This document shows, piece by piece, positions 1 to 64,000 of a stretch of DNA of 64,000 bases; positions within the stretch are counted from its first letter, which is position 1; each line of letters opens with the position of its first letter. The notes beneath the pieces were generated by a model that saw nothing but the letters and a program-made list of their open reading frames with translations, made no database searches and was not told the DNA's origin. Both the position numbers and the translations under genes were made by a program. This DNA is from a bacterium (GTDB lineage: Bacteria; UBA10199; 2-02-FULL-44-16; JAAZCA01), in NCBI GenBank assembly GCA_963674695.2, contig CAXXGI010000002.1, positions 384,001 to 448,000 of the forward strand, read 5' to 3'.

Positions 1-1173
1 ATGTTGGACAAGGCCAGGTTGCGTGCAGCGCAGGTCAATCAGAAGGGGGCGCTCTTTCCTTGGCGCACGATCAACGGCGACGATGCCTCCGGCTACTATG
101 CGGCGGGGACGGCGCAATATCACATCAATGCCGACATCATGTATGCGTTGCGCAAATATGTCGACATCACGAATGATACGTCATTTCTGTACGAGTATGG
201 CGCCGAGATGCTCGTGGAGACCGCGCGCCTCTGGGCCGACCTGGGGTTTTTCAACGACCGCAGGGACGGCAAGTTTTGCATTCACGGTGTGACCGGCCCC
301 GATGAATACAACACGGTGGTGAACAACAATACCTATACCAATCTCATGGCGCGCGAGAACCTCTGGTATGCGGCCGAGACGGTGCGCACGATGCAGCGCG
401 ATTGCCCGAAGCTCTTTGCGGAGCTTGCGGACAAGACGCACCTCGATCTCACTGAAGTCGATGAGTGGCAGCGCGCGGCCGATCAGATGTATATTCCTTA
501 CGACCAGAAGCTCAGTATCCATCTGCAGGACGACGAGTTTTTGGACAAGGAGGAATGGGATTTCAAAGATACTCCGGCCGATCACTATCCGCTGCTGCTG
601 CACTATCATCCGCTCGTCATCTATCGTCACCGGGTGATCAAGCAGGCCGACATCGTGTTGGCGATGTTTCTTCTGGAACATGAGTTTTCGCATGATCTCA
701 AAAAACGCAATTTCGAATACTACGATCCGCTGACCACGGGCGACTCGTCGCTCTCCGTCTGTATTCAGAGTATGGTTGCCTTCGAGTGTGGTCACATCGA
801 GCGGGCGCGGGAGTATGCCTGGTATGCGGCGCGCATGGATCTCGCGGATATCCACGGAAATGTGAAAGAGGGTTGCCATATCGCTTCGATGGGTGGCACC
901 TGGATGACCATCGTCTATGGTTTTGCCGGGCTGCGCGATTTCGGCGGTCGCATCGCCTTCAACCCGGTCGTGCCCAAACGCGAGGGCTCCATCACCATTC
1001 CGCTCACGGTGCGTGGATCTTTCTTCGAGGTGACGCTCGACGGTGCAAGCCAGACGATCACCTATGAACTCAAGGAGGGCGGTGACCTTGTGATCGTCGA
1101 TCAGGGTGAAGGGATCATGCTCACGAAGGGCCAACCCATCACGAACGAGATCAAAAAGCGGCAGTACGAGTAG
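1..1173 (+). CDS. Glycoside hydrolase family 65 protein (maltose/trehalose/kojibiose phosphorylase-like), 5'-truncated
   Basis: GH65 motifs GALFPWRTING, HINADI, VTGPDEY (catalytic Glu), IKQAD and DSSLS. The N-terminal part probably lies before the window. Confidence 0.9.
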   Translation: MLDKARLRAAQVNQKGALFPWRTINGDDASGYYAAGTAQYHINADIMYALRKYVDITNDTSFLYEYGAEMLVETARLWADLGFFNDRRDGKFCIHGVTGPDEYNTVVNNNTYTNLMARENLWYAAETVRTMQRDCPKLFAELADKTHLDLTEVDEWQRAADQMYIPYDQKLSIHLQDDEFLDKEEWDFKDTPADHYPLLLHYHPLVIYRHRVIKQADIVLAMFLLEHEFSHDLKKRNFEYYDPLTTGDSSLSVCIQSMVAFECGHIERAREYAWYAARMDLADIHGNVKEGCHIASMGGTWMTIVYGFAGLRDFGGRIAFNPVVPKREGSITIPLTVRGSFFEVTLDGASQTITYELKEGGDLVIVDQGEGIMLTKGQPITNEIKKRQYE

Positions 1174-1184
1174 GGAGAGAACGA

Positions 1185-3779
1185 ATGATGTCCGAGTGCC
1201 ATTGCTCCAATTGGATCATTCTTAAATTTGGCGGTACCAGTGTCACCTCCCGTGCATGTTGGGAGACGATCGCTGGTGTCGCACGCCAGCGCCTGGCCGA
1301 GGGTCTGCGTCCGGTCATCGTCTGTTCGGCGCTCGCCGGTGTCTCCGATCAGCTCGAATGTCTCATCGCGGAAGCGCTCGTCGGGCGGCAGGAGCCGGTG
1401 CTTGCTCAGCTCATCGAACGGCATCTCTCCTTCGCGCGCGAGTTGGGCGTGGAGGAATCGATCGTGCAGGAACCGCTCGATGCGCTGGGGCGAATCGCCC
1501 AGGGCATGGCGCTCACGCGCGAGGTGAGCCCAAAGCTCAAGGCGCAGGTGATGTCGCAGGGAGAGTTGCTCTCCACACGCCTGGGCGCAGCCTTTCTGAA
1601 ACAGCAGGGCCTTGCGTCCGACTGGCGCGATGCGCGCGAACTCATCGGTGCGAGCGAGATGGTCGGCAGCGAACAGCGCCGCTATCTGGCGGCTTCCTGT
1701 GCCACCGATACGGATGAAGGGCTTGCCGCTGCACTCGAAGGTTCGGGAGAGGGTGTGGTCGTCACGCAGGGCTTCATCGCGGCCAACGCCCAGGGCGAGA
1801 CGGTCCTGCTCGGCCGGGGTGGGTCGGACATCAGCGCGGCCGTCTTCGCCACGAAGCTCGGGGCGACCCGCTGCGAGATCTGGACCGATGTGCCGGGGCT
1901 CTTCACCGCCGATCCGCGCCGCATTCCGCAGGCGCGGCTATTGCTCCACCTGGGCTATGACGAGGCGCAGGAGATCGCGTCGTTCGGGGCAAAGGTGTTA
2001 CACCCGAAGACGATTGCACCGCTCAAGCGTCACGATATCCCGATCGTCATTCGCTGGATGGAGCGGCCCGACTTTTCCGGAACCGTTATCTCTGCGGATG
2101 CCACGGCCAGCGAGGCGCAGGTCAAGGCGATCTCGGCCAAGCGCGGAATCACCGTCGTCTCGATGGAGACGGTCGAGATGTGGCATCAGGTGGGTTTCCT
2201 CGCGCAGGTCTTCGATTGTTTTCGGCAACACGGACTCTCGGTCGATCTGGTTTCGAGCTCCGAGACCAACATCACCGTCACCATCGACAACCTCGCCAAT
2301 GCGCTCGATCCCGAATCAGTTCGCGCTCTCGTGGCGGACCTCAAGCGTTTCTGCCAGCCGCGTGTCGTGGACAACTGCGCGATGGTCAGCCTTGTCGGTC
2401 GGCATATTCGTTCCATCCTTCATGAGGTCGGGCCGGCGCTCGCGGTCTTTGCCGAGCAGCGCATCTATATGCTCTCGCAGGCGGCCAACGACTTGAACCT
2501 CACCTGCGTGGTTGACGAGGATCAGGCAACGCCGCTCGCAGCTGAACTGCACGCAAAACTCTTCGGTGGTCGCGGCGAGGATGGGCTCTTGGGTCCCTCC
2601 TGGCAGGAACTCTTCGAGCCGTGCCCAAAGCCGGCTGCACCCATGCGGCAAGCATGGTGGCGCCATCGTGCCGATGAACTCATCGCGCTGGCCCACCAGG
2701 AGAGCCCGCGCTACGTCTATGATGCGGCGGATATCTCTGCGGCGATCGAACGCCTCCAGGGCCTGCGCTCGATCGACCGGATCTTCTATTCGGTGAAGGC
2801 GAACAACTGTCCCGATGTGCTGGAGTTGATCGAGCAGAAAGGGATTGGATTCGAATGTGTCTCCGCGGCTGAGATCGATCTGATCATCGAGTGCTTTCCC
2901 GGCATCGATGTCCGGCGCATGCTCTTTACGCCCAACTTCGTTGGGCGCGCCGAATATGAACGGGCCTTTGCCATCGGCACTTGGGTGACCCTCGACAACC
3001 TCTATCCGCTCGAGGCGTGGCCCGATCTCTTCCGCGGCCGCGATATCTTTGTGCGCCTCGATCCGGGAAAGGGTCGTGGACATCACGAATACGTGCATAC
3101 CGCAGGCACGAAGAGCAAGTTCGGCATTCCGCCCATGCAGTTCGACGCGTTGGAAGAGGCGGTCCGCAGAAGCGGTGCGCATGTGGTGGGCCTGCATGCA
3201 CACGTGGGGAGCAATATTCACGAACCGGAGACCTGGTCCGAGGTGGCGCTCTTCCTGGCGCATGCGGCCGAGCGTTTTCCCGATGTGTCGGTTCTCGATA
3301 TGGGCGGAGGGCTTGGCGTAATCGAGCAGTCGGGACAGTCGGCGCTCGATCTGGCGAAGGTGGATGAAGCGCTGGCCGCCGTGCGTCGCGTGTATCCGCG
3401 CTTCGCGTTCTGGGTAGAGCCTGGGCGATATATCGTGGCCGAGTCTGGGGTGTTGCTCGCGCGCGTGACACAGACCAAGCACAAGGGCGAGCAATTCTAT
3501 GTCGGCGTCGATGCGGGGATGAACGCGCTCATTCGCCCCGCGCTCTATGGGGCGCATCATGAAATCGTCAATCTCTCGCGTCTGAATGAAACGCCCAATT
3601 GCGTGGCTACCGTGGTGGGCCCGATCTGCGAATCCGGCGATATTCTTGGGTATGAACGGACGATGCCCACGCCGCAGGAGGGGGACGTGCTGCTCGTCGC
3701 GGCGACGGGCGCCTATGGGCGGGTGATGAGTTCGACCTACAATCGGCGCGCGCTCGTGTCGGAATATCTGCTGACGTAG
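1185..3779 (+). CDS. Bifunctional aspartate kinase / diaminopimelate decarboxylase
   Basis: N-terminal LKFGGTS and LGRGGSD kinase motifs plus ACT region. C-terminal YSVKAN (PLP Lys), HAHVGS, DMGGG, EPGRY, GPICESGD and GAYG. Confidence 0.95.
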   Translation: MMSECHCSNWIILKFGGTSVTSRACWETIAGVARQRLAEGLRPVIVCSALAGVSDQLECLIAEALVGRQEPVLAQLIERHLSFARELGVEESIVQEPLDALGRIAQGMALTREVSPKLKAQVMSQGELLSTRLGAAFLKQQGLASDWRDARELIGASEMVGSEQRRYLAASCATDTDEGLAAALEGSGEGVVVTQGFIAANAQGETVLLGRGGSDISAAVFATKLGATRCEIWTDVPGLFTADPRRIPQARLLLHLGYDEAQEIASFGAKVLHPKTIAPLKRHDIPIVIRWMERPDFSGTVISADATASEAQVKAISAKRGITVVSMETVEMWHQVGFLAQVFDCFRQHGLSVDLVSSSETNITVTIDNLANALDPESVRALVADLKRFCQPRVVDNCAMVSLVGRHIRSILHEVGPALAVFAEQRIYMLSQAANDLNLTCVVDEDQATPLAAELHAKLFGGRGEDGLLGPSWQELFEPCPKPAAPMRQAWWRHRADELIALAHQESPRYVYDAADISAAIERLQGLRSIDRIFYSVKANNCPDVLELIEQKGIGFECVSAAEIDLIIECFPGIDVRRMLFTPNFVGRAEYERAFAIGTWVTLDNLYPLEAWPDLFRGRDIFVRLDPGKGRGHHEYVHTAGTKSKFGIPPMQFDALEEAVRRSGAHVVGLHAHVGSNIHEPETWSEVALFLAHAAERFPDVSVLDMGGGLGVIEQSGQSALDLAKVDEALAAVRRVYPRFAFWVEPGRYIVAESGVLLARVTQTKHKGEQFYVGVDAGMNALIRPALYGAHHEIVNLSRLNETPNCVATVVGPICESGDILGYERTMPTPQEGDVLLVAATGAYGRVMSSTYNRRALVSEYLLT

Positions 3780-3814
3780 AACGTGTCGGAAAGTAATGAT
3801 TGTAATGATTTTTT

Positions 3815-3882
3815 TCATTCCCGCGAAAGCGGGAATCTCGAAGTGTTTGAAAGATCGAGATTCCCGCTTTTGCGGGAATGAC
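3815..3882. repeat. REP/REPIN-like palindromic element (TCATTCCCGC..GCGGGAATC family), copy 1
   Basis: TCATTCCCGCGAAAGCGGGAATCTCG ... CGAGATTCCCGCTTTTGCGGGAATGAC inverted doublet between convergent genes. Related copies at 19707, 49622 and 50901. Confidence 0.85.
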
Positions 3883-3929
3883 AGCAAAAGCCAATTTCCC
3901 ACTCTTGGATGACAGGGTCAGCTCATCGA

Positions 3930-5198
3930 TCATTTCTTCAATCGCTGAAAGAGGTTTTTCATCAACGCATCGCTGTCGATCTTGTCGCCGAGCAACGCGA
4001 GTGCCAAGACCTCGCCGCCCAGGATCTGTGGCGAGATCACGAGATCCGGTTTGACCCGTCGCACGCGGTTCAAATTCTTGGAGTCGCTGACAGAGATGAC
4101 CGTCTTGTGCCCCCCCTCGAGTTCCTTCGCGGCAAGGATGACGAAGGCGTTCTCTGCGTCGTCGTTGCCCAGCGCCATGACGGCCGCCGCGCGATCCGCG
4201 CAGGCGTTTTTGAGCACGTCGGTGTCGCTGCCGTCGCCGACGATGATGTCGTCGTTATCGAACATCGAGTGCTCCGGCGCCGTAGCCAGGATCATGCTGA
4301 CCTGCTGTCCCTTCGTTCGAAAAATCTTGTAGCTGTTGCGCGCAAGCGCTGAGTCACCCACGATGATGAAGTGATTGGAGCGTTCCATGGTCTGTTTCCC
4401 TCGCTGCAAGAGGCGTCGAAGATGATTGTTGAAGATGGGCAGGACGATTGTACTCAATGTAGTGGCAAAGACCGTGATGCCCAGCACGATGATCGAGACG
4501 ACGAAGAGCCGTGCCTTTTCCGTGATGGGGGCGATATCGCCGTAGCCCACCGTCGACATCGTCTCCACGGCGAAATAGAAGGCGGTGGTGAGGGTGGTGA
4601 TGTGCGGTTCGAACTGATCGCCGAGTTTGAGCGCCACGAGCACGGCATATCCCATGAGGAGAATGAGGCTGGTGACGGCAAAGATCGTGGTCGAGGCGAT
4701 GCTTCGTTTTTGAAAGACATGCCGATAGAAGACGAGTGGCACGAGCAGCAGGATGTCCGAGGTGATGAGGGCTGCACGATTGTGGCCGCTGTGCGTGAGG
4801 AGATCGATGGCGATGCTGATGCAGAGGAAGATCACCGTGATGATCCAGGCGAACTGCGAACGCAGCAGGATGCCCACGGACATGACGATGAGGATGAGGG
4901 CGGGGACCGCCTGTGGCAGGCCCGTCATGTCGAAGGCCATCATCTGGTTGGCGGCGGTCTCGACGTCCTTCGTGAGCAGATCCCAGCCGATGTTATGGAG
5001 CGGAACGTGCACCAGATGGATGATGCCGAGGATCGCCACCGCCACCGCGAGCGGCAGATGCGGGAACCAGGTATGCAGATAGAGACGCCGGCTGATCGCG
5101 TTCAGGCGCTGTGAAAAACGACGTCCTGCAAGCAGGAAGCGCTGCGGCGCTGTTTTCGGCTTGGTATGCGGCATGCGTTCCTCGATGTTTCCCCTCAT
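3930..5198 (-). CDS. kch: Kch-like potassium channel with C-terminal RCK/TrkA-N domain
   Basis: Selectivity filter TMSTVGYGD, multiple TM helices, C-terminal HFIIVGDS RCK domain. Confidence 0.88.
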   Translation of the reverse strand: MRGNIEERMPHTKPKTAPQRFLLAGRRFSQRLNAISRRLYLHTWFPHLPLAVAVAILGIIHLVHVPLHNIGWDLLTKDVETAANQMMAFDMTGLPQAVPALILIVMSVGILLRSQFAWIITVIFLCISIAIDLLTHSGHNRAALITSDILLLVPLVFYRHVFQKRSIASTTIFAVTSLILLMGYAVLVALKLGDQFEPHITTLTTAFYFAVETMSTVGYGDIAPITEKARLFVVSIIVLGITVFATTLSTIVLPIFNNHLRRLLQRGKQTMERSNHFIIVGDSALARNSYKIFRTKGQQVSMILATAPEHSMFDNDDIIVGDGSDTDVLKNACADRAAAVMALGNDDAENAFVILAAKELEGGHKTVISVSDSKNLNRVRRVKPDLVISPQILGGEVLALALLGDKIDSDALMKNLFQRLKK

Positions 5199-5317
5199 GG
5201 ATACCTCAGGATGAAAGGCGCGTCGAGGCCGATTTTTATTTGAGCCCTGCGCGCGAGAGGTCTATAGTTGTCGGCATATCGGTCGCGGGCAATTTTTTCG
5301 AGAAAGAGAGAGGTCAC

Positions 5318-5785
5318 ATGGGAGAGGAACAGAGCACTCAGATTCGACGCTGGAAGAGGGATGAGCGCGATGCGTGGGAACGACTCTTTCGCGCCTACGT
5401 CTTCGACTTCTATAAGATGTCGGTTACCGACGAGACGGTCGATGCCACCTGGCAGCGTCTGCTCGACGAACAGGATGCCGAGGTGCAGGGTTTGGGTGCC
5501 TTCAATGCGAGCGGCACGGCCGTGGGTCTGGTGCACTATCTGCCGCAATCGACCTGCTGGGATACGCGCCGGATCTGCTACCTCGAGGATCTCTTCGTCC
5601 TGCCGGAGTGTCGTGGCGAGCATGTGGGGCGAGCGCTCGTCGAGGCAGTCTATGCCGAAGCGAGAAAGAACGGCTGGGCCAAGGTCTTCTGGGAGACGCA
5701 GGAGTTCAATCACCTGGGCCGCATCCTCTACGACGAGCTCGCGGTCAAATCCGACTTCATCGTCTATGAGAAGGAGATCGACTGA
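5318..5785 (+). CDS. GNAT family N-acetyltransferase
   Basis: YLEDLFVLPECRGEHVGRAL acetyl-CoA motif. Start moved to ATG 5318 after an AGAGAGG RBS. Confidence 0.88.
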   Translation: MGEEQSTQIRRWKRDERDAWERLFRAYVFDFYKMSVTDETVDATWQRLLDEQDAEVQGLGAFNASGTAVGLVHYLPQSTCWDTRRICYLEDLFVLPECRGEHVGRALVEAVYAEARKNGWAKVFWETQEFNHLGRILYDELAVKSDFIVYEKEID

Positions 5786-5799
5786 GCCAGGAGCGACCG

Positions 5800-6570
5800 A
5801 TGAACCTGCCCGAACTGAAGACGCATTTTCCTCGACTGCATCGCTTGCAGCAACGCATCTGGGATCACCCTATTCATTGGCGGTCGATGCTCCTGCGCGT
5901 CGGCCTGGGTGCGGCGGCATTGGCCGTCGTTATCTTTCTCGGGGCGCTCTGGGGCGAGCACATTCCCGCAGTCGAGGCCTTCATTCGCGAGATCGGCATC
6001 TGGGGTCCGATCGTCTTCATCGTTCTCTTTGTCGTCACCATGCCCTTCTTTGTTCCGAACGCGGGGTTTGCCATGGCCGCCGGCGCGCTCTTCGGCCTCT
6101 GGTGGGGAACGGTCTATATCGTCCTGGCCGGACTCATCGCCGAGATGATCCTTTTCACGGCGGGTCATCACTTTTTGCGCGCTCCGGTCGAGCGGTGGTT
6201 GCAAAAATATCCGAAGCTCCTGGCCATCCGTGGTGCGCTCATCAAACAGCCGGTCAAGTTGATGATCCTGCTGCGCCTCTCCCCGCTGCCGTTCACGCCG
6301 ATCTGCTACATGATGTCGACCACGCGCGTGACCTATCGCCAGTACCTCATCGGTTTTTTGGGTTACATCCCCGGAAACTTCGTCACCGTCTATTTCGGTT
6401 TCGTCGCCAAACACGTCGCCAAGGCGGCAGGGCACGCCGACGACCTCTCGCCTGAGCAGCTCGTTCTCGCCATCGTCGGGCTGACGGCCTCGGTGATCCT
6501 CATCACCTATGTCTCGCGCGTCTCCAAACGCGCGCTCGAGCAGGTGCAGCGTTCGGAGGACGCTGCGTAA
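5800..6570 (+). CDS. TVP38/TMEM64 (DedA/VTT) family membrane protein
   Basis: AAGALFGLWWG and LLRLSPLPF motifs; hydrophobic helices. Confidence 0.85.
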   Translation: MNLPELKTHFPRLHRLQQRIWDHPIHWRSMLLRVGLGAAALAVVIFLGALWGEHIPAVEAFIREIGIWGPIVFIVLFVVTMPFFVPNAGFAMAAGALFGLWWGTVYIVLAGLIAEMILFTAGHHFLRAPVERWLQKYPKLLAIRGALIKQPVKLMILLRLSPLPFTPICYMMSTTRVTYRQYLIGFLGYIPGNFVTVYFGFVAKHVAKAAGHADDLSPEQLVLAIVGLTASVILITYVSRVSKRALEQVQRSEDAA

Positions 6571-6585
6571 ACGGAGGGAAGGAAG

Positions 6586-7710
6586 ATGATGCCTCAATCT
6601 CGCGCGGAAAAGACGGTTCGGAATCTCCTCACATCGGCAGGAATCGCTATCGACGGCACCGAGCCCTGGGACATGACGGTGCATGATGCGCACGTCTATT
6701 CGCGACTGCTCGCCGATGGCGTCCTGGGACTTGGTGAGACCTATATGGAGCGCGGCTGGGATTGTCAGCGCGTCGATGAACTCATCTGCCGCATGCTGCG
6801 CGCCGGCCTGGAAGAGAAAGTGCGTGCGAGCGCGAAGCTCATCCTCCAGGTCGTGCGTACCAAGCTCATCAATCCCCAGACGATCACGCGCTCGCGGGAG
6901 GTGGGGCGTCGCCATTATGATGTGGGCAACGACCTCTATGCCCACATGCTCGATGACGATATGACCTACACCTGTGGCTACTGGAAGGATGCCGAGACGC
7001 TCGATCAAGCGCAGCAGGACAAACTCAAACTCGTCTGCGACAAAATCGGTATCGAGCGAGGCATGCGTGTCCTGGATATCGGCTGTGGGTGGGGATCGTT
7101 TGCACGCTATGCCGCAAAACGCTACGGCGCGCAGGTGGTGGGCATCACCATCTCGAAGGAACAGGCGTGTCTTGCCACCGAGCGCTGCCGCGGCCTGCCC
7201 GTCGAGATCCGCTTTCAGGATTACCGCGAGGTGGACGAGCGATTCGATCGCGTCGTATCCTTGGGGATGTTCGAACACGTCGGTCCTCGGAACTATCGTG
7301 CGTATATGCAAAAAACCTGTGCGTGCCTCGATGAAGGTGGCATGTGCATGCTGCACACGATTGCGGCCAACACGACGCTGCAAACGATGAACCCCTGGAT
7401 CGAACGCTATATTTTTCCGAAGAGCAAACTCCCCTCGCTCAAGCAGATCATGGATGCCGTCGAGGGATGTTTCATCGTCGAGGACTGCCACAACTTCGGC
7501 CCCGACTACGACCGGACGCTCATGGCCTGGCATCACAACATCACCGCTGCCTGGGATCGTCTGTGCGATCATTACGACGATCGCTTCCAGCGCATGTGGA
7601 ACTTCTATCTCCTCTCCTGCGCAGGGGCCTTCCGCGCCCGCGACATCCAGCTCTGGCAGATCGTCCTGTCCAAAGGGGGAATCCCCGGCGGCTATCGCTC
7701 GATACGGTGA
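6586..7710 (+). CDS. cfa: Cyclopropane fatty acyl phospholipid synthase
   Basis: LGLGETYM, HYDVGNDLY, VLDIGCGWG, SLGMFEHVG and RMWNFYL motifs. Confidence 0.95.
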   Translation: MMPQSRAEKTVRNLLTSAGIAIDGTEPWDMTVHDAHVYSRLLADGVLGLGETYMERGWDCQRVDELICRMLRAGLEEKVRASAKLILQVVRTKLINPQTITRSREVGRRHYDVGNDLYAHMLDDDMTYTCGYWKDAETLDQAQQDKLKLVCDKIGIERGMRVLDIGCGWGSFARYAAKRYGAQVVGITISKEQACLATERCRGLPVEIRFQDYREVDERFDRVVSLGMFEHVGPRNYRAYMQKTCACLDEGGMCMLHTIAANTTLQTMNPWIERYIFPKSKLPSLKQIMDAVEGCFIVEDCHNFGPDYDRTLMAWHHNITAAWDRLCDHYDDRFQRMWNFYLLSCAGAFRARDIQLWQIVLSKGGIPGGYRSIR

Positions 7711-7845
7711 AGACCGTATCCGAGTGACCAGGGGCTGGGTGTTCAAATAGTGACGCGATTGGGTTCATTTTTACCCATCTCCGTGGGCCGATCCATATAA
7801 CCCCCTGTATTAATTGGTCATTTGTTTTCATTCTCCTCGAATAGT

Positions 7846-7861
7846 TGGCGCAATTTATGCA
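7846..7861 (+). promoter_or_regulatory. Putative sigma-54 promoter of the large surface-protein gene
   Basis: TGGCGCAATTTATGCA (GG-N10-GC) about 30 bp before the start. Dyad TGGGT-N8-ACCCA at 7760-7777 is a candidate activator site. Confidence 0.65.
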
Positions 7862-7889
7862 TCCTTCATAGAGAGTCAGGGGGATATCT

Positions 7890-10800
7890 GTGTCTGCGAT
7901 GATCTTCACAGGGCGTCTGCGGTCATTCCCACGATGGAGATATTTCGTCGCCGTGGGGATCGCCATTCTCGTCCTGCTCTGGTCGACGATTCTTTATGCT
8001 GCCACCGTCACGATCTCGGATGGAAACGGAAACTGCGATCAATCCGACACCGACGTCACCGTTTCGGCCAGCGACACCTATGTCATCGATTGTTCGGGCG
8101 CTGATGGTTGGCACGTCAACAGCCTGGTGATCGAAGGCGTCGTAACACATGCGGCCGCCGATCTTCCCGGCGTGGTGATCACCTCCGATGGGGGCATTAC
8201 CATCAACGGGAGTATCGATGTGATGGGAAAAGGATACGCTGGTGGAAGAGGTCTGAATAATGCCGATAGCGCTGAAGACGGCTACACCTGCGACGGTTGC
8301 GACGGCGGCGGAAAAAAATCAAAAATGAGTGATGTCGCAACTGAGCACTATGGGAGTGGCGGCGGAGGTCACGGCGGCGTTGGTGGTATGGCGGCAAGGA
8401 GTGCTGTGGGTTATGGCGTTGGTGGAGGCTCTTACGATAGCGCGATGAATCCGACAATGTTTGGTTCAGGCGGCGGAGGCGGCACATCGTATGGCGATAA
8501 CACCCTTTACGACGGTGGTGCCGGCGGTGGACTTGTAAAGTTAACGGCACAAACAGTTACAATTGAAGGGGCTATCACAGCAAACGGTGCCGATGGTGAA
8601 GGCAGAACAGATGGCACGTGTAGTACAGCCAGGATTCAAGGTGGTGGCGGCGGTGCTGGCGGAACGATTGTCATCAATACGGATACGCTTGAATGCGGCG
8701 ACTCTTGTGGAGCGATAACGGCGACTGGCGGTACCAGAGGCGATCACTGTACGGATTACTATGATATTTACTGTTGTGCTTCAGAAGATGCGAGCGGTGG
8801 TGGTGGAAGAGTGGCGATAAGATTTCAAAGTGCATCAACCGATGATTTAACAGGTCTTATAGAAAACTTATATGCATATGGATTGTATACAAACAAGCGA
8901 GGCGAATCAGGAACAGCAATACTCATTAATACTTCAACAAAGGATGCTTATATAAGACATGGATTCGATTTTCAGGCTGCAGATTTGTTCGATGACGATG
9001 CCGAAGATGGATATAAAGATTTCAAATTTGATGCGAACAATAATTATAGAAACCTCTATGTGTATATGGCCGCTCTGCGCTTGCACACCTCAATAAAAAT
9101 TGAATTGGACGGAGACTTTCTGCTTTCGGGCTTTGACGGCCAAAGAAACGGAGCATTTTATTCATTAAACAACTATAGCTATCTTGGATGTAAGGATCCT
9201 ACTTATGATATGGTTCTAAATGCGAACAATTTGACGGTGGCAAACGATGCTTTTTTCCGCATTTATTATCCATACCCCAGGGCAGGAGCAGACAATGCCT
9301 TGTTTCCAAATCAAAATTATTTATGTAACAATACGAGCGTAACGTTTACCGAAAGTGCCAATTTAACCTCCGGGTATTTTCAATGCGGTGGTTCTATGTC
9401 TGTTGATGTATCCGCAAACACCGAAGCAGTTAATCACACCATTTTCAAGATCTATGCCGAAGATGGCATTGCGCTGCAACTCGGGCAAGACGATACCATC
9501 GGCGCTGAGAGTGTATTGTCGGTATCAGAAAACGGAGATGCTTGGGTCAACATTTCCGGTACGATCGTAACGCTAGATGATGTCGATATCATCGGGAATG
9601 CGAATATCGATGTGGCAACGTTTGTGATGGACGCAGACAGCACAATCAGTGCAAGCGGGAAAGGCTACGACGGCGGTGATTTGGATGTCGATGGCGCCGA
9701 TGGCTATGGGTTCTGTTGTGACGGTTGTGATGGCGGTGGTGCCCCCGCCTATATTGATGCTCCAGATTCTGCCGATGACGCCTATGGCGCCGGCGGCGGG
9801 GGGCACGGGGGTGTTGGAGGAGATGCAGATTATAATGACGGCACTATCGGTATGGGTGGAGATACCTACGATAGCACGAATTCACCACAATACTTCGGCG
9901 CCGGCGGTGGCAGTGGATATCGAGAGTCGACCGCCTATGGGGCAACAAGACATGCATACGGAGGGGCTGGTGGCGGTGCCGTTATCATCGAAGCGGATTT
10001 CATGACCCTGGCCGGAACCATTTCTGCCGATGGTGATCAGGGACAGAGCGGTCTGGATGGAGTTGAAGGTCAAACCAACGTCACCGCATACGGCGGCGGC
10101 GGCGGAGCCGGCGGTACCATTCATCTGAAAGGTGGAACGGTTGAATGTGATGGAGCGGGGTGTCCGATTCTATCCGTCGCCGGCGGAGCCGGTGGCGAAG
10201 ATTATCGGCAGATGTATGATACACACATAGAACCTCCCGGCGGCAGTGGCGGTGGCGGTGGCGGTATTATCAGGGTCGATTATTCTTCACTCAGCGGAGC
10301 AAACCAAACTTCTATGCAAAGCGCCGCACTCATTGCAGGAGGAGCCGGCCACGAAGATGCAGGAGCCGGCGGCGTTGGCGTCATCAGCTTCGAGCAGACA
10401 AACGAAGCGCCCATTGCGGATGCCGGCGGACCGTACGCCCAACAACAGCCCGGTGCGATCTCCATCCTGGATGGTTCCAACTCATCCGATGGAGACAGCG
10501 ATCCCATCACCTATGCATGGACCTGTACGTCATGCCCTCAGGAGGGCAGTGACGGTTTTGTGAATTGCAATACGTCGATATCGCTTTTGAACACGACGAC
10601 GGCAACACCCTCATTCACGGTGTATGATCATGGCAACTATGTCTTCGAACTCACCGTCGATGATACGAAGACGACGGTTACGGACACGGCGACCATCAGC
10701 GTTGCTAACGTCATTCCGGCGGTGACCTCCACGGTGGCATCCAGCACGGTGCCCGGAGTGACCGTCGATCTGACGGCCACTATCACTGATGCCAACAACG

Positions 10801-12479
10801 ATGCCTTTGGATGTGTGTGGCGCGTGCAGTCGGCACCCTATCGGCGTTATCTCGAGGATGGTGTCGTCTATCTCTATGACAGTCCCGTCTTCAATGCGGA
10901 GCATGTGATTGCAAGCGTTTGCAGCAGCAGTATCGATATCCCGACACATCTGGCGGCGGATGATGTCTTTCTGCTGCAGCTCGTCGTCACGGATGAACAC
11001 GGTGCGCAGAATTTCGTCGATGTCCCCATCACGATCGGCAATACGGATCCTATCGTGAGTGAATCCGATACCGATCGGGAGGACTATGTCAGCGGGACGG
11101 TCTCCGTCAGCGGAAGCGATGACAACCTGGATGAACTCACCTATACCTTCGCCAAGAAGGAGGGGGCCGGCGTCGCCCCCGATGGGGCGGTGTGGAGTAT
11201 TGACAGCGCAACCGGTGCCTTCCATGGCAATCGTGTCGGCACCTATCATATCATCGCCGAAATTTGCGACGAACAGGACGCGTGTGTCGAGGAAGAGATC
11301 GAATTCGACGTGCAGAATGCGCCGCCCGTGGTCGTCCTCCCCCAGACGGAGCGGGTCGTCTCCCGAACCGAGCTCGATGGGAATCAAATCGGGGAGCTCT
11401 TCTCCCGGGAGATTACCGATCTCAACGACGATGAGGATTTTGTCGTCACCCCCCTGCAGAACAGCGGCCCGAGCGATCTGGTCTTCGATGGGGATTCAAT
11501 CGATACGAGTAGAGCCTATAAGAAGGGCGTCTACACCGGTCGCTATCTGGTGACCGATGGAACCGATTACGACAACAACAGTTCGTACTCGGAGGAGTGG
11601 TCGATCACGCTTCCCAACAATGCGCCCAGCGTCGTGGAGGAATCGGCGGAGGGCCTGGCGATCAGCGGTGGGCGATACGAAGCGCCCGCGTTTCAGCAGA
11701 GTTTGTTGTTTGAAGTGACGCCCTTTGATTTGGACGGCGACAATATCGCCGCACGCTGGAGGATCTACGACGTCTTCGGCGAGGAGGTCAACGCCGGTTT
11801 CACCCAGACCGACACCGATCAGGCGCTGATGGCGTTTCAGAAGCCGGGGACCTATGCGGTCTCCTATCAGATCGATGACGGCGACGGCGGCGTGACCACG
11901 GAGGATCGGACATTTTATATTCCGCTGCCGGAGCTGACCGAAGCGCAAGCGGCGATCGACGTTGTGACCAAGGAGGAGGATGTCGATGAGATCGGGTTGT
12001 TGCAGATCCGATTCCGGGCGCCGGTCTGGGCCTGGGCCAAGGTCAACGGCGTTATGGCGCAGGATTGCACATTATATGATGATAGTCCGGTGGGTATGAG
12101 CTCGGTCAAGGCGGCGGCGGAAGAGGAGTATGAATTCTTCGACTATGTCGCGACGTTTCGCAGCGTGCCCTATGCGGCGGCCTCCGGAGATCTGAGCCTC
12201 GCCATTCTGACGGATCTCGATGGCGAATACGTATCGCTGGTTTCCGCTTCGTTGGCGGAATCCGGTTCCGCAACGGATGGCGAGACGGAATCCGGAACGG
12301 AGACGGGCGATGATGGCGATCCCCTCAGCGTGGGTGGTGGAGATATGTATTCCGTGCTCGGCGGCGGTGGATGCAGCCTGGCCGCCCCGATGCAATTGAA
12401 GAGCACCATCCTCGGATTCCTCATGTTCTGTGTCCCCCTGGCGACGGTTCTGTTCAAGAGAAGGCGTACCCCGCATTAA
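7890..12479 (+). CDS. Large secreted cell-surface protein with two Gly-rich repeats, PKD/Ig-like stalk and Cys-containing C-terminal sorting signal (MYXO-CTERM-like)
   Basis: N-terminal signal peptide; duplicated GKGY..CDGCDGGG..GGGGHGGVGG block; PKD-like NEAPIADAGGPY..LDGSNSSDGDSDPITYAW; C-terminal GGGGCSL + hydrophobic helix + KRRR. Confidence 0.8.
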   Translation: MSAMIFTGRLRSFPRWRYFVAVGIAILVLLWSTILYAATVTISDGNGNCDQSDTDVTVSASDTYVIDCSGADGWHVNSLVIEGVVTHAAADLPGVVITSDGGITINGSIDVMGKGYAGGRGLNNADSAEDGYTCDGCDGGGKKSKMSDVATEHYGSGGGGHGGVGGMAARSAVGYGVGGGSYDSAMNPTMFGSGGGGGTSYGDNTLYDGGAGGGLVKLTAQTVTIEGAITANGADGEGRTDGTCSTARIQGGGGGAGGTIVINTDTLECGDSCGAITATGGTRGDHCTDYYDIYCCASEDASGGGGRVAIRFQSASTDDLTGLIENLYAYGLYTNKRGESGTAILINTSTKDAYIRHGFDFQAADLFDDDAEDGYKDFKFDANNNYRNLYVYMAALRLHTSIKIELDGDFLLSGFDGQRNGAFYSLNNYSYLGCKDPTYDMVLNANNLTVANDAFFRIYYPYPRAGADNALFPNQNYLCNNTSVTFTESANLTSGYFQCGGSMSVDVSANTEAVNHTIFKIYAEDGIALQLGQDDTIGAESVLSVSENGDAWVNISGTIVTLDDVDIIGNANIDVATFVMDADSTISASGKGYDGGDLDVDGADGYGFCCDGCDGGGAPAYIDAPDSADDAYGAGGGGHGGVGGDADYNDGTIGMGGDTYDSTNSPQYFGAGGGSGYRESTAYGATRHAYGGAGGGAVIIEADFMTLAGTISADGDQGQSGLDGVEGQTNVTAYGGGGGAGGTIHLKGGTVECDGAGCPILSVAGGAGGEDYRQMYDTHIEPPGGSGGGGGGIIRVDYSSLSGANQTSMQSAALIAGGAGHEDAGAGGVGVISFEQTNEAPIADAGGPYAQQQPGAISILDGSNSSDGDSDPITYAWTCTSCPQEGSDGFVNCNTSISLLNTTTATPSFTVYDHGNYVFELTVDDTKTTVTDTATISVANVIPAVTSTVASSTVPGVTVDLTATITDANNDAFGCVWRVQSAPYRRYLEDGVVYLYDSPVFNAEHVIASVCSSSIDIPTHLAADDVFLLQLVVTDEHGAQNFVDVPITIGNTDPIVSESDTDREDYVSGTVSVSGSDDNLDELTYTFAKKEGAGVAPDGAVWSIDSATGAFHGNRVGTYHIIAEICDEQDACVEEEIEFDVQNAPPVVVLPQTERVVSRTELDGNQIGELFSREITDLNDDEDFVVTPLQNSGPSDLVFDGDSIDTSRAYKKGVYTGRYLVTDGTDYDNNSSYSEEWSITLPNNAPSVVEESAEGLAISGGRYEAPAFQQSLLFEVTPFDLDGDNIAARWRIYDVFGEEVNAGFTQTDTDQALMAFQKPGTYAVSYQIDDGDGGVTTEDRTFYIPLPELTEAQAAIDVVTKEEDVDEIGLLQIRFRAPVWAWAKVNGVMAQDCTLYDDSPVGMSSVKAAAEEEYEFFDYVATFRSVPYAAASGDLSLAILTDLDGEYVSLVSASLAESGSATDGETESGTETGDDGDPLSVGGGDMYSVLGGGGCSLAAPMQLKSTILGFLMFCVPLATVLFKRRRTPH

Positions 12480-12518
12480 TCGCATGACCTCTCTTTCGTG
12501 TTCGGTTATGGTCGGCGC

Positions 12519-14102
12519 ATGGAGATCGTCGCACACTGGACGAGTCTGTTGCCGCCGATTGTGGCCATCGCGCTCGCGCTCATTTCGCGCCAGGTGATCC
12601 TCTCGCTCTTCGCGGGCGTCTTCACCGGGGCGCTGATCGTCTCGAACTACAATCCGCTCACCGCCTTTCTCTCGCTGCTCGACCGCTATGTTGTGCCCGC
12701 ACTCGCCGATGCCGATCACGCGGCCATCATCATCTTTTCGATGATGCTGGGGGGACTGGTCGGTGTCATCTCCAAGAGCGGCGGTGTCTTGGGCATCGTG
12801 GGGCAGGTCGAGCGCGCCGCGCGGTCCGCACGCATGGGACAGATCGTGACGTGGTTCTTGGGCGTGCTCATCTTCTTCGACGACTATGCCAACACGCTCA
12901 TCGTTGGGAACACGATGCGTCCGATCACCGATCGCTTTCGCATCTCGCGCGAGAAGCTTGCCTTTATCGTCGATTCGACCGCTGCGCCCGTGGCATGCCT
13001 CTTTCTGTCGACCTGGATCGGATACGAGGTCGGCGTGATCGGCGATTCGCTCCAGGGAACGGGGTATACCGAAGATCCCTTCTCCATCTTCATCATGAGC
13101 ATCCCCTATCGGTTCTATGCGCTGCTCGCGATCATCTTCGTGGGGCTCGTGGCATTCATGGGTCGCGACTTCGGTCCGATGCTGCGTGCGGAGCGGCGGG
13201 CGCGTAAGACGGGGGAACTCATTGCGCCCGGTTCCGAGCCCGCCGCCGATGTGACCGATCTCTCCAAGATTCTGCCGCATGAGAAGACGACGCCGCGTTG
13301 GATCAACGGGGCGCTCCCTATCGTCGTGGTGATCGTGGCGACGATGATCGGCATCTGGCGCACGGGGGTTGCGGGCGCGATCGAGGCCGGAGATGCCGTC
13401 ACCGTGCGAACGGTGATGGCCAATGCCTCCTCATCGACGGCACTTTTCTGGGGCTCGCTCTCCGGCTGTGCGGTGGCCATCGTCCTCGCCGTCGGCCAGC
13501 GCCTGCTCACCGTGCATGAGGCGATGGAGTCCTGGTTTGCCGGTGTGAAGTCGATGCTCTTGGCGATGGTGATCCTGATTTTGGCCTGGTCGATCAGCGC
13601 AGTCACGCGTGAGTTGCACACGGCCGAGTTCGTCGTGGGTATCGTCGGTGGCTCCATCCCGCTCTGGGCGATTCCAGCGATTACGTTCGTCATCGCGGGG
13701 GTCATCAGCTTTGCCACGGGTACGAGCTGGGGGAGCATGGCCATCCTCATGCCGCTGGTGGTGCCGCTGACCTGGGAGCTCTCCGTTCAACTCGGTCACG
13801 ATTTGAGCCAGGCGCATACCGCGCTCTCGATCGTGGTCAGTGCCGTGCTCGCGGGCGCGATCTGGGGCGATCACTGTTCGCCCATCTCGGATACGACCGT
13901 CATGAGCTCCATGGCCAGCGCCTGCGATCACATCGATCACGTGCGCACGCAGATGCCCTATGCCGTCGTCGTGGGCATCGTCTCCGTGCTCATCGGGTAT
14001 ATTCCGGCGGGACTGGGACTCTCGCCCTGGGTCTCGCTGGCGGTCTCGGTCGGCGTGCTCGTCCTGCTCTTGCGCTTTGTGGGAAAGCGAACGGATCCCT
14101 GA
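12519..14102 (+). CDS. Na+/H+ antiporter NhaC family protein
   Basis: IFFDDYAN, SREKLAFIVDSTAAP, ATGTSWG, GDHCSPISDTT and HVRTQMPYA motifs. Confidence 0.9.
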   Translation: MEIVAHWTSLLPPIVAIALALISRQVILSLFAGVFTGALIVSNYNPLTAFLSLLDRYVVPALADADHAAIIIFSMMLGGLVGVISKSGGVLGIVGQVERAARSARMGQIVTWFLGVLIFFDDYANTLIVGNTMRPITDRFRISREKLAFIVDSTAAPVACLFLSTWIGYEVGVIGDSLQGTGYTEDPFSIFIMSIPYRFYALLAIIFVGLVAFMGRDFGPMLRAERRARKTGELIAPGSEPAADVTDLSKILPHEKTTPRWINGALPIVVVIVATMIGIWRTGVAGAIEAGDAVTVRTVMANASSSTALFWGSLSGCAVAIVLAVGQRLLTVHEAMESWFAGVKSMLLAMVILILAWSISAVTRELHTAEFVVGIVGGSIPLWAIPAITFVIAGVISFATGTSWGSMAILMPLVVPLTWELSVQLGHDLSQAHTALSIVVSAVLAGAIWGDHCSPISDTTVMSSMASACDHIDHVRTQMPYAVVVGIVSVLIGYIPAGLGLSPWVSLAVSVGVLVLLLRFVGKRTDP

Positions 14103-14117
14103 GGGAAGAGGTGAACG

Positions 14118-14148
14118 GTCATCCCCGATTACTTCACTCGGGGATGAC
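14118..14148. repeat. Short REP-like hairpin
   Basis: GTCATCCCCGA-N9-TCGGGGATGAC perfect 11-bp stem with GTCAT/ATGAC ends like the larger REP family. Confidence 0.6.
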
Positions 14149-14171
14149 AGGGGAAGAGAAGGAGATTGTCT

Positions 14172-15314
14172 ATGAAGAATAAATATCGCATTGCCGTCGT
14201 CCTGCTCATCATCGGATGTCTGTTCGCTTCCGCCTGCCGGGGGAGGGGAGAGCGCGCTTTTCCCACCGAGGTGCAGCGAAAGCTCGAACAGGCAGTGCTG
14301 AAAAACCTTGCGGATTTCGGTGGCGAGACCTCCATTCCGGGGGCGATCGTCGGCGTCTGGATGCCGGACAAGGGCAGCTGGGTGCGTGGCATCGGCACGG
14401 GAGACGTCGAGCTCAATCGGCCGCCGATGCCGGCCGATCACGTGCGTATCGGGAGCAACACGAAGACGTTCGTCGTGACGGTTCTGCTCCAGCTCGTCGA
14501 GGAGGGAAAACTTTCGCTCGATGATACGCTGAAGGAGTTTCATCTCGGGGTGAACATCCCCAACGCCGATCGCATCACGCTGCGCCAGCTCTGCAATATG
14601 ACGGGCGGCCTCTTCGAGGCCTATGAGGTCGAAGAACTCGAACCATTGGTCGGAAATCCGATCGTCCCCGTCGATCCGCTCAAAGTCGTGCGCATGGCCG
14701 CGGCCTATCCGCCGCTCAATGAACCGGGCGTGAAGTGGCAATACAACAATACGGGCTATCTGATCCTGGGACTCGTCATCGAGAAGGTGACGGGGCGTTC
14801 CATCGCCGATGTGATTCGCGCACGCATCCTCCAGCCGTTGGAACTCACGCAGACCTCCTTCCCGACGGATTATTCCGGGATGCCCTGTCCCTATCTGCAC
14901 GGCTATGCCCCGGGCGAGAAGGGGGAATGGACGGATGTGAGTGTCTTCTATCCGCCGACGCTTTCTTGGGCGGCCGGGGCGATGATCTCGGATGTGCAGG
15001 ATATGAAAAAGTGGGTGAAGGCGTATGTGACCGGGACGACGAACTCCGCGGCGACCCAGCGTGAGCGACTCACCTGCATCGAAACGGGCCGCCCGAATGC
15101 GCAATTTGGTCTGGGGGTGGGCTGCACCGGCGGATGGTACGGCTACACCGGTGGCATCATGGGGTACAACACCTCGGCCTTCTATCTCCCGGAAAAGGAT
15201 GCGACGATCATCGTCTTCGTCAACGCCCAGATGGAAAAGCCGTCGCCCGGAGTCGCCAACAGCATCGTGCATGACATCAGCGCGATCATCACGCCCGAAC
15301 ACGTGGTCTGGTGA
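14172..15314 (+). CDS. Serine hydrolase, beta-lactamase class C / D-Ala-D-Ala carboxypeptidase-like lipoprotein
   Basis: SxxK (GSNTKTF), YxN (YNNTGY), GYTGG; lipobox-like ASAC. Confidence 0.85.
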   Translation: MKNKYRIAVVLLIIGCLFASACRGRGERAFPTEVQRKLEQAVLKNLADFGGETSIPGAIVGVWMPDKGSWVRGIGTGDVELNRPPMPADHVRIGSNTKTFVVTVLLQLVEEGKLSLDDTLKEFHLGVNIPNADRITLRQLCNMTGGLFEAYEVEELEPLVGNPIVPVDPLKVVRMAAAYPPLNEPGVKWQYNNTGYLILGLVIEKVTGRSIADVIRARILQPLELTQTSFPTDYSGMPCPYLHGYAPGEKGEWTDVSVFYPPTLSWAAGAMISDVQDMKKWVKAYVTGTTNSAATQRERLTCIETGRPNAQFGLGVGCTGGWYGYTGGIMGYNTSAFYLPEKDATIIVFVNAQMEKPSPGVANSIVHDISAIITPEHVVW

Positions 15315-15326
15315 GGTCAGTGCGCA

Positions 15327-15797
15327 TCAATCTGCGGAGTCCTCCATCTTCCCAGAAATTAATTCACTGAAATCTTTGATGCGCCGCTTGTAGTCCTGCG
15401 ACATGAGCGGCGAGGAGATGATGAAGTCGGCGGACGCGCGGTTGCAGGCGATCGGCGTGTTGTAGACGACCGCCAAGCGCAGCAGCGCCTTTACGTCCAC
15501 ATCGTGCGGATGGGGCGAGAGTGGATCCCAGAAGAAGATGATGAAATCGATGTCGCCTTCGGCCACCTTGGCGCCCACCTGCTGATCGCCGCCCAAGGGC
15601 CCGCTGCGAAAGCGGTGGACGCTGAGCCCCAGCTCGCGGTTCAAGATCTCGCCGGTGGTCCCGGTGCCGAAGAGCTCGTGCCCCGCCAGCAGGGCCTTGT
15701 TGAACCGGGCCCATTCGAGCAGATCCTGTTTCCGGTTGTCGTGCGCGATCAGCGCGATGCGCTTGCGCTTGCCCATCTTCACGGTTGTGTCGGTCAT
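15327..15797 (-). CDS. mgsA: Methylglyoxal synthase
   Basis: IALIAHD, TGTTG, SGPLGGDQQ and FFWDPLSPHPHDVDVKALLR. Start reassigned to ATG at 15797. Confidence 0.95.
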   Translation of the reverse strand: MTDTTVKMGKRKRIALIAHDNRKQDLLEWARFNKALLAGHELFGTGTTGEILNRELGLSVHRFRSGPLGGDQQVGAKVAEGDIDFIIFFWDPLSPHPHDVDVKALLRLAVVYNTPIACNRASADFIISSPLMSQDYKRRIKDFSELISGKMEDSAD

Positions 15798-15992
15798 GAT
15801 GGTTTTGTCCTTTCGACAGCGTTCCCAAGCAGGTCTCTGAACATCTTCATGTATAGGGCAATGGTGCCGGATCGTAAACACGGCTCTCCCGGAGGGCGCA
15901 TTCTTACGTGCAAGCGTCGCATAATGTTGTTGACGTCGGCTGAATTCCCATTCCATAAAGCACCCTGACCTCAGCGAGAGAAGGAGTGTTCC

Positions 15993-17141
15993 ATGTTGCC
16001 TCTTATTGCCCGGTTTGCCGTAACGCCAATGCTTCCGCCGGCGCCCCCTCCGATCGATGATATGACATCGCTCGGGGGCAGCGACGCGTTCATCCTCTCA
16101 GAGCCCGATCTCGCCGTGGCCGGGTTTGATTCGGCGTCTCAGGCAGTACCGGTCGCACAGCTCTTCGGCGATCCCGTCTACATGGGGAAGGCAAAAAATC
16201 GTCCGCGCGTTCTGAAGAGCCAGACGGGCGGAAGGAAGAAGAAACGGAATGCCCCACCTCCGAAGCTCGCGAACGAGCGCGCCGGCGAGTGGCTCGAAGC
16301 GAAGCTTCGCGGCATGGGACGGGCCTCGATCTTCAGGCGCATCGGTTCGCTCTTTTGGGATCCGCCGTCGCTCGACGAATCGGTCTATCGTTGGTCGGCC
16401 GAAGGGGGGACGGGTCGTTCGGCGGGGAAATCGCATGCGTTGCATGGCGAGGGTCGCCCGTTGACCGAGCGGATCATCGAGGCGGTTCGTCCCCATGTGA
16501 AGGATGCATGGAAGAGTGACGAGGTTGCGCCGCACATTGTGGAGCTGGGTTCCGGTGACGGGCAGTTGGCCGCGGCACTCGTCAAAAGGATCGGCGCGCG
16601 TGTTCAGCAGATCGACCTGCTTGAGCCGCCCCAGTCGATTACCGATCGCACGGTCGGCGATATCACCGAACTGCCGTTCACGCGCAATCAGTTTGGCGTC
16701 GCGGTCTCTTCCTTTTCGCTCGAGTATGAAGGGCTCAAGGCATTTCAAGAGGCCAATCGCGTTCTCTCTCCCGGTGGACGTCTCGTCTCGCTCGTCCATC
16801 ACCGCAAGTCGTCGCTCGTGCCCAACAATATCATTCAGAAGGGAATGGCCTTTATCGCCCGCGATCTCTATCGCATCGTTGCCGGCATTCGACCGCTTCG
16901 GATCTTCCTTCCGAAGATGATCATGGGTCCATGGGAGGGGATGGCACGTCAGGCCGAGAGCCAGCTCCGGGCCGCGTTCAAGACGAAGGGGCAGGCCGAG
17001 CGCATGCTCGCGCAGGCGGGGTTTCAGGATGTTCGGATAGAGACGGTCATGGTGCCGCCGCTGGCCTTTCCCAACAGCTCGATGCGGCTCGATACCGGCT
17101 GGCTGATGACGGCTCAGAAACCAAGTCGCGGGCGAAAGTGA
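15993..17141 (+). CDS. Class I SAM-dependent methyltransferase with long N-terminal extension
   Basis: IVELGSGDG motif I, GDITELPF, RVLSPGGRL. Confidence 0.75.
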   Translation: MLPLIARFAVTPMLPPAPPPIDDMTSLGGSDAFILSEPDLAVAGFDSASQAVPVAQLFGDPVYMGKAKNRPRVLKSQTGGRKKKRNAPPPKLANERAGEWLEAKLRGMGRASIFRRIGSLFWDPPSLDESVYRWSAEGGTGRSAGKSHALHGEGRPLTERIIEAVRPHVKDAWKSDEVAPHIVELGSGDGQLAAALVKRIGARVQQIDLLEPPQSITDRTVGDITELPFTRNQFGVAVSSFSLEYEGLKAFQEANRVLSPGGRLVSLVHHRKSSLVPNNIIQKGMAFIARDLYRIVAGIRPLRIFLPKMIMGPWEGMARQAESQLRAAFKTKGQAERMLAQAGFQDVRIETVMVPPLAFPNSSMRLDTGWLMTAQKPSRGRK

Positions 17142-17153
17142 GCGGTTGTGCTT

Positions 17154-17804
17154 TTATCGAACCAGGGTTTTGGCCAACTCCGGCAGGAGTGATTTGATGC
17201 CGCCGATGACGAACTGCATCGCAAGTGCAGCCAGGATGAGCCCCATCAGACGGGTGAGGATGTTGATTCCTGAGGTTCCCAGATACCCCTTCACGCGTAC
17301 CGCGTTGCGCATGGTCACGTAGGTGATCCCGATTACCGTGACGATGGCGGCAAAGAGCGCGCCGTAGTGTTCCCAATCCTTCGCACTTCCGGTCAGGACG
17401 ATCACCGCGGTGATGGCGCCGGGTCCGCTGATGATGGGCAGTGCCAGCGGCACGATGCTGACGTCCTCGCTCGCCTGTGCCTCGCGGATCTCCTCGGGCG
17501 TCTCCTTGATGCGCGAACTCTTGGCGTGCAGCATGCTCCAGGCCACGGAAAAGAGGATGACGCCGCCGGCGATCTCGAAGGCGCCGATGCTGATGGAGAA
17601 GAGGCGAAAGATCAGTGTTCCAAAGAGGGCAAAGGCGAAGAGGATGATGAGCGAGGCGATCGTGGAGCGCCGGATGATCGTATGCTGCATCTCCACCGGT
17701 GTGTTGGGAACGAGCGAGAGATAGAAGGAGGTGACCAGCACCGGATTGATGATGACGATGATCGAGGAGAAGGCCAGGACGAAAAAAGTGATAAATTCCT
17801 TCAT
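17154..17804 (-). CDS. MarC family integral membrane protein
   Basis: IAGGVILF, VPLALPIISGPGAI and TRLMGLILAA motifs. Confidence 0.92.
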   Translation of the reverse strand: MKEFITFFVLAFSSIIVIINPVLVTSFYLSLVPNTPVEMQHTIIRRSTIASLIILFAFALFGTLIFRLFSISIGAFEIAGGVILFSVAWSMLHAKSSRIKETPEEIREAQASEDVSIVPLALPIISGPGAITAVIVLTGSAKDWEHYGALFAAIVTVIGITYVTMRNAVRVKGYLGTSGINILTRLMGLILAALAMQFVIGGIKSLLPELAKTLVR

Positions 17805-17853
17805 AGAAGGCGATGGTAGATGAGCTTTCCCACGGCGTCAACAGGCTCTTCGC

Positions 17854-18429
17854 CTATGACTTCAAGCTCGTGAGCAGCCAGGCCATGTTCTCGCCCAGGG
17901 CCTTCATGGTCGCCATCCCCTCGGCGTCGTTTTGCACCTCGCCCTTTTCGCGTCCGATGGCCAGGTTCCAGTAGCTCGATCCCACCGCGACCATCTCGGT
18001 GACGAAGAAGAAGTGCTGCATCGTGTCCAGTGCGCTCACGGCCCCTGCGCGACGCATGGGGCTCAACGCCGCACCGACCTTTCGGCGCAGCGGATTCCCA
18101 TTCACACGTGCCACGATACAGGCGCGATCCATGAGGGCCTTCATCTCGGCGCTGATGCTCGAGACATAGGTCGGCGAGGCCAGAATGATGCCGTCGGCGG
18201 CGAACATCGCTTCAATCCAGTCGTTGACGGAATCGCCCTCGATCGCACACCGCCCATCCTTTTTCTTCGCACACGCATAGCAGGCCTGACAGCCGCGCAG
18301 CGGCCTTCCGCAGAGCGACACCGTCTCTACCTCGATGCCAGCCTTCTCGAGTGGCTCCGCGACCATGGCGATGAGCTGTGCCGTATTTCCCTCTTTTCGC
18401 GGACTGCCGTTGAATGCGACGACTTTCAT
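17854..18429 (-). CDS. Flavodoxin family / iron-sulfur flavoprotein (NADPH-dependent FMN reductase-like)
   Basis: NGSPRKEGNT, CQACYAC..C cluster motif, ASPTY. Confidence 0.9.
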   Translation of the reverse strand: MKVVAFNGSPRKEGNTAQLIAMVAEPLEKAGIEVETVSLCGRPLRGCQACYACAKKKDGRCAIEGDSVNDWIEAMFAADGIILASPTYVSSISAEMKALMDRACIVARVNGNPLRRKVGAALSPMRRAGAVSALDTMQHFFFVTEMVAVGSSYWNLAIGREKGEVQNDAEGMATMKALGENMAWLLTSLKS

Positions 18430-18556
18430 GGTGAACCCCCCTCATCCGTTTCGATGGAGACTATCATATCGATGGGTGCGGGACAATCGCCACGCGTGCA
18501 CTCAATTGCACATCCACCGTTTTCGGTATACACTCCATCGCAAAAGAGGGGGGGCT

Positions 18557-19027
18557 ATGCAGCGTAATCGATCGGCGGGACTCTGGTTTCTCATCTGTTT
18601 CAGCATCTTCATGCTCGTGATGCTGCTGCTCGGCCAGACGATGGCGCTCATCGACTATGACTTTACTGTGCGCTTAGGCTTGCAGGAATCCGTGGAAGCG
18701 GTGACCCCGATCGGCGTGGCGCTCAACAAGGGCTTCGGCGCGGCCGACACCATCATCTATGTGCCGCTGCTGATCTTGGGACTCTGGGGATTGATTCGGC
18801 AAAAACCCTGGGGGGTTGCGATGATGACCGCGGCCATGGGGGTTACGGCGTATTGGCCGCTGGCCTGTCTCTTCTTCCTCTTCTTCGCCAAGGGCGCACC
18901 CGGGTTTCTCTTCACGGGATACGTTCCCTATACCATTCTTCTGACTGGGATCAGCATCTGTGGCATCGTCGGGTTTGTCCTGCTGTGCTGTATGGATGGA
19001 CTCCAAAGAGGAGGAATCGATGGCTGA
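18557..19027 (+). CDS. Hypothetical membrane protein (about 4 TM)
   Basis: GAGGGGG RBS, hydrophobic helices, stop overlaps the next start. Confidence 0.7.
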   Translation: MQRNRSAGLWFLICFSIFMLVMLLLGQTMALIDYDFTVRLGLQESVEAVTPIGVALNKGFGAADTIIYVPLLILGLWGLIRQKPWGVAMMTAAMGVTAYWPLACLFFLFFAKGAPGFLFTGYVPYTILLTGISICGIVGFVLLCCMDGLQRGGIDG

Positions 19028-19418
19028 TACCAACCGCTGTACGCTCACCGAACCCAAGGGCGAGCTCGTCATCCGCACGGTGCCGCTTCCGGCCAACACC
19101 AATCCCAACGGCGATGTCTTCGGGGGGTGGCTCGTCTCCCAGATGGATCTGGGCGGCGGGATCGCCGCGCGCGAGCGCTCGCACAAACGCGTCACGACCG
19201 TGGCCATCGAGGAGATGCGCTTTTGGTGCCCGGTGCGCGTGGGCGACACGCTCTGCTGCTACGCCGACCTCGTGAAAGTAGGAACGAGTTCGATGCGCTA
19301 TCACCTCTCCGCGTGGGTCCTGCCGCAGGGCACGGGCAAACGCGCCTGTGTGACCGAGGCCTTCTTCACCTACGTCGCCATCGACGAGAACGGTCGCCCC
19401 ACGCCGGTCGATGGGTGA
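19020..19418 (+). CDS. Acyl-CoA thioesterase (YciA-like hotdog fold)
   Basis: PANTNPNGDVFGGWLVSQMDLGG, PVRVGD, GTSSM, FTYVAIDENGRP. Confidence 0.92.
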   Translation: MADTNRCTLTEPKGELVIRTVPLPANTNPNGDVFGGWLVSQMDLGGGIAARERSHKRVTTVAIEEMRFWCPVRVGDTLCCYADLVKVGTSSMRYHLSAWVLPQGTGKRACVTEAFFTYVAIDENGRPTPVDG

Positions 19419-19443
19419 TCGCATCTCTATCTGCACCGTGCTG

Positions 19444-19622
19444 TGCATCCTTCCGGAAGTGAGCCATCGTCTGGCAGTGTGTTTTACGGGGACCGCCGTC
19501 TCGGCTCACACGCCGCCTCGACGGCTTTTTCTTCTTCCATCGCATCATTATAGGCTTGGATCGCGATGAAAGAAGAGATCCCCTCCAAACACACTGCCAG
19601 ACGATGGCTTCAAGTGGATGCA
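19444..19622. repeat. Long intergenic hairpin / MITE-like element A
   Basis: Perfect 23-bp inverted repeat AGCCATCGTCTGGCAGTGTGTTT (19462-19484) / AAACACACTGCCAGACGATGGCT (19587-19609), outer TGCATCC/GGATGCA, inner CTTCTTCCATCGC/GCGATGAAAGAAG. Confidence 0.75.
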
Positions 19623-19706
19623 TGTACGTTTCACCTGCCTTGATCGTGATTATTAATCCGGCGATTAAATAGTGTCTGTCGGAAAATGACGATTCCACTG
19701 GTTTTT

Positions 19707-19775
19707 GTCATTCCCGCGGAGGCGGGAATCTCGATTTTTCAAGTACTTCGAGATTCCCGCCTCCGCGGGAATGAC
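19707..19775. repeat. REP/REPIN-like palindromic element, copy 2
   Basis: GTCATTCCCGCGGAGGCGGGAATCTCG..CGAGATTCCCGCCTCCGCGGGAATGAC. Its loop is roughly the reverse complement of the loop in copy 1. Confidence 0.85.
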
Positions 19776-19790
19776 GACAAAACCCTTTTC

Positions 19791-20038
19791 CCGAGCTGTG
19801 CACAGACTGCCCTCCTGCCTGCCACGGCCTCCTTCCCGGAGGAGCCTAAAAGCGCGTTTGCGAGACCGACCGTAGGAGCTGCGAAAAGAGCGACTGGGTT
19901 CGCGAGTTGCGAGCTGACGGAGGAAGATCTGCAACTCGCGTCGTTGAACCCAGCGCTCTTTTCGTGGCGAGTAGGGAGGCGAGCGCGCTTGAGCGACGAA
20001 GGGAAAGAGGCCGTGGTAGGCAGTCGTCCGGCTCTCGG
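19791..20038 (+). other. About 250-nt rod-like nested inverted repeat (structured RNA or palindromic mobile element C)
   Basis: Four nested stems: CTGCCTGCCACGGCCTCCTTCCC/GGGAAAGAGGCCGTGGTAGGCAG, AAGCGCGTTTGC/GCGAGCGCGCTT, GCTGCGAAAAGAGCGACTGGGTTC/GAACCCAGCGCTCTTTTCGTGGC and CGCGAGTTGC/GCAACTCGCG. Confidence 0.7.
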
Positions 20039-20117
20039 TTTGAGAGGCGCGGATGCCCGAATGTGCACGAATGCCAGGTTGAAATGTCCTGTTCGCGATG
20101 CGACGGTAAAATTTCCT

Positions 20118-20145
20118 CGCAACATTTTACAAAGGGATGCGATAA
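20118..20145 (+). promoter_or_regulatory. Putative alternative-sigma promoter CGCAAC-N15-GCGATAA
   Basis: Same motif and spacing occur upstream of the genes starting at 46801 and 48134. The -10 box resembles the sigma-28 GCCGATAA. Confidence 0.5.
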
Positions 20146-20154
20146 GAGGGTGCT

Positions 20155-21722
20155 ATGACGCTCGCTTCCATCGTTCCCATCGGTTCACTCGTCGGGGTAT
20201 CGCCCGGCGTGCTCGAGTCCTATGGGCTCAAGTCGGCGGAGTGCGCCACGCTCCTCGAGCTGCAACCGGCCTCGCCCTTCGATTATGAAGTGCCGGAGGC
20301 GTTCGCCATCCCCGCGCGCGAAGATGCCAGCTTTGTCGAAGGCGATATCGACGACACCTTTGATGCGTTGACCTCGGGAATGGATGATCGCGCCGTCCTC
20401 ATGGCGCGCAGTTCGTCGAAGATCGAGGCGCCGGGGGCAAATCCAACCTATAGCGTGGGGTTCGATCCAACGGATCGATCCGGGAGTCGGAAGAACTTTC
20501 GCGATGCCGTCGTGCGCCTTCTCGACCATTCCCCGCAGATGGGGGTCCTGGCGATGCCGATGGTGGGAACGCCGCGTCAGGTCGAGGGCGCCGGGCTCAC
20601 CTTTGGCTATGACAACGTGAGCTTCGTGGCCGATTCCCACCATCCCGCCTCTCCCGACGAGATGCACTTCGCCCTTGTGCACGGCCTGGGGACGCGCGCG
20701 CATTCGATTCGAATGCAGGATATATCTCCGTGGCCGCAACGCGCAAAGACGCGCTGATCACGCATATCGGCACTTTTGCGAAGGAGATCATCTGCGAGCA
20801 ATGTGCCAGCGTTCATCCCGCCCGCAATCAGCGCGACTATCGGCAGAAGGCGGCCGATTTTTTCTCCCTTTCCCACGGCCGGATCGAGAGCGGTTTGCTC
20901 GATGCCGATATATTCAAAGAGGAGTACGGCTATCTTCTCCTGAAGGACCGTCTTCTGAAGGACCGTCTTCTGAAGAATCGTCCTCTGAAGGAATATCTGC
21001 GCAATTTGAATGAGGGGGATATCGTCGGAATATTTCCCCTGGAGAAGGCGGCGATGTATACGCATCTTTCAGGGGCATTGCGCTATCTCTTCGAAAAGAT
21101 CGGGCCGGTGCAGATCGAAGGGTGTTTCACCCACCGCCGTTCGACAAAGCTCTATCTCTATCAGTTGCTGCGTGTTCCCGAACTGCCGGTCGATCATCAT
21201 GCGGTGAATATCAGTGATCCCATCCTCTCCTCGACGCGTGTGATCGGGCGCAGCGATTTTACGGGGCCGCTCATGCGCATTTCAGAGCGAATGCTCAGCG
21301 GTCTGGACGCTGCTGCCCAATTAGAAGGGAGCCCTTTGCCTTTTGTTGGGATTCGTTCCGAAGTGCGGCGGGAGGTTCAGATCATACGAGATTTCGATAA
21401 GCGTCACAGAAGGAATGGCTACGCACTCTTGGCGCCGAATCACTCGCGAGCGCTGGTGGCGCTTACGCCCAACTGTCGGTGTCGTCTCTCCGCGTTGTGG
21501 GAGAACCCCTCGAACCATTCGGTGACGATGATGCGTTTTCAGATCGATGCTGAACCTCATGCAGGGCATCACATCGCATGGAAGGTTGAGGGTCCCCTCG
21601 TTGATCGGCAAGTGACCAACAACGACTTCGAGATCATCCCCAAGGTACATCTCGTCTCCAACGGACGCGAGATGGCCGTCGAGCGGGTCAAACGAACATT
21701 TCGCGAGTGGCTCTTCGGGTAG
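20155..21722 (+). pseudogene. PEP/pyruvate-binding (PPDK_N-like) domain protein, frameshifted at about 20693-20701
   Basis: ORF 20155-20757 has VPEAFAI, ARSSS, MGVLAMPMVG and VHGLGTRA. ORF 20730-21722 has PVQIEG..LYLYQ. Deleting one CG from ACGCGCGCGCATTC joins them as GLGTRA-FDSNAGYISV. Confidence 0.6.
20940..20999 (+). repeat. In-frame 15-bp tandem repeat (LKDRL-LKDRL-LKNRP-LKEYL)
   Basis: CTGAAGGACCGTCTT x2 followed by two degenerate copies. Confidence 0.8.
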
Positions 21723-21758
21723 GCGACGTTTGTTCGCTCAATGCGTTGCGATGATGCA

Positions 21759-21792
21759 CAACGCCCGGATGCCTTTCGGCACCCGGGCGTTG
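21759..21792. terminator. GC-rich hairpin between convergent genes
   Basis: CAACGCCCGGATGCC-TTTC-GGCACCCGGGCGTTG; no clear U-tract. Confidence 0.5.
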
Positions 21793-21824
21793 CGTTGTGA
21801 GCTTTTCGATGGTGTGTCCGATGC

Positions 21825-21965
21825 TTATTCGGCATCTTCACAGGGAATGCACTGGCCTTCTTCATCGACGCCGCACGGACACTCTTCTTCTTGGGCGAGC
21901 ACGTTCGCTGAGGTCGTTACCGCCAGCAGGATCGCCATCATGGCGAGCAGCAGGAAACGTTTCAT
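21825..21965 (-). CDS. Small secreted acidic Cys-rich peptide (46 aa; absent from the ORF track)
   Basis: MKRFLLLAMMAILLAVTTSANVLA-QEEECPCGVDEEGQCIPCEDAE. Strong RBS AAAGGAGGTGA, Sec signal ending VLA, hairpin downstream. Confidence 0.8.
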   Translation of the reverse strand: MKRFLLLAMMAILLAVTTSANVLAQEEECPCGVDEEGQCIPCEDAE

Positions 21966-22227
21966 GGCTCACCTCCTTTCATGAGCCCCCATTGTCCATC
22001 CAGTGCCAGGCGAAAGTAAAGCGGAATCATCATGCCCAGACGCCCATGGGGTGGGGTTTTCCTCGGATCGGGGGGTGCGATTTGCCCCGCCCGAAAAGCG
22101 TTCATTTCAGCCAAAAGGAGCGGCTATTTTGCCATCCGAATCATGCGCGGCAAATTGAACCTGCCGTTGCAGGCGAGGGGTGAAGAGGTCCTTTACAATT
22201 GAGGGGGGTTGATTTCATGATCAACCC

Positions 22228-22776
22228 ATGCATGCCGCCGGTGCCAAATTTGCCTACTACAAAAAACTCCCCCCGGCGCAGAAGCGCATCTACGATCTGA
22301 GCGATCGGCTCACGGTGGTGAAGCTCCCTGCACCGGAACGGTTCTATCCCTTGGTCTCCACCCTCGAAAAACGACTCGCGGCCGATGATCAGGCGGGCAC
22401 GAAGGGTGCGGCACAGGAGCTGATGCGTGCGCTCTGCGATGCCTTTCGTATTCCGCGCGTTTCCGTCAAGGTGCTCGCGCGCCGCCCCGCGAGCGGCGGG
22501 GGTGAACTGCATGGCCTCTATGTCGCCGAAGAGGGGGCGACCCCCGTGGTGACCCTCTGGATGCGCACGGCCAAGCGCAAGCAGGTCGTCGCCTTCCGCA
22601 CCTTCCTGCGCACGCTCCTGCACGAGTTTCTCCACCACCTCGATTTTGCGCACCTCAAGATGCGCGAATCCTATCACACCGAGGGGTTCTACAAGCGCGA
22701 GTCTTCTCTCGCTCGTGCGCTCTTGGGCGAGCCGCGTTCCGGGGATCGGCCGACCGGGGGTTCACAACAGCAATGA
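22228..22776 (+). CDS. Hypothetical protein with HExxH motif (small zincin/SprT-like)
   Basis: [11 protein letters not shown] followed by SYHTEGFY. Confidence 0.65.
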
Positions 22777-22795
22777 AATGGCTTATTATTGGTGT

Positions 22796-23407
22796 ATGCG
22801 AATGACATTCCAGATACTCGTCCTGGTTGCAGGGGTTGTGGTCTTGGCAACGGGGTGTTCGTCGTCCGCATCCGGACGCGAGCGGGAGGAATCGATGACA
22901 GAGAAGCGGTTATCATCACCGAAGGATGAAAAACAAACCGAGGTTGCTGTCTTTGCCGCCGGGTGTTTCTGGGGCGTGCAGGCCCAATTCGATGCCGTGC
23001 CGGGGGTGATCGAGACGAGAGTTGGGTACACCGGGGGGACGTCCAAAGATCCGACGTATGAAGATGTGAAAACCGGGAGCACGGGGCATGCCGAGGCGGT
23101 GCGCATCGTCTTCGATCCGGCCAAGGTTTCCTATGAGCAGCTGCTCGATCGTTTTTGGGCGCTACATGATCCCACACAGGTGGATCGCCAGGGGGTGGAT
23201 GTGGGCACGCAGTATCGTTCGGCGATTCTCGTGGGGTCGCCCGAACAGCGCCGTGTGGCGGAAGCATCCAAAGGGCGACACGCCGCACGTCTTGCTCCCG
23301 AGCGTTCGATCGCGACGCAGGTTGTCGATGCGGGCCCCTTCTATGACGCCGAGGAATATCACCAGCGCTATCTCCAAAAACAGGGTTCCGCGTCCTGCCC
23401 GCGATAG
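22796..23407 (+). CDS. msrA: Peptide-methionine (S)-S-oxide reductase, exported lipoprotein form
   Basis: [32 protein letters not shown]; N-terminal LATGC lipobox. Confidence 0.93.
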
Positions 23408-23479
23408 GGAGGGGTGGACGTTTGAAGCGCACCGGGCTATGTATCGTGTCGTCGAAATGAATCGCGTCGAGGGGGTGGT

Positions 23480-23875
23480 ATGGATCAAGTCAAGAAGCGT
23501 ATCCTGATCATCGAGGATGAACGCGAGATGGCGGAGATGCTCAAGGAGAGCTTCGAGAGTCACGACTTTGAGGTGCAGCTCGCGTTCGACGGTCAGGTTG
23601 GGTTTGATGCCGTTTCCGAATTTCACCCCGATTGCATCATCCTCGATGTGATGATGCCAAAGCTCGATGGGTTTCATGTCTGCCGCCTGATCAAGTTCAA
23701 CGAGAGCACCAAAGGCATCCCGGTGGTCATTATCTCCGCGCGCGGCGATGAGACCGATCGTGTCGTGGGCTACGAGGTGCGTGCTGATGCCTACATCACC
23801 AAGCCCTTCGAGTGGAAACATCTACTCCACACCGTCGATCGTCTCATGCTCGAGGCGGTAACAGAGTCATCCTGA
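23480..23875 (+). CDS. Single-domain response regulator receiver
   Basis: ILIIEDE, ILDVMMPKLDG, YITKPF. Confidence 0.92.
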   Translation: MDQVKKRILIIEDEREMAEMLKESFESHDFEVQLAFDGQVGFDAVSEFHPDCIILDVMMPKLDGFHVCRLIKFNESTKGIPVVIISARGDETDRVVGYEVRADAYITKPFEWKHLLHTVDRLMLEAVTESS

Positions 23876-26800
23876 TGTTTTTCGCCATCGAAGTCTGAGT
23901 TTTTCAATATTGAGAAAAATAGTAGGTGTCAGAATGAAGGTGAAGATGATCGATGCGATCATGCCGCCGGCCAGCACCGCGCCCATCGAAGCCTTTGCCA
24001 CGTCATGGGATGTGAGCTGAGGCAGGACGCCGAAGACGATCGCGATCGACGTCATGAGAATCGCGCGAAACTTCTCTTTCACCCCTTTCCAGAGTGCGTC
24101 TTGAATTTCCAGCCCGCTTTGCCTAAATCGCATCGTGGCATCGATCATCAGGATGGAGTTGTTCACCACGAGTCCGACCAGCATGACCATTGAGAGCATC
24201 GAGGCGAGGTTGACGGAAGAACGCATGAAGAACATCAGCAGAAAGACGCCGGAGAACGAGGTGATGATAGAGGAGCCGATGGTGAACGGATGGACGGCGG
24301 AGTTGAGCAGTCCCGCCAGGACCATAAACGTAAGAATGGCCGCGAGAAGGAAGGCCCGTCCGATCTCCTCTTCGGATTCCTCTTGATTCTCTGCATCGCC
24401 TACCCAGCGATATCCATATCCATCATCAAAATTGATAGAGTTTAGGGATTCGCCAATTATTGTCATTGCTTCGCCCGCTGTGCCACGCGCGAGGTATCCG
24501 TCGATCTGAATGATGCGATCGCGATCTCGCCGCCAGATCGCGGGAATTGCTTTACTCCGCTGCACCGTTCCGAGTTCAGTGATGGGGAGTAACCCCTTTT
24601 TGGTAATGATGTTGATCTGTTCGATGTCATCGAAGCTGTTTTTGTAGTATTCATCCATCTCGATATTGATGTCATATTCCTCCCCCCTCTCCTTAAAGAT
24701 GTTCGAATCATCTCCGTAGATCGAAGCGCGGATTGCCTGTGCAAGACTGGCATAGGGGATGCCCTGGATCGTCATTGCTGCTTCGTTGGGGGTAAATCGT
24801 ATTTCGCTTTTTGGTTTTTTGTAGCTCGATGTTGCTGATCGCAGGATTCCCGTCGAATTCATGCGTTCGACAATGTCGCTGGCATATGCGATGAGTTGTT
24901 CATAGTCATCGCCATAAATATGAGCGGTGATGTCGGCGTTTCCCAATCCAATAGTCTTTCCGCGGATGAGCTGAATTTCCGCTCCCGGGATAGCTGCGGC
25001 TTTCGGAAGCAATGCTTCGATAATATCAGCATCGCTTCGTTTGCGCTCGGAATTTGGAATCAGGTTGACGGTAACGAGCGCATTTTCAACGCCGTTATTG
25101 CCGATGCGCGTGAAGATTGACTTCACTTCGGGCAGGGGGGCAAAGATCTGTTCGATGTCTGATGCGATTTCCAATGTGCGGTCGATTGTTGATCCTTGAG
25201 GTGCGACGATATCGACATCGATCTTGTTTTCATCCGACGCTGGAATAAACTCGTTGCCAATAAATGAAACAAGAGTTGCGGAACCAATGCACACGGCTAG
25301 AACCAGTACAATGGTGGCGACGCTGTGACGCAGGGTCCAATCGAATATCGGTTTGTACCGAACAATCAGGGCTCGCATGATGCGCTGGGTCAGGCGGACC
25401 ATCCGGCGGCGTGGCGGCATGCCCTTTGGTCGCGGACGAAGGATGAGGCCGCACAACATTGGGGTGAGGCTGAAAGAAGCGATTAACGAAAAGATCGTGG
25501 CGTAGACGACTGTTAGCCCGAATTGACGCATGAAGGGGCCGGGTGTGCCACCGACGAAAGCAATCGGGGTGAAGACGACAAGATTGGTGCCGGCAGAAGC
25601 AATGATGGCATCGACGACATCACGTGTTCCTTTGATCGCCGCTGTTTGGCTGTCCTCGCTTACGTCAAGGTGCTCCAGAACACTTTCGATGACGACGATC
25701 GCGTTAGCGATGAGGGTTCCCATCGCCATGGCGATTGCGAGCAGCGTTATCATGTTGATCGTAAAACCTGACAAATCGATCAAAAAGAGTGCAGAGACGA
25801 TGGAAGCTGGAATGATGATTGCCGCAATAAAGGTGGTTCGACCATTTCCCGTGAAGAGATAGAGGACGATGACGGTAAGCACAATGCCCATCAGAATGTT
25901 GAACAGGGTGTCATTGGTTTCTCGAAGGATGTAGCGGGAATTGTCCGTTGCGATTTTTAGGTCAACACCTTTCGGGAGAAAACTTCGGAGCTCATCCAGA
26001 TGGTCATGTAAGGTTTGCGCAATGGCTACCGTATTGCCGTCGTTCGATTTGATGATGGATATCCCGACCGCATCCTTTGCGTTGAAACGGGCAATCGATT
26101 CGATTTCCTTATGCCCATCGGTGATGGTGGCAATCTGAGCGAGGTGCAGCATCGATCCGTCGCGCGAGATAAGCTCCATATGACCGATTTCATCGACCGA
26201 TGTGAATTCGCCGAGGAAGCGGACGTTGATGGAATTTTCCTCCTTTTCGATCATGCCGCCCGGAAGGTTTAAGTTGCGTTGACCGAGGGCACGGATGATG
26301 TCGCTGATGCCGATAAAATATTGTTTTGCCAATATTGGATCGACAGAGATGTTGATCTGACGCTCTTTCCCGCCGATGATGTCGACGGACGCCACGCCCT
26401 CGATGCTGGAGAGCTTGCTCTTAAGTGTTTTGTCGGCAAATTCATAGAGATCACGACTGTCTACAGTGTCGCTGGTGAGGACAAGATTCATGACCGGAAG
26501 GGCAAGCGGATCGAATTTTTCAACCAACGGTTTTTCAGCCCCAGAAGGAAGGTCGTTGAGAATGGCCTCGATCTTGTCCTTCGCCTCCATTGTCTTGATG
26601 TTGGCATCGGCTTCGATTTCGAATTCAATTGTGACGATGCCGACATTTTCATAGGAGCGGCTGGTGAGCTTTTTAATTTCTGAGAGTTCCGAAACCGCAT
26701 CCTCAACCTTCTTGACGACCTGTACCTCCACTTCGATCGGCGTTGCTCCCGGGTATTCGCAGGTGACGGTGACGATCGGAAGGTCAACCTTTGGGGTCAG

Positions 26801-26899
26801 CTCGATGGCAAGGTTGAAATACGAGACAAACCCCAGGATGACGAAGAAGAGAACGACGACGATGGTTGTGACCGGTCGGCGAACGAAGAATTCAATCAT
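23867..26899 (-). CDS. Efflux RND transporter permease (AcrB family)
   Basis: About 1010 aa; FFVRRPV start, twofold RND architecture, RAILMTS motif. Confidence 0.93.
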   Translation of the reverse strand: MIEFFVRRPVTTIVVVLFFVILGFVSYFNLAIELTPKVDLPIVTVTCEYPGATPIEVEVQVVKKVEDAVSELSEIKKLTSRSYENVGIVTIEFEIEADANIKTMEAKDKIEAILNDLPSGAEKPLVEKFDPLALPVMNLVLTSDTVDSRDLYEFADKTLKSKLSSIEGVASVDIIGGKERQINISVDPILAKQYFIGISDIIRALGQRNLNLPGGMIEKEENSINVRFLGEFTSVDEIGHMELISRDGSMLHLAQIATITDGHKEIESIARFNAKDAVGISIIKSNDGNTVAIAQTLHDHLDELRSFLPKGVDLKIATDNSRYILRETNDTLFNILMGIVLTVIVLYLFTGNGRTTFIAAIIIPASIVSALFLIDLSGFTINMITLLAIAMAMGTLIANAIVVIESVLEHLDVSEDSQTAAIKGTRDVVDAIIASAGTNLVVFTPIAFVGGTPGPFMRQFGLTVVYATIFSLIASFSLTPMLCGLILRPRPKGMPPRRRMVRLTQRIMRALIVRYKPIFDWTLRHSVATIVLVLAVCIGSATLVSFIGNEFIPASDENKIDVDIVAPQGSTIDRTLEIASDIEQIFAPLPEVKSIFTRIGNNGVENALVTVNLIPNSERKRSDADIIEALLPKAAAIPGAEIQLIRGKTIGLGNADITAHIYGDDYEQLIAYASDIVERMNSTGILRSATSSYKKPKSEIRFTPNEAAMTIQGIPYASLAQAIRASIYGDDSNIFKERGEEYDINIEMDEYYKNSFDDIEQINIITKKGLLPITELGTVQRSKAIPAIWRRDRDRIIQIDGYLARGTAGEAMTIIGESLNSINFDDGYGYRWVGDAENQEESEEEIGRAFLLAAILTFMVLAGLLNSAVHPFTIGSSIITSFSGVFLLMFFMRSSVNLASMLSMVMLVGLVVNNSILMIDATMRFRQSGLEIQDALWKGVKEKFRAILMTSIAIVFGVLPQLTSHDVAKASMGAVLAGGMIASIIFTFILTPTIFLNIEKLRLRWRKTSG

Positions 26900-27627
26900 A
26901 AGTCGGTCCTCTCTGAAAAGCAGGGAATGGTGCGGCGAATTCGTATGAGCGCATCATCTCGCAGGAATGTGTGTCCGTTCGTCACAAGGACATCGCTTTC
27001 AGCGAGGCCGCTGGTAACGAGAGCGTAGAGGCTGTCCTCAGCGGCAAGTGTGATTGTCTTCGATTTGGCGCGTCCATCCTGAACAATCCAGACGATTGCG
27101 GAATGACTGTTCGTTGAAATGGCGTCCGATGGAATAATCAGGGCGTCAGGGATCGTCCGCGTGAAAATGCGGATATGATAGAAAGGTGCTTTCGGGAGTT
27201 CGGACGAAGTATTCGAGACGATGACGACCCGATAGAGTCCCGTATCGATATCGCGCGTCGAGTTTACAGAGATGACGCGTGCCGGAATGGAATCGCTGTC
27301 GGTGAGGTCGATGCGTGCAAGCTGGCCAGCCCGCAATTGATCATGGAGATGCTTGCTCACCAGGCTCACGAGGTGGTTGTCCTGAGCGCGCAGGGCGGTG
27401 GTTTGTGCGGCGATGTGATACGGATGAATGTCGATAACGCAGGTGTCGACGGGGATGCCGTGTTCCGTAAACTCTTTGGCGAAGCGGTGGCGCTCTTGTC
27501 CCTCATCGGCGGTGATGCGCATGATCTGTATGGCGATACTGCCGACGAGCAACAGTGCGATACCGATTCCGATCGCAATGGATCTCCTCGTTCGGCGAGA
27601 ACCTATCGGTTGTGGCGGTTGCGCCAT
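26896..27627 (-). CDS. Short RND periplasmic adaptor subunit
   Basis: N-terminal TM; C-terminal ALIIPSDAI..VWIVQDGRA..SGLAESDVLVTNG membrane-proximal motif; lies between TolC and RND genes. Confidence 0.75.
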   Translation of the reverse strand: MAQPPQPIGSRRTRRSIAIGIGIALLLVGSIAIQIMRITADEGQERHRFAKEFTEHGIPVDTCVIDIHPYHIAAQTTALRAQDNHLVSLVSKHLHDQLRAGQLARIDLTDSDSIPARVISVNSTRDIDTGLYRVVIVSNTSSELPKAPFYHIRIFTRTIPDALIIPSDAISTNSHSAIVWIVQDGRAKSKTITLAAEDSLYALVTSGLAESDVLVTNGHTFLRDDALIRIRRTIPCFSERTDL

Positions 27628-28985
27628 GATTTTTCCCCCGTTCCGGATATCAGTCGTTCAATTCGGGCGATCGTGTCGTTGATGGTATAGAGGGTCAGTG
27701 CGGCGTTAAGCTTGTTGCGTGTGAGTTGCAATTCTGCGTCGTTGAGATCCAGCAGGGATTTGCCTCCGGTGCGAAAAACATCCTGCTGTGCCTCAAGGGA
27801 TTCCTGAGAGAGACGTACCGCTTCCCGATTAGCGCGATAGGTCTCGCGCATATGATCGTATTCGGATATGGCGTTTCGAAGTTCCAGGGTCAGGTCGCGC
27901 TGGGCCTTCTGCAGTTGAAGTTCGGAGTTGGCCTTGCTCAGCAGGGCCTGCTTGTAGATCGCCCAGGTTCGGTTTCCGTTCCAAAGAGGGATGCTCACAT
28001 TGAGCCCGATGGTGCCCAAATTTTGAAAGGCACTTTTCCCGATGTAGGCATGATTCGATTGTCCGAAGAGCGTATAGTTTGCATATGCTCCGATCGTCGG
28101 AAAGTATTGTGAACGTTCCTTCTTTGCCAATGCGGCGTGGAAATCAATCGTGCTGGATAGGAGTTTAAGCCGTGGTTCGATGTCGAGCATATCGTCGAGC
28201 GCGGTATCGACATCGTATTGCGGAAAGTGTTGTGTCAGAGGATCGATCAGGACGATCATTTGTTCGTTCGGAATGCCGATGAGGCGTTTGAGGTATCGCC
28301 GGGCAAGGTCGAGATCGCTCTCCGCCTCCTTCAGCGCGGGAACGCGAGCCGCTATATCTGCCATCGATTTGATCCCATCGCTTTTGGGAATGCGACCGTA
28401 GGAAAATCGTTCATCGAGAATCTGCTTGTTCTTTGCAGCATTCTGATAGGAGCCCTTAGCGATGGCGACGACCTTCTGTGCGAGCAGTACCGTGATATAC
28501 GCCTTTGCCGTCGTGTAGGCCATCTCTCTTGTGCTGGCCTCTAGGCCGAAGCGGCTCATGCTTTTTCCATGGACTGCCGCTCGAATGGCGTTTTTGATCT
28601 TGCCGAAGGTAAAGACCGTCTGTTCCAGCGTGACGGCGGTGGCGAAGTCAAATTTCTTTCCCAGCTCCATGGAGATGGGGGCCGCACCCGGGACGGCTGC
28701 GACTTCCATCGACTGCACCTTCGGATAATAGTTGTAGCCAGCGTCGGCGTTGATGTGGGGCAGGGCGCTCGACAGTGCCTGTGTGTGGCGGTATTCGCTT
28801 GTGGTCACATCATTTTGTCGCTGACGCACGTTTTCGCTGGAGTCGATGGCCATGTCGATGGCTTCGGCCAAGGAGAGGCGAAGTGATTCAATGGCATCCG
28901 TGTGTTGGCACCATCCCGTGGGTGTGTGCATACAGGAGATGAGCAGGATGCAGATATATACAAGAGAGCGATGTGGATGTTTCAT
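27603..28985 (-). CDS. TolC family outer membrane efflux protein
   Basis: LSLAEAIDMA, LPHIN, SIPLWNG and SLLDLNDAE motifs. Start reassigned to 28985. Confidence 0.9.
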   Translation of the reverse strand: MKHPHRSLVYICILLISCMHTPTGWCQHTDAIESLRLSLAEAIDMAIDSSENVRQRQNDVTTSEYRHTQALSSALPHINADAGYNYYPKVQSMEVAAVPGAAPISMELGKKFDFATAVTLEQTVFTFGKIKNAIRAAVHGKSMSRFGLEASTREMAYTTAKAYITVLLAQKVVAIAKGSYQNAAKNKQILDERFSYGRIPKSDGIKSMADIAARVPALKEAESDLDLARRYLKRLIGIPNEQMIVLIDPLTQHFPQYDVDTALDDMLDIEPRLKLLSSTIDFHAALAKKERSQYFPTIGAYANYTLFGQSNHAYIGKSAFQNLGTIGLNVSIPLWNGNRTWAIYKQALLSKANSELQLQKAQRDLTLELRNAISEYDHMRETYRANREAVRLSQESLEAQQDVFRTGGKSLLDLNDAELQLTRNKLNAALTLYTINDTIARIERLISGTGEKSWRNRHNR

Positions 28986-29560
28986 GATGGTTCCTTGGTG
29001 GAATGCTTTTCCGCACCCTCCTGAAGGATGCGGATGGCCTTTCGGCACCAGCGTTTCTTCATCTGGAAGTATTCGACGCCTAATTCTCCCATGAGCTGAA
29101 ACATCGTGTTTTGTCGGGGCAGCGGAAGTGGTTTCATCGCCGCCTTCTTTTGCGGAATCTCATCGAGGCATCGCTGAATGCGGGCGATTTCATTGTTGAG
29201 CACCTCGATGTTGTAGATCGGTTCGACGTTAAACCCCATGAAGAGTTTGAGCATCGTTTCATCACGGATAACGATTTTATCGGGCGGTGTGTGCAGATAG
29301 GCGATGAGTTCCTTTTGTCCGCGTTTGGTGATGGAATAGCGAACTTTATTCGGGCGTCCCTTCTGTTCGATATGCTTTCGGGTAACCAGCTTCTCTGTTT
29401 CGAGCTGGGCGAGCACCTTGTAGATCTGCCCATAGCTTTCGCTCCAGACGGTGGGCAGGAGTGTTTCGATATCCTTCTTGATGTCATAGCCAGTCTTGGG
29501 CTGAATGGAGAGCATGCCCAGGACGGCGAAGCGCGTCTTGTTTCGTCTGGAGGTCGTCAC
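28982..29560 (-). CDS. PadR family transcriptional regulator
   Basis: VLGMLSIQPKTGYDI, WSESYGQIY, YSITKRG; first gene of the efflux operon. Confidence 0.92.
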   Translation of the reverse strand: MTTSRRNKTRFAVLGMLSIQPKTGYDIKKDIETLLPTVWSESYGQIYKVLAQLETEKLVTRKHIEQKGRPNKVRYSITKRGQKELIAYLHTPPDKIVIRDETMLKLFMGFNVEPIYNIEVLNNEIARIQRCLDEIPQKKAAMKPLPLPRQNTMFQLMGELGVEYFQMKKRWCRKAIRILQEGAEKHSTKEPS

Positions 29561-29570
29561 TTTATCCCCT

Positions 29571-29599
29571 TTTTAGATATATACCTAAAAGATATATAA
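29571..29599. promoter_or_regulatory. Candidate PadR operator (AT-rich imperfect dyad)
   Basis: TTTTAGATATATACCTAAAAGATATATAA directly upstream of the padR start. Confidence 0.4.
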
Positions 29600-29674
29600 T
29601 CGGCGAGGGGGTATAGCGGCACCGAGAGGGCGATGTCAAGCGGAGGAAAAAACGGTTCTGAAAACCCAATAATA

Positions 29675-30850
29675 TCAGTGTGATGCAAGCTCAGCCTTCG
29701 TCGGGATGCGCAGGGCCGTGATCAGCATCACTACGGCGACGACGGCGCAGATGGCAAAGACCCAGGAGAAACCAAAGCGCATCCAGATGATGCCGGCCGC
29801 GATCGGTCCCGTCATGGAGACGACGTGTTCGATGGCATAGCTCATCGAGATGGTACTCGTGAGTTCGTTGTCGTCGTGCACGATCTTGGAGAGATAGGTG
29901 GTGTGCGCACTGCGCAGCGAGAAGAGCATCTCGTCGACGATGTAGAGGGCATAGAGCAAGGGGATGGCCAGCGCTAGCGGCATCAGGTGCGGGATGAGGC
30001 CGTAGCCAGCACAGACGAAGATGAGGACGATCGCATCTGTGGCCAGGACGCGACGTTCGCCGAAGCGATCGATGGCATGACCCAGGAGCGGTTTTCCAAT
30101 GATGCCGATGACCGCAGCCAGAAAGAGCAGGAACGCGATCTGGGAGGCGCTGCGATCGAAGATGCGCACCAGCACCCAGGGAGCGAAGACGAGAAAGATC
30201 TGCTTGCGCACGCCGAAGAGCACCGCCAAGAAATAGAACAGCATATACCGTCGCTTGAAGACCAGACGCCTGCGGCGGCGCGCGGTGTGTCCGCGTTGCT
30301 GCAGCAGGCCGAATCCAAGGGCGGAAATTCCTGCGCAGAAGGCGGCTGCTCGATAGACGGTATCGTAGCCCAACCCCATATGCCCCATCCCGATCCAGAC
30401 GAGCGAGGTGCCCAGGATATAGCCGACGCTGCGCACGCTGCCCACAAGGCCAAAGAGGCGACCGCGCCGGTGAGTCGGTGAGAGCGCGATGCCGTAGCTC
30501 TGCACCAGGATCAGGTTGAGATGGGCGCCGATCGACCAGCAGAAGATCAATACCACGACCGCTTGATAATCGGCTGGAACGAAGGAGAGGCCAAAAAAGG
30601 CCATGGCGATGAGGAGGGCAGCCGTGACCATGATGTACTTTTCGCGAACGATAGCTACCGCGGCGAGAAAGAGGATGGCCAGTACGCCCGGCATTTCTCG
30701 GAAGAATTCGAGAATCCCGCGGTCTTCGGCGGTGAGCCCGTAGATGTCGGCCAGGAAGTTGTTGAGCGTACTGAAGAAGATACCGCTGGCGGCGGTTGCG
30801 CCGACGATTGCCAAAAGGTAAATGATCGTTTGTCGATTGCGCAGCGGCAT
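29675..30850 (-). CDS. MFS transporter
   Basis: About 12 TM helices; GHAIDRFGERR MFS loop motif. Confidence 0.88.
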   Translation of the reverse strand: MPLRNRQTIIYLLAIVGATAASGIFFSTLNNFLADIYGLTAEDRGILEFFREMPGVLAILFLAAVAIVREKYIMVTAALLIAMAFFGLSFVPADYQAVVVLIFCWSIGAHLNLILVQSYGIALSPTHRRGRLFGLVGSVRSVGYILGTSLVWIGMGHMGLGYDTVYRAAAFCAGISALGFGLLQQRGHTARRRRRLVFKRRYMLFYFLAVLFGVRKQIFLVFAPWVLVRIFDRSASQIAFLLFLAAVIGIIGKPLLGHAIDRFGERRVLATDAIVLIFVCAGYGLIPHLMPLALAIPLLYALYIVDEMLFSLRSAHTTYLSKIVHDDNELTSTISMSYAIEHVVSMTGPIAAGIIWMRFGFSWVFAICAVVAVVMLITALRIPTKAELASH

Positions 30851-30880
30851 GCATCCTTCAGGTGTGGGGGGGGGGTGACG

Positions 30881-31657
30881 CTAATCCTGCTCGATGGTCA
30901 GTGTGTCGATGTCGATGGTTTCGCTTGGATCGACAGTGTGATAATACCACTGACCGCTCAGCATATCATACCAGATATTCCAGTTAAGTGAAGGGGTCAG
31001 TGTTCGCTCCATTCCATCGAGTCCCATGACGGTGAATCGATATCCGTCTTGAGGTTCAAGGGCGATACGGCTTCCGACAGGCGTGTAGACCACTCCTCCG
31101 TATCCGATGTCATCCCAGGTCTCAGGGTTGAGCCCGATATCGGTAAAGCGATAGTCCCCCCAACTGCGTGGATAGTTCCCGTTTGTATCGAAGAAAGTCT
31201 GGATTAGGCCAATCATGCCGGTGCTGATCTCCGGTACGGTCGAACCCAGCGGCGTGAGGGCGCTCGATTCTAGAAATGTTCCGCTGGCTGGGTCATAGAC
31301 AAAGGTGTGCTCCAATGGAGAGGTGTAGCGGTTTTCAGCATCTTTGATCCAGGAACCGTCTCGGATGCCCGTTTGGAGGACCTCGCTAAAGAGGATGTTG
31401 TCCGGCGCTGATGGCTCGTTATTGGCAGTGTCGAGTTGTGGCGGATAAATAGGAATACGGTTTTCCATCTCCGACTCCATGCGGTAGAGGCTGATTCCAT
31501 CGCGGATAGCAGCAATGGTTCCCACTTCCTGATTTTTCAGGGCCTCGTCGGATAAATTGAGGAACCGGGGTATGACTAAGAGTGCGAGGATGGCGATGAT
31601 GGTGACGACGAGTGCCAGTTCCATGAGAGTGAAACCATTTCGAGCGGTCATTCGCAT
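30881..31657 (-). CDS. Prepilin-type N-terminal cleavage/methylation domain protein (pilin/pseudopilin-like)
   Basis: NG|FTLMELALVVTIIAILALLVIP class III signal. Confidence 0.88.
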   Translation of the reverse strand: MRMTARNGFTLMELALVVTIIAILALLVIPRFLNLSDEALKNQEVGTIAAIRDGISLYRMESEMENRIPIYPPQLDTANNEPSAPDNILFSEVLQTGIRDGSWIKDAENRYTSPLEHTFVYDPASGTFLESSALTPLGSTVPEISTGMIGLIQTFFDTNGNYPRSWGDYRFTDIGLNPETWDDIGYGGVVYTPVGSRIALEPQDGYRFTVMGLDGMERTLTPSLNWNIWYDMLSGQWYYHTVDPSETIDIDTLTIEQD

Positions 31658-31794
31658 ATGCTCGATTATAGCAGATTACGGTGCACAAAAGAAATAGCGA
31701 GGTTTGACGGTTGCTCCGGATATATCGGTGGAATCTTTTGCGAAGCCTTACGGGATTTCGTATGATCTGTCCCTGGTCATGAGGGGGAGATTCC

Positions 31795-32214
31795 GTGGTC
31801 ACAGACTCAAATCAGGCATCGAGACCCACATGGGTGATCATGATTGCAGTTGCGCTTGTCGCGATAGCGAGCATCGCTACCTGTTCGTCGGAAGACCGGA
31901 CGGGGATTGCGGGTCTGTATACGTCCAAGCCACCAGCGGCTGATGAGCCCGATCGGTTCATCACCCTCGATCTCGAGCCGAACCACGTTGCAGAAATGCG
32001 CATCGCTGGTCCTGGGGAAGCCCCCGTCGTTGTGAAACGTGGCATCTGGATGGCGCATGCAGACGAACGCGTGCGCGTCATCCTATCCGACCAGGACGGA
32101 AGGCCTATCCGCGACGATATCACCTTTCACCTGGAGAAAAAAATTCTCCGGGCGATCATCTATGATGAACAGATCTATGGGAAAACGGACTTGATACTCA
32201 AGCGACGGAAGTGA
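31795..32214 (+). CDS. Hypothetical exported protein, NlpE N-terminal-like
   Basis: Hydrophobic signal ending in Cys; GLYTSKPPAAD..ITLDL..GIW pattern. Confidence 0.5.
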   Translation: MVTDSNQASRPTWVIMIAVALVAIASIATCSSEDRTGIAGLYTSKPPAADEPDRFITLDLEPNHVAEMRIAGPGEAPVVVKRGIWMAHADERVRVILSDQDGRPIRDDITFHLEKKILRAIIYDEQIYGKTDLILKRRK

Positions 32215-32223
32215 GGGGGCGCT

Positions 32224-33450
32224 ATGGTCGATACCACCACCATCGTTGGCATCATTTTAATCACCGGCTTTCTCATGGGGGAGCTGGCAACCTATGTGCG
32301 TCTGCCCAAGGTGACGGGTTATATTCTCGCGGGGGTTCTGCTCAATCCGCAGGTGACGCCGATCATTCCGAAGAACATCGGTCAGCATACGAATTTCGTC
32401 ACCAATATCGCGCTGAGCTTTATCACTTTCTCCATCGGGGGCACGCTTCTCTGGAGCGAGATCAAGCGTCTGGGCAAGGGCATCGCGGCGATAACGATTC
32501 TCGAGGCAGAGGTAACCTTCCTGGTCATCGCGGCAGGGCTCATCGTCATCCTCCCGTGGTTGGTCAGCGATCCCCGGGCGACGATGGTAGCGACATTCAT
32601 CCCCGTGGGACTCCTCGTCGGTGCGCTCGGTTCGCCCACCGATCCCAGCGGAACGCTCGCGGTCGTACACCAGTATCGCGCCAAGGGGGACGTCACCTCG
32701 ACGATCCTGTCGGTCTCGGCCTTCGACGATGCCCTGGGGCTGGTCAACTTCAGCATCGCGTTTGCGGTGGCGGCGATGCTCGTGCAGCACCAGGGGTTTT
32801 CGCTCTACGCCTCGATCGGCCAGCCTGCGCTGCAGGTCTTCGGGGCGTTGGCTATCGGAACTGGGTTTGGTTTCCTCTTCAATTTCATCTCTCACGTCAT
32901 TCGCGACGAGACCGAGGGGGTCTTCATCGTCATGCTCTTCGGACTCCTCTCCCTCTGTTTCGGGGTGAGCCGTTGGCTCAATTGTGATGAGCTTTTGGGG
33001 ACGATGATGATGGGAATGATCGTGACCAACTTCAACAAACGCCGCGAGCGCGTCTTTGAGATCCTGGAGCGCTATGCCGAAGAGATCATCTTCGTCCTCT
33101 TCTTTACGCTCAGCGGCATGTTTCTCGACTTCAACGTCCTGTGGGAGAGCCTGGGTCTGGTCGGCCTCTATGTGGTGTTGCGCACGATCGGCAAATTCTC
33201 GGGAACGGGGCTCGGCGCCTGGATCGCGCATGCCTCCGCACCGGTGAAGCGTTATACCGGTTTCGGTCTCATCCCTTCCGGCGGCATCATCGTCGGTCTG
33301 GCGCTGCTCTTGAAGCAGGAGCCGGGGTTCACGGCTTTTGCCGACATCATCATCAGCGTCATCATCGGCTCAACGGTGATCCTCGAGATCGCCGGACCGC
33401 TCGCCGTGCGCTTTGCCCTGAGGCGTGTTGGAGAGGTGGGGCGCTCCTGA
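32224..33450 (+). CDS. Cation:proton antiporter (CPA family)
   Basis: LPKVTGYILAGVLL, SPTDP, AFDDA, FFTLSG motifs. Confidence 0.9.
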   Translation: MVDTTTIVGIILITGFLMGELATYVRLPKVTGYILAGVLLNPQVTPIIPKNIGQHTNFVTNIALSFITFSIGGTLLWSEIKRLGKGIAAITILEAEVTFLVIAAGLIVILPWLVSDPRATMVATFIPVGLLVGALGSPTDPSGTLAVVHQYRAKGDVTSTILSVSAFDDALGLVNFSIAFAVAAMLVQHQGFSLYASIGQPALQVFGALAIGTGFGFLFNFISHVIRDETEGVFIVMLFGLLSLCFGVSRWLNCDELLGTMMMGMIVTNFNKRRERVFEILERYAEEIIFVLFFTLSGMFLDFNVLWESLGLVGLYVVLRTIGKFSGTGLGAWIAHASAPVKRYTGFGLIPSGGIIVGLALLLKQEPGFTAFADIIISVIIGSTVILEIAGPLAVRFALRRVGEVGRS

Positions 33451-34455
33451 TCCTGGCTCAACGCCGAAGCGAAACCCGATCTGCATCGCCGCAAAGGGGG
33501 CGCCGGAGAGATTGATGCGATTGTAGCTTCGATTGCGCAACACGCTGCGCCCCTCGTAGAAGAAGCGATCAAAGGCCCACCCTCCCCAGAGTCGAATCTG
33601 TGCCCATCGCGCGGGACGCAGGCGCAGTCCCGCCCCGATTCGTTTTTCCATAAAGAAGAGTCGCCGATCTTCGATCTGTCGACCGTTGCGAAAGAAGGGC
33701 GCGCTGCGCCAGGCAAACTGTGAAAAAATACGGAAGAATGGCCAGGGGTCATAGCCGAGCTGCGCGGTGACGTTTGTGATCGGGAGATAGGTCACCGAGA
33801 GGTTCACCTTCTCCCGTGGAAAGAAGTTGAGAAACATGACGGGAGCGCCGACGAACCCCTGAAACCAACGACCGCGTTCAAATGAAAATCCAAACGCCGG
33901 CATGGGGATGTGGCGCAGAAACTCGCGGTTGTTGGAGTAGTTGAGAAAGATGATCCACGCACCGAGATCTCCGTGCGGGATGCGCAGAAACCAGTTCCCA
34001 ATATATTCGAGGTCGCCCGCATCCTGAAAGGGGACGTCGCTGGCCGAGCCAAACTGCACATTGAATCCGCTGATCCAGTTGTTGCGAAAGCGATGGCGCA
34101 TGACCGGGCCGAAGCGAACATCGGTGAGCTGCTCAGGGAGGGCGTCGCCCGTGTCCGGTAGGGTTGCCGCGCCCTCCATGATGATTGTGCGAACGCCTGC
34201 GACGAATCCGACTTCGGTGGATTCGTTTTGCCAGAGCGGCGCGAAGGCAGAGAGTTGTTGCGTCTGAAAGGAGCGCTGTGACGCCTGTCCCTCGACGGCG
34301 GCGGCAGGGCTGACGGAAAAGTCATACTGAAGGCTTGGGCGTGCCTTTCCCACAACAGGACTGACAAAGCGGGCATAGGCGTTCTGCGCCACGGCCACGC
34401 GATGGGGCGTGCAGATCATCACGCCGAGAAGGATGGAAAGAACGGCAATGCGCAT
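33370..34455 (-). CDS. Hypothetical exported protein, probable outer-membrane beta-barrel
   Basis: Signal peptide; aromatic-rich alternating beta strands. The 3' end overlaps the antiporter stop. Confidence 0.6.
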   Translation of the reverse strand: MRIAVLSILLGVMICTPHRVAVAQNAYARFVSPVVGKARPSLQYDFSVSPAAAVEGQASQRSFQTQQLSAFAPLWQNESTEVGFVAGVRTIIMEGAATLPDTGDALPEQLTDVRFGPVMRHRFRNNWISGFNVQFGSASDVPFQDAGDLEYIGNWFLRIPHGDLGAWIIFLNYSNNREFLRHIPMPAFGFSFERGRWFQGFVGAPVMFLNFFPREKVNLSVTYLPITNVTAQLGYDPWPFFRIFSQFAWRSAPFFRNGRQIEDRRLFFMEKRIGAGLRLRPARWAQIRLWGGWAFDRFFYEGRSVLRNRSYNRINLSGAPFAAMQIGFRFGVEPGSGAPHLSNTPQGKAHGERSGDLEDHR

Positions 34456-34467
34456 TGAATGCCAGGC

Positions 34468-34854
34468 CTAAGGCGTCTGGGTTTTCGTTACCGTCACCTC
34501 GAACGATTCCTGCCCTTGATCGTTGTCATCATCGACGGCGGTGAGCACGATCGTCGCCGAACTCGCCTGGTTCGCGAGCGGGATCACCTTCACCGTGCGA
34601 TTTTTTCCCGTGCCGAGGATGATGATGTTCGATGGCGAGTTTGGCACCAGCGTCTCGTTGGTCGACTGTGCCGTGATGGTGATGTTGTCCGGCGCGGTCG
34701 TGTCATCGATCACCGTGAACGGGATGTTCCCCGTCGACTGCCCAGGCTTGAGCCACTGGTTCGCAATGGGCGAGATCATCGGATCGCCGGCGTACACGAG
34801 TGAAGCGATGAGCAGGACGGCCATTCCACTGACGACAAAGGGTATGCGTTTCAT
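34468..34854 (-). CDS. Small secreted single Ig/cadherin-like domain protein
   Basis: Signal MKRIPFVVSGMAVLLIASLVYA; PMISPIANQ..IPFTVIDD..STNETLVP..NRTVKVIP..FEVTV. AGAGGAG RBS. Confidence 0.7.
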   Translation of the reverse strand: MKRIPFVVSGMAVLLIASLVYAGDPMISPIANQWLKPGQSTGNIPFTVIDDTTAPDNITITAQSTNETLVPNSPSNIIILGTGKNRTVKVIPLANQASSATIVLTAVDDDNDQGQESFEVTVTKTQTP

Positions 34855-34933
34855 TGGATCCTCCTCTTGGATGGGATGCCTGAATACGTCCCTATCATAG
34901 CTCAAACAGGGGTCGGTGTCACGCCCCCGGCCA

Positions 34934-37900
34934 TTACGATTGTTTGCGCATCTCCTCGAGGAGCTGCTCGACCATCGGATGGTACTTCTGGGGGAGTTTG
35001 GTGAAGAGGCGATCGGTCGTGTTCGCCTCGAGATGACGGCGGGCGGTGGCCAGGTAATCGGCGATCTTCGTGCGCAGGCGTTTTTCGATCTCCGGCGTTC
35101 GGTCCGGGCCGGCGAGTTGGGCGATGCTCGCTTCGATCTCCCACGCATTGCGTTCGAGAGCGGCGTAGACCATGCCGCGAAAGCGGTTGGTCATCGCCTT
35201 TGATCCGGTCGCATAGCCCAGTGCACGCTCCGCATGTGTGATGTTGAAGCGGTGTTTTCGCAGCGCGGCCAGTTCGCGTTGCTCCTCCGCGTCGAAGATC
35301 GCCTCGCCCGCTGCTGCCCCCGCGCTCACCTCCGAGGGGTTTCGTCGTGCGCCCTCGCGGATGACCCCATCGATATGGTTGACCGCGATCGTGTCGCTCT
35401 TTTCAAAGCGAGCTCGATCGAAGGCCTGGTCGATCGTGCCCATCAGTTCGCTCACGTTGTAGCGGTCGAACGGGCAGCGCGCGAGCAGATGCATCGTTTC
35501 CGCGGTGAATCCGATATGATGATCATGAGAGGCATTGCGCCGCGCCAAAAAATGCGCGGCCAGCATCTCGATGTCTTCACTGCGCTGGGCCAGTGCCGGA
35601 ACCGAAACGACGCCGCGTGCTTGGATGCGGCGCAGGAGATCTGCGCGCATGCGTCCGGAATGCACGAGGTTTTCCAACGGTTCGTTGGTGGCGAAGAGAA
35701 AGCGGACGTTGACGGTGCGCGCGGCCCCGCGTCCGGCCGCGGGGTTGAAGGGACGCCCCTCCAAGGGTAGCAGCAGGAGTTGCTGCGCTTGCATCGGGAT
35801 GAGTTCCACCTCGTCGAGGAAGAGCGTGCCTCCGTCGAACTCCTCGAGGATGCCCGGCTGTCCCCGGCGGTCTATGCCGGCGATGCCGCTGCCCTCACCA
35901 TAGCCGAAGAGTTTGCCCAACACGATGAGGGGATCGCCCGAGGCGAACTCGGCACAGTTGAATTCGCCCATCGGTTTGTCAGCGCGCGGGCTGAGCGCAT
36001 GGATGACGCGTGCAACGCCGGTCTTGCCCGACCCGGTCGGGCCGACGATGACCACCGGCGCGCGGTCGTGTGCGCGGATGGCTGCATCGCGCAGGCATCG
36101 CAGCCACGACGGGCTCGATCCCATGGCCTGCGTCAGGCGCAGGTGGCGAAACGCTTCGTTCTCCCGCTCCATCGTCTGAATGCGATCGGCCAGCTCCTGC
36201 GTGACGATCGGATCCCATCGGTCGTGGTGCAACACGTCGGAAGCGGCCAGGCCGATCAGTTCCTGGCGCTGCACGATGTCGCGCCCGAGGCGTTCGATCG
36301 CATCGGCGACGGGTTTGATCTCGATATCGGACGGACCGATTGCGGTCGTTTCACCCTCGCGAATGTTCTCCACTGCTTCAGTGAGGATGCGCACCGGTTT
36401 GGCAAAGCGATACTTGAGGAAGATGGCGATGAGGCCGCCGGTGAGGAGGACGGCGACCATCGTGATGATGTCGGTGACGATGGTGCGCCGGATGGTCTCC
36501 TGTATGGGGGTCAGCGAGATGCCCATCTGCAGGGTAGCCATCTGCCGGTCCTTCAGAATGATGGGATCGACGACGGAGACGATGTTGCGGTCGGTGGTGT
36601 CGAAGGTGCCGTAGCGCACGCGGTTGACGACCGACTCCCCCACCTCGCGGGGATCGCTCGAGGCGAAGACCTTGCCGGTTCGGTAGATGCGCGCCCAGGT
36701 CACCGCCTCGTCCTGCACCGCCGACTTGAGAATGGCATCGAGCGAGCGCGATGATTCGGAGATGAGCGCGGCCGCGACGCGGATGTTGAGTTTTTCGATT
36801 TCAACCGTCTTGCGCGAGACAAAGGCATCCATGGTGGCAAAAAAATTGACCAGCTGCACCGTGGTGAGCAGGGCGGCAAAGACGGCCACGAGCGCGGCGG
36901 TGGTGAGTCCCGTCATAAAGGCGATGCCGCGCCGGGCCAGCAGGGCCATGACCGCCAGCAGCAGGATGAGAGCCCCGCGGGTGCAGGCCATCCAGAGCAG
37001 GGCGTTGTGTTTGGCCGTGGTGACGCGTTCGCCGAAGATGGTCGGAACGTGGCGGTAGGGGGTCACAAATGTCAGCGGCGTCAGATGCGCTGCGATCTGC
37101 GCATAGGTGCGGATGGCGTCGTAGGCGCTCTCCTCCTGAATGAAGAACTCTTCGATGTCCATCATCTGTCGGATCTCGGCGGACATCGCCTCATGAAAGC
37201 GCAGCAGGGCTTCCTGTGTCTTGCGAGCGATCTCTGGATCGAAGTCGCTGCGTACGGTGATGGGCCCCATCGGAATCGGTTTTGATGTGGCGATGACGCG
37301 GAATAATCGGCGCTGCTGGGGAGGAAGCGTCTTCAGGATGAAATCGCCGATGCCGATGATGTCGACGGCCCCCTCGCGCAGGGCCTCGAGCGACCGGTCG
37401 TGTGATCCGGTCAGGACGATCCGATTGAAAAAGTCATTGGGGTTGTCGATGCCGTTTTCCAGCATGAGCACGCGCGGGATGAGATAGCCGGAGGTGGAGA
37501 GCTCATCGACGAGGGCGAGGCGCTTCCCCCAGGCGTCGACGATGGTTTCGATGTCGTCATTCTCCCGTACGACGAAGATGCTGTGGTAGCTCTTGCGCCC
37601 CCGCCGAATCTCCGATGCCAGGATCCCGGCTTTTCCCGTCTCCATCGCGGTGATGTGCGAGAGCGCTCCGCCCTCGAACATGTCCAGTTCCCCGCAGGCG
37701 AGGGCGTCGATGATGTCGCGATAGTCCTGCATCAGGACGAGTTCGAAGGGGGTGCCCACCTCGCGGGAGAGGTAATCGATCAGGGGAGACCAGGTCTTCA
37801 CGGCCTTTTCGATCGAACGTCCGCTCATCAGCCCGAACCGGACGGTGTTGGCCTCCACCGAAGAGGATGTGGCGGCGATGCCGACGATGATGAGGGAGAG

Positions 37901-37939
37901 GAGCAGGATATGGCGGAGGAGACGCATCGAGGCCATCAT
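34934..37939 (-). CDS. Membrane-anchored regulator: PhnD-like binding domain + TMs + HAMP + sigma-54-type AAA+ domain + HTH
   Basis: PhnD motifs (YHSIFVVR, DELSTSGYLIP, GSHD); Walker A GPTGSGKT; FNCA; Walker B GGTLFLDEV; RADLLRR. GAFTGA is replaced by GSGIAG. Confidence 0.8.
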   Translation of the reverse strand: MMASMRLLRHILLLSLIIVGIAATSSSVEANTVRFGLMSGRSIEKAVKTWSPLIDYLSREVGTPFELVLMQDYRDIIDALACGELDMFEGGALSHITAMETGKAGILASEIRRGRKSYHSIFVVRENDDIETIVDAWGKRLALVDELSTSGYLIPRVLMLENGIDNPNDFFNRIVLTGSHDRSLEALREGAVDIIGIGDFILKTLPPQQRRLFRVIATSKPIPMGPITVRSDFDPEIARKTQEALLRFHEAMSAEIRQMMDIEEFFIQEESAYDAIRTYAQIAAHLTPLTFVTPYRHVPTIFGERVTTAKHNALLWMACTRGALILLLAVMALLARRGIAFMTGLTTAALVAVFAALLTTVQLVNFFATMDAFVSRKTVEIEKLNIRVAAALISESSRSLDAILKSAVQDEAVTWARIYRTGKVFASSDPREVGESVVNRVRYGTFDTTDRNIVSVVDPIILKDRQMATLQMGISLTPIQETIRRTIVTDIITMVAVLLTGGLIAIFLKYRFAKPVRILTEAVENIREGETTAIGPSDIEIKPVADAIERLGRDIVQRQELIGLAASDVLHHDRWDPIVTQELADRIQTMERENEAFRHLRLTQAMGSSPSWLRCLRDAAIRAHDRAPVVIVGPTGSGKTGVARVIHALSPRADKPMGEFNCAEFASGDPLIVLGKLFGYGEGSGIAGIDRRGQPGILEEFDGGTLFLDEVELIPMQAQQLLLLPLEGRPFNPAAGRGAARTVNVRFLFATNEPLENLVHSGRMRADLLRRIQARGVVSVPALAQRSEDIEMLAAHFLARRNASHDHHIGFTAETMHLLARCPFDRYNVSELMGTIDQAFDRARFEKSDTIAVNHIDGVIREGARRNPSEVSAGAAAGEAIFDAEEQRELAALRKHRFNITHAERALGYATGSKAMTNRFRGMVYAALERNAWEIEASIAQLAGPDRTPEIEKRLRTKIADYLATARRHLEANTTDRLFTKLPQKYHPMVEQLLEEMRKQS

Positions 37940-38048
37940 AGGGAATGGCCTGCGATATTGTCAATCGCCGAAGACACACTTTACAATCGACGCCACAGCG
38001 ATGTCCGAGACGATGACACAGCACTGTGGGGCCAACGTTCTCCGTATG

Positions 38049-39281
38049 TTACAGATGCTGCACGCTCCCGCCATATTCACGGGCATTGCACTCCTGCAGC
38101 CGCTGGTGCGCCGGCTTGAAAAAGACGTTGAGGAGGGTGACCGCGAAGAGCAGGAGCGCGAAGATGGTCGCCAGCGCAAACCCATAGAATTCATCGCCCA
38201 GGCCGTCGCTGGTGGCGTTGATGGCCAACGGGCCGACGGTTGCAGAGGCGCAGGTGAAAAAGAGGATGATGCCCGCGATCGAGCCGTGCCGGTCGATCGG
38301 GAAGCAGCACATCCCCTTCGAGTTGATCGTCGGATAGATGATCGACATGAAGAAGCCGGATATCGGCAGCAGCATCGTTGCCGGCCAGACTCCGCCGATC
38401 ATGCTCACCACGAAGCAGAGCAGCACGCCGAAGCTGGAAATGGCCAGCAGCATCGCCCAATCGAAGCGGGCCAGGAGCGCTGCGCCCACGAACCGTCCCA
38501 GCGTGCGGAAGACGTTGAACAGGACCAGGGCATAGATCGCCATGAGGTCGTTTTCGCCGCGAGCGATGATGATGAGCGGCATCCAGACATACACCGAGCA
38601 CTCGACCGTGACGTAGAGGAATGCGGCGAGCGAAAACCCGAGCGCATACCGGTCTTTGAGTAGCGCGAATGCCGTGCCGAGCGTGGCGGCTTTTCCGGCG
38701 CTTTCCCGTCCCCGGCGCGAGATGACGGCGGTGGATAGGGCCAGCGCCGCAATCGATATGCCGGCCGCGCAGACGTAGAGCCACTTCCAGCTCGTTCCGC
38801 GCAGGAGCATGAGGGAGACCAGCGCCGGCCCGATGATCGAGCCGATGCCGAAGAAGCCCTCGACGGCGTTCATGATCACCGTGTGGGAGGTGACCGAGGT
38901 GGCAATGCGGCTGATCAGGACGAGCACGCCTGTCTTGAAGATGGCGATGGCCACGCCCGAGGCGATGAGCAGCGCCAGGATGAACCAGTAGTTCTGGGCG
39001 AGGGGAAAGAGGAGGGAGGCGATCGCGAACAGGGCCAGGCCCGCGATGACGACGAAGCGGCAGCCGAGGCGATCGGCCAGCCAGCCCAGAAAGAGCGCCC
39101 CGATCGCGATGGCGGCCATGGTGACATAGTGGAAGGAGCCCGCCCGCGCGAGCGTGATGCCGAATTCCTCGACCAACAGCGGCATGATCACCCCCACCGC
39201 ATTGGTCGTCATCGCGAACATCAGGAAGATCAGGCAGATGATGCAGGTGATGGCGGCGGTGTTTGAGCTCTCTTCATGCAT
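38049..39281 (-). CDS. MFS transporter (fucose/glucose/galactose permease-like)
   Basis: GWLADRLG, AFLYVTVE, SIIYPTI motifs. Confidence 0.85.
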   Translation of the reverse strand: MHEESSNTAAITCIICLIFLMFAMTTNAVGVIMPLLVEEFGITLARAGSFHYVTMAAIAIGALFLGWLADRLGCRFVVIAGLALFAIASLLFPLAQNYWFILALLIASGVAIAIFKTGVLVLISRIATSVTSHTVIMNAVEGFFGIGSIIGPALVSLMLLRGTSWKWLYVCAAGISIAALALSTAVISRRGRESAGKAATLGTAFALLKDRYALGFSLAAFLYVTVECSVYVWMPLIIIARGENDLMAIYALVLFNVFRTLGRFVGAALLARFDWAMLLAISSFGVLLCFVVSMIGGVWPATMLLPISGFFMSIIYPTINSKGMCCFPIDRHGSIAGIILFFTCASATVGPLAINATSDGLGDEFYGFALATIFALLLFAVTLLNVFFKPAHQRLQECNAREYGGSVQHL

Positions 39282-39545
39282 ATGAACCCTCCGAGGATAG
39301 TGACGAGGTACAATTCTCTATAATGAGTCTCCGCAAACAATTGCAAGTTTCTTGCCACCTAACGAAATGGGCCCAATCCCCCTTTTGGGACATCCCCCCG
39401 CATCGGGGAGGGGCCGAAGACACGGTTCTTGAGCATTCCATCTTCTGCCGGACACAGCCGGGACACAGCGCTCTCCCCTGAAGCCCAGACGAATATATTA
39501 AAGAGAATCGCGCCATTACAGCAATTCGGCGCAAGTCGTATAACT

Positions 39546-39561
39546 TGGCACGCGAATTGCT
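39546..39561 (+). promoter_or_regulatory. Sigma-54 promoter
   Basis: TGGCACGCGAATTGCT matches the consensus TGGCACG-N4-TTGCW, immediately upstream of the radical SAM gene. Confidence 0.8.
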
Positions 39562-39574
39562 TTGGGAGGGTTGC

Positions 39575-40792
39575 ATGATGAATCAAGGATTGAACAATGC
39601 CTACCGGGGAAGTCAGAAGAAGGACTTTCTGAAAGGGCTCTTACAGGAGACCCGGCTCAATGTCATCGTTACCGTGACGCGCAGCTGTGTGCTCCGGTGC
39701 AGATACTGCTATGCGACTGACCCCGGATGTGAGGGTCGAGGAATCATCAGCGATCATCTCCTGGAAAAGATCATTCGCGATGCCAACGAGACGCGCCACG
39801 ACTCCATCGTCTTTGAGTGGACCGGTGGCGAGGTCCTGTTGGCGGGACGAATGTTTTTCGAACGAGTCCTTGAGCTGCAACGACGCTACATGACCAAGCC
39901 CCATGAAAACAGCGTTCAGACCAGCGGGGCCCTCTACGATGAGGAACTCTATCGGTTCCTAATCGGAAATGGTTTTTCGGTTTCGGTGACGCTCGATGGT
40001 CCACGTGCATTGCACGATGCACAGCGTCCCTATGCGGATGGGCGAGGGAGCTTCGAAACGGTCATGCAGTCGGTGCATCTGCTCAAGCAATTGCAGGGCG
40101 AGTGCGGTGTTCTCTGCACGGTGACGCGCGCATCGCTGCCGTATCTCCGGGCGCTCACGCAGTTTTACCGTCAAGAGGGTATGAGAAAGTGGCACGCCAA
40201 TCCCTATATCTTTGATGCGAATAAACCGGTCGGCGAAGAACAGCTCGGCCTGACGGCATCCGAATACGCGGAGACGATGGAAACGTTTTTTGAGGATTGG
40301 ATTGCATGCGACGATGAGTGCTTGTGTCAGCGCAATGTGACTCAGGCCATCGAAGCCCTGATGGCATTCGATCACACAAGCGTGTGTACGAACAGCGGTC
40401 GGTGTCTCACCAACTTCGTCAACATCTCTCCATCGGGGCGGGCCTATCCCTGCCCCAAGTTTTTGGGCGATGAACGGTTTCAGCTTGGGCAGGTTGATAG
40501 GGATCATCTCGCGCAGATCACCTCCCCTGACAATCCGGTCATGGACCAGCTCATAGACGATCGCATGCGTGCGATCAATCGGTGCATCGATCGGGGTTGT
40601 CCGTTCCTCGGAGCATGCAACGGTGGGTGCCCCTATGCTTCGCTGTTGTCCGGAAATGACGGACGCACCGATCACGTTGATGCCACCTGTGAGGGAAGAC
40701 AGCAATTTCTATCGCAGGTCGATGCCTCTATTCGAAGCCACGGTGGTTGGACGACGGTTCAAGGGAATGTGGACCATGAAGAATTGGCATAA
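39575..40792 (+). CDS. Radical SAM/SPASM domain protein, putative peptide maturase
   Basis: CVLRCRYC (CxxxCxxC), WTGGEVLL, SVTLDGP; SPASM cysteines CTNSGRC, YPC, CIDRGCPFLGACNGGC and TC. Confidence 0.92.
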   Translation: MMNQGLNNAYRGSQKKDFLKGLLQETRLNVIVTVTRSCVLRCRYCYATDPGCEGRGIISDHLLEKIIRDANETRHDSIVFEWTGGEVLLAGRMFFERVLELQRRYMTKPHENSVQTSGALYDEELYRFLIGNGFSVSVTLDGPRALHDAQRPYADGRGSFETVMQSVHLLKQLQGECGVLCTVTRASLPYLRALTQFYRQEGMRKWHANPYIFDANKPVGEEQLGLTASEYAETMETFFEDWIACDDECLCQRNVTQAIEALMAFDHTSVCTNSGRCLTNFVNISPSGRAYPCPKFLGDERFQLGQVDRDHLAQITSPDNPVMDQLIDDRMRAINRCIDRGCPFLGACNGGCPYASLLSGNDGRTDHVDATCEGRQQFLSQVDASIRSHGGWTTVQGNVDHEELA

Positions 40793-40839
40793 CGAGTGAG
40801 AGAAAACGTCACTCACAACCAAGTGAAAGGAGCAATACG

Positions 40840-41151
40840 ATGAAGATCAAAACGAAAGAGGGTGAGAAGAAAACGGTACAGCAGGAAAAGGCAGCATGTC
40901 AGTCGGTGGCCGTAAAGGATAAAGCCGAGCAGAAGACGAATGTCCCGTCGAACTCAGACGTATACCAGAGCTCAAATTCGGTTCTGCAGAAGATGGTGAA
41001 GCTGCAGCGGGAAAGCTGTGGGACAGAAGTGAATCAGACGGAGACGATGGTCGCAAAACGTCAGTGTCCATCGGGCACGACCCACAGCAATGCGTATCAA
41101 AGATGCGGTCCCAACCTGTGCTGTGTCTGTCATGGGGATACGTGTAAGTAG
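40840..41151 (+). CDS. Putative RiPP precursor peptide (103 aa, Cys-rich C-terminal core)
   Basis: AAGGAG RBS; starts 47 bp after the rSAM stop; hydrophilic leader; core QCPSGTTHSNAYQRCGPNLCCVCHGDTCK. Confidence 0.75.
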   Translation: MKIKTKEGEKKTVQQEKAACQSVAVKDKAEQKTNVPSNSDVYQSSNSVLQKMVKLQRESCGTEVNQTETMVAKRQCPSGTTHSNAYQRCGPNLCCVCHGDTCK

Positions 41152-41218
41152 TTGGTGGATATCCGAAAGCGTGACCGCTGAACGTATATAATTCCATGGG
41201 GGAACAAAGGAGGAATCC

Positions 41219-42502
41219 ATGGGTGGTTTATCACAGGTCGATCTGGGAGGTCTGTGCAAAGCCTTTGAAGTGATGGGTGAGGATGGGTCGGGGCAGAGCT
41301 ATGCGCATCGGATCTGCGACACGCTGGACCTGACGCAGGGGAGCTATTCGCCTTATCTCTATCGCGACTCCTATGGGGATGGAATGGTTCGCGTTCCGAC
41401 CTATGAGGCCATCGGCGGTCGTCGGCAGATTTCAGAGCATCGCTATTTGACCGAATCGGGCGCGATCATGGGCGGGCCCGCTCGCGATCGCTGGGAGGCG
41501 GGGCGTGTCGATTCGACGATCGCGCGCTATTTCATCGCGGCGGCCTTCGGCATCGAGGAACTGACCGATCGCGTCGGGATCGATCTGGGGCTCGTAAAGT
41601 ACCTTCGATCGCTCACCGGGATCTGTGCGAACAATCCGAGCGGCTGCCTTCAGGGGTCCACCGCTTCGCGCACGAAGCAGAAATGGGGCGCGGTCAAACA
41701 GGAGCAGGCGCGCGTCGCAGGGGAGCGCACGCGTCTGGAAGCGCGCCGCCGCGAGGTGCAACAGATCGCGCAGGGCTATCGTTACATCGAGGTGCGGGTG
41801 CAGGCAAAAGATGACCTGCTCGTGAAGACCGCGCACTGGCGCGATCAGCTTGTCACCGATCCGAAGACGTTTGCCGAGTGCGATCGCGCCATCGCGCTCT
41901 ACACGGAGATGATTGCCGTAGCGCAGGCGATGCTCGATCGCGAAAACACCAGCGGTCGTGATCAATGGATGCGCGATCAGATCGCGATGTATCGGACAAA
42001 GATTCCGCAGCAGCGAAAGACGTTCATAGAGGCGGAGCGCAAGCGCCGCGTGACCTCCGGCTTCATCCTCGTGCACAACTACGATAAGTTCTCCGATCCG
42101 ATGGAGAAGGCCGACGCCTGCTTCGAGAAGGTTACTCCTCAAGGCCTGAAACAGCAGTACTGCGCGCTCAAGAATCAGAGCATGATGATCGCAGGTCTGC
42201 ATCGGAAGATGGATAATTATCCGGAGAAGGATGTCTGCTTACGACACGGAGCGCCGCGCGAAAAGAGCTGTACGAGTTCGGATAGAAACCAATGGGGCTG
42301 CACCTGCAAGACGGTTTCAGCCAATCCATATTCAATAGGGAGCGGATGGAGTCACACGGTCTGCGAAGGGACCTATACCTATACGCCGTGTCTGGAATCA
42401 GGAACGAAGGGCAAGGACTACACCGACGACGAACTCATCTCCGGCGCACAGTGGATGTGCTCACAGGCCACGAGCTGTTCCGTCGAATACATCGGGCATT
42501 GA
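41219..42502 (+). CDS. Hypothetical protein with coiled-coil middle and Cys-rich C-terminus
   Basis: AGGAGG RBS, 427-aa ORF, TATAAT upstream; no recognised family. Confidence 0.7.
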   Translation: MGGLSQVDLGGLCKAFEVMGEDGSGQSYAHRICDTLDLTQGSYSPYLYRDSYGDGMVRVPTYEAIGGRRQISEHRYLTESGAIMGGPARDRWEAGRVDSTIARYFIAAAFGIEELTDRVGIDLGLVKYLRSLTGICANNPSGCLQGSTASRTKQKWGAVKQEQARVAGERTRLEARRREVQQIAQGYRYIEVRVQAKDDLLVKTAHWRDQLVTDPKTFAECDRAIALYTEMIAVAQAMLDRENTSGRDQWMRDQIAMYRTKIPQQRKTFIEAERKRRVTSGFILVHNYDKFSDPMEKADACFEKVTPQGLKQQYCALKNQSMMIAGLHRKMDNYPEKDVCLRHGAPREKSCTSSDRNQWGCTCKTVSANPYSIGSGWSHTVCEGTYTYTPCLESGTKGKDYTDDELISGAQWMCSQATSCSVEYIGH

Positions 42503-42540
42503 ATCGAAAAACGAGAACACACAAGGGAAAGGGGTTGGAT

Positions 42541-43623
42541 ATGGCATTGGGAACGATCATCATCGGTGCGGCGGCGATCGCGGCGGCCATCTGGGGAAGC
42601 GGCTGTGGCGAGCGCGTGCCACTGAAAAAGGAAGAGAAGGATCCGTGTGACAGCGTCGATTGCTCCGGGCACGGGACGTGCATTCCCATCGAGGACCGTT
42701 TCGTCTGTCACTGCGACCGCGGCTACTTCGATGAAGGGGCGCAGTGTCTGCCGGATGAAATCTCCGACGGGGATTTTGATGCGGATTCCGTTGAAAATGA
42801 TACGGATGCGGAGGATGTGGAAGCGGAAACGGAGATCGCTGATGCCGATGGGGAGGATGACGATCAGTTCGAAGAGGAGGATGTGCCGCGTAATCCCTAT
42901 TGCGCAACGCAATATTGTTTGAATGCCACCTCCTATTTCTGTGAATCGAAACTCGGCGACAAGGTCATCGAGTGTGTCGAGGAGGAGTATTGCGATGAGG
43001 GCATGTGTGTCCTGCGCCCCGATGAGGAGGACCCGAACTGTGCTCCCGGCATGCGTTCGGCCTGTGAGGTGACGGATGAATTTGATATTCCGATGTTGGG
43101 AGCGGCGGATCAGAGTCAGAGTCGAAGCCATGCCTATTCCGTTGTCGGATGCTGGCACTCATCGGCATTTCAACTCGATGGACAATATCAGTGTTCCGAC
43201 GATGCCGCCGATGTCCTCAAGGGAATGTACTACATCGGACAGGAGGGGGCGATCGTCGAGAGTTGGATGGCGATGACGATGCAGGTCATCCCCCCGCCGG
43301 AAAAGAGCTTCTATCGCGTCGATGCAAAGATGGATTGGATGACCATCTATCCGGATGCTTGCGACGAAAACTATCCGCCGGCGTTGATGACCTTTTTTGG
43401 GGATGAGCAGTCATCCCTTCTCTCCTATGAGGAATCGTGGAAACGCTGTTTGTATCAGACCGTGGGGGAATTTTCGGCGGCAGGAATCGATGGAGATGCG
43501 GTTCGTCTGCGTTTTCAAAACCATGGCGACAACTGTGATGGACGCAACATTCAGATCAACGGTCTGGCCATCGCGCGCACACGCATCTGGAGCTGCGAGT
43601 GCGTGGAGGATCCGGGGCGCTGA
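42541..43623 (+). CDS. Cys-rich lipoprotein with EGF-like domain
   Basis: Lipobox-like WGSGC; CDSVDCSGHGTCIPIEDRFVCHCDRGYFDEGAQC has EGF six-Cys spacing; acidic linker. Confidence 0.75.
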   Translation: MALGTIIIGAAAIAAAIWGSGCGERVPLKKEEKDPCDSVDCSGHGTCIPIEDRFVCHCDRGYFDEGAQCLPDEISDGDFDADSVENDTDAEDVEAETEIADADGEDDDQFEEEDVPRNPYCATQYCLNATSYFCESKLGDKVIECVEEEYCDEGMCVLRPDEEDPNCAPGMRSACEVTDEFDIPMLGAADQSQSRSHAYSVVGCWHSSAFQLDGQYQCSDDAADVLKGMYYIGQEGAIVESWMAMTMQVIPPPEKSFYRVDAKMDWMTIYPDACDENYPPALMTFFGDEQSSLLSYEESWKRCLYQTVGEFSAAGIDGDAVRLRFQNHGDNCDGRNIQINGLAIARTRIWSCECVEDPGR

Positions 43624-43641
43624 TCTGCAGACATCATCCAC

Positions 43642-43671
43642 AAAAAAGCCCCCGCTTTCGCGGGGGCTTTT
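43642..43671. terminator. Bidirectional rho-independent terminator
   Basis: AAAAAAGCCCCCGC-TTTC-GCGGGGGCTTTT between convergent genes. Confidence 0.85.
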
Positions 43672-43707
43672 GATTGTTAACAAAAGCAAAGTCAGATCGC
43701 TTTTGTT

Positions 43708-43790
43708 CCCTCCCCTTTGTAAGGGGAGGGTTAGGGTGGGGTAGATCCGAGATCTACCTCCCCCGTCCCCTCCTTACAAAGGAGGGGGGA
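43708..43790. repeat. REP-like doublet of a second family
   Basis: CCCTCCCCTTTGTAAGGGGAGGG ... CCCCTCCTTACAAAGGAGGGG inverted pair around a GTAGATC/GATCTAC stem. Confidence 0.7.
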
Positions 43791-43795
43791 GGATT

Positions 43796-44329
43796 CTATT
43801 CACCCTGCCAGGTTGCGATCGAGACTGGCATCTGGTTCGTGGCGAGCGTGCCGATCATGCAGACCTTGACCTGCTCGACATCCGGACGGCCTTCGACGCG
43901 ACAGTCTTCGATGGAGCAGATGGAGACATTCCAGGATCCATTTTCATTTTCCTTCGGTTCGATTGCCGGAACCTCAGGGGCCTGTCCCATGGCGGGGACA
44001 TAGACGAAGGTCACCTGGACGGATTCGTCGAATTCGATCTCCTCGTCCTTTTCCGCCGGGGTCAGCACGATCTCTTCGGCGGCTGCGGTTATCTGGCCTT
44101 TGACCTTGTCGCTGGAAACGTTCCAGCCATCAGGAAAATTGAGTCCCATCTCACTGCAGGCCTTCACAACGAAATCGGCCGGCGCGGGTGCTGGAGCGGC
44201 GACATCTTCGGTGACACCGGTGGCGAGTTCTCCCTCGGTGTCGGTCTCATCCGTCGTCATCTTCGTGCAGGCGCCCACGGTGAACGCCAACGCGAGGATG
44301 AGCAGCATGTTGAGCATCGATTTCTTCAT
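43796..44329 (-). CDS. Hypothetical lipoprotein
   Basis: MKKSMLNMLLILALAFTVGAC lipobox; GAGGAAG RBS. Confidence 0.75.
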   Translation of the reverse strand: MKKSMLNMLLILALAFTVGACTKMTTDETDTEGELATGVTEDVAAPAPAPADFVVKACSEMGLNFPDGWNVSSDKVKGQITAAAEEIVLTPAEKDEEIEFDESVQVTFVYVPAMGQAPEVPAIEPKENENGSWNVSICSIEDCRVEGRPDVEQVKVCMIGTLATNQMPVSIATWQGE

Positions 44330-44388
44330 AGGCTTCCTCACTTTCAGTTCTCACGCGGGGTGGATCGCTCGATCCGGCCCTGCGTTGG

Positions 44389-44961
44389 TTATGCGTTTCG
44401 GATCGCCAGGGCGAACATGACGATCGACCATCCGGCGAAGAGGATGTTGATGCCGACGAGCAATCCCATGGCCCAGACCGCATCGCCCGGCAGGCCGCTC
44501 CAGATGACGGCGCCGAGGATCACGGCGATGACGCCGGAGAAGCAGAGCCATCCCCAGCCGGGCGTTGGGCGCAGCTGGAAGGAGGAGACGAACTTGAAAA
44601 CACCCTCTATAATGAAGAGCAGCGCCACGAGCGCGGTGAGCGTGAGGATTCCCTGCTGCGGATAGACGAGCAGCAGGATGCCTGCGGCGACGTAGAGCAG
44701 CCCCCCGATGAGGCGCAGCCAGAAGCCACCGCCCGAACGGGATTGCACGGCCTTGACGAATGAGGCGATGCCGCCGATGAGCAGCACCCAGCCGAAGAGG
44801 AGTTCCAACGTGATCGTCGCCACGAAGGGGAGCGCGATGGCAGTGCATCCGACGAGGATGGTGATGAGCCCCAGTGCGAGGATCCATTTCCAGTTGGGTT
44901 TGAGGGCGCGAGCGGCGTCGGTGATCGCGTCGATCGATGCAGATTGGGCCTGAGTCGACAT
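44389..44961 (-). CDS. HdeD/DUF308 family membrane protein
   Basis: Six short TMs; WKWILALG.., LLVYPQQG, GLLVGINILFAG. Confidence 0.85.
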   Translation of the reverse strand: MSTQAQSASIDAITDAARALKPNWKWILALGLITILVGCTAIALPFVATITLELLFGWVLLIGGIASFVKAVQSRSGGGFWLRLIGGLLYVAAGILLLVYPQQGILTLTALVALLFIIEGVFKFVSSFQLRPTPGWGWLCFSGVIAVILGAVIWSGLPGDAVWAMGLLVGINILFAGWSIVMFALAIRNA

Positions 44962-45124
44962 GAAATCCTCCTTGGAAGGTGGGCGAAGAGCGCAGACTCT
45001 GTGTATATCAATTCTGGAGGGGAATCAAGGGAACAGAAAAAATGCTGCCAGGACAGGCATTGCCGCCGCTGCTGCCTTTTGCTACACAGGGAGTGTTCCA
45101 TACATCATACGTCAGGGAGGAAAT

Positions 45125-45556
45125 ATGATGCGTCTTTCGACCGCTGCCATGCTGATCGCGATCATCCTGCTGGGGACTCCGGCATTTGCCCAGGAGGCGG
45201 CCAAGCCAAAGGAGGAGGTGCGCGTCCCCAAGAAACTCGAGCTGCCGATGAGCGAGGAGGAATACGAACGCAAGATGCGCAGCGCCAACATCTTCATCTA
45301 CACGGGCATCGCGCTCACCGCCGTGGGCGGGCTCGCGGCCATCGGCGGCAGCATCTACTGGGCCGCGAAGAAAAACGATCGCACCGGAGCGGCGATCATC
45401 ACGGGTTCCGGAGCGGCGCTCGGAATCGCCGGCGGTGTGCTCACCGCCGTGGGGTATCACAAACGAAACACGACCGAGATGCGCGCCTATTCCGTTGCGC
45501 CCGTGATCGATCCCAGCCGGGGGCTCTATGCCCTCCAGCTGCAGACGCGGTTTTAA
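45125..45556 (+). CDS. Hypothetical exported membrane protein
   Basis: GGGAGG RBS, signal peptide, two Gly-rich TMs, terminal Phe. Confidence 0.7.
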   Translation: MMRLSTAAMLIAIILLGTPAFAQEAAKPKEEVRVPKKLELPMSEEEYERKMRSANIFIYTGIALTAVGGLAAIGGSIYWAAKKNDRTGAAIITGSGAALGIAGGVLTAVGYHKRNTTEMRAYSVAPVIDPSRGLYALQLQTRF

Positions 45557-46801
45557 TTAGAACGTCGTAAATGGGAGTGTGTTCAGCAGTACCATCGATT
45601 GCACCTGAAACCACTTGTAGCGCGTGGTGTCAGTGCCGAAGAAGGTGTGGCGATCCCAGGGCGTGAGGAAGAGGTTGAAATCGCGCTCGGACAGGCTCGG
45701 CTCCGGAGTAGCGCCGAGCGCTTCGTAGGTGAAGGTATAGGTCATCATGCTCGTCCCATCGGGGAGCACGCGTTCAATCGTGATGAGGTTTCCCTCCGCA
45801 TCATATTCATAATAAAAGCTGGAGTTGAGTTCAAAGTCCACCTGGTTATCACCCGGAAAGAAATTGGTATCGACGAAAAAGTCGGTCTGTTCCGGGTGAA
45901 ATCCATCCGCATCATCATGATGGAAGAACTCATACGCATATCGCAGCTCGTTGGTCACCGTGCCATTCTGATACGTTGACAGGATCATCTCCACATCCGC
46001 GAGGAGTCCCTCGATCGGTACGCTGAAATTTGCTTGGAAGCTTGAGACGGTATCGCCCGTTTGAACGTCCTTGTTGTAGACGATCTCCATGTTGTCGTGA
46101 GGGGAATAGTGTTTTTCATTATAGGGGTAGCTGTCCCACGAGATGAGGCTCCAGTTTCCGTTCGGATATTTGCTGAGCCACTTCCCATTCGGCAGATCGA
46201 TACGAAGATCGGACCAGCCGGTAATACTGTAGTCGATCGCGGTCGTATCGACGTCCCCGTTTAAAAACTCTTGGACGATGGTCGAGATGCGTTCCTGTGT
46301 ATCGTAGGTGAACTGTCTCGTGAAATACGTGTGCTCCTGTTCGATCAGGCGCGACTCTTCGTCATAGGTGAATTGCTCCTCGAATGCGGAGAAGGGGAGG
46401 TTTAAATCCTGCCAGCTCTGCGGCGGATCGTGGGCGATCAGTTCGATGAGTCGTCCCTCCTCATCGTAGTCGCAATCGATGAGCGGCGTGGTGACCCCAT
46501 CGATCGTCACCGAAAAGGAGGTCATGCGTCCGAAGGTTGGCGCGGGATCGGGATCGGGATCGGGGTCCGGATCAGGATCGGGCGGAGGTGTTGGATCGGG
46601 ATCCGGCTCAGGATTTGGCGGCGGTACAGGATCGGGGGTGGGGCCTGCCGGCGGATCCGGCGATGGATTCGGCGTCGGACACGTTTCACACGCGCCGGGA
46701 GTCGCCGCGGCCGTGTGGCTGCCACAGGCGGTCACCATATACATCAAGGGCGTCGCCACGCAGATGGCGATGATGAGACGCGCGGTCATTCGTGATGACA
46801 T
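45557..46801 (-). CDS. Lipoprotein with Pro-rich linker and YD/RHS-like repeats (paralog 1)
   Basis: VTAC lipobox, (PD)n linker, repeated YDEEGRL / FTYDEESRL / YDAEGNL. Confidence 0.75.
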   Translation of the reverse strand: MSSRMTARLIIAICVATPLMYMVTACGSHTAAATPGACETCPTPNPSPDPPAGPTPDPVPPPNPEPDPDPTPPPDPDPDPDPDPDPAPTFGRMTSFSVTIDGVTTPLIDCDYDEEGRLIELIAHDPPQSWQDLNLPFSAFEEQFTYDEESRLIEQEHTYFTRQFTYDTQERISTIVQEFLNGDVDTTAIDYSITGWSDLRIDLPNGKWLSKYPNGNWSLISWDSYPYNEKHYSPHDNMEIVYNKDVQTGDTVSSFQANFSVPIEGLLADVEMILSTYQNGTVTNELRYAYEFFHHDDADGFHPEQTDFFVDTNFFPGDNQVDFELNSSFYYEYDAEGNLITIERVLPDGTSMMTYTFTYEALGATPEPSLSERDFNLFLTPWDRHTFFGTDTTRYKWFQVQSMVLLNTLPFTTF

Positions 46802-46838
46802 GGACGTATTCCTCCACCGGTTTCATCCTCCAGAAGTA

Positions 46839-46866
46839 TTATCGGTGAATATCGCGAGAAGTTGCG
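46839..46866 (-). promoter_or_regulatory. Putative promoter CGCAACTTCTC-N10-CCGATAA
   Basis: Both boxes and the spacing are identical to the motif at 48156-48183. Confidence 0.6.
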
Positions 46867-46898
46867 CGGTGAAAACCGCCGTTTCTACATTGTTTGTA

Positions 46899-48134
46899 TC
46901 AGAACGATACCATCGGTGCAGTGCCGAGCGAGAGCATATTCTGGACGAAGGCCCATTTGAGCATGTGGGGATTTCCGGAGAAGATCGTTCGGGCATCCCA
47001 AGGGTCGGTGATGCCGAAGAATTCATCGCGCGCGAGCGTCGGTTCCGGCTCGAAGCCGAGTATCTCATAGCTGAAGGCATAGGTGATCATGGTCGTCCTG
47101 TCGGAGAGTTTCCGTTCGACAGAGATGAGATCGCCCGCTTCATTATACTGATAGAAGAAGGTGGAGTTGAGGTCGAACAGGACGTGGTCATCGCCCGCAT
47201 CCGGATCGATGTCGACGAAGAACTCCACCTCGCGCAGGCGGATCGCTCCATCGACGAGATCATAGAAATATTCATAGGCATATCGAATTTCAAAATCGGT
47301 GATCTCGGAGCGGATGATCATTTCGACCTGTTCCGGGATTCCGTCGACGTGTTGTCCCGTTTTGGCGCGATAGCTGCGCAGGAGGTCCTGTCCGGTGGAG
47401 TCATAGAAATAGGCCCCTTCGGTTCCATCGGTCTCATCGACATATTCTCTGGAATAGCGCTGCGGGTCGTTGGTTGGTTCGAAGAAGAGCCAGGTGCCCG
47501 TCGGGGTCCTGTTCATGCCGGTTCCATTCGAAAAGTCGACGACGATATCGTAGATGGGGGCATTGGGATATCGGATGTCCGTCCATTCCAAGGGATGATT
47601 GTCCAAATCGCGTTCGATCTGGATGAGCCTCCCTTCCTCATAGGAAAAATGCTGAATGCGATCGCTCTGTTCGGCAGCGATGAGCTGGTCCTGCTCGTCG
47701 TAGGTGAATGACCATTCGTCCGGATAGATCGGAAGGCCCAAGCCTTGCCAATCCGCGGGCAACTCGTGCACGCTCATCTCGGTCAGGCGGCCTTCATCGT
47801 CGTAGTCATAGTTGGCGAGCGTGTGGGTGAGTCCATCGTAGGTCGCGGTGACGGAGGTGAGACGATTCGCATGCGGTTCCGGATCGGGCTCCGGGTTCGG
47901 CTCGGGCTCGGGTTCCGGACTGGGTTCTGGCTCTGGCTCGGGTTCTGGCTCGGGTTCTGGCTCCGGGTTTGGCGGGGGTGACGGACTCGGCTCCGGCTGT
48001 GGTGGACAGGTCGTGCACTCATCGCAGGGTGTTGCAGCGCTGTTGTTGCCGCAGGCGGTCACGATGTACATCGCCGGAAGGGCGATGAGGATGATGACGA
48101 GTATCCTGATGATGGATCGGTGGTGTGGTGACAT
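46899..48134 (-). CDS. Lipoprotein with Pro-rich linker and YD/RHS-like repeats (paralog 2)
   Basis: VTAC lipobox, (PE)n linker, YDYDDEGRL / FTYDEQDQL / YNEAGDL; similar to 45557-46801 at both ends. Confidence 0.75.
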
Positions 48135-48155
48135 CGATTCTCTCCCTTACTCCTC

Positions 48156-48183
48156 TTATCGGCGGAAAAAGGGAGAAGTTGCG
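48156..48183 (-). promoter_or_regulatory. Putative promoter CGCAACTTCTC-N10-CCGATAA
   Basis: Second copy of the motif, upstream of paralog 2. Confidence 0.6.
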
Positions 48184-48268
48184 AACAAACGCGGGGATAT
48201 CTGCATCGATCATCGATGTTGGTTTCAAAACGCAGTGACGTAAAAACAACGTTGTGGTGGGAGCGCGA

Positions 48269-49093
48269 TTATTGCGACCAGGCGATCGGATCGAGGCGGT
48301 AATACTCATGCAGCATGCGATAGAGCCCGGGCCGTTCCTGGGCGAGCGCCGCCGGCTTGGTGAAGAAGGCCTCGGTGGAGACGGCGAAGAATTCGGCGGG
48401 GTTGGTCGCCCCGTAGGCATCGAGGACATCGCGCTGACCGTGCATCGTCTTCTGCGTAAGCTCGGTGAAGGTGCGCCCCATGACGCGCGCCCAGGCGACG
48501 TACTGGGCGCGATCTCGGAGTACCGGCGTTCCATCTCCCGCGCCATCCTCCTGATCGAGTTGGTGCGCAAATTCATGCAACACGACGTTGTGTCCGCAAT
48601 GCGCATCGCGCGCCTGTTCCTGAACATGATCCCAGGCGAGCACGACCACGCCGCGCGTCCAGGATTCGCCCAGCCGAACGCTCTGCTCCTGCACGACGGT
48701 GTTTCCCATCGGGCGGGTCTGCGGAGCGATGTAGGCACCGGGATAGACGAGGATCGCATCGCATTTGGGGAAATAGGTGATCTCTCGCCCCAACAGCAGG
48801 AGGCAGGCCTGTGCCGCGATGATGATCTTCATCTCTTCGGTCAGCGTCAGCCCTCCGCACCCCTCGAAGTGTTTTTCCCCGAGAAAATTGTGGAGGTGTC
48901 CGGATAGCTCCGGTTTGTGCCGATCCGGCAGCAGGCGATAGAGATCGACCTCGCGTTCGAGGATTAGGCGCCAGTCTTCGGGCAAGGGGGTCGACATCAA
49001 TCGCCGTCGGCGTGCGGCACGCCGCGCGTGTTGGATGCCGATGCCGGTGGGGATGGCGACGGCAGCGACGACGAGCAAGGGGAGACTGAGCAT
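48269..49093 (-). CDS. M90 family zinc metallopeptidase (MtfA-like)
   Basis: IAAQACLL, LGESW, NVVLHEFAHQLD, YGATNPAEFFAV. Confidence 0.93.
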   Translation of the reverse strand: MLSLPLLVVAAVAIPTGIGIQHARRAARRRRLMSTPLPEDWRLILEREVDLYRLLPDRHKPELSGHLHNFLGEKHFEGCGGLTLTEEMKIIIAAQACLLLLGREITYFPKCDAILVYPGAYIAPQTRPMGNTVVQEQSVRLGESWTRGVVVLAWDHVQEQARDAHCGHNVVLHEFAHQLDQEDGAGDGTPVLRDRAQYVAWARVMGRTFTELTQKTMHGQRDVLDAYGATNPAEFFAVSTEAFFTKPAALAQERPGLYRMLHEYYRLDPIAWSQ

Positions 49094-49234
49094 GCTTCCT
49101 CCATTTCCCGCCCACCATACGGCAGGCGGCATACACAAGACAAGCCCAGAAGCGAGCCTTGAACTCTCATGGGCATGGGCGTATCATGATGATCTCGATT
49201 CGGCTGGATAAACGGAGACAATAAAGGAGGGGAT

Positions 49235-49600
49235 ATGGTCTATGTCATAACCAGTATCGGTGTGCTCCTGTTGGTGGTCGCGGTGGTCGGGCTCGTGCAG
49301 CCCCAGCGCATCAAGCAGTTTCTCATCTGGGCCAAGGAGGGAAAACGCTGCTATATGGGCGGCGTGATTCGCATTCTCTTCGGCGCCCTGCTCATTATCG
49401 CCGCGCCGCGCGCGCATTTTCCCTACATCCCCATGGTGATCGGCATCATCATGTTGCTGGCTGGGATCGCTTTCTTCGTGATCGGTTTGGGTCGTATCCA
49501 TCGCATGATCGATTGGTGGCTGGAAAAAGCCGACAATGCCATGCGCGCCGGCTTGGCCGTTGTGGCTCTCATCGGACTGCTCCTCATCTATTCGCTCTGA
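49235..49600 (+). CDS. Hypothetical membrane protein
   Basis: AAGGAGG RBS; four hydrophobic segments. Confidence 0.75.
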   Translation: MVYVITSIGVLLLVVAVVGLVQPQRIKQFLIWAKEGKRCYMGGVIRILFGALLIIAAPRAHFPYIPMVIGIIMLLAGIAFFVIGLGRIHRMIDWWLEKADNAMRAGLAVVALIGLLLIYSL

Positions 49601-49621
49601 TATAGTTGGACCCTCGGTTTT

Positions 49622-49737
49622 GTCATTCCCGCGGAGGCGGGAATCTCGCTTGTAGGAGCCAATCGAGATCCCCGCTGGAGCCTGTCCCCGAATGCTTGAA
49701 TCGGGGGCGGGGATGACAACGGCAGAATTTGTCATCA
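49622..49737 (+). repeat. REP/REPIN-like element, copy 3 (116 bp)
   Basis: Near-identical direct repeat of 50901-51016; begins GTCATTCCCGC..GCGGGAATC. Confidence 0.88.
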
Positions 49738-49743
49738 CCATTA

Positions 49744-49771
49744 CGCCCGGCACAAGCCGGGCGTTTTTTTT
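49744..49771 (+). terminator. Rho-independent terminator
   Basis: CGCCCGGC-ACAA-GCCGGGCG followed by a T-run. Confidence 0.85.
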
Positions 49772-49934
49772 GTGTCTACGGTTTATAAGTTAAAATGATA
49801 ATTCACATAACTAATCATAATTCGGCTTTATATAAATCACGTGGCATAATGCGAACAGAAATGAGGGAAGGTGTTGGAAAAGAAGCACAAATACTATCAA
49901 CCACAAACAGGCTGGACCAACCCGGGAGGTTACC

Positions 49935-50819
49935 ATGAAGAAGCTCACGAAGAAGATGCGCAAGGGGATCATCACCGCAGCGGCCGTCGTTCCGTTGGCA
50001 TTTGCCGCGGGCTGCGGCGGCAGTTTGGGCAGCACCGACGATACCGCTGACCTGACCGATGGCACGGCGACGGACAATGAGATCATCTCCGTGGCGGTTG
50101 TCGGATCCGGCGCCACCAACCCCTTTGACGGGGACGCGGATGCACAGGAGTTCACCGATCAGACGCAGGCCGACATGAATGCCAAGATCATGGAGGCTGT
50201 CTCCCAGAAGGTGGAAGCCGCCATCAATGATGAACTCATGGCGATGGAAGAAGAAGCGGCGATGGATCCGTCTGCGGCCAAGGACATAAGCGTCGGTTTG
50301 GGTGATCGGGGACTCTCCCTCTTCATCGAGGATGAGGTCGTCCCCTTTGCCGGCGGCACCATGACGCTCAATGGCGAGGTTGGACTGCGATTGAAATTCC
50401 ACAGCTGGAGCAAGCTCTCCCTCATCGCCAGCGGCGAGTTGACATCACAGCTCGAAGGCGTGGAACGCAGCGGTCTCATTCGTGACATCCCCTATTCGCT
50501 CTCCCTGGATGGGTCGAACGACATGGAGATGGAAGGGGCCTTTACTGCCCAGATCAAGCGTTGGAGGATTAAGTCCCTCAAGGCGGATCTGAGTTCCTCG
50601 ATCGTCGATTCCGATGTGGTCGCGAGCGGAACGATCGGTGATCGCGCTGCCAGTGGTGCGGTGAACATGGTCGATGTTTCGGTTCGCGCCGTGAACAACG
50701 ATGTGCTCGCCAACGGGCAGGCCTTCGACATGAGCTGCACGGGCACCGTCGAGACGATGGTCAACGACGACGTGATCGCGGCCTGTCAGATCGACCCTTC
50801 CTGCAAGGGCTGTCAGTGA
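49935..50819 (+). CDS. Hypothetical lipoprotein
   Basis: GGGAGG RBS, AAGC lipobox, terminator downstream. Confidence 0.8.
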   Translation: MKKLTKKMRKGIITAAAVVPLAFAAGCGGSLGSTDDTADLTDGTATDNEIISVAVVGSGATNPFDGDADAQEFTDQTQADMNAKIMEAVSQKVEAAINDELMAMEEEAAMDPSAAKDISVGLGDRGLSLFIEDEVVPFAGGTMTLNGEVGLRLKFHSWSKLSLIASGELTSQLEGVERSGLIRDIPYSLSLDGSNDMEMEGAFTAQIKRWRIKSLKADLSSSIVDSDVVASGTIGDRAASGAVNMVDVSVRAVNNDVLANGQAFDMSCTGTVETMVNDDVIAACQIDPSCKGCQ

Positions 50820-50845
50820 GAGATGCGAGATGATGGTGGTAAAGG

Positions 50846-50875
50846 AAAGGGCGTCCCAAACCGGGACGCCCTTTT
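50846..50875. terminator. Rho-independent terminator
   Basis: AAAGGGCGTCCC-AAACC-GGGACGCCCTTTT. Confidence 0.8.
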
Positions 50876-50900
50876 GTTGAATGCTGACAATCCGATGGAT

Positions 50901-51016
50901 GTCATTCCCGCGAACGCGGGAATCTCGCTTGTGATGGCCAATCGAGATCCCCGCTGGAGCCTGTCCCCGAATGCTTGAATCGGGGGCGGGGATGACAACG
51001 GCAGGGTTTGTCATCA
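50901..51016 (+). repeat. REP/REPIN-like element, copy 4 (116 bp)
   Basis: About 8 mismatches to copy 3, counted by eye. Confidence 0.88.
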
Positions 51017-51028
51017 ATCTTGGTTTGT

Positions 51029-52321
51029 CTAAAACGCAAAGTGGAAGAGCACCGTCACGGTGTCCTCTGCGAGCGTGCTGCCAATATTCACCGGAGCGCC
51101 GTCGAGCGTGCCGCTCTCGTCGAATGCCTTTTCGAAGGCGTGCATATAGCTGAGTGTGGCGGCATAGTGTTCGTTGAAGTCGACGGTCACGCCGAGGGTC
51201 AGGTGGTGTTCCACGATCGCCGGAAAGGCCATCGATCGGAAGGCCTGATACGCGAACTCGCCCGCTTCACCGCCGTTGAGGAGATGCCCCTGCACGCGCC
51301 GTGTGTCCGTTCCGGTGCCGATACTCGTGCCCGAGGCGAATCCGGATTCATTTCGAATCGGGTTGCGGCCATAGTTGTAGCCGGCGCGCACCGTGACGTA
51401 CTTGTTGATCTGATACTGGCCACCCGCGGCGGCGATGTACTGATCGCGCCAGCCGAAATCTTTATATCCCTTCGCCCCAGACCAGTTGATCCACTTGCCA
51501 TCGAGCACGATGAGCAGATTCTCGATCGGCGTGATGGCAAATCCCCATCCGACCTGCTGTGGCTGGTCGAGTTTGAGGGAGTCGCGCGTGCCATCCCCCT
51601 CGAAGTCGTAGACGCGCGAATACTTCATGGGCGACATCGACTTGTAGGTCGCGCCGAAACTGAGCCATTTCACGATCTGCCAGCGCACGCCCACCTTTGC
51701 GCCGAAGCCGAGCGTCTGTTGCAGGCCCTGACCGAAATCGAGCATGCCGTAGTTGATGATGGGAGAGACGCCGAATGCCAGTTTGTTGTCCAGGAACTGA
51801 AAGGCCACGGTAGGGGCGAACTGGAAGAGCTGCTTGGTCGTCTTGAAATCGAGTGCGCCGACGAACTGGTTATAGGGGGCGGGCATGGCGGCAAACGCCG
51901 CGGTGTTGCCGACGTTTTTGTTCACATAATCTACGCCCATGCCGGAGATGCCATAGAAGGCCAGCCCCACCGAACACCAATCGACCACCGGCAGGGCAAA
52001 CCCGACCGTGGGGACGATAAAGTAATTCGCCTCGCTCTGGGTGGTGGTGGCACCTGCGCCGAGGTTGGCGCGCGCATTGACCGTGGGCAAAAAGAGCGTG
52101 CCGCCGACGTCGATGAGCGTGTCGTCGAGCAGGGCGATTCCGGCGGGGTTGAGCAGGATGCCACCCGCGGCGTCCTGCGGAACGGCGGCGATACCCGCCC
52201 CCCCCATGCCGCGCTCCTTGCCGATGCCGATCAGGATGTCGCCGTTGGTGGCATGTGCGGTCGAGGTGATGAGCATCGCCGCGAGGGCGATAAGATACGC
52301 TACGGTCATCTGTCTTTTCAT
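51029..52321 (-). CDS. FadL/TodX/OmpP1 family outer membrane transport protein
   Basis: Signal peptide, GMGGAG, NPAG hatch motif, RAGYNY, terminal Phe. Confidence 0.88.
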   Translation of the reverse strand: MKRQMTVAYLIALAAMLITSTAHATNGDILIGIGKERGMGGAGIAAVPQDAAGGILLNPAGIALLDDTLIDVGGTLFLPTVNARANLGAGATTTQSEANYFIVPTVGFALPVVDWCSVGLAFYGISGMGVDYVNKNVGNTAAFAAMPAPYNQFVGALDFKTTKQLFQFAPTVAFQFLDNKLAFGVSPIINYGMLDFGQGLQQTLGFGAKVGVRWQIVKWLSFGATYKSMSPMKYSRVYDFEGDGTRDSLKLDQPQQVGWGFAITPIENLLIVLDGKWINWSGAKGYKDFGWRDQYIAAAGGQYQINKYVTVRAGYNYGRNPIRNESGFASGTSIGTGTDTRRVQGHLLNGGEAGEFAYQAFRSMAFPAIVEHHLTLGVTVDFNEHYAATLSYMHAFEKAFDESGTLDGAPVNIGSTLAEDTVTVLFHFAF

Positions 52322-52385
52322 GTGTTTTCCCCCTGAATGTTGGCGCAGCATATGATGATCGAACAATGGGGACAATAATAATTCC

Positions 52386-53516
52386 TCAGTTGGTTAAGGT
52401 TATTTCGATATATGGCCCCATTGTGGAATGCCCGGTGCGCGGGATCGTTGTTGGAATGCTTTCTACAATTCGTTTCAGCGCCTGATCCCGCTCCTTCCGA
52501 TTGGCCGGGCGGGGCTGGTAGCCGGTGCGCAGGTTATCGGTGATAATCGGATAGAGGCGAACGGCGTGGGCGATTGGCGTCTGGCGTTCGTCCAGGACCA
52601 GTTCCGCTGCGAGGCTGATCGCATCGACCTTTTTCTGGGCATAGCGACCGGGGCTCAAAAAAACGAAGTTGCCGAGGTTATAGAGGATGAGTCGGTCGCG
52701 ATAACGTTCGATGGTCTGTGCCAGATGGGCACCGTGTCCCACGATGAGATCGGCGCCGGCATCGATCAGGGCGTGTGCGATATGGCGCTGAGCCGCTGTT
52801 CGTCTGCCGTAGTTTTGTCCCCAGTGCGGGGTGACGATGACGAAGATCCCCGGCATGCGTTCTTTGAGATCAGCGATTTGCCGGGCGAGCGCTTCCGCAT
52901 CCAGCGCGTTGACGCCGGGATCGTTGCGATCAGCATAGAAGTGATAATCGTCTCGATAGGTTTTGCCTTGTTGTTCGAATGCGCCGATGAGCGCCAAACG
53001 AAATCGGACATCTCCCACGGGCATGGTCACCACGAGTGAGGCGCCGGCCTCTTTCGCAGAGGCACCGGCGCCGTAGTGGGCAATTTCATGTGCGTCGAGA
53101 AGCCTGATCGATTGGGACAGCCCCTCGGCGCCATAGTCGAAGGCATGGTTGTTGGCGAGTGAGACGATATCGATGCCGTGGCGCGAGAGTGCGGCAGGGG
53201 TTTCCACGACATCGGCATGATGGATATAGCGCTTCTTTCCCGCGAAGGGGGAGCGAGGCATGTTCGTGATCGGTGTCTCCAGATTGCCCACCACGAGGTC
53301 GGCGCTGCCGAGCAGCGGCGCGAGCGCGGATACAGAGGTATCATAACGGCGCTTGCGCGAGGCGTCTGTGGGAAGTCCGCTGCGATAGCTCTCGCCGAAG
53401 GCGATGTCGCCGACGAAGAGAACGGAGTGCTCAGAGCGGCACCCAATCATCACAAGGAGAGTGCTGATAGAGAGCAGGGCGCACAGAAAGCGAATGGACG
53501 AGGAGGCCGATGACAT
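52386..53516 (-). CDS. CapA family metallophosphatase-like lipoprotein
   Basis: FVGDI, GNLETP, SLANNHAFDYG, PHWG, GADLIVGHGAH, YNLGNFVF. Confidence 0.92.
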   Translation of the reverse strand: MSSASSSIRFLCALLSISTLLVMIGCRSEHSVLFVGDIAFGESYRSGLPTDASRKRRYDTSVSALAPLLGSADLVVGNLETPITNMPRSPFAGKKRYIHHADVVETPAALSRHGIDIVSLANNHAFDYGAEGLSQSIRLLDAHEIAHYGAGASAKEAGASLVVTMPVGDVRFRLALIGAFEQQGKTYRDDYHFYADRNDPGVNALDAEALARQIADLKERMPGIFVIVTPHWGQNYGRRTAAQRHIAHALIDAGADLIVGHGAHLAQTIERYRDRLILYNLGNFVFLSPGRYAQKKVDAISLAAELVLDERQTPIAHAVRLYPIITDNLRTGYQPRPANRKERDQALKRIVESIPTTIPRTGHSTMGPYIEITLTN

Positions 53517-53560
53517 TGGACGCGAGTCTATCAGGGCACATCTGTTATCACAAGCAGCGC

Positions 53561-53589
53561 AAAAAAGCGGCGCCGATTCGGCGCCGCTT
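53561..53589 (-). terminator. Rho-independent terminator
   Basis: AAGCGGCGCCG-AAT-CGGCGCCGCTTTTTT on the minus strand. Confidence 0.75.
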
Positions 53590-53621
53590 GGGTGATCACA
53601 TATTTGAGATGAGACTGCCCC

Positions 53622-54089
53622 TTAAAACTCCTTCGCAAACGTCGGGCGCAGCTGTTTTTGAAACTCCTCCTGATAGGTCTCCTTCGACATCTGCTTGGCC
53701 GTCTGTACGGCATTCGCATTGCTCTGCGGTGTGGCGTTGAAGCGCACCTTGATCTTTAAATTGCGAACTTCATTTCCATTCGGCAGTGTTTTGACGAGTT
53801 TGACGTTCTCCTGTTCGATCATGAACTGACACTCGTTGAACGAGACGGGATAGCCGTAGGTTTTTTCTACGAGTTTCGGCAATATCGCATTCCACATCTC
53901 GTCGCGGACCTGCTTGCGGCGTTCGGCGCGGGGGGTCGCTGGGTTTACCTGGACGGTCCAATCCAAATCGATTGTCAGGAATCCGTTCTTCTGGATGTTG
54001 CCGGTGACATCAACCGTGTTGGCGGCAAACGCGGGCAGGGCAAAGCCGATGACAAGTGCTAGGACGATGAACGTGCGAATGGTTTTCAT
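53622..54089 (-). CDS. Hypothetical secreted protein
   Basis: AAGGAGG RBS; signal peptide ending AFA. Confidence 0.8.
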   Translation of the reverse strand: MKTIRTFIVLALVIGFALPAFAANTVDVTGNIQKNGFLTIDLDWTVQVNPATPRAERRKQVRDEMWNAILPKLVEKTYGYPVSFNECQFMIEQENVKLVKTLPNGNEVRNLKIKVRFNATPQSNANAVQTAKQMSKETYQEEFQKQLRPTFAKEF

Positions 54090-54161
54090 GTAAAACCTCC
54101 TTGTAGGTGAGTAGGATCTCTATAGGTCATGCCCGAAAGGGCGTCAACCGAGCGTAGATGC

Positions 54162-54797
54162 TTATTTGGTTTGCTCCGGCCCCTTGGCAGCCTCCGGGGT
54201 GAGCGCATTCCTCCAGTGTTTCGTGTAGAAGAAGCGATCCAGATCCTTCTCATGCCGTTTGGCCAGGGCGATATTCTCCGGCGGGATCTGGATGGCAAAT
54301 TCGAGCGCCATGTTGGCGATCGCGGCGCCCTGATCGGAAGCGAGCGCCTGTTCGATGCTCTTTTGGTATTCCGGCGGAACGCTGGTGGTGGCCAGCGTCA
54401 TGCCATAGCTCGACAGGCGTCGGAGCATCTCCGCCTTCGTCGCCTGTGGTTGGATGCTCATGTAGGCGATGACGATATTTCCGGTCAAGCCGATGAACGG
54501 TGCCCAGGTAATCTTCGATTCCTTGAGCGCGGTGCGCACGCCGCGGTCATTCTTGATGCGCATGAGGTAGGCCAGCGCGTCTGCGGTCTTGAGGTCGCCC
54601 CGATCCTTGATGATCTGGGCGCGCAGAGGTCCGCGCATTTCGCCGAAGACCTTCACGAAGAGGGCGTAGTCGTTCTCCGAAATCGGTCGGAGCGCAAACG
54701 AGGCGAGCGATTCATCCGACGTTGTGGCCTTTTTCGGGGCGGCGATCGCCGTCGTGGCCATGAGCATGATAAGGGGAAGGATGAGGAGTCGTTTCAT
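54162..54797 (-). CDS. Hypothetical secreted protein
   Basis: Signal peptide MKRLLILPLIMLMATTAIA. Confidence 0.75.
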   Translation of the reverse strand: MKRLLILPLIMLMATTAIAAPKKATTSDESLASFALRPISENDYALFVKVFGEMRGPLRAQIIKDRGDLKTADALAYLMRIKNDRGVRTALKESKITWAPFIGLTGNIVIAYMSIQPQATKAEMLRRLSSYGMTLATTSVPPEYQKSIEQALASDQGAAIANMALEFAIQIPPENIALAKRHEKDLDRFFYTKHWRNALTPEAAKGPEQTK

Positions 54798-54933
54798 ACG
54801 TCGCTTCTATCGGAAGCGGGGCCTGGGCGCAAAGGGAAAAGAGGCCCATTGCTTCCCACGCGGTCCAATGCGTTGCCGATAGGGCCGGCTTCTGTTACCC
54901 TCTTGCCTGTCCGCATGAATACGGGGAGGTGTT

Positions 54934-55998
<1,065 letters not shown>

Positions 55999-56004
55999 GG
56001 TCGG

Positions 56005-57183
56005 CTACTCGTCTGATTCTTTGGGATCGGTGCGCTCGATGTCGATCTTGATGCGCGTCGGATCGATCGCCTCCAGCGTGATCTTTTGCGGAAAGCTCAA
56101 ATCCGAGGGCGTGATGCGGATGGTCTGCGCGCCCGAGCGCAGACTCAGCGTCTTGAGCACGAGCTGCACCTGGTTGCGGTTGAGGAAATAGAGTTTGCTT
56201 CGCGGGCCTGAAAACGTGACGTTGACATCCGAAGGTGTCACCGTTGCCAGGTCCAACCCCTCGGGCATCTCCACCAGCTTCACGGGGACGTCGAAGGTGC
56301 GGTAGATCACGGCCGATCCATAGACATGCACGAACCAGAGCAGTGCCGCCATCGCCAGCGCAATCGCCTTCTCTCGACTGTTGGTAAAAATCCAACTGGT
56401 CCAGGAGCGCTTGCGCGCGTGCGGTGCAATTTCATCGGCGAAGCGTTCCAGGCGTGCCAGCAGTTCATCCGCGCCACCCACCATTCGCAGTTTTCCGTTT
56501 CGGGCGATCGATATTCCGCCGTTCTCCTCCGAGACGATGAGGCAGAACGCATCGGTTACCTCTGCGAGTCCGAGTGCGGCGGCGTGCCGCGTGCCGTGGT
56601 GGGCCAACTGCTGAAAGTTCTTCGAGAGTGGCAGGTGCACGCCGAATCGAACGACCCGTGCGCCTTCCATCACCACCGCACCGTCATGCCCGATCGAGTG
56701 CGGATCAAATAGGCTCTTGAGCAGCGCTTCGCTCACCCGTCCGCCCAGCTCCGTGCCACCGTCGAGATATCCATCGATGAGCTGACGTCCTCGCAGGGCG
56801 ATGAGCACCCCGATCCGTTCGCGCGCCAGATCGATGATCGTGCGCACGAGCGCTTCATTTTCGTCTCGAGTGGGTTTGTGTCGATGTCGCCCGCGCAGGC
56901 GCGGGTTCATACTCCACACCGCGACGCGTTCGAAGAAGCGCCGGATCTCCTCCTGAAAGATGATGACGAGGGCGAGCAGGATGACGGCGAAGAATCCCTG
57001 CAGCACGCCGGCGGTCAGCTTGAGGTCGAACTGTTGGGCGAGCAGGTAGATGGCGCCCATGATGACGATTCCGGCCAGAACGAATGCCGCGCGCGTGCGC
57101 TTGAACCAGACCAGGATGAGGTAGAGAAAGAGGGCGATGAAGGCGATGTCGATGACATCGGCGAAACCGATCTGTTCCCACAT
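56005..57183 (-). CDS. Diadenylate cyclase (CdaA-like) fused to a YbbR-like domain
   Basis: Three N-terminal TMs, IIFQEEIRR, HDGA, GTRHAAALG, VSEE; then a TM and a VPV..PSDVNVTFSGPR YbbR-like segment. Confidence 0.88.
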   Translation of the reverse strand: MWEQIGFADVIDIAFIALFLYLILVWFKRTRAAFVLAGIVIMGAIYLLAQQFDLKLTAGVLQGFFAVILLALVIIFQEEIRRFFERVAVWSMNPRLRGRHRHKPTRDENEALVRTIIDLARERIGVLIALRGRQLIDGYLDGGTELGGRVSEALLKSLFDPHSIGHDGAVVMEGARVVRFGVHLPLSKNFQQLAHHGTRHAAALGLAEVTDAFCLIVSEENGGISIARNGKLRMVGGADELLARLERFADEIAPHARKRSWTSWIFTNSREKAIALAMAALLWFVHVYGSAVIYRTFDVPVKLVEMPEGLDLATVTPSDVNVTFSGPRSKLYFLNRNQVQLVLKTLSLRSGAQTIRITPSDLSFPQKITLEAIDPTRIKIDIERTDPKESDE

Positions 57184-57202
57184 AGGTTCTCCTCAAGCGT
57201 TC

Positions 57203-57643
57203 CTACGCGGTCGTGGTGATTTCCACGAGTTCGATGTCGAAGACGAGCGGCTTTCCCGCCAGGGGGTGGTTGGCATCGAGCGTGATGCTCTTGTCGGTAG
57301 AAGCGGTGACCACGACCGCGATCTCCTGATCTCCGTCGGCCTGCTTGAGCTCCAACTGCTGGCCGATCTCAGGGTTGATGTCGGGCGGAATCTGGCCGCG
57401 ATCGACCTCGAGGACCATCTCTTCGCGGTAGGGTCCATAGCCTTCCTCGGCGGTGAGCGTCACGGTCTTGGAATCGCCTGCCTTCATGCCCATCACGGCC
57501 TTTTCGAATGCTGGCAACAGTTCGCCGTCGCCCATGGTGAATTCAAGGGGTTCGCCGCCGACGGATGTGTCGAAGGTCGATCCATCTTCGAGTTTGCCGG
57601 TATAATGAACCTTGACCGTGTCGCCCTGTTTGGCCTGCGCCAT
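57203..57643 (-). CDS. FKBP-type peptidyl-prolyl isomerase (SlyD-like, no His tail)
   Basis: VKVHYTGKLEDGSTFD, LDANHPLAGK. Confidence 0.93.
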   Translation of the reverse strand: MAQAKQGDTVKVHYTGKLEDGSTFDTSVGGEPLEFTMGDGELLPAFEKAVMGMKAGDSKTVTLTAEEGYGPYREEMVLEVDRGQIPPDINPEIGQQLELKQADGDQEIAVVVTASTDKSITLDANHPLAGKPLVFDIELVEITTTA

Positions 57644-57831
57644 GATGCCTCCCTTTGCGTTGGTTTCTGAAGACATTCCAGATGCGGGCGCGGAAGTAAA
57701 AGGATTTTGTTCCGAGGGGGAGAATTATCCGAAGTATGCCGCGATTTTTCCCGAGGTGCCCTGATTGACGCTGTCATTCAGTCCAGGCCTTTGGTAGAAT
57801 CGCGCCCGTCATTTTCGAAAAGGAGATTCCC

Positions 57832-59250
57832 ATGGCGCCGCATCGTCACCCTCCAAAGCAACACGGTATTAGCGTCTTCGTCCTGGCGATGATGAACGTC
57901 GCCGTGGTCATGAGCCTGCGCGGCCTTCCGATGATGGCCAAGGAAGGGATCACGATGCTCTTCTATCTGATCTTCGCCTCGCTCCTCTTTCTCGTCCCGG
58001 TCTCACTCGTGAGCGCGGAGCTGGCCACCGGTTGGCCGGATTCCGGCGGCGTCTACCGCTGGGTGAAGGAGGCCTTCGGCCCGCGCTGGGGGTTCACGGC
58101 CATCTGGCTGCAGTGGATTCAGAATACCATCTGGTATCCGACGGTGCTGGCGTTTGCCGCGGCGGCCCTGTCTTATCTCTTTCTCGACCCAAAGCTGGCC
58201 GGGAGCAAACTCTTCAACGTCGTCGTGATCCTGGGTATCTACTGGGGGGCGACCTTCATCAACTTTCGGGGCCTCAAGACCGCGGGTTGGATTACCACTG
58301 CGGGAGTCATCGGGGGCACGATCTTTCCCGGCGCGCTTATCATCATTCTCGGCATCGTCTGGGTCGCCACCGGGCACCCGATTGCCTTCGAGGCGACCTC
58401 ATCCGGGTTCCTGCCGAATTTCTCCAACTTCAGCAATATCGCTTTCCTCGCGGGCATCGTCCTGCTCTTTGCGGGCATGGAGGTGGGCGCCGTGCACGTG
58501 CGCGAGCTTTCCAATCCGAAGCAGGGCTATCCGAAGGCCATCTTTCTGGCCATGTTCATCATCATCATCGTCTTCACCTTCGGGTCGCTGGCCATCGCGG
58601 CGGTCATCCCCGAGGCGAACATCAGTCTGACGGCCGGCATCCTGCAGGGGTTCAAGGAGATGTTGCACATGTTCGGTCTGGACTGGTTTCTGCCTGTCAT
58701 CGGTTTTCTCGCGGCCTTTGGCGCCATCGGTGGCGTCACCGCCTGGATCGCTGGGCCCAGCAAAGGGCTCTTAGCCACCGCGCACAACGGGGAGATTCCT
58801 CCTTTTCTGCAGCATGTGAACAAGAACAATGTGCAGACCCACATCCTCTGGATTCAGGGTGCCATCGTGACGGTCATCTCGCTCGTCTTTCTGCTGATGC
58901 CGAACGTGAGCAGCGCTTTCTTTCTGCTCACCGCGCTCACCGCCATCCTCTATCTCTTCATGTATATCCTGCTCTATGCCTCGGCCATACGGTTGCGCTA
59001 TACGCGCCCCGATGTGGTGCGGACCTATCGCGTGCCGGGAGGGAATTTCGGGATGTGGTGCATCGCAGGCGGTGGCCTTTTGGCGGTCGTCTTCGCCATG
59101 GTCGTCGGTTTCTTCCCGCCGGTGCAGCTGACCATCGGGAGCCCCGTTTTCTATGTATTGTTCCTGATCGGGGGCTGCATCCTCTTCATCGGCGCGCCGC
59201 TTATCATCAACATGCTCAAGAAGCCAAGCTGGATGCCGAAAGAGGGATGA
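57832..59250 (+). CDS. gadC: Glutamate/GABA antiporter (APC family)
   Basis: SLRGLP, AELATG, FAGME, WIAGPSKG; directly upstream of glutamate decarboxylase. Confidence 0.85.
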   Translation: MAPHRHPPKQHGISVFVLAMMNVAVVMSLRGLPMMAKEGITMLFYLIFASLLFLVPVSLVSAELATGWPDSGGVYRWVKEAFGPRWGFTAIWLQWIQNTIWYPTVLAFAAAALSYLFLDPKLAGSKLFNVVVILGIYWGATFINFRGLKTAGWITTAGVIGGTIFPGALIIILGIVWVATGHPIAFEATSSGFLPNFSNFSNIAFLAGIVLLFAGMEVGAVHVRELSNPKQGYPKAIFLAMFIIIIVFTFGSLAIAAVIPEANISLTAGILQGFKEMLHMFGLDWFLPVIGFLAAFGAIGGVTAWIAGPSKGLLATAHNGEIPPFLQHVNKNNVQTHILWIQGAIVTVISLVFLLMPNVSSAFFLLTALTAILYLFMYILLYASAIRLRYTRPDVVRTYRVPGGNFGMWCIAGGGLLAVVFAMVVGFFPPVQLTIGSPVFYVLFLIGGCILFIGAPLIINMLKKPSWMPKEG

Positions 59251-59281
59251 CGCAATCGCCATTCACCACCGGGAGGTTCAT

Positions 59282-60688
59282 ATGGTGTATTCAAAACGAA
59301 ATCTCAAAGATCTGAGCGAGCGCGAACAGTTGCTCGCCCCTACGTTCGGGTCGCGCGATCTGCAGGGGTCGGTGCCGAAGTACAAGCTCCCTCGAAACGA
59401 GATGTCACCGCGCAACGCCTATCAGCTCGTGCACGATGAACTCATGCTCGACGGAAACGCGCGTCTCAATCTCGCAACGTTCGTGACCACCTGGATGGAG
59501 CCGGAGGCGCGCCAACTCATGGCGGAGACCTTCGACAAGAATATGATCGACAAGGATGAGTATCCGCAGACGGCTGAACTCGAGATGCGCTGTGTGAATA
59601 TCCTTTCGCGCCTCTTCCACGCGCCCGAAGAAGCCAATGGGTGTGGATGCTCCACCATTGGTTCAAGCGAGGCGGTGATGCTCGGCGGCATGGCGCTCAA
59701 GTGGAAGTGGCGCGAGCGCATGCGGGCGAAGGGGAAGGCAACGGACAAGCCCAATTTGATTCTCGGTACCGACGTGCAGGTCTGCTGGGAGAAGTTCTGC
59801 CGCTACTGGGATGTCGAACCGCGCTTCATCCCGATGGAGAAGGGTCGCGCCTATAGCTTGACGCCCGAGAACGTCATCGCGCACTGTGACGAGAACACGA
59901 TCGGCGTGGCCCCCATCATGGGCACGACCATCACGGGGGCAAACGAGCCGGTCAAGGCCATCAACGACGCGCTCGACAAATACAACAAGGAGACGGGCTT
60001 TGACGTACCGATCCATGTCGATGCCGCCAGCGGTGGATTCATCGCGCCTTTTCTCCATGAGAAGCTCGAGTGGGATTTTCGCCTCAAGTGGGTCAAATCG
60101 ATCAATACCTCGGGACACAAGTTCGGCCTCGTCTATCCGGGCGTGGGTTGGGCCATCTGGCGCGATTGGGAGGAGCTGCCCAAGGATCTTATCTTCAGCG
60201 TCAACTATCTGGGCGGCGATATGCCCACCTTTGCGATCAACTTCTCACGTCCGGGCAACCAGATCGTCGCACAGTACTACAACTTCCTGCGACTGGGGTT
60301 CGACGGCTATAAGCGCATTCAGCAGTCCTGTCGGGATGTGGCGCGCGCTCTCTCGGAGAAACTCGAAAAACTCGAGGTGTTCGAGTGCGTGACTCGCGGT
60401 GAGGACATTCCTGTTTTTGCGTTCAAGATCCGCGAGGGTCTCAAGACGAACTACACCGTCTATGACATCTCTGAGATGCTGCGCCATCGCGGGTGGCTGG
60501 TCCCGGCCTATACCATGCCGGCGAATTGTGAAGAGATCGCCCTTCTGCGCATCGTGGTGAAAGAGGGGTTCAGCCACGACATGGCTGATCTCCTGCTCGA
60601 GGATATGCAGCGCATCCTCAAGCACTTCCAGTCGCAGCCCGACTACAAACCGACCCAGCGCACAACTGGCGGCAAGGTGCGGTGCTAG
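59282..60688 (+). CDS. gadB: Glutamate decarboxylase
   Basis: NLATFVTTWM, IDKDEYP, QVCWEKF, HVDAASGG, SGHKFG (PLP Lys), NFSRP. Confidence 0.96.
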   Translation: MVYSKRNLKDLSEREQLLAPTFGSRDLQGSVPKYKLPRNEMSPRNAYQLVHDELMLDGNARLNLATFVTTWMEPEARQLMAETFDKNMIDKDEYPQTAELEMRCVNILSRLFHAPEEANGCGCSTIGSSEAVMLGGMALKWKWRERMRAKGKATDKPNLILGTDVQVCWEKFCRYWDVEPRFIPMEKGRAYSLTPENVIAHCDENTIGVAPIMGTTITGANEPVKAINDALDKYNKETGFDVPIHVDAASGGFIAPFLHEKLEWDFRLKWVKSINTSGHKFGLVYPGVGWAIWRDWEELPKDLIFSVNYLGGDMPTFAINFSRPGNQIVAQYYNFLRLGFDGYKRIQQSCRDVARALSEKLEKLEVFECVTRGEDIPVFAFKIREGLKTNYTVYDISEMLRHRGWLVPAYTMPANCEEIALLRIVVKEGFSHDMADLLLEDMQRILKHFQSQPDYKPTQRTTGGKVRC

Positions 60689-60716
60689 GACGGTTTCACG
60701 GAAATGACAGCGCGAA

Positions 60717-61016
60717 TCACTCGGGGCGTTCGGGCATCCACTTCTTGATTACATCCACGATCTGGTAGGCCTGTTTGGCATTCGAGATGTTGAATTTGCT
60801 CTGTGGGATGAAGTTTCCGCCGCGTTTCTGATAGCGCTGGATGCGAACCTTGGGCGGTCCAAATTCTCCGGTTTTGCCATCCAGGTCCTGGTAGAGGAAC
60901 ATGATCGTCGTCCAGGAGCCTCGGCTGAGGACCTCCTTTTCGATTTCGCGGACCTTCTGCTTGCCGTCGCTCTCGTCCACCCAGTTGATCGTGATTTCGT
61001 CGATAGTCTCCGCCAT
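60717..61016 (-). CDS. Hypothetical protein (99 aa)
   Basis: AAGGAG RBS before MAETIDEITINW..; compact soluble ORF. Confidence 0.75.
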   Translation of the reverse strand: MAETIDEITINWVDESDGKQKVREIEKEVLSRGSWTTIMFLYQDLDGKTGEFGPPKVRIQRYQKRGGNFIPQSKFNISNAKQAYQIVDVIKKWMPERPE

Positions 61017-61171
61017 GAGGGGCTCCTTGGTTGCTGTCGTCGTTGGGGTGAGGTTGTGCCACGGAGCTCGGTATCGGTCAAGGCCGGGGGAAATCACCTT
61101 GAGGCATGGCGGGGAAGTTGCTACAGTGCCGCACTCTGAACGAACGTGTTTTTGAATCAGCAGGGGGACAG

Positions 61172-62272
61172 ATGACCACGCAGTTGCCGTCGATGACGCG
61201 GCTCTTCGAAAAAATGGACGAGGGGATGCTCGTCGTGGATGCCCAGTGGCGCATCCTCTATGCGAACGACTTTGCACGCCGATACCTCAACCTCTCGCCC
61301 ACGGAGGATCGTCTCAGTGAGGCGCTCATTCCGAAGCTGCAGCAACGCTTCATCATCAACACCGAGGTTCAGGAAGCGTCTGGTTCGGAGGTGCGCGAAC
61401 TCACCAACGAAGAGCTCGACGACCTGAGCGAAGATGAAAAGAGCATCGCGTTCGAAGCTTCAAGTCTTCCGGAGAGCTCGCGCCCCTTTACGCTCTCGAT
61501 CTATATGAGCCGTTCCAACGAGGAAGGGATGCGCTTCATGTTGTTGCGGGATATCACCGCCAAACGCAACGAGGAGCTGTGGAAATCACGGCTGCTCTCG
61601 ATGATTTCGCACAAGCTCATGACGCCGATCAACGTGGTGAAGATGTTCCTTTCGAATATGCTCGTCGGTGTGGCCGGCCAGATCAGCGACAAACAGCGCG
61701 AGCTGCTGCAGAAATCGAGTGGAAAACTCGTGCGCCTCGAAAAGCTCGTCGGGCGATTGATCGAATATTCGGCGTTGCAGAGTTTGGAACTGAAGGGGAC
61801 GATGCGGCCGGTCGATGCGCAGGCCGTGGCCGAAGAGGTGGGAAAAATAATTCAGCGACAATATCCCGATCGCGAGATCGCCTTCACGGTCAAGGGCATC
61901 GATGATGCCATGGTGCTTGCGCGCGGGACCTTTCTCCAATCGGTCTTCGACAGCCTCTTCGACAACGCGGTCAAATTTCATCCCGGCCCGCGTGTGGCGA
62001 TCGAGGTTCGATTTCAGCGCGATCCAGAGACGCGCGAACTCACCGTGACCATTGTCGATGATGGCCCCGGCATTCCGCCGGATATCCAGCACGATCTCTT
62101 CAGCGAGTTTACCCAGCGCGACGATGATGGTACCGGAAACGTCGAGGGGATCGGGCTGGGCCTGCCGCTCGTGAAGAACCTCATGGGCCTCTTTGCCGGC
62201 ACCGCCTCGCTCCACTCCGAAGAGGGACAGGGCACGACCGTGACGCTCACCTTCCCTCCGCCGGAGGAGTAG
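61172..62272 (+). CDS. PAS-domain sensor histidine kinase
   Basis: SHKLMTPI H-box, DNAVKF N-box, DDGPGI and GIGLGL G-boxes; N-terminal PAS-like segment. Confidence 0.9.
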   Translation: MTTQLPSMTRLFEKMDEGMLVVDAQWRILYANDFARRYLNLSPTEDRLSEALIPKLQQRFIINTEVQEASGSEVRELTNEELDDLSEDEKSIAFEASSLPESSRPFTLSIYMSRSNEEGMRFMLLRDITAKRNEELWKSRLLSMISHKLMTPINVVKMFLSNMLVGVAGQISDKQRELLQKSSGKLVRLEKLVGRLIEYSALQSLELKGTMRPVDAQAVAEEVGKIIQRQYPDREIAFTVKGIDDAMVLARGTFLQSVFDSLFDNAVKFHPGPRVAIEVRFQRDPETRELTVTIVDDGPGIPPDIQHDLFSEFTQRDDDGTGNVEGIGLGLPLVKNLMGLFAGTASLHSEEGQGTTVTLTFPPPEE

Positions 62273-62388
62273 CGCCCCTCCCCGCCACGAGACCGATGGA
62301 CGTGTTAACAAGGGATGGGGACCGAATCCGCGTTTTGGGTAAAAAAAGATGCGGCAGAGGGCCGCATTCACGAGATTTTTACGATTGA

Positions 62389-63246
<858 letters not shown>

Positions 63247-63321
63247 TTTCTGTCCCCCCAGAAAACAACAATAAATACAAATCCTTACCAAAAACACCGC
63301 TGGCTTTCGCACACTTCTAAA

Positions 63322-63338
63322 TTGCATATCGCATGCCA
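63322..63338 (-). promoter_or_regulatory. Putative sigma-54 promoter
   Basis: Minus strand TGGCATGCGATATGCAA (GG-N10-GC). Upstream inverted TGTCCAATTT (63418-63427) / AAATTGGACA (63455-63464) in an AT-rich spacer. Confidence 0.7.
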
Positions 63339-63571
63339 TGACGGAAAGGGAGCGATGAGTTTTTAAGTGCTTAATAATATTGATGAAATTGTGAGTCTGT
63401 TCGCAGTGCTGAACGGGTGTCCAATTTGGAGAGCATAATTATGTTCACAGAATAAAATTGGACATTGATGTTTATTTTGGAGGTCATGAGGGGTAAAATG
63501 AGAACTCATTGAAAATAAAAATGATTTTATAGGCATGCGGTGGAGGGGATCGATCGATGACGAGGTGATCC

Positions 63572-64000
63572 ATGGACGCTCAAGGGGGACTGGTCGATGG
63601 AAAGTATCGCATCGTGCGGCAGATCGGCGGGGGCGCCTTCTCCGAGGTCTATCTCGTCGAGGGGCCCGATGGGCGATCGGCCTTAAAGCTCCTCAAGGAG
63701 AAGGGGCGTGCCACCGACGCCGTCGCCGTCGAGGACTTCAAGCGCGAGTTCACCATCCTCAAGGACCTGAATCATCCGCACATCGCGCGCATCCTCGACT
63801 TCGGCTTCGATACGGAACGCGACCGCTACTACTTCACCTCTGAATTCGTCGACGGAAGCAATTTTTTCGATGCGACCGAGAATTTGGAACCGGCGGTTGT
63901 GACCAATCTCATCGTCCAGGCCCTGCGCGCGCTCGAGTACCTGCACTCCTTTCGCGTCTATCACTTCGACATCAAGGCGACCAACGTCCTGGTGTTGGAG
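63572..64000 (+). CDS. Serine/threonine protein kinase, 3'-truncated (absent from the ORF track)
   Basis: MDAQGGLVDGKYRIVRQIGGGAFSEVY..ALKLL..REFTILKDLNHPHIARILD..YLHSFRVYHFDIKATNVL; frame open to the window end. Confidence 0.92.
   Translation, partial: MDAQGGLVDGKYRIVRQIGGGAFSEVYLVEGPDGRSALKLLKEKGRATDAVAVEDFKREFTILKDLNHPHIARILDFGFDTERDRYYFTSEFVDGSNFFDATENLEPAVVTNLIVQALRALEYLHSFRVYHFDIKATNVLVLE

Follow-up and report, generated by a model that had tools for sequence, protein, structure and literature searches.

A two-gene cassette in the 64,000-nucleotide stretch of bacterial DNA analysed here (hereinafter the window) consists of a radical SAM (rSAM)/SPASM gene and a 103-aa ORF, which we interpret, at somewhat better than even odds (about 0.55), as an enzyme-substrate pair in which His would be crosslinked to C-beta, in triceptide-like fashion, at His-x-Asn/Asp triplets. 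By its sequence, the enzyme belongs to a small unnamed family lying between the anaerobic sulfatase-maturating enzymes (anSMEs) and DynA. The cassette comprises the following features (coordinates of the window):

39575 to 40792, forward strand: radical SAM/SPASM maturase of 405 aa, ATG at 39575, with GGGAGGG before it.
39686 to 39709, forward strand: CxxxCxxC radical SAM cluster motif, C38/C42/C45, from the family alignment.
40385 to 40690, forward strand: SPASM region with eight conserved Cys, C271 to C372, from the alignment and a weak PF13186 match.
40826 to 40832, forward strand: ribosome-binding site AAAGGAG, 7 nt ahead of the peptide ATG.
40840 to 41151, forward strand: candidate precursor peptide of 103 aa with a hydrophilic leader and a Cys-rich C-terminal core, from its coding score, an alignment with the peptides of loci L005, L006 and L027, and weak complex support.
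40975 to 40995, forward strand: leader motif N46-S-V-L-Q-K-M52, resembling the family's N-E-V-I/V-x-R/K-I/L (the HMM pairs 'ksnevikrl' with 'SSNSVLQKM').
41083 to 41091, forward strand: His82-Ser-Asn84, the first His-x-Asn/Asp triplet, from the sequence.
41131 to 41139, forward strand: His98-Gly-Asp100, the second such triplet, inside CCVCHGDTCK, from the sequence.

The original prediction for this DNA had described a radical SAM enzyme of about 405 aa with a full SPASM Cys set and no space for an N-terminal RRE, followed 47 bp later by a 103-aa ORF with its own ribosome-binding site, and each of these elements is present. The eight SPASM-region Cys (C271, C277, C293, C337, C342, C348, C352 and C372) are invariant or nearly so among 24 family members and should be enough for two auxiliary 4Fe-4S clusters, and the position of the CxxxCxxC motif, already at C38, bears out the lack of room for an RRE. 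In the alignment, 70 columns are conserved at 90% or more in the 23 members other than the window enzyme, which departs from the family at only 4 of them; the same column test on eight other family members gave 0–7 departures. Between the rSAM stop at 40792 and the peptide ATG at 40840 lies the 47-bp gap, and the codon score of the 103-aa frame (0.355 bits per codon; rSAM gene, 0.352) exceeds those of the other five frames.

The association of the enzyme with a peptide recurs throughout the family. Among 59 rSAM-homologue loci, the window included (tblastn with the rSAM enzyme, E≤10–40), 54 have an adjacent small ORF with at least two H-x-[ND] triplets, which upholds the expectation that small ORFs beside the homologues would show a conserved feature; the other five all have flanks cut by contig ends. 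Over the 44 loci compared, no neighbour other than the peptide is conserved. The 46 distinct partner peptides contain 436 His, of which 380 (87%) are followed by Asn or Asp at +2, as against an overall N+D content of 18–23%, and the number of triplets per precursor is 4–12 in these 46 and two in the window peptide. Most family precursors are 115–160 aa long with a signal-peptide-like N-terminus, a hydrophobic N-terminal segment being found in 38 of 43 upstream-type precursors; in the window, and likewise in L005, L006 and L027, which are the nearest three loci that have flanks, the peptide instead lies downstream of the enzyme. One family precursor, that of locus L054, combines a Cys-rich core with eight H-x-D/N triplets, as read from its sequence. 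The four partner peptides compared with NCBIfam models matched none of them, and 30 relatives of one partner peptide are all without a name and without a Pfam domain. The family is sporadically distributed: its records are labelled Bacteroidales, Chlorobiales, Elusimicrobiales, Deltaproteobacteria (Myxococcota in the tree's origin column) and Rhizomicrobium, in addition to the small phylum of the present genome. The core had originally been seen as Cys/His/Tyr-rich and of no recognised class; the window core is indeed Cys-rich, but the family signature is the repeated His-x-Asn/Asp triplet, so the system is probably a variant of known triceptide logic rather than a class without parallel.

The window peptide itself is an outlier in this family. 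It has eight Cys, of which six fall within the final 28 residues, where an N-L-C-C (NxxC) stretch occurs, and lacks a hydrophobic N-terminus or signal peptide; its only two His both lie in triplets (HSN and HGD), with the typical Ser or Gly at position 2. A word-indexed search of 5.8 billion clustered proteins and a phmmer search over 1.84 billion representatives each recovered the peptide itself only, and an ESM Atlas search gave no usable match. With a family HMM built without the window, the window ORF ranked second among the genome's 40,797 ORFs (E=5.5 at 8.8 bits, not significant alone), and with an HMM of the three downstream-type peptides it appeared on line 52 among the hits (E=56 at 5.4 bits, not significant); these profile tests are no more than suggestive of its being a family precursor. 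A likeness by eye of the window core to a 'DPNVT...HGDSCRY' subgroup was dropped, as the window ORF was missing from the hits of an HMM built on 12 precursors of that subgroup. Position, the short leader resemblance, the placement of both His in the motif and a weak complex prediction (see below) are what tie the ORF to the family precursors, its sequence homology to them not being statistically significant. The original reading, that an RRE-less, anSME-like SPASM enzyme has a neighbouring peptide as its substrate, is partly supported: the 54 loci with an adjacent related peptide speak for it, as do the enzyme scores and the sulfatase search given below.

The identity of the enzyme was assessed with sequence models, solved structures and a tree. 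It scores below every NCBIfam cut-off: its best model is TIGR03942 (anSME; 184.5 bits, cut-off 349.45), and it reaches 172 bits with NF041298 (DynA; cut-off 450), 116 with the PapB model (cut-off 340), 92.4 with the HxsB model TIGR03978 (cut-off 370) and 70 with the SCIFF maturase model (cut-off 425). The cyclophane synthase models TIGR04261 (GrrM/OscB), NF041718 (AmcB), NF041707 (YhhB) and TIGR04269 (FxsB) gave 88.7, 81.2, 70.4 and 65.7 bits, respectively, against cut-offs of 310 to 445 bits. All 24 aligned family members match TIGR03942 below its cut-off (best E-value 7 × 10–64). In a tree made by a quick method, in which the L028 row is an artefact (branch length 10), the window enzyme groups with the family, separate from anSME-like proteins (SH-aLRT 91), on a long terminal branch of 1.1. 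The enzymes nearest to it, P0002 and P0004, are 45–48% identical. The HMM comparison with anSME, FxsB, YhhB and GrrM that the original prediction had proposed therefore leaves the enzyme outside all of these, and the tree sets the family apart from the anSME-like proteins. PADLOC defence models were considered separately and rejected, their matches reflecting generic rSAM similarity to viperins only.

That the enzyme is an anSME we hold to be very improbable. Like it, anSMEs lack an RRE and have a SPASM domain housing two auxiliary clusters, and they supply both its closest model and, among PDB entries, its best match (115 bits; 4K36–4K39), the triceptide synthase ChlB matching weakly at 36 bits. 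The TIGR03942 score nevertheless falls far under the cut-off, and the conserved partner of the family is a His-x-Asn/Asp peptide. Moreover, the absence of a sulfatase nearby, earlier taken to weaken an anSME role, extends to the whole genome: in this 100% complete assembly the sulfatase family PF00884 yields two partial matches of about 21 bits and no true sulfatase. Judged from these comparisons, the window enzyme is not a sulfatase maturase.

The surroundings of the cassette bear on its expression and include the following:

34934 to 37939, reverse strand: sigma-54 enhancer-binding protein of 1001 aa with an N-terminal PhnD-like periplasmic binding domain (PF00158 at 116 bits).
38049 to 39281, reverse strand: MFS transporter, divergent from the cassette, with an orthologue in genome G010, which lacks the cassette.
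39450 to 39469, forward strand: tandem direct repeat GGACACAGC, two copies 11 bp apart, about 80–95 bp upstream of the promoter.
39546 to 39561, forward strand: sigma-54 promoter TGGCAC-N5-TTGC-T with -24 and -12 elements, a consensus match with its TGGCAC-N5-TTGC core at 39546–39560.
41219 to 43623, forward strand: two downstream genes outside the conserved cassette, one encoding a 427-aa protein that fits no family, the other an EGF-like lipoprotein.

The promoter, already recognised as a consensus sigma-54 site ahead of the rSAM gene, stands at the predicted place. The genome holds 39 TGGCAC-N5-TTGC sites where base composition arithmetic leads one to expect about seven, and rpoN is present (448 bits, above cut-off); a GG-N10-GC promoter, rpoN and a nearby enhancer-binding protein together mark a predicted sigma-54-dependent operon. 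Locus L005, which is orthologous and has the same layout as the window, has an equivalent promoter 15 nt ahead of the ATG, and L027 has one with a single mismatch about 55 nt upstream. Because the end of the -12 element is only 14 nt from the rSAM ATG, the predicted transcript start would fall 3′ of the Shine-Dalgarno sequence, giving a near-leaderless mRNA. We infer that the GGACACAGC repeats may be an enhancer (UAS) site, and the 1001-aa protein is, by adjacency, a candidate regulator of the cassette. None of the cassette's neighbours matches one in another locus, and no dedicated protease or ABC exporter adjoins it, in keeping with what had been noted before. A paralogue of the 427-aa protein is encoded at another place in the genome, and homologues are found in genomes G004 and G012, where a search with the window enzyme (E≤10–30) found no rSAM homologue; the protein does not resemble the third gene common to L005 and L027 (E=0.14). 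No terminator was found between the peptide gene and the downstream genes, the fold there being no better than shuffles (z=−0.27).

For the pair as a whole, we infer the following mode of action. The RRE-less enzyme would bind the leader element N-x-V-[ILV]-x-[KR]-[ILM] and then a hydrophobic-hydrophobic-Ala strand. Cleavage of SAM would yield a 5′-deoxyadenosyl radical that abstracts H from C-beta of the Asn or Asp at position 3, and the resulting carbon radical would couple to the imidazole of the position-1 His, most likely at C2 and possibly at N, with an auxiliary cluster accepting the electron. Each motif would close into a ring of three residues and lose 2 Da; the window peptide would acquire two such rings, His82-Ser-Asn84 and His98-Gly-Asp100, in a core that also carries six Cys. 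Expression would be sigma-54 dependent, probably via the adjacent enhancer-binding protein with the PhnD domain.

Several known systems offer parallels. DynA resembles the family in being RRE-less and anSME-like in size, and the units of the dynobactin core are crosslinked to C-beta; however, the window enzyme lies far under the DynA cut-off, and the dynobactin precursor is short with a single core, not a His-x-Asn/Asp repeat protein. Sugiyama et al. 2022 reportedly presented a triceptide sequence network of about 3900 pathways. In the dynobactin core, WNSNVHSYRF, there are Trp/Asn and His-x-Tyr units (available part of PMC10125368). Closest in logic are the triceptide synthases HaaB, YhhB and HtkB, rSAM/SPASM enzymes that join His C2 to C-beta of residue 3 on HAA, HNR and HTK, motifs that are often repeated; as in the window family, they adjoin a precursor with three-residue motifs starting with an aromatic residue (accessible sections of PMC11499958). 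Here too an rSAM/SPASM enzyme adjoins an omega1-X2-X3 precursor (omega1 aromatic, which may be His), as in the 3-CyFE (triceptide) class, but the enzyme is not a member of a named 3-CyFE sequence family (66–89 bits on the named models), residue 3 is Asn or Asp in 87% of triplets, and the precursors are mostly 115–160 aa long. The HXS antiphage system (HxsA with HxsB, HxsC and HxsD) similarly has an rSAM enzyme maturing a small His-x-X repeat protein, HxsA, which carries a signal peptide and functions in the periplasm (available text of PMC13128918). Unlike HXS, where residue 3 is Ser, the family has Asn or Asp there, no second rSAM (HxsC) or HxsD-like gene is conserved beside its enzyme, and the window peptide has no signal peptide. 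The literature searched, whose coverage excluded the Sugiyama 2022 triceptide survey and the dynobactin paper, describes no His-x-Asn/Asp rSAM family, nor does one appear in the available part of a Bacteroidales RiPP mining paper (PMC10352776).

The window ORF's lack of homologues, its non-significant profile tests and its count of just two triplets would suit an enzyme that had been orphaned after loss of a His-x-Asn/Asp precursor, or whose target is encoded elsewhere, but we regard it as unlikely that the ORF is not the substrate. No other small ORF of the genome resembles a family precursor, the top HMM matches being weak, and ORFs of up to 160 aa with at least four triplets number only 11 in the genome (counted, not individually inspected). 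Gene order, spacing and ribosome-binding site agree with the nearest loci, the peptide's coding score equals that of the enzyme gene, and the conserved residues of the enzyme are intact. A complex prediction of the enzyme with the window peptide scored 0.39 (runs 0.49, 0.39 and 0.15; best control 0.02), with a partner pLDDT of 43–46 and at least 22% of contacts agreeing between runs. This is weak support: 58 of the 80 solved complexes attained that mark, compared with 2 of 110 mismatches, but passes of up to 0.60 are wrong in most cases in which the pairing was not already likely, and the custom alignment and riding ligands make the calibration only rough here. As to the product, dynobactin has a His-N to C-beta link in its His-Ser-Tyr ring, and each of the 24 family members has DynA as its second-ranked model; it is conceivable, though doubtful, that the triplets acquire such a link or an Asn/Asp-only change (epimerisation or dehydrogenation) in place of a His-to-C-beta C-C ring. 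HXS, acting on His-x-Ser repeats, installs +8 Da and not −2 Da (PMC13128918, as available), which lends this some weight. Against it, the strict pairing of position-1 His with position-3 Asn/Asp is the pattern expected of a 1-to-3 crosslink and fits the triceptide omega1-X2-X3 rule (accessible sections of PMC11499958).

The Cys of the window core raise another option, which we rate as quite improbable: that the enzyme acts on the 103-aa peptide but forms Cys thioethers, either sacti-/ranthipeptide-like or from Asn C-beta to Cys S as with NxxcB, the window branch having changed chemistry along with its core. The six clustered Cys with their NxxC stretch, the long branch of the enzyme and its PapB and SCIFF matches favour it. 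Yet PapB substrates obey a CX3D spacing rule, and this spacing is absent around Asp100; the pair does not show the combination of a PapB or SCIFF score above cut-off with a Cys-motif precursor that marks ranthipeptides and sactipeptides, and the enzyme keeps 66 of the 70 highly conserved columns. Furthermore, family cores contain little Cys (2.1% over their last 60 residues), so the conserved family chemistry cannot depend on it. The precedent of an rSAM-made link from Asn C-beta to Cys S comes from NxxcB (PMC11851443, available part). Returning to the preferred His-to-C-beta crosslinking, a more elaborate version, which we consider a long shot, would make the window pair a neofunctionalised offshoot that kept the C-beta radical chemistry on an orphan Cys-rich core related by its leader only. 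Its mixed scaffold would combine His-to-C-beta rings at HSN and HGD with Cys-S-to-C-beta or disulfide bridges. It would lack a signal peptide and be made intracellularly, with a periplasmic PhnD-like sensor governing its synthesis through sigma-54.

Should the crosslinking hypothesis hold, these rSAM/SPASM maturases would form a family that follows a substrate rule of its own, His-x-Asn/Asp, and would carry triceptide-type chemistry over to position-3 residues with acidic or amide side chains, in a minimal system of two genes that is easy to test. As most precursors look like exported proteins and not short peptides, the question arises of what extracellular role a multiply stapled His-rich protein would have; metal binding or an HxsA-like envelope function are guesses. 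The window copy, the oddest member of the family, would show how far substrate cores can drift and, if it is indeed a neofunctionalised offshoot, would represent a new RiPP scaffold whose signal-dependent switch is unusual.

The cassette stands in the window as the original prediction described it:

39546-39560: consensus sigma-54 promoter, TGGCAC-N5-TTGC
39575-40792, + strand: 405-aa radical SAM/SPASM enzyme, its ATG at 39575 preceded by GGGAGGG
40840-41151, + strand: 103-aa peptide ORF, 47 bp after the enzyme gene, with its own ribosome-binding site (AAAGGAG) 7 nt before the ATG

The peptide frame scores 0.355 bits per codon, the highest of the six frames, and the enzyme gene 0.352. A Radical_SAM domain is recovered in the enzyme (Pfam, 52.6 bits) along with a weak SPASM match; across an alignment of 24 family members, C38/C42/C45 and eight C-terminal cysteines are invariant or nearly so. 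TGGCAC-N5-TTGC occurs 39 times in the genome against ~7 expected from base composition, rpoN is present, and the cassette promoter has a gene for a sigma-54 enhancer-binding protein 1.6 kb away, all of which makes a chance match upstream of the cassette unlikely. With the −12 element ending 14 nt short of the enzyme ATG, a nearly leaderless transcript is predicted. At the orthologous locus L005 an identical consensus sits 15 nt ahead of the ATG, and L027 has it with one mismatch ~55 nt upstream; none was found upstream in L006. Elsewhere in the window's genome, a near-identical gene pair starting MAYLPRREIVYDGVSFH (contig C1, 749673; contig C3, 280050) has the same near-leaderless layout, with the consensus ~15 nt before each ATG, and a consensus sigma-54 promoter also sits directly upstream of a second rSAM/SPASM-like gene (L003/L082; contig C2, 699203-700576; 587-aa frame; 99 bits to the anSME model).

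Searched against 5.8 billion clustered proteins, the enzyme has ~25 relatives at 34-48% identity, below which identity falls to ~30% and anSME-annotated proteins start. Pattern scans of species genomes yielded 21 loci and those of metagenomes 52; a genome from the same taxonomic family contributed one more. We then worked with the 59 loci, window included, that matched by tblastn at E≤1e-40; excluded were L001 (which is the window), the paralogues from its own genome (L002-L004) and matches that were weak or partial (L025, L026, L065-L078). Collecting the small ORFs beside these homologues, as had been proposed, showed that 54 of the 59 have an adjacent same-strand ORF with two or more H-x-[ND] triplets. 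In the remaining five (L048, L056, L057, L058, L059), the side on which a precursor is expected offers no more than 406 bp upstream or 26 bp downstream. All-against-all BLASTP of the neighbours found no gene but this peptide to be conserved next to the enzyme (44 loci; next cluster, 6). It lies upstream of the enzyme in 50 loci and downstream in four (the window, L005, L006 and L027), whose enzymes branch as a basal grade in a tree made by a quick method, one row of which is an artefact; the family stands apart there from anSME-like proteins (SH-aLRT 91), and the upstream-type clade is supported at 99.

Among NCBIfam models, the window enzyme scores best against anSME (184.5 bits; cut-off 349) and then DynA (172 bits; cut-off 450), an order common to all 24 aligned members; the remaining peptide-maturase models score lower, and none is matched at its own cut-off. 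No protein in the genome reaches the anSME cut-off, and the earlier argument from a missing sulfatase holds genome-wide: the 100% complete genome has just two partial sulfatase-family matches of ~21 bits each. We therefore set aside a sulfatase-maturase role.

In 46 distinct partner peptides (window excluded), Asn or Asp occupies the +2 position from His for 380 of 436 His residues; at other offsets from −3 to +4 the two together make up 4-18%, except at −2 (49%), because the repeat has a four-residue period. The middle position of the triplet is chiefly Thr, Ser, Gly, Val or Ala. A hydrophobic N-terminal segment with a conserved LGIAIPA-like motif is present in 38 of 43 distinct upstream-type peptides, and those of L051 and L064 retain KKLGIxxP without the hydrophobic tail, which suggests that the segment may be a recognition element, besides or in place of a signal peptide. 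Four partner peptides tested matched no NCBIfam model, and 30 relatives of one Bacteroidales precursor have neither a name nor a Pfam domain. We found no description of a His-x-Asn/Asp rSAM family in the literature searched; that search did not extend to the main survey of triceptides or its supplements, and the enzymes could already be part of an uncharacterised cluster in some published network. One locus, L054, has two precursors:

L054, 751-1602: tandem precursor genes upstream of the rSAM gene, the second with a Cys-rich core (CCPHCD...CPHCDCH)

Read by eye, this second precursor joins its core to a normal leader, and each of its eight His belongs to an H-x-D/N triplet, the triplets falling in CCPHCD and CPHCDCH; to judge from it, Cys-rich cores do occur in the family. 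The rSAM reading frame on the same contig is split in two.

Within the family, the window peptide is the outlier. It is encoded downstream of the enzyme, as in the nearest relatives, lacks the hydrophobic segment and has 8 Cys, six of them within the last 28 residues; both of its two His fall in the motif (HSN 82-84, HGD 98-100). Along the leader it aligns with the L005, L006 and L027 peptides over [VL]-[LVI]-[QK]-[KRE]-[ML]-x-x-[LW]-Q-[RK] and again over a hydrophobic-hydrophobic-Ala stretch directly before the core, and N46-S-V-L-Q-K-M52 is akin to the upstream-type N-E-V-I-x-R-I element. Protein database searches gave no homologue. A family HMM built without it ranked the ORF 2nd of 40,797 genome ORFs (E 5.5); two narrower HMMs did not single it out. 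Complex prediction gave enzyme and peptide a score of 0.39 against 0.02 for the best control (partner pLDDT 43-46), lending weak support to the pairing; the calibration applies roughly here, and for pairs not judged likely beforehand, passes at scores up to 0.60 mislead more often than not. At L006 (7458-7865), the rSAM ORF ends in a tail of ~110 aa that runs into the beginning of the downstream peptide ORF, with QPRQSQVSNLY in both translations, which may be an assembly frameshift or duplication. In L005 (275-1126, − strand) and L027 (2116-2628) the peptide gene is followed by a third gene common to both (283 aa, faint DUF483 match), with no counterpart in the window.

GC3 of the cassette and the next two genes is 0.63-0.71, against 0.81-0.88 for the flanking MFS transporter and enhancer-binding protein genes, and the GC of the block they form (39300-43700) is likewise below that of these flanks. 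A DNA search of 20 related genomes did not find the block, apart from the MFS gene (G010) and a portion of the rSAM gene (G007); from its composition and distribution, it is a possible horizontal acquisition. Homologues of the downstream 427-aa protein are found elsewhere without the rSAM gene. No terminator was found 3′ of the peptide gene. Taken together, this leaves enzyme and peptide as the conserved two-gene unit; the enhancer-binding protein, the transporter and the downstream genes adjoin it, their relevance uncertain. Two further features of the window were recorded:

43701-43800: palindromic repeat of ~85 bp, in the gap between a lipoprotein gene and the next gene
1185-3779, + strand: 864-aa ORF, amino-acid kinase domain with ACT joined to an Orn/DAP/Arg decarboxylase domain

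The repeat has many copies (80-97% identity, both strands) in this and related genomes and looks like a REP/MITE-type element; the ORF looks like an aspartokinase-decarboxylase fusion. Contig C2 of the same genome also has a giant gene at 526726, its reading frame open for 12,813 aa.

Pairing His with Asn/Asp at a 1,3 spacing follows the omega1-X2-X3 rule of triceptides, by which an aromatic residue is paired with a fixed partner; the rSAM/SPASM enzymes HaaB, YhhB and HtkB join His C2 to the C-beta of residue 3 (−2 Da) on HAA, HNR and HTK (PMC11499958). From this match and these His-type precedents, we propose that the enzyme would abstract hydrogen at the C-beta of Asn/Asp, with subsequent ring closure onto His. 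The same triplets are possibly served by a His-N link instead of a ring to a His carbon, or by a change confined to Asn/Asp; for the window peptide's core, Cys-based links are also possible, given that NxxcB joins Asn C-beta to Cys S (PMC11851443). A looser parallel is HXS, in which a His-x-Ser repeat protein with a signal peptide is matured by rSAM enzymes and keeps phage DNA from entering (PMC13128918); by the Hxs membership tests, our family falls outside that group. The window enzyme retains 66 of the 70 columns conserved at ≥90% in the family, which suggests that it is probably active, with the family chemistry.
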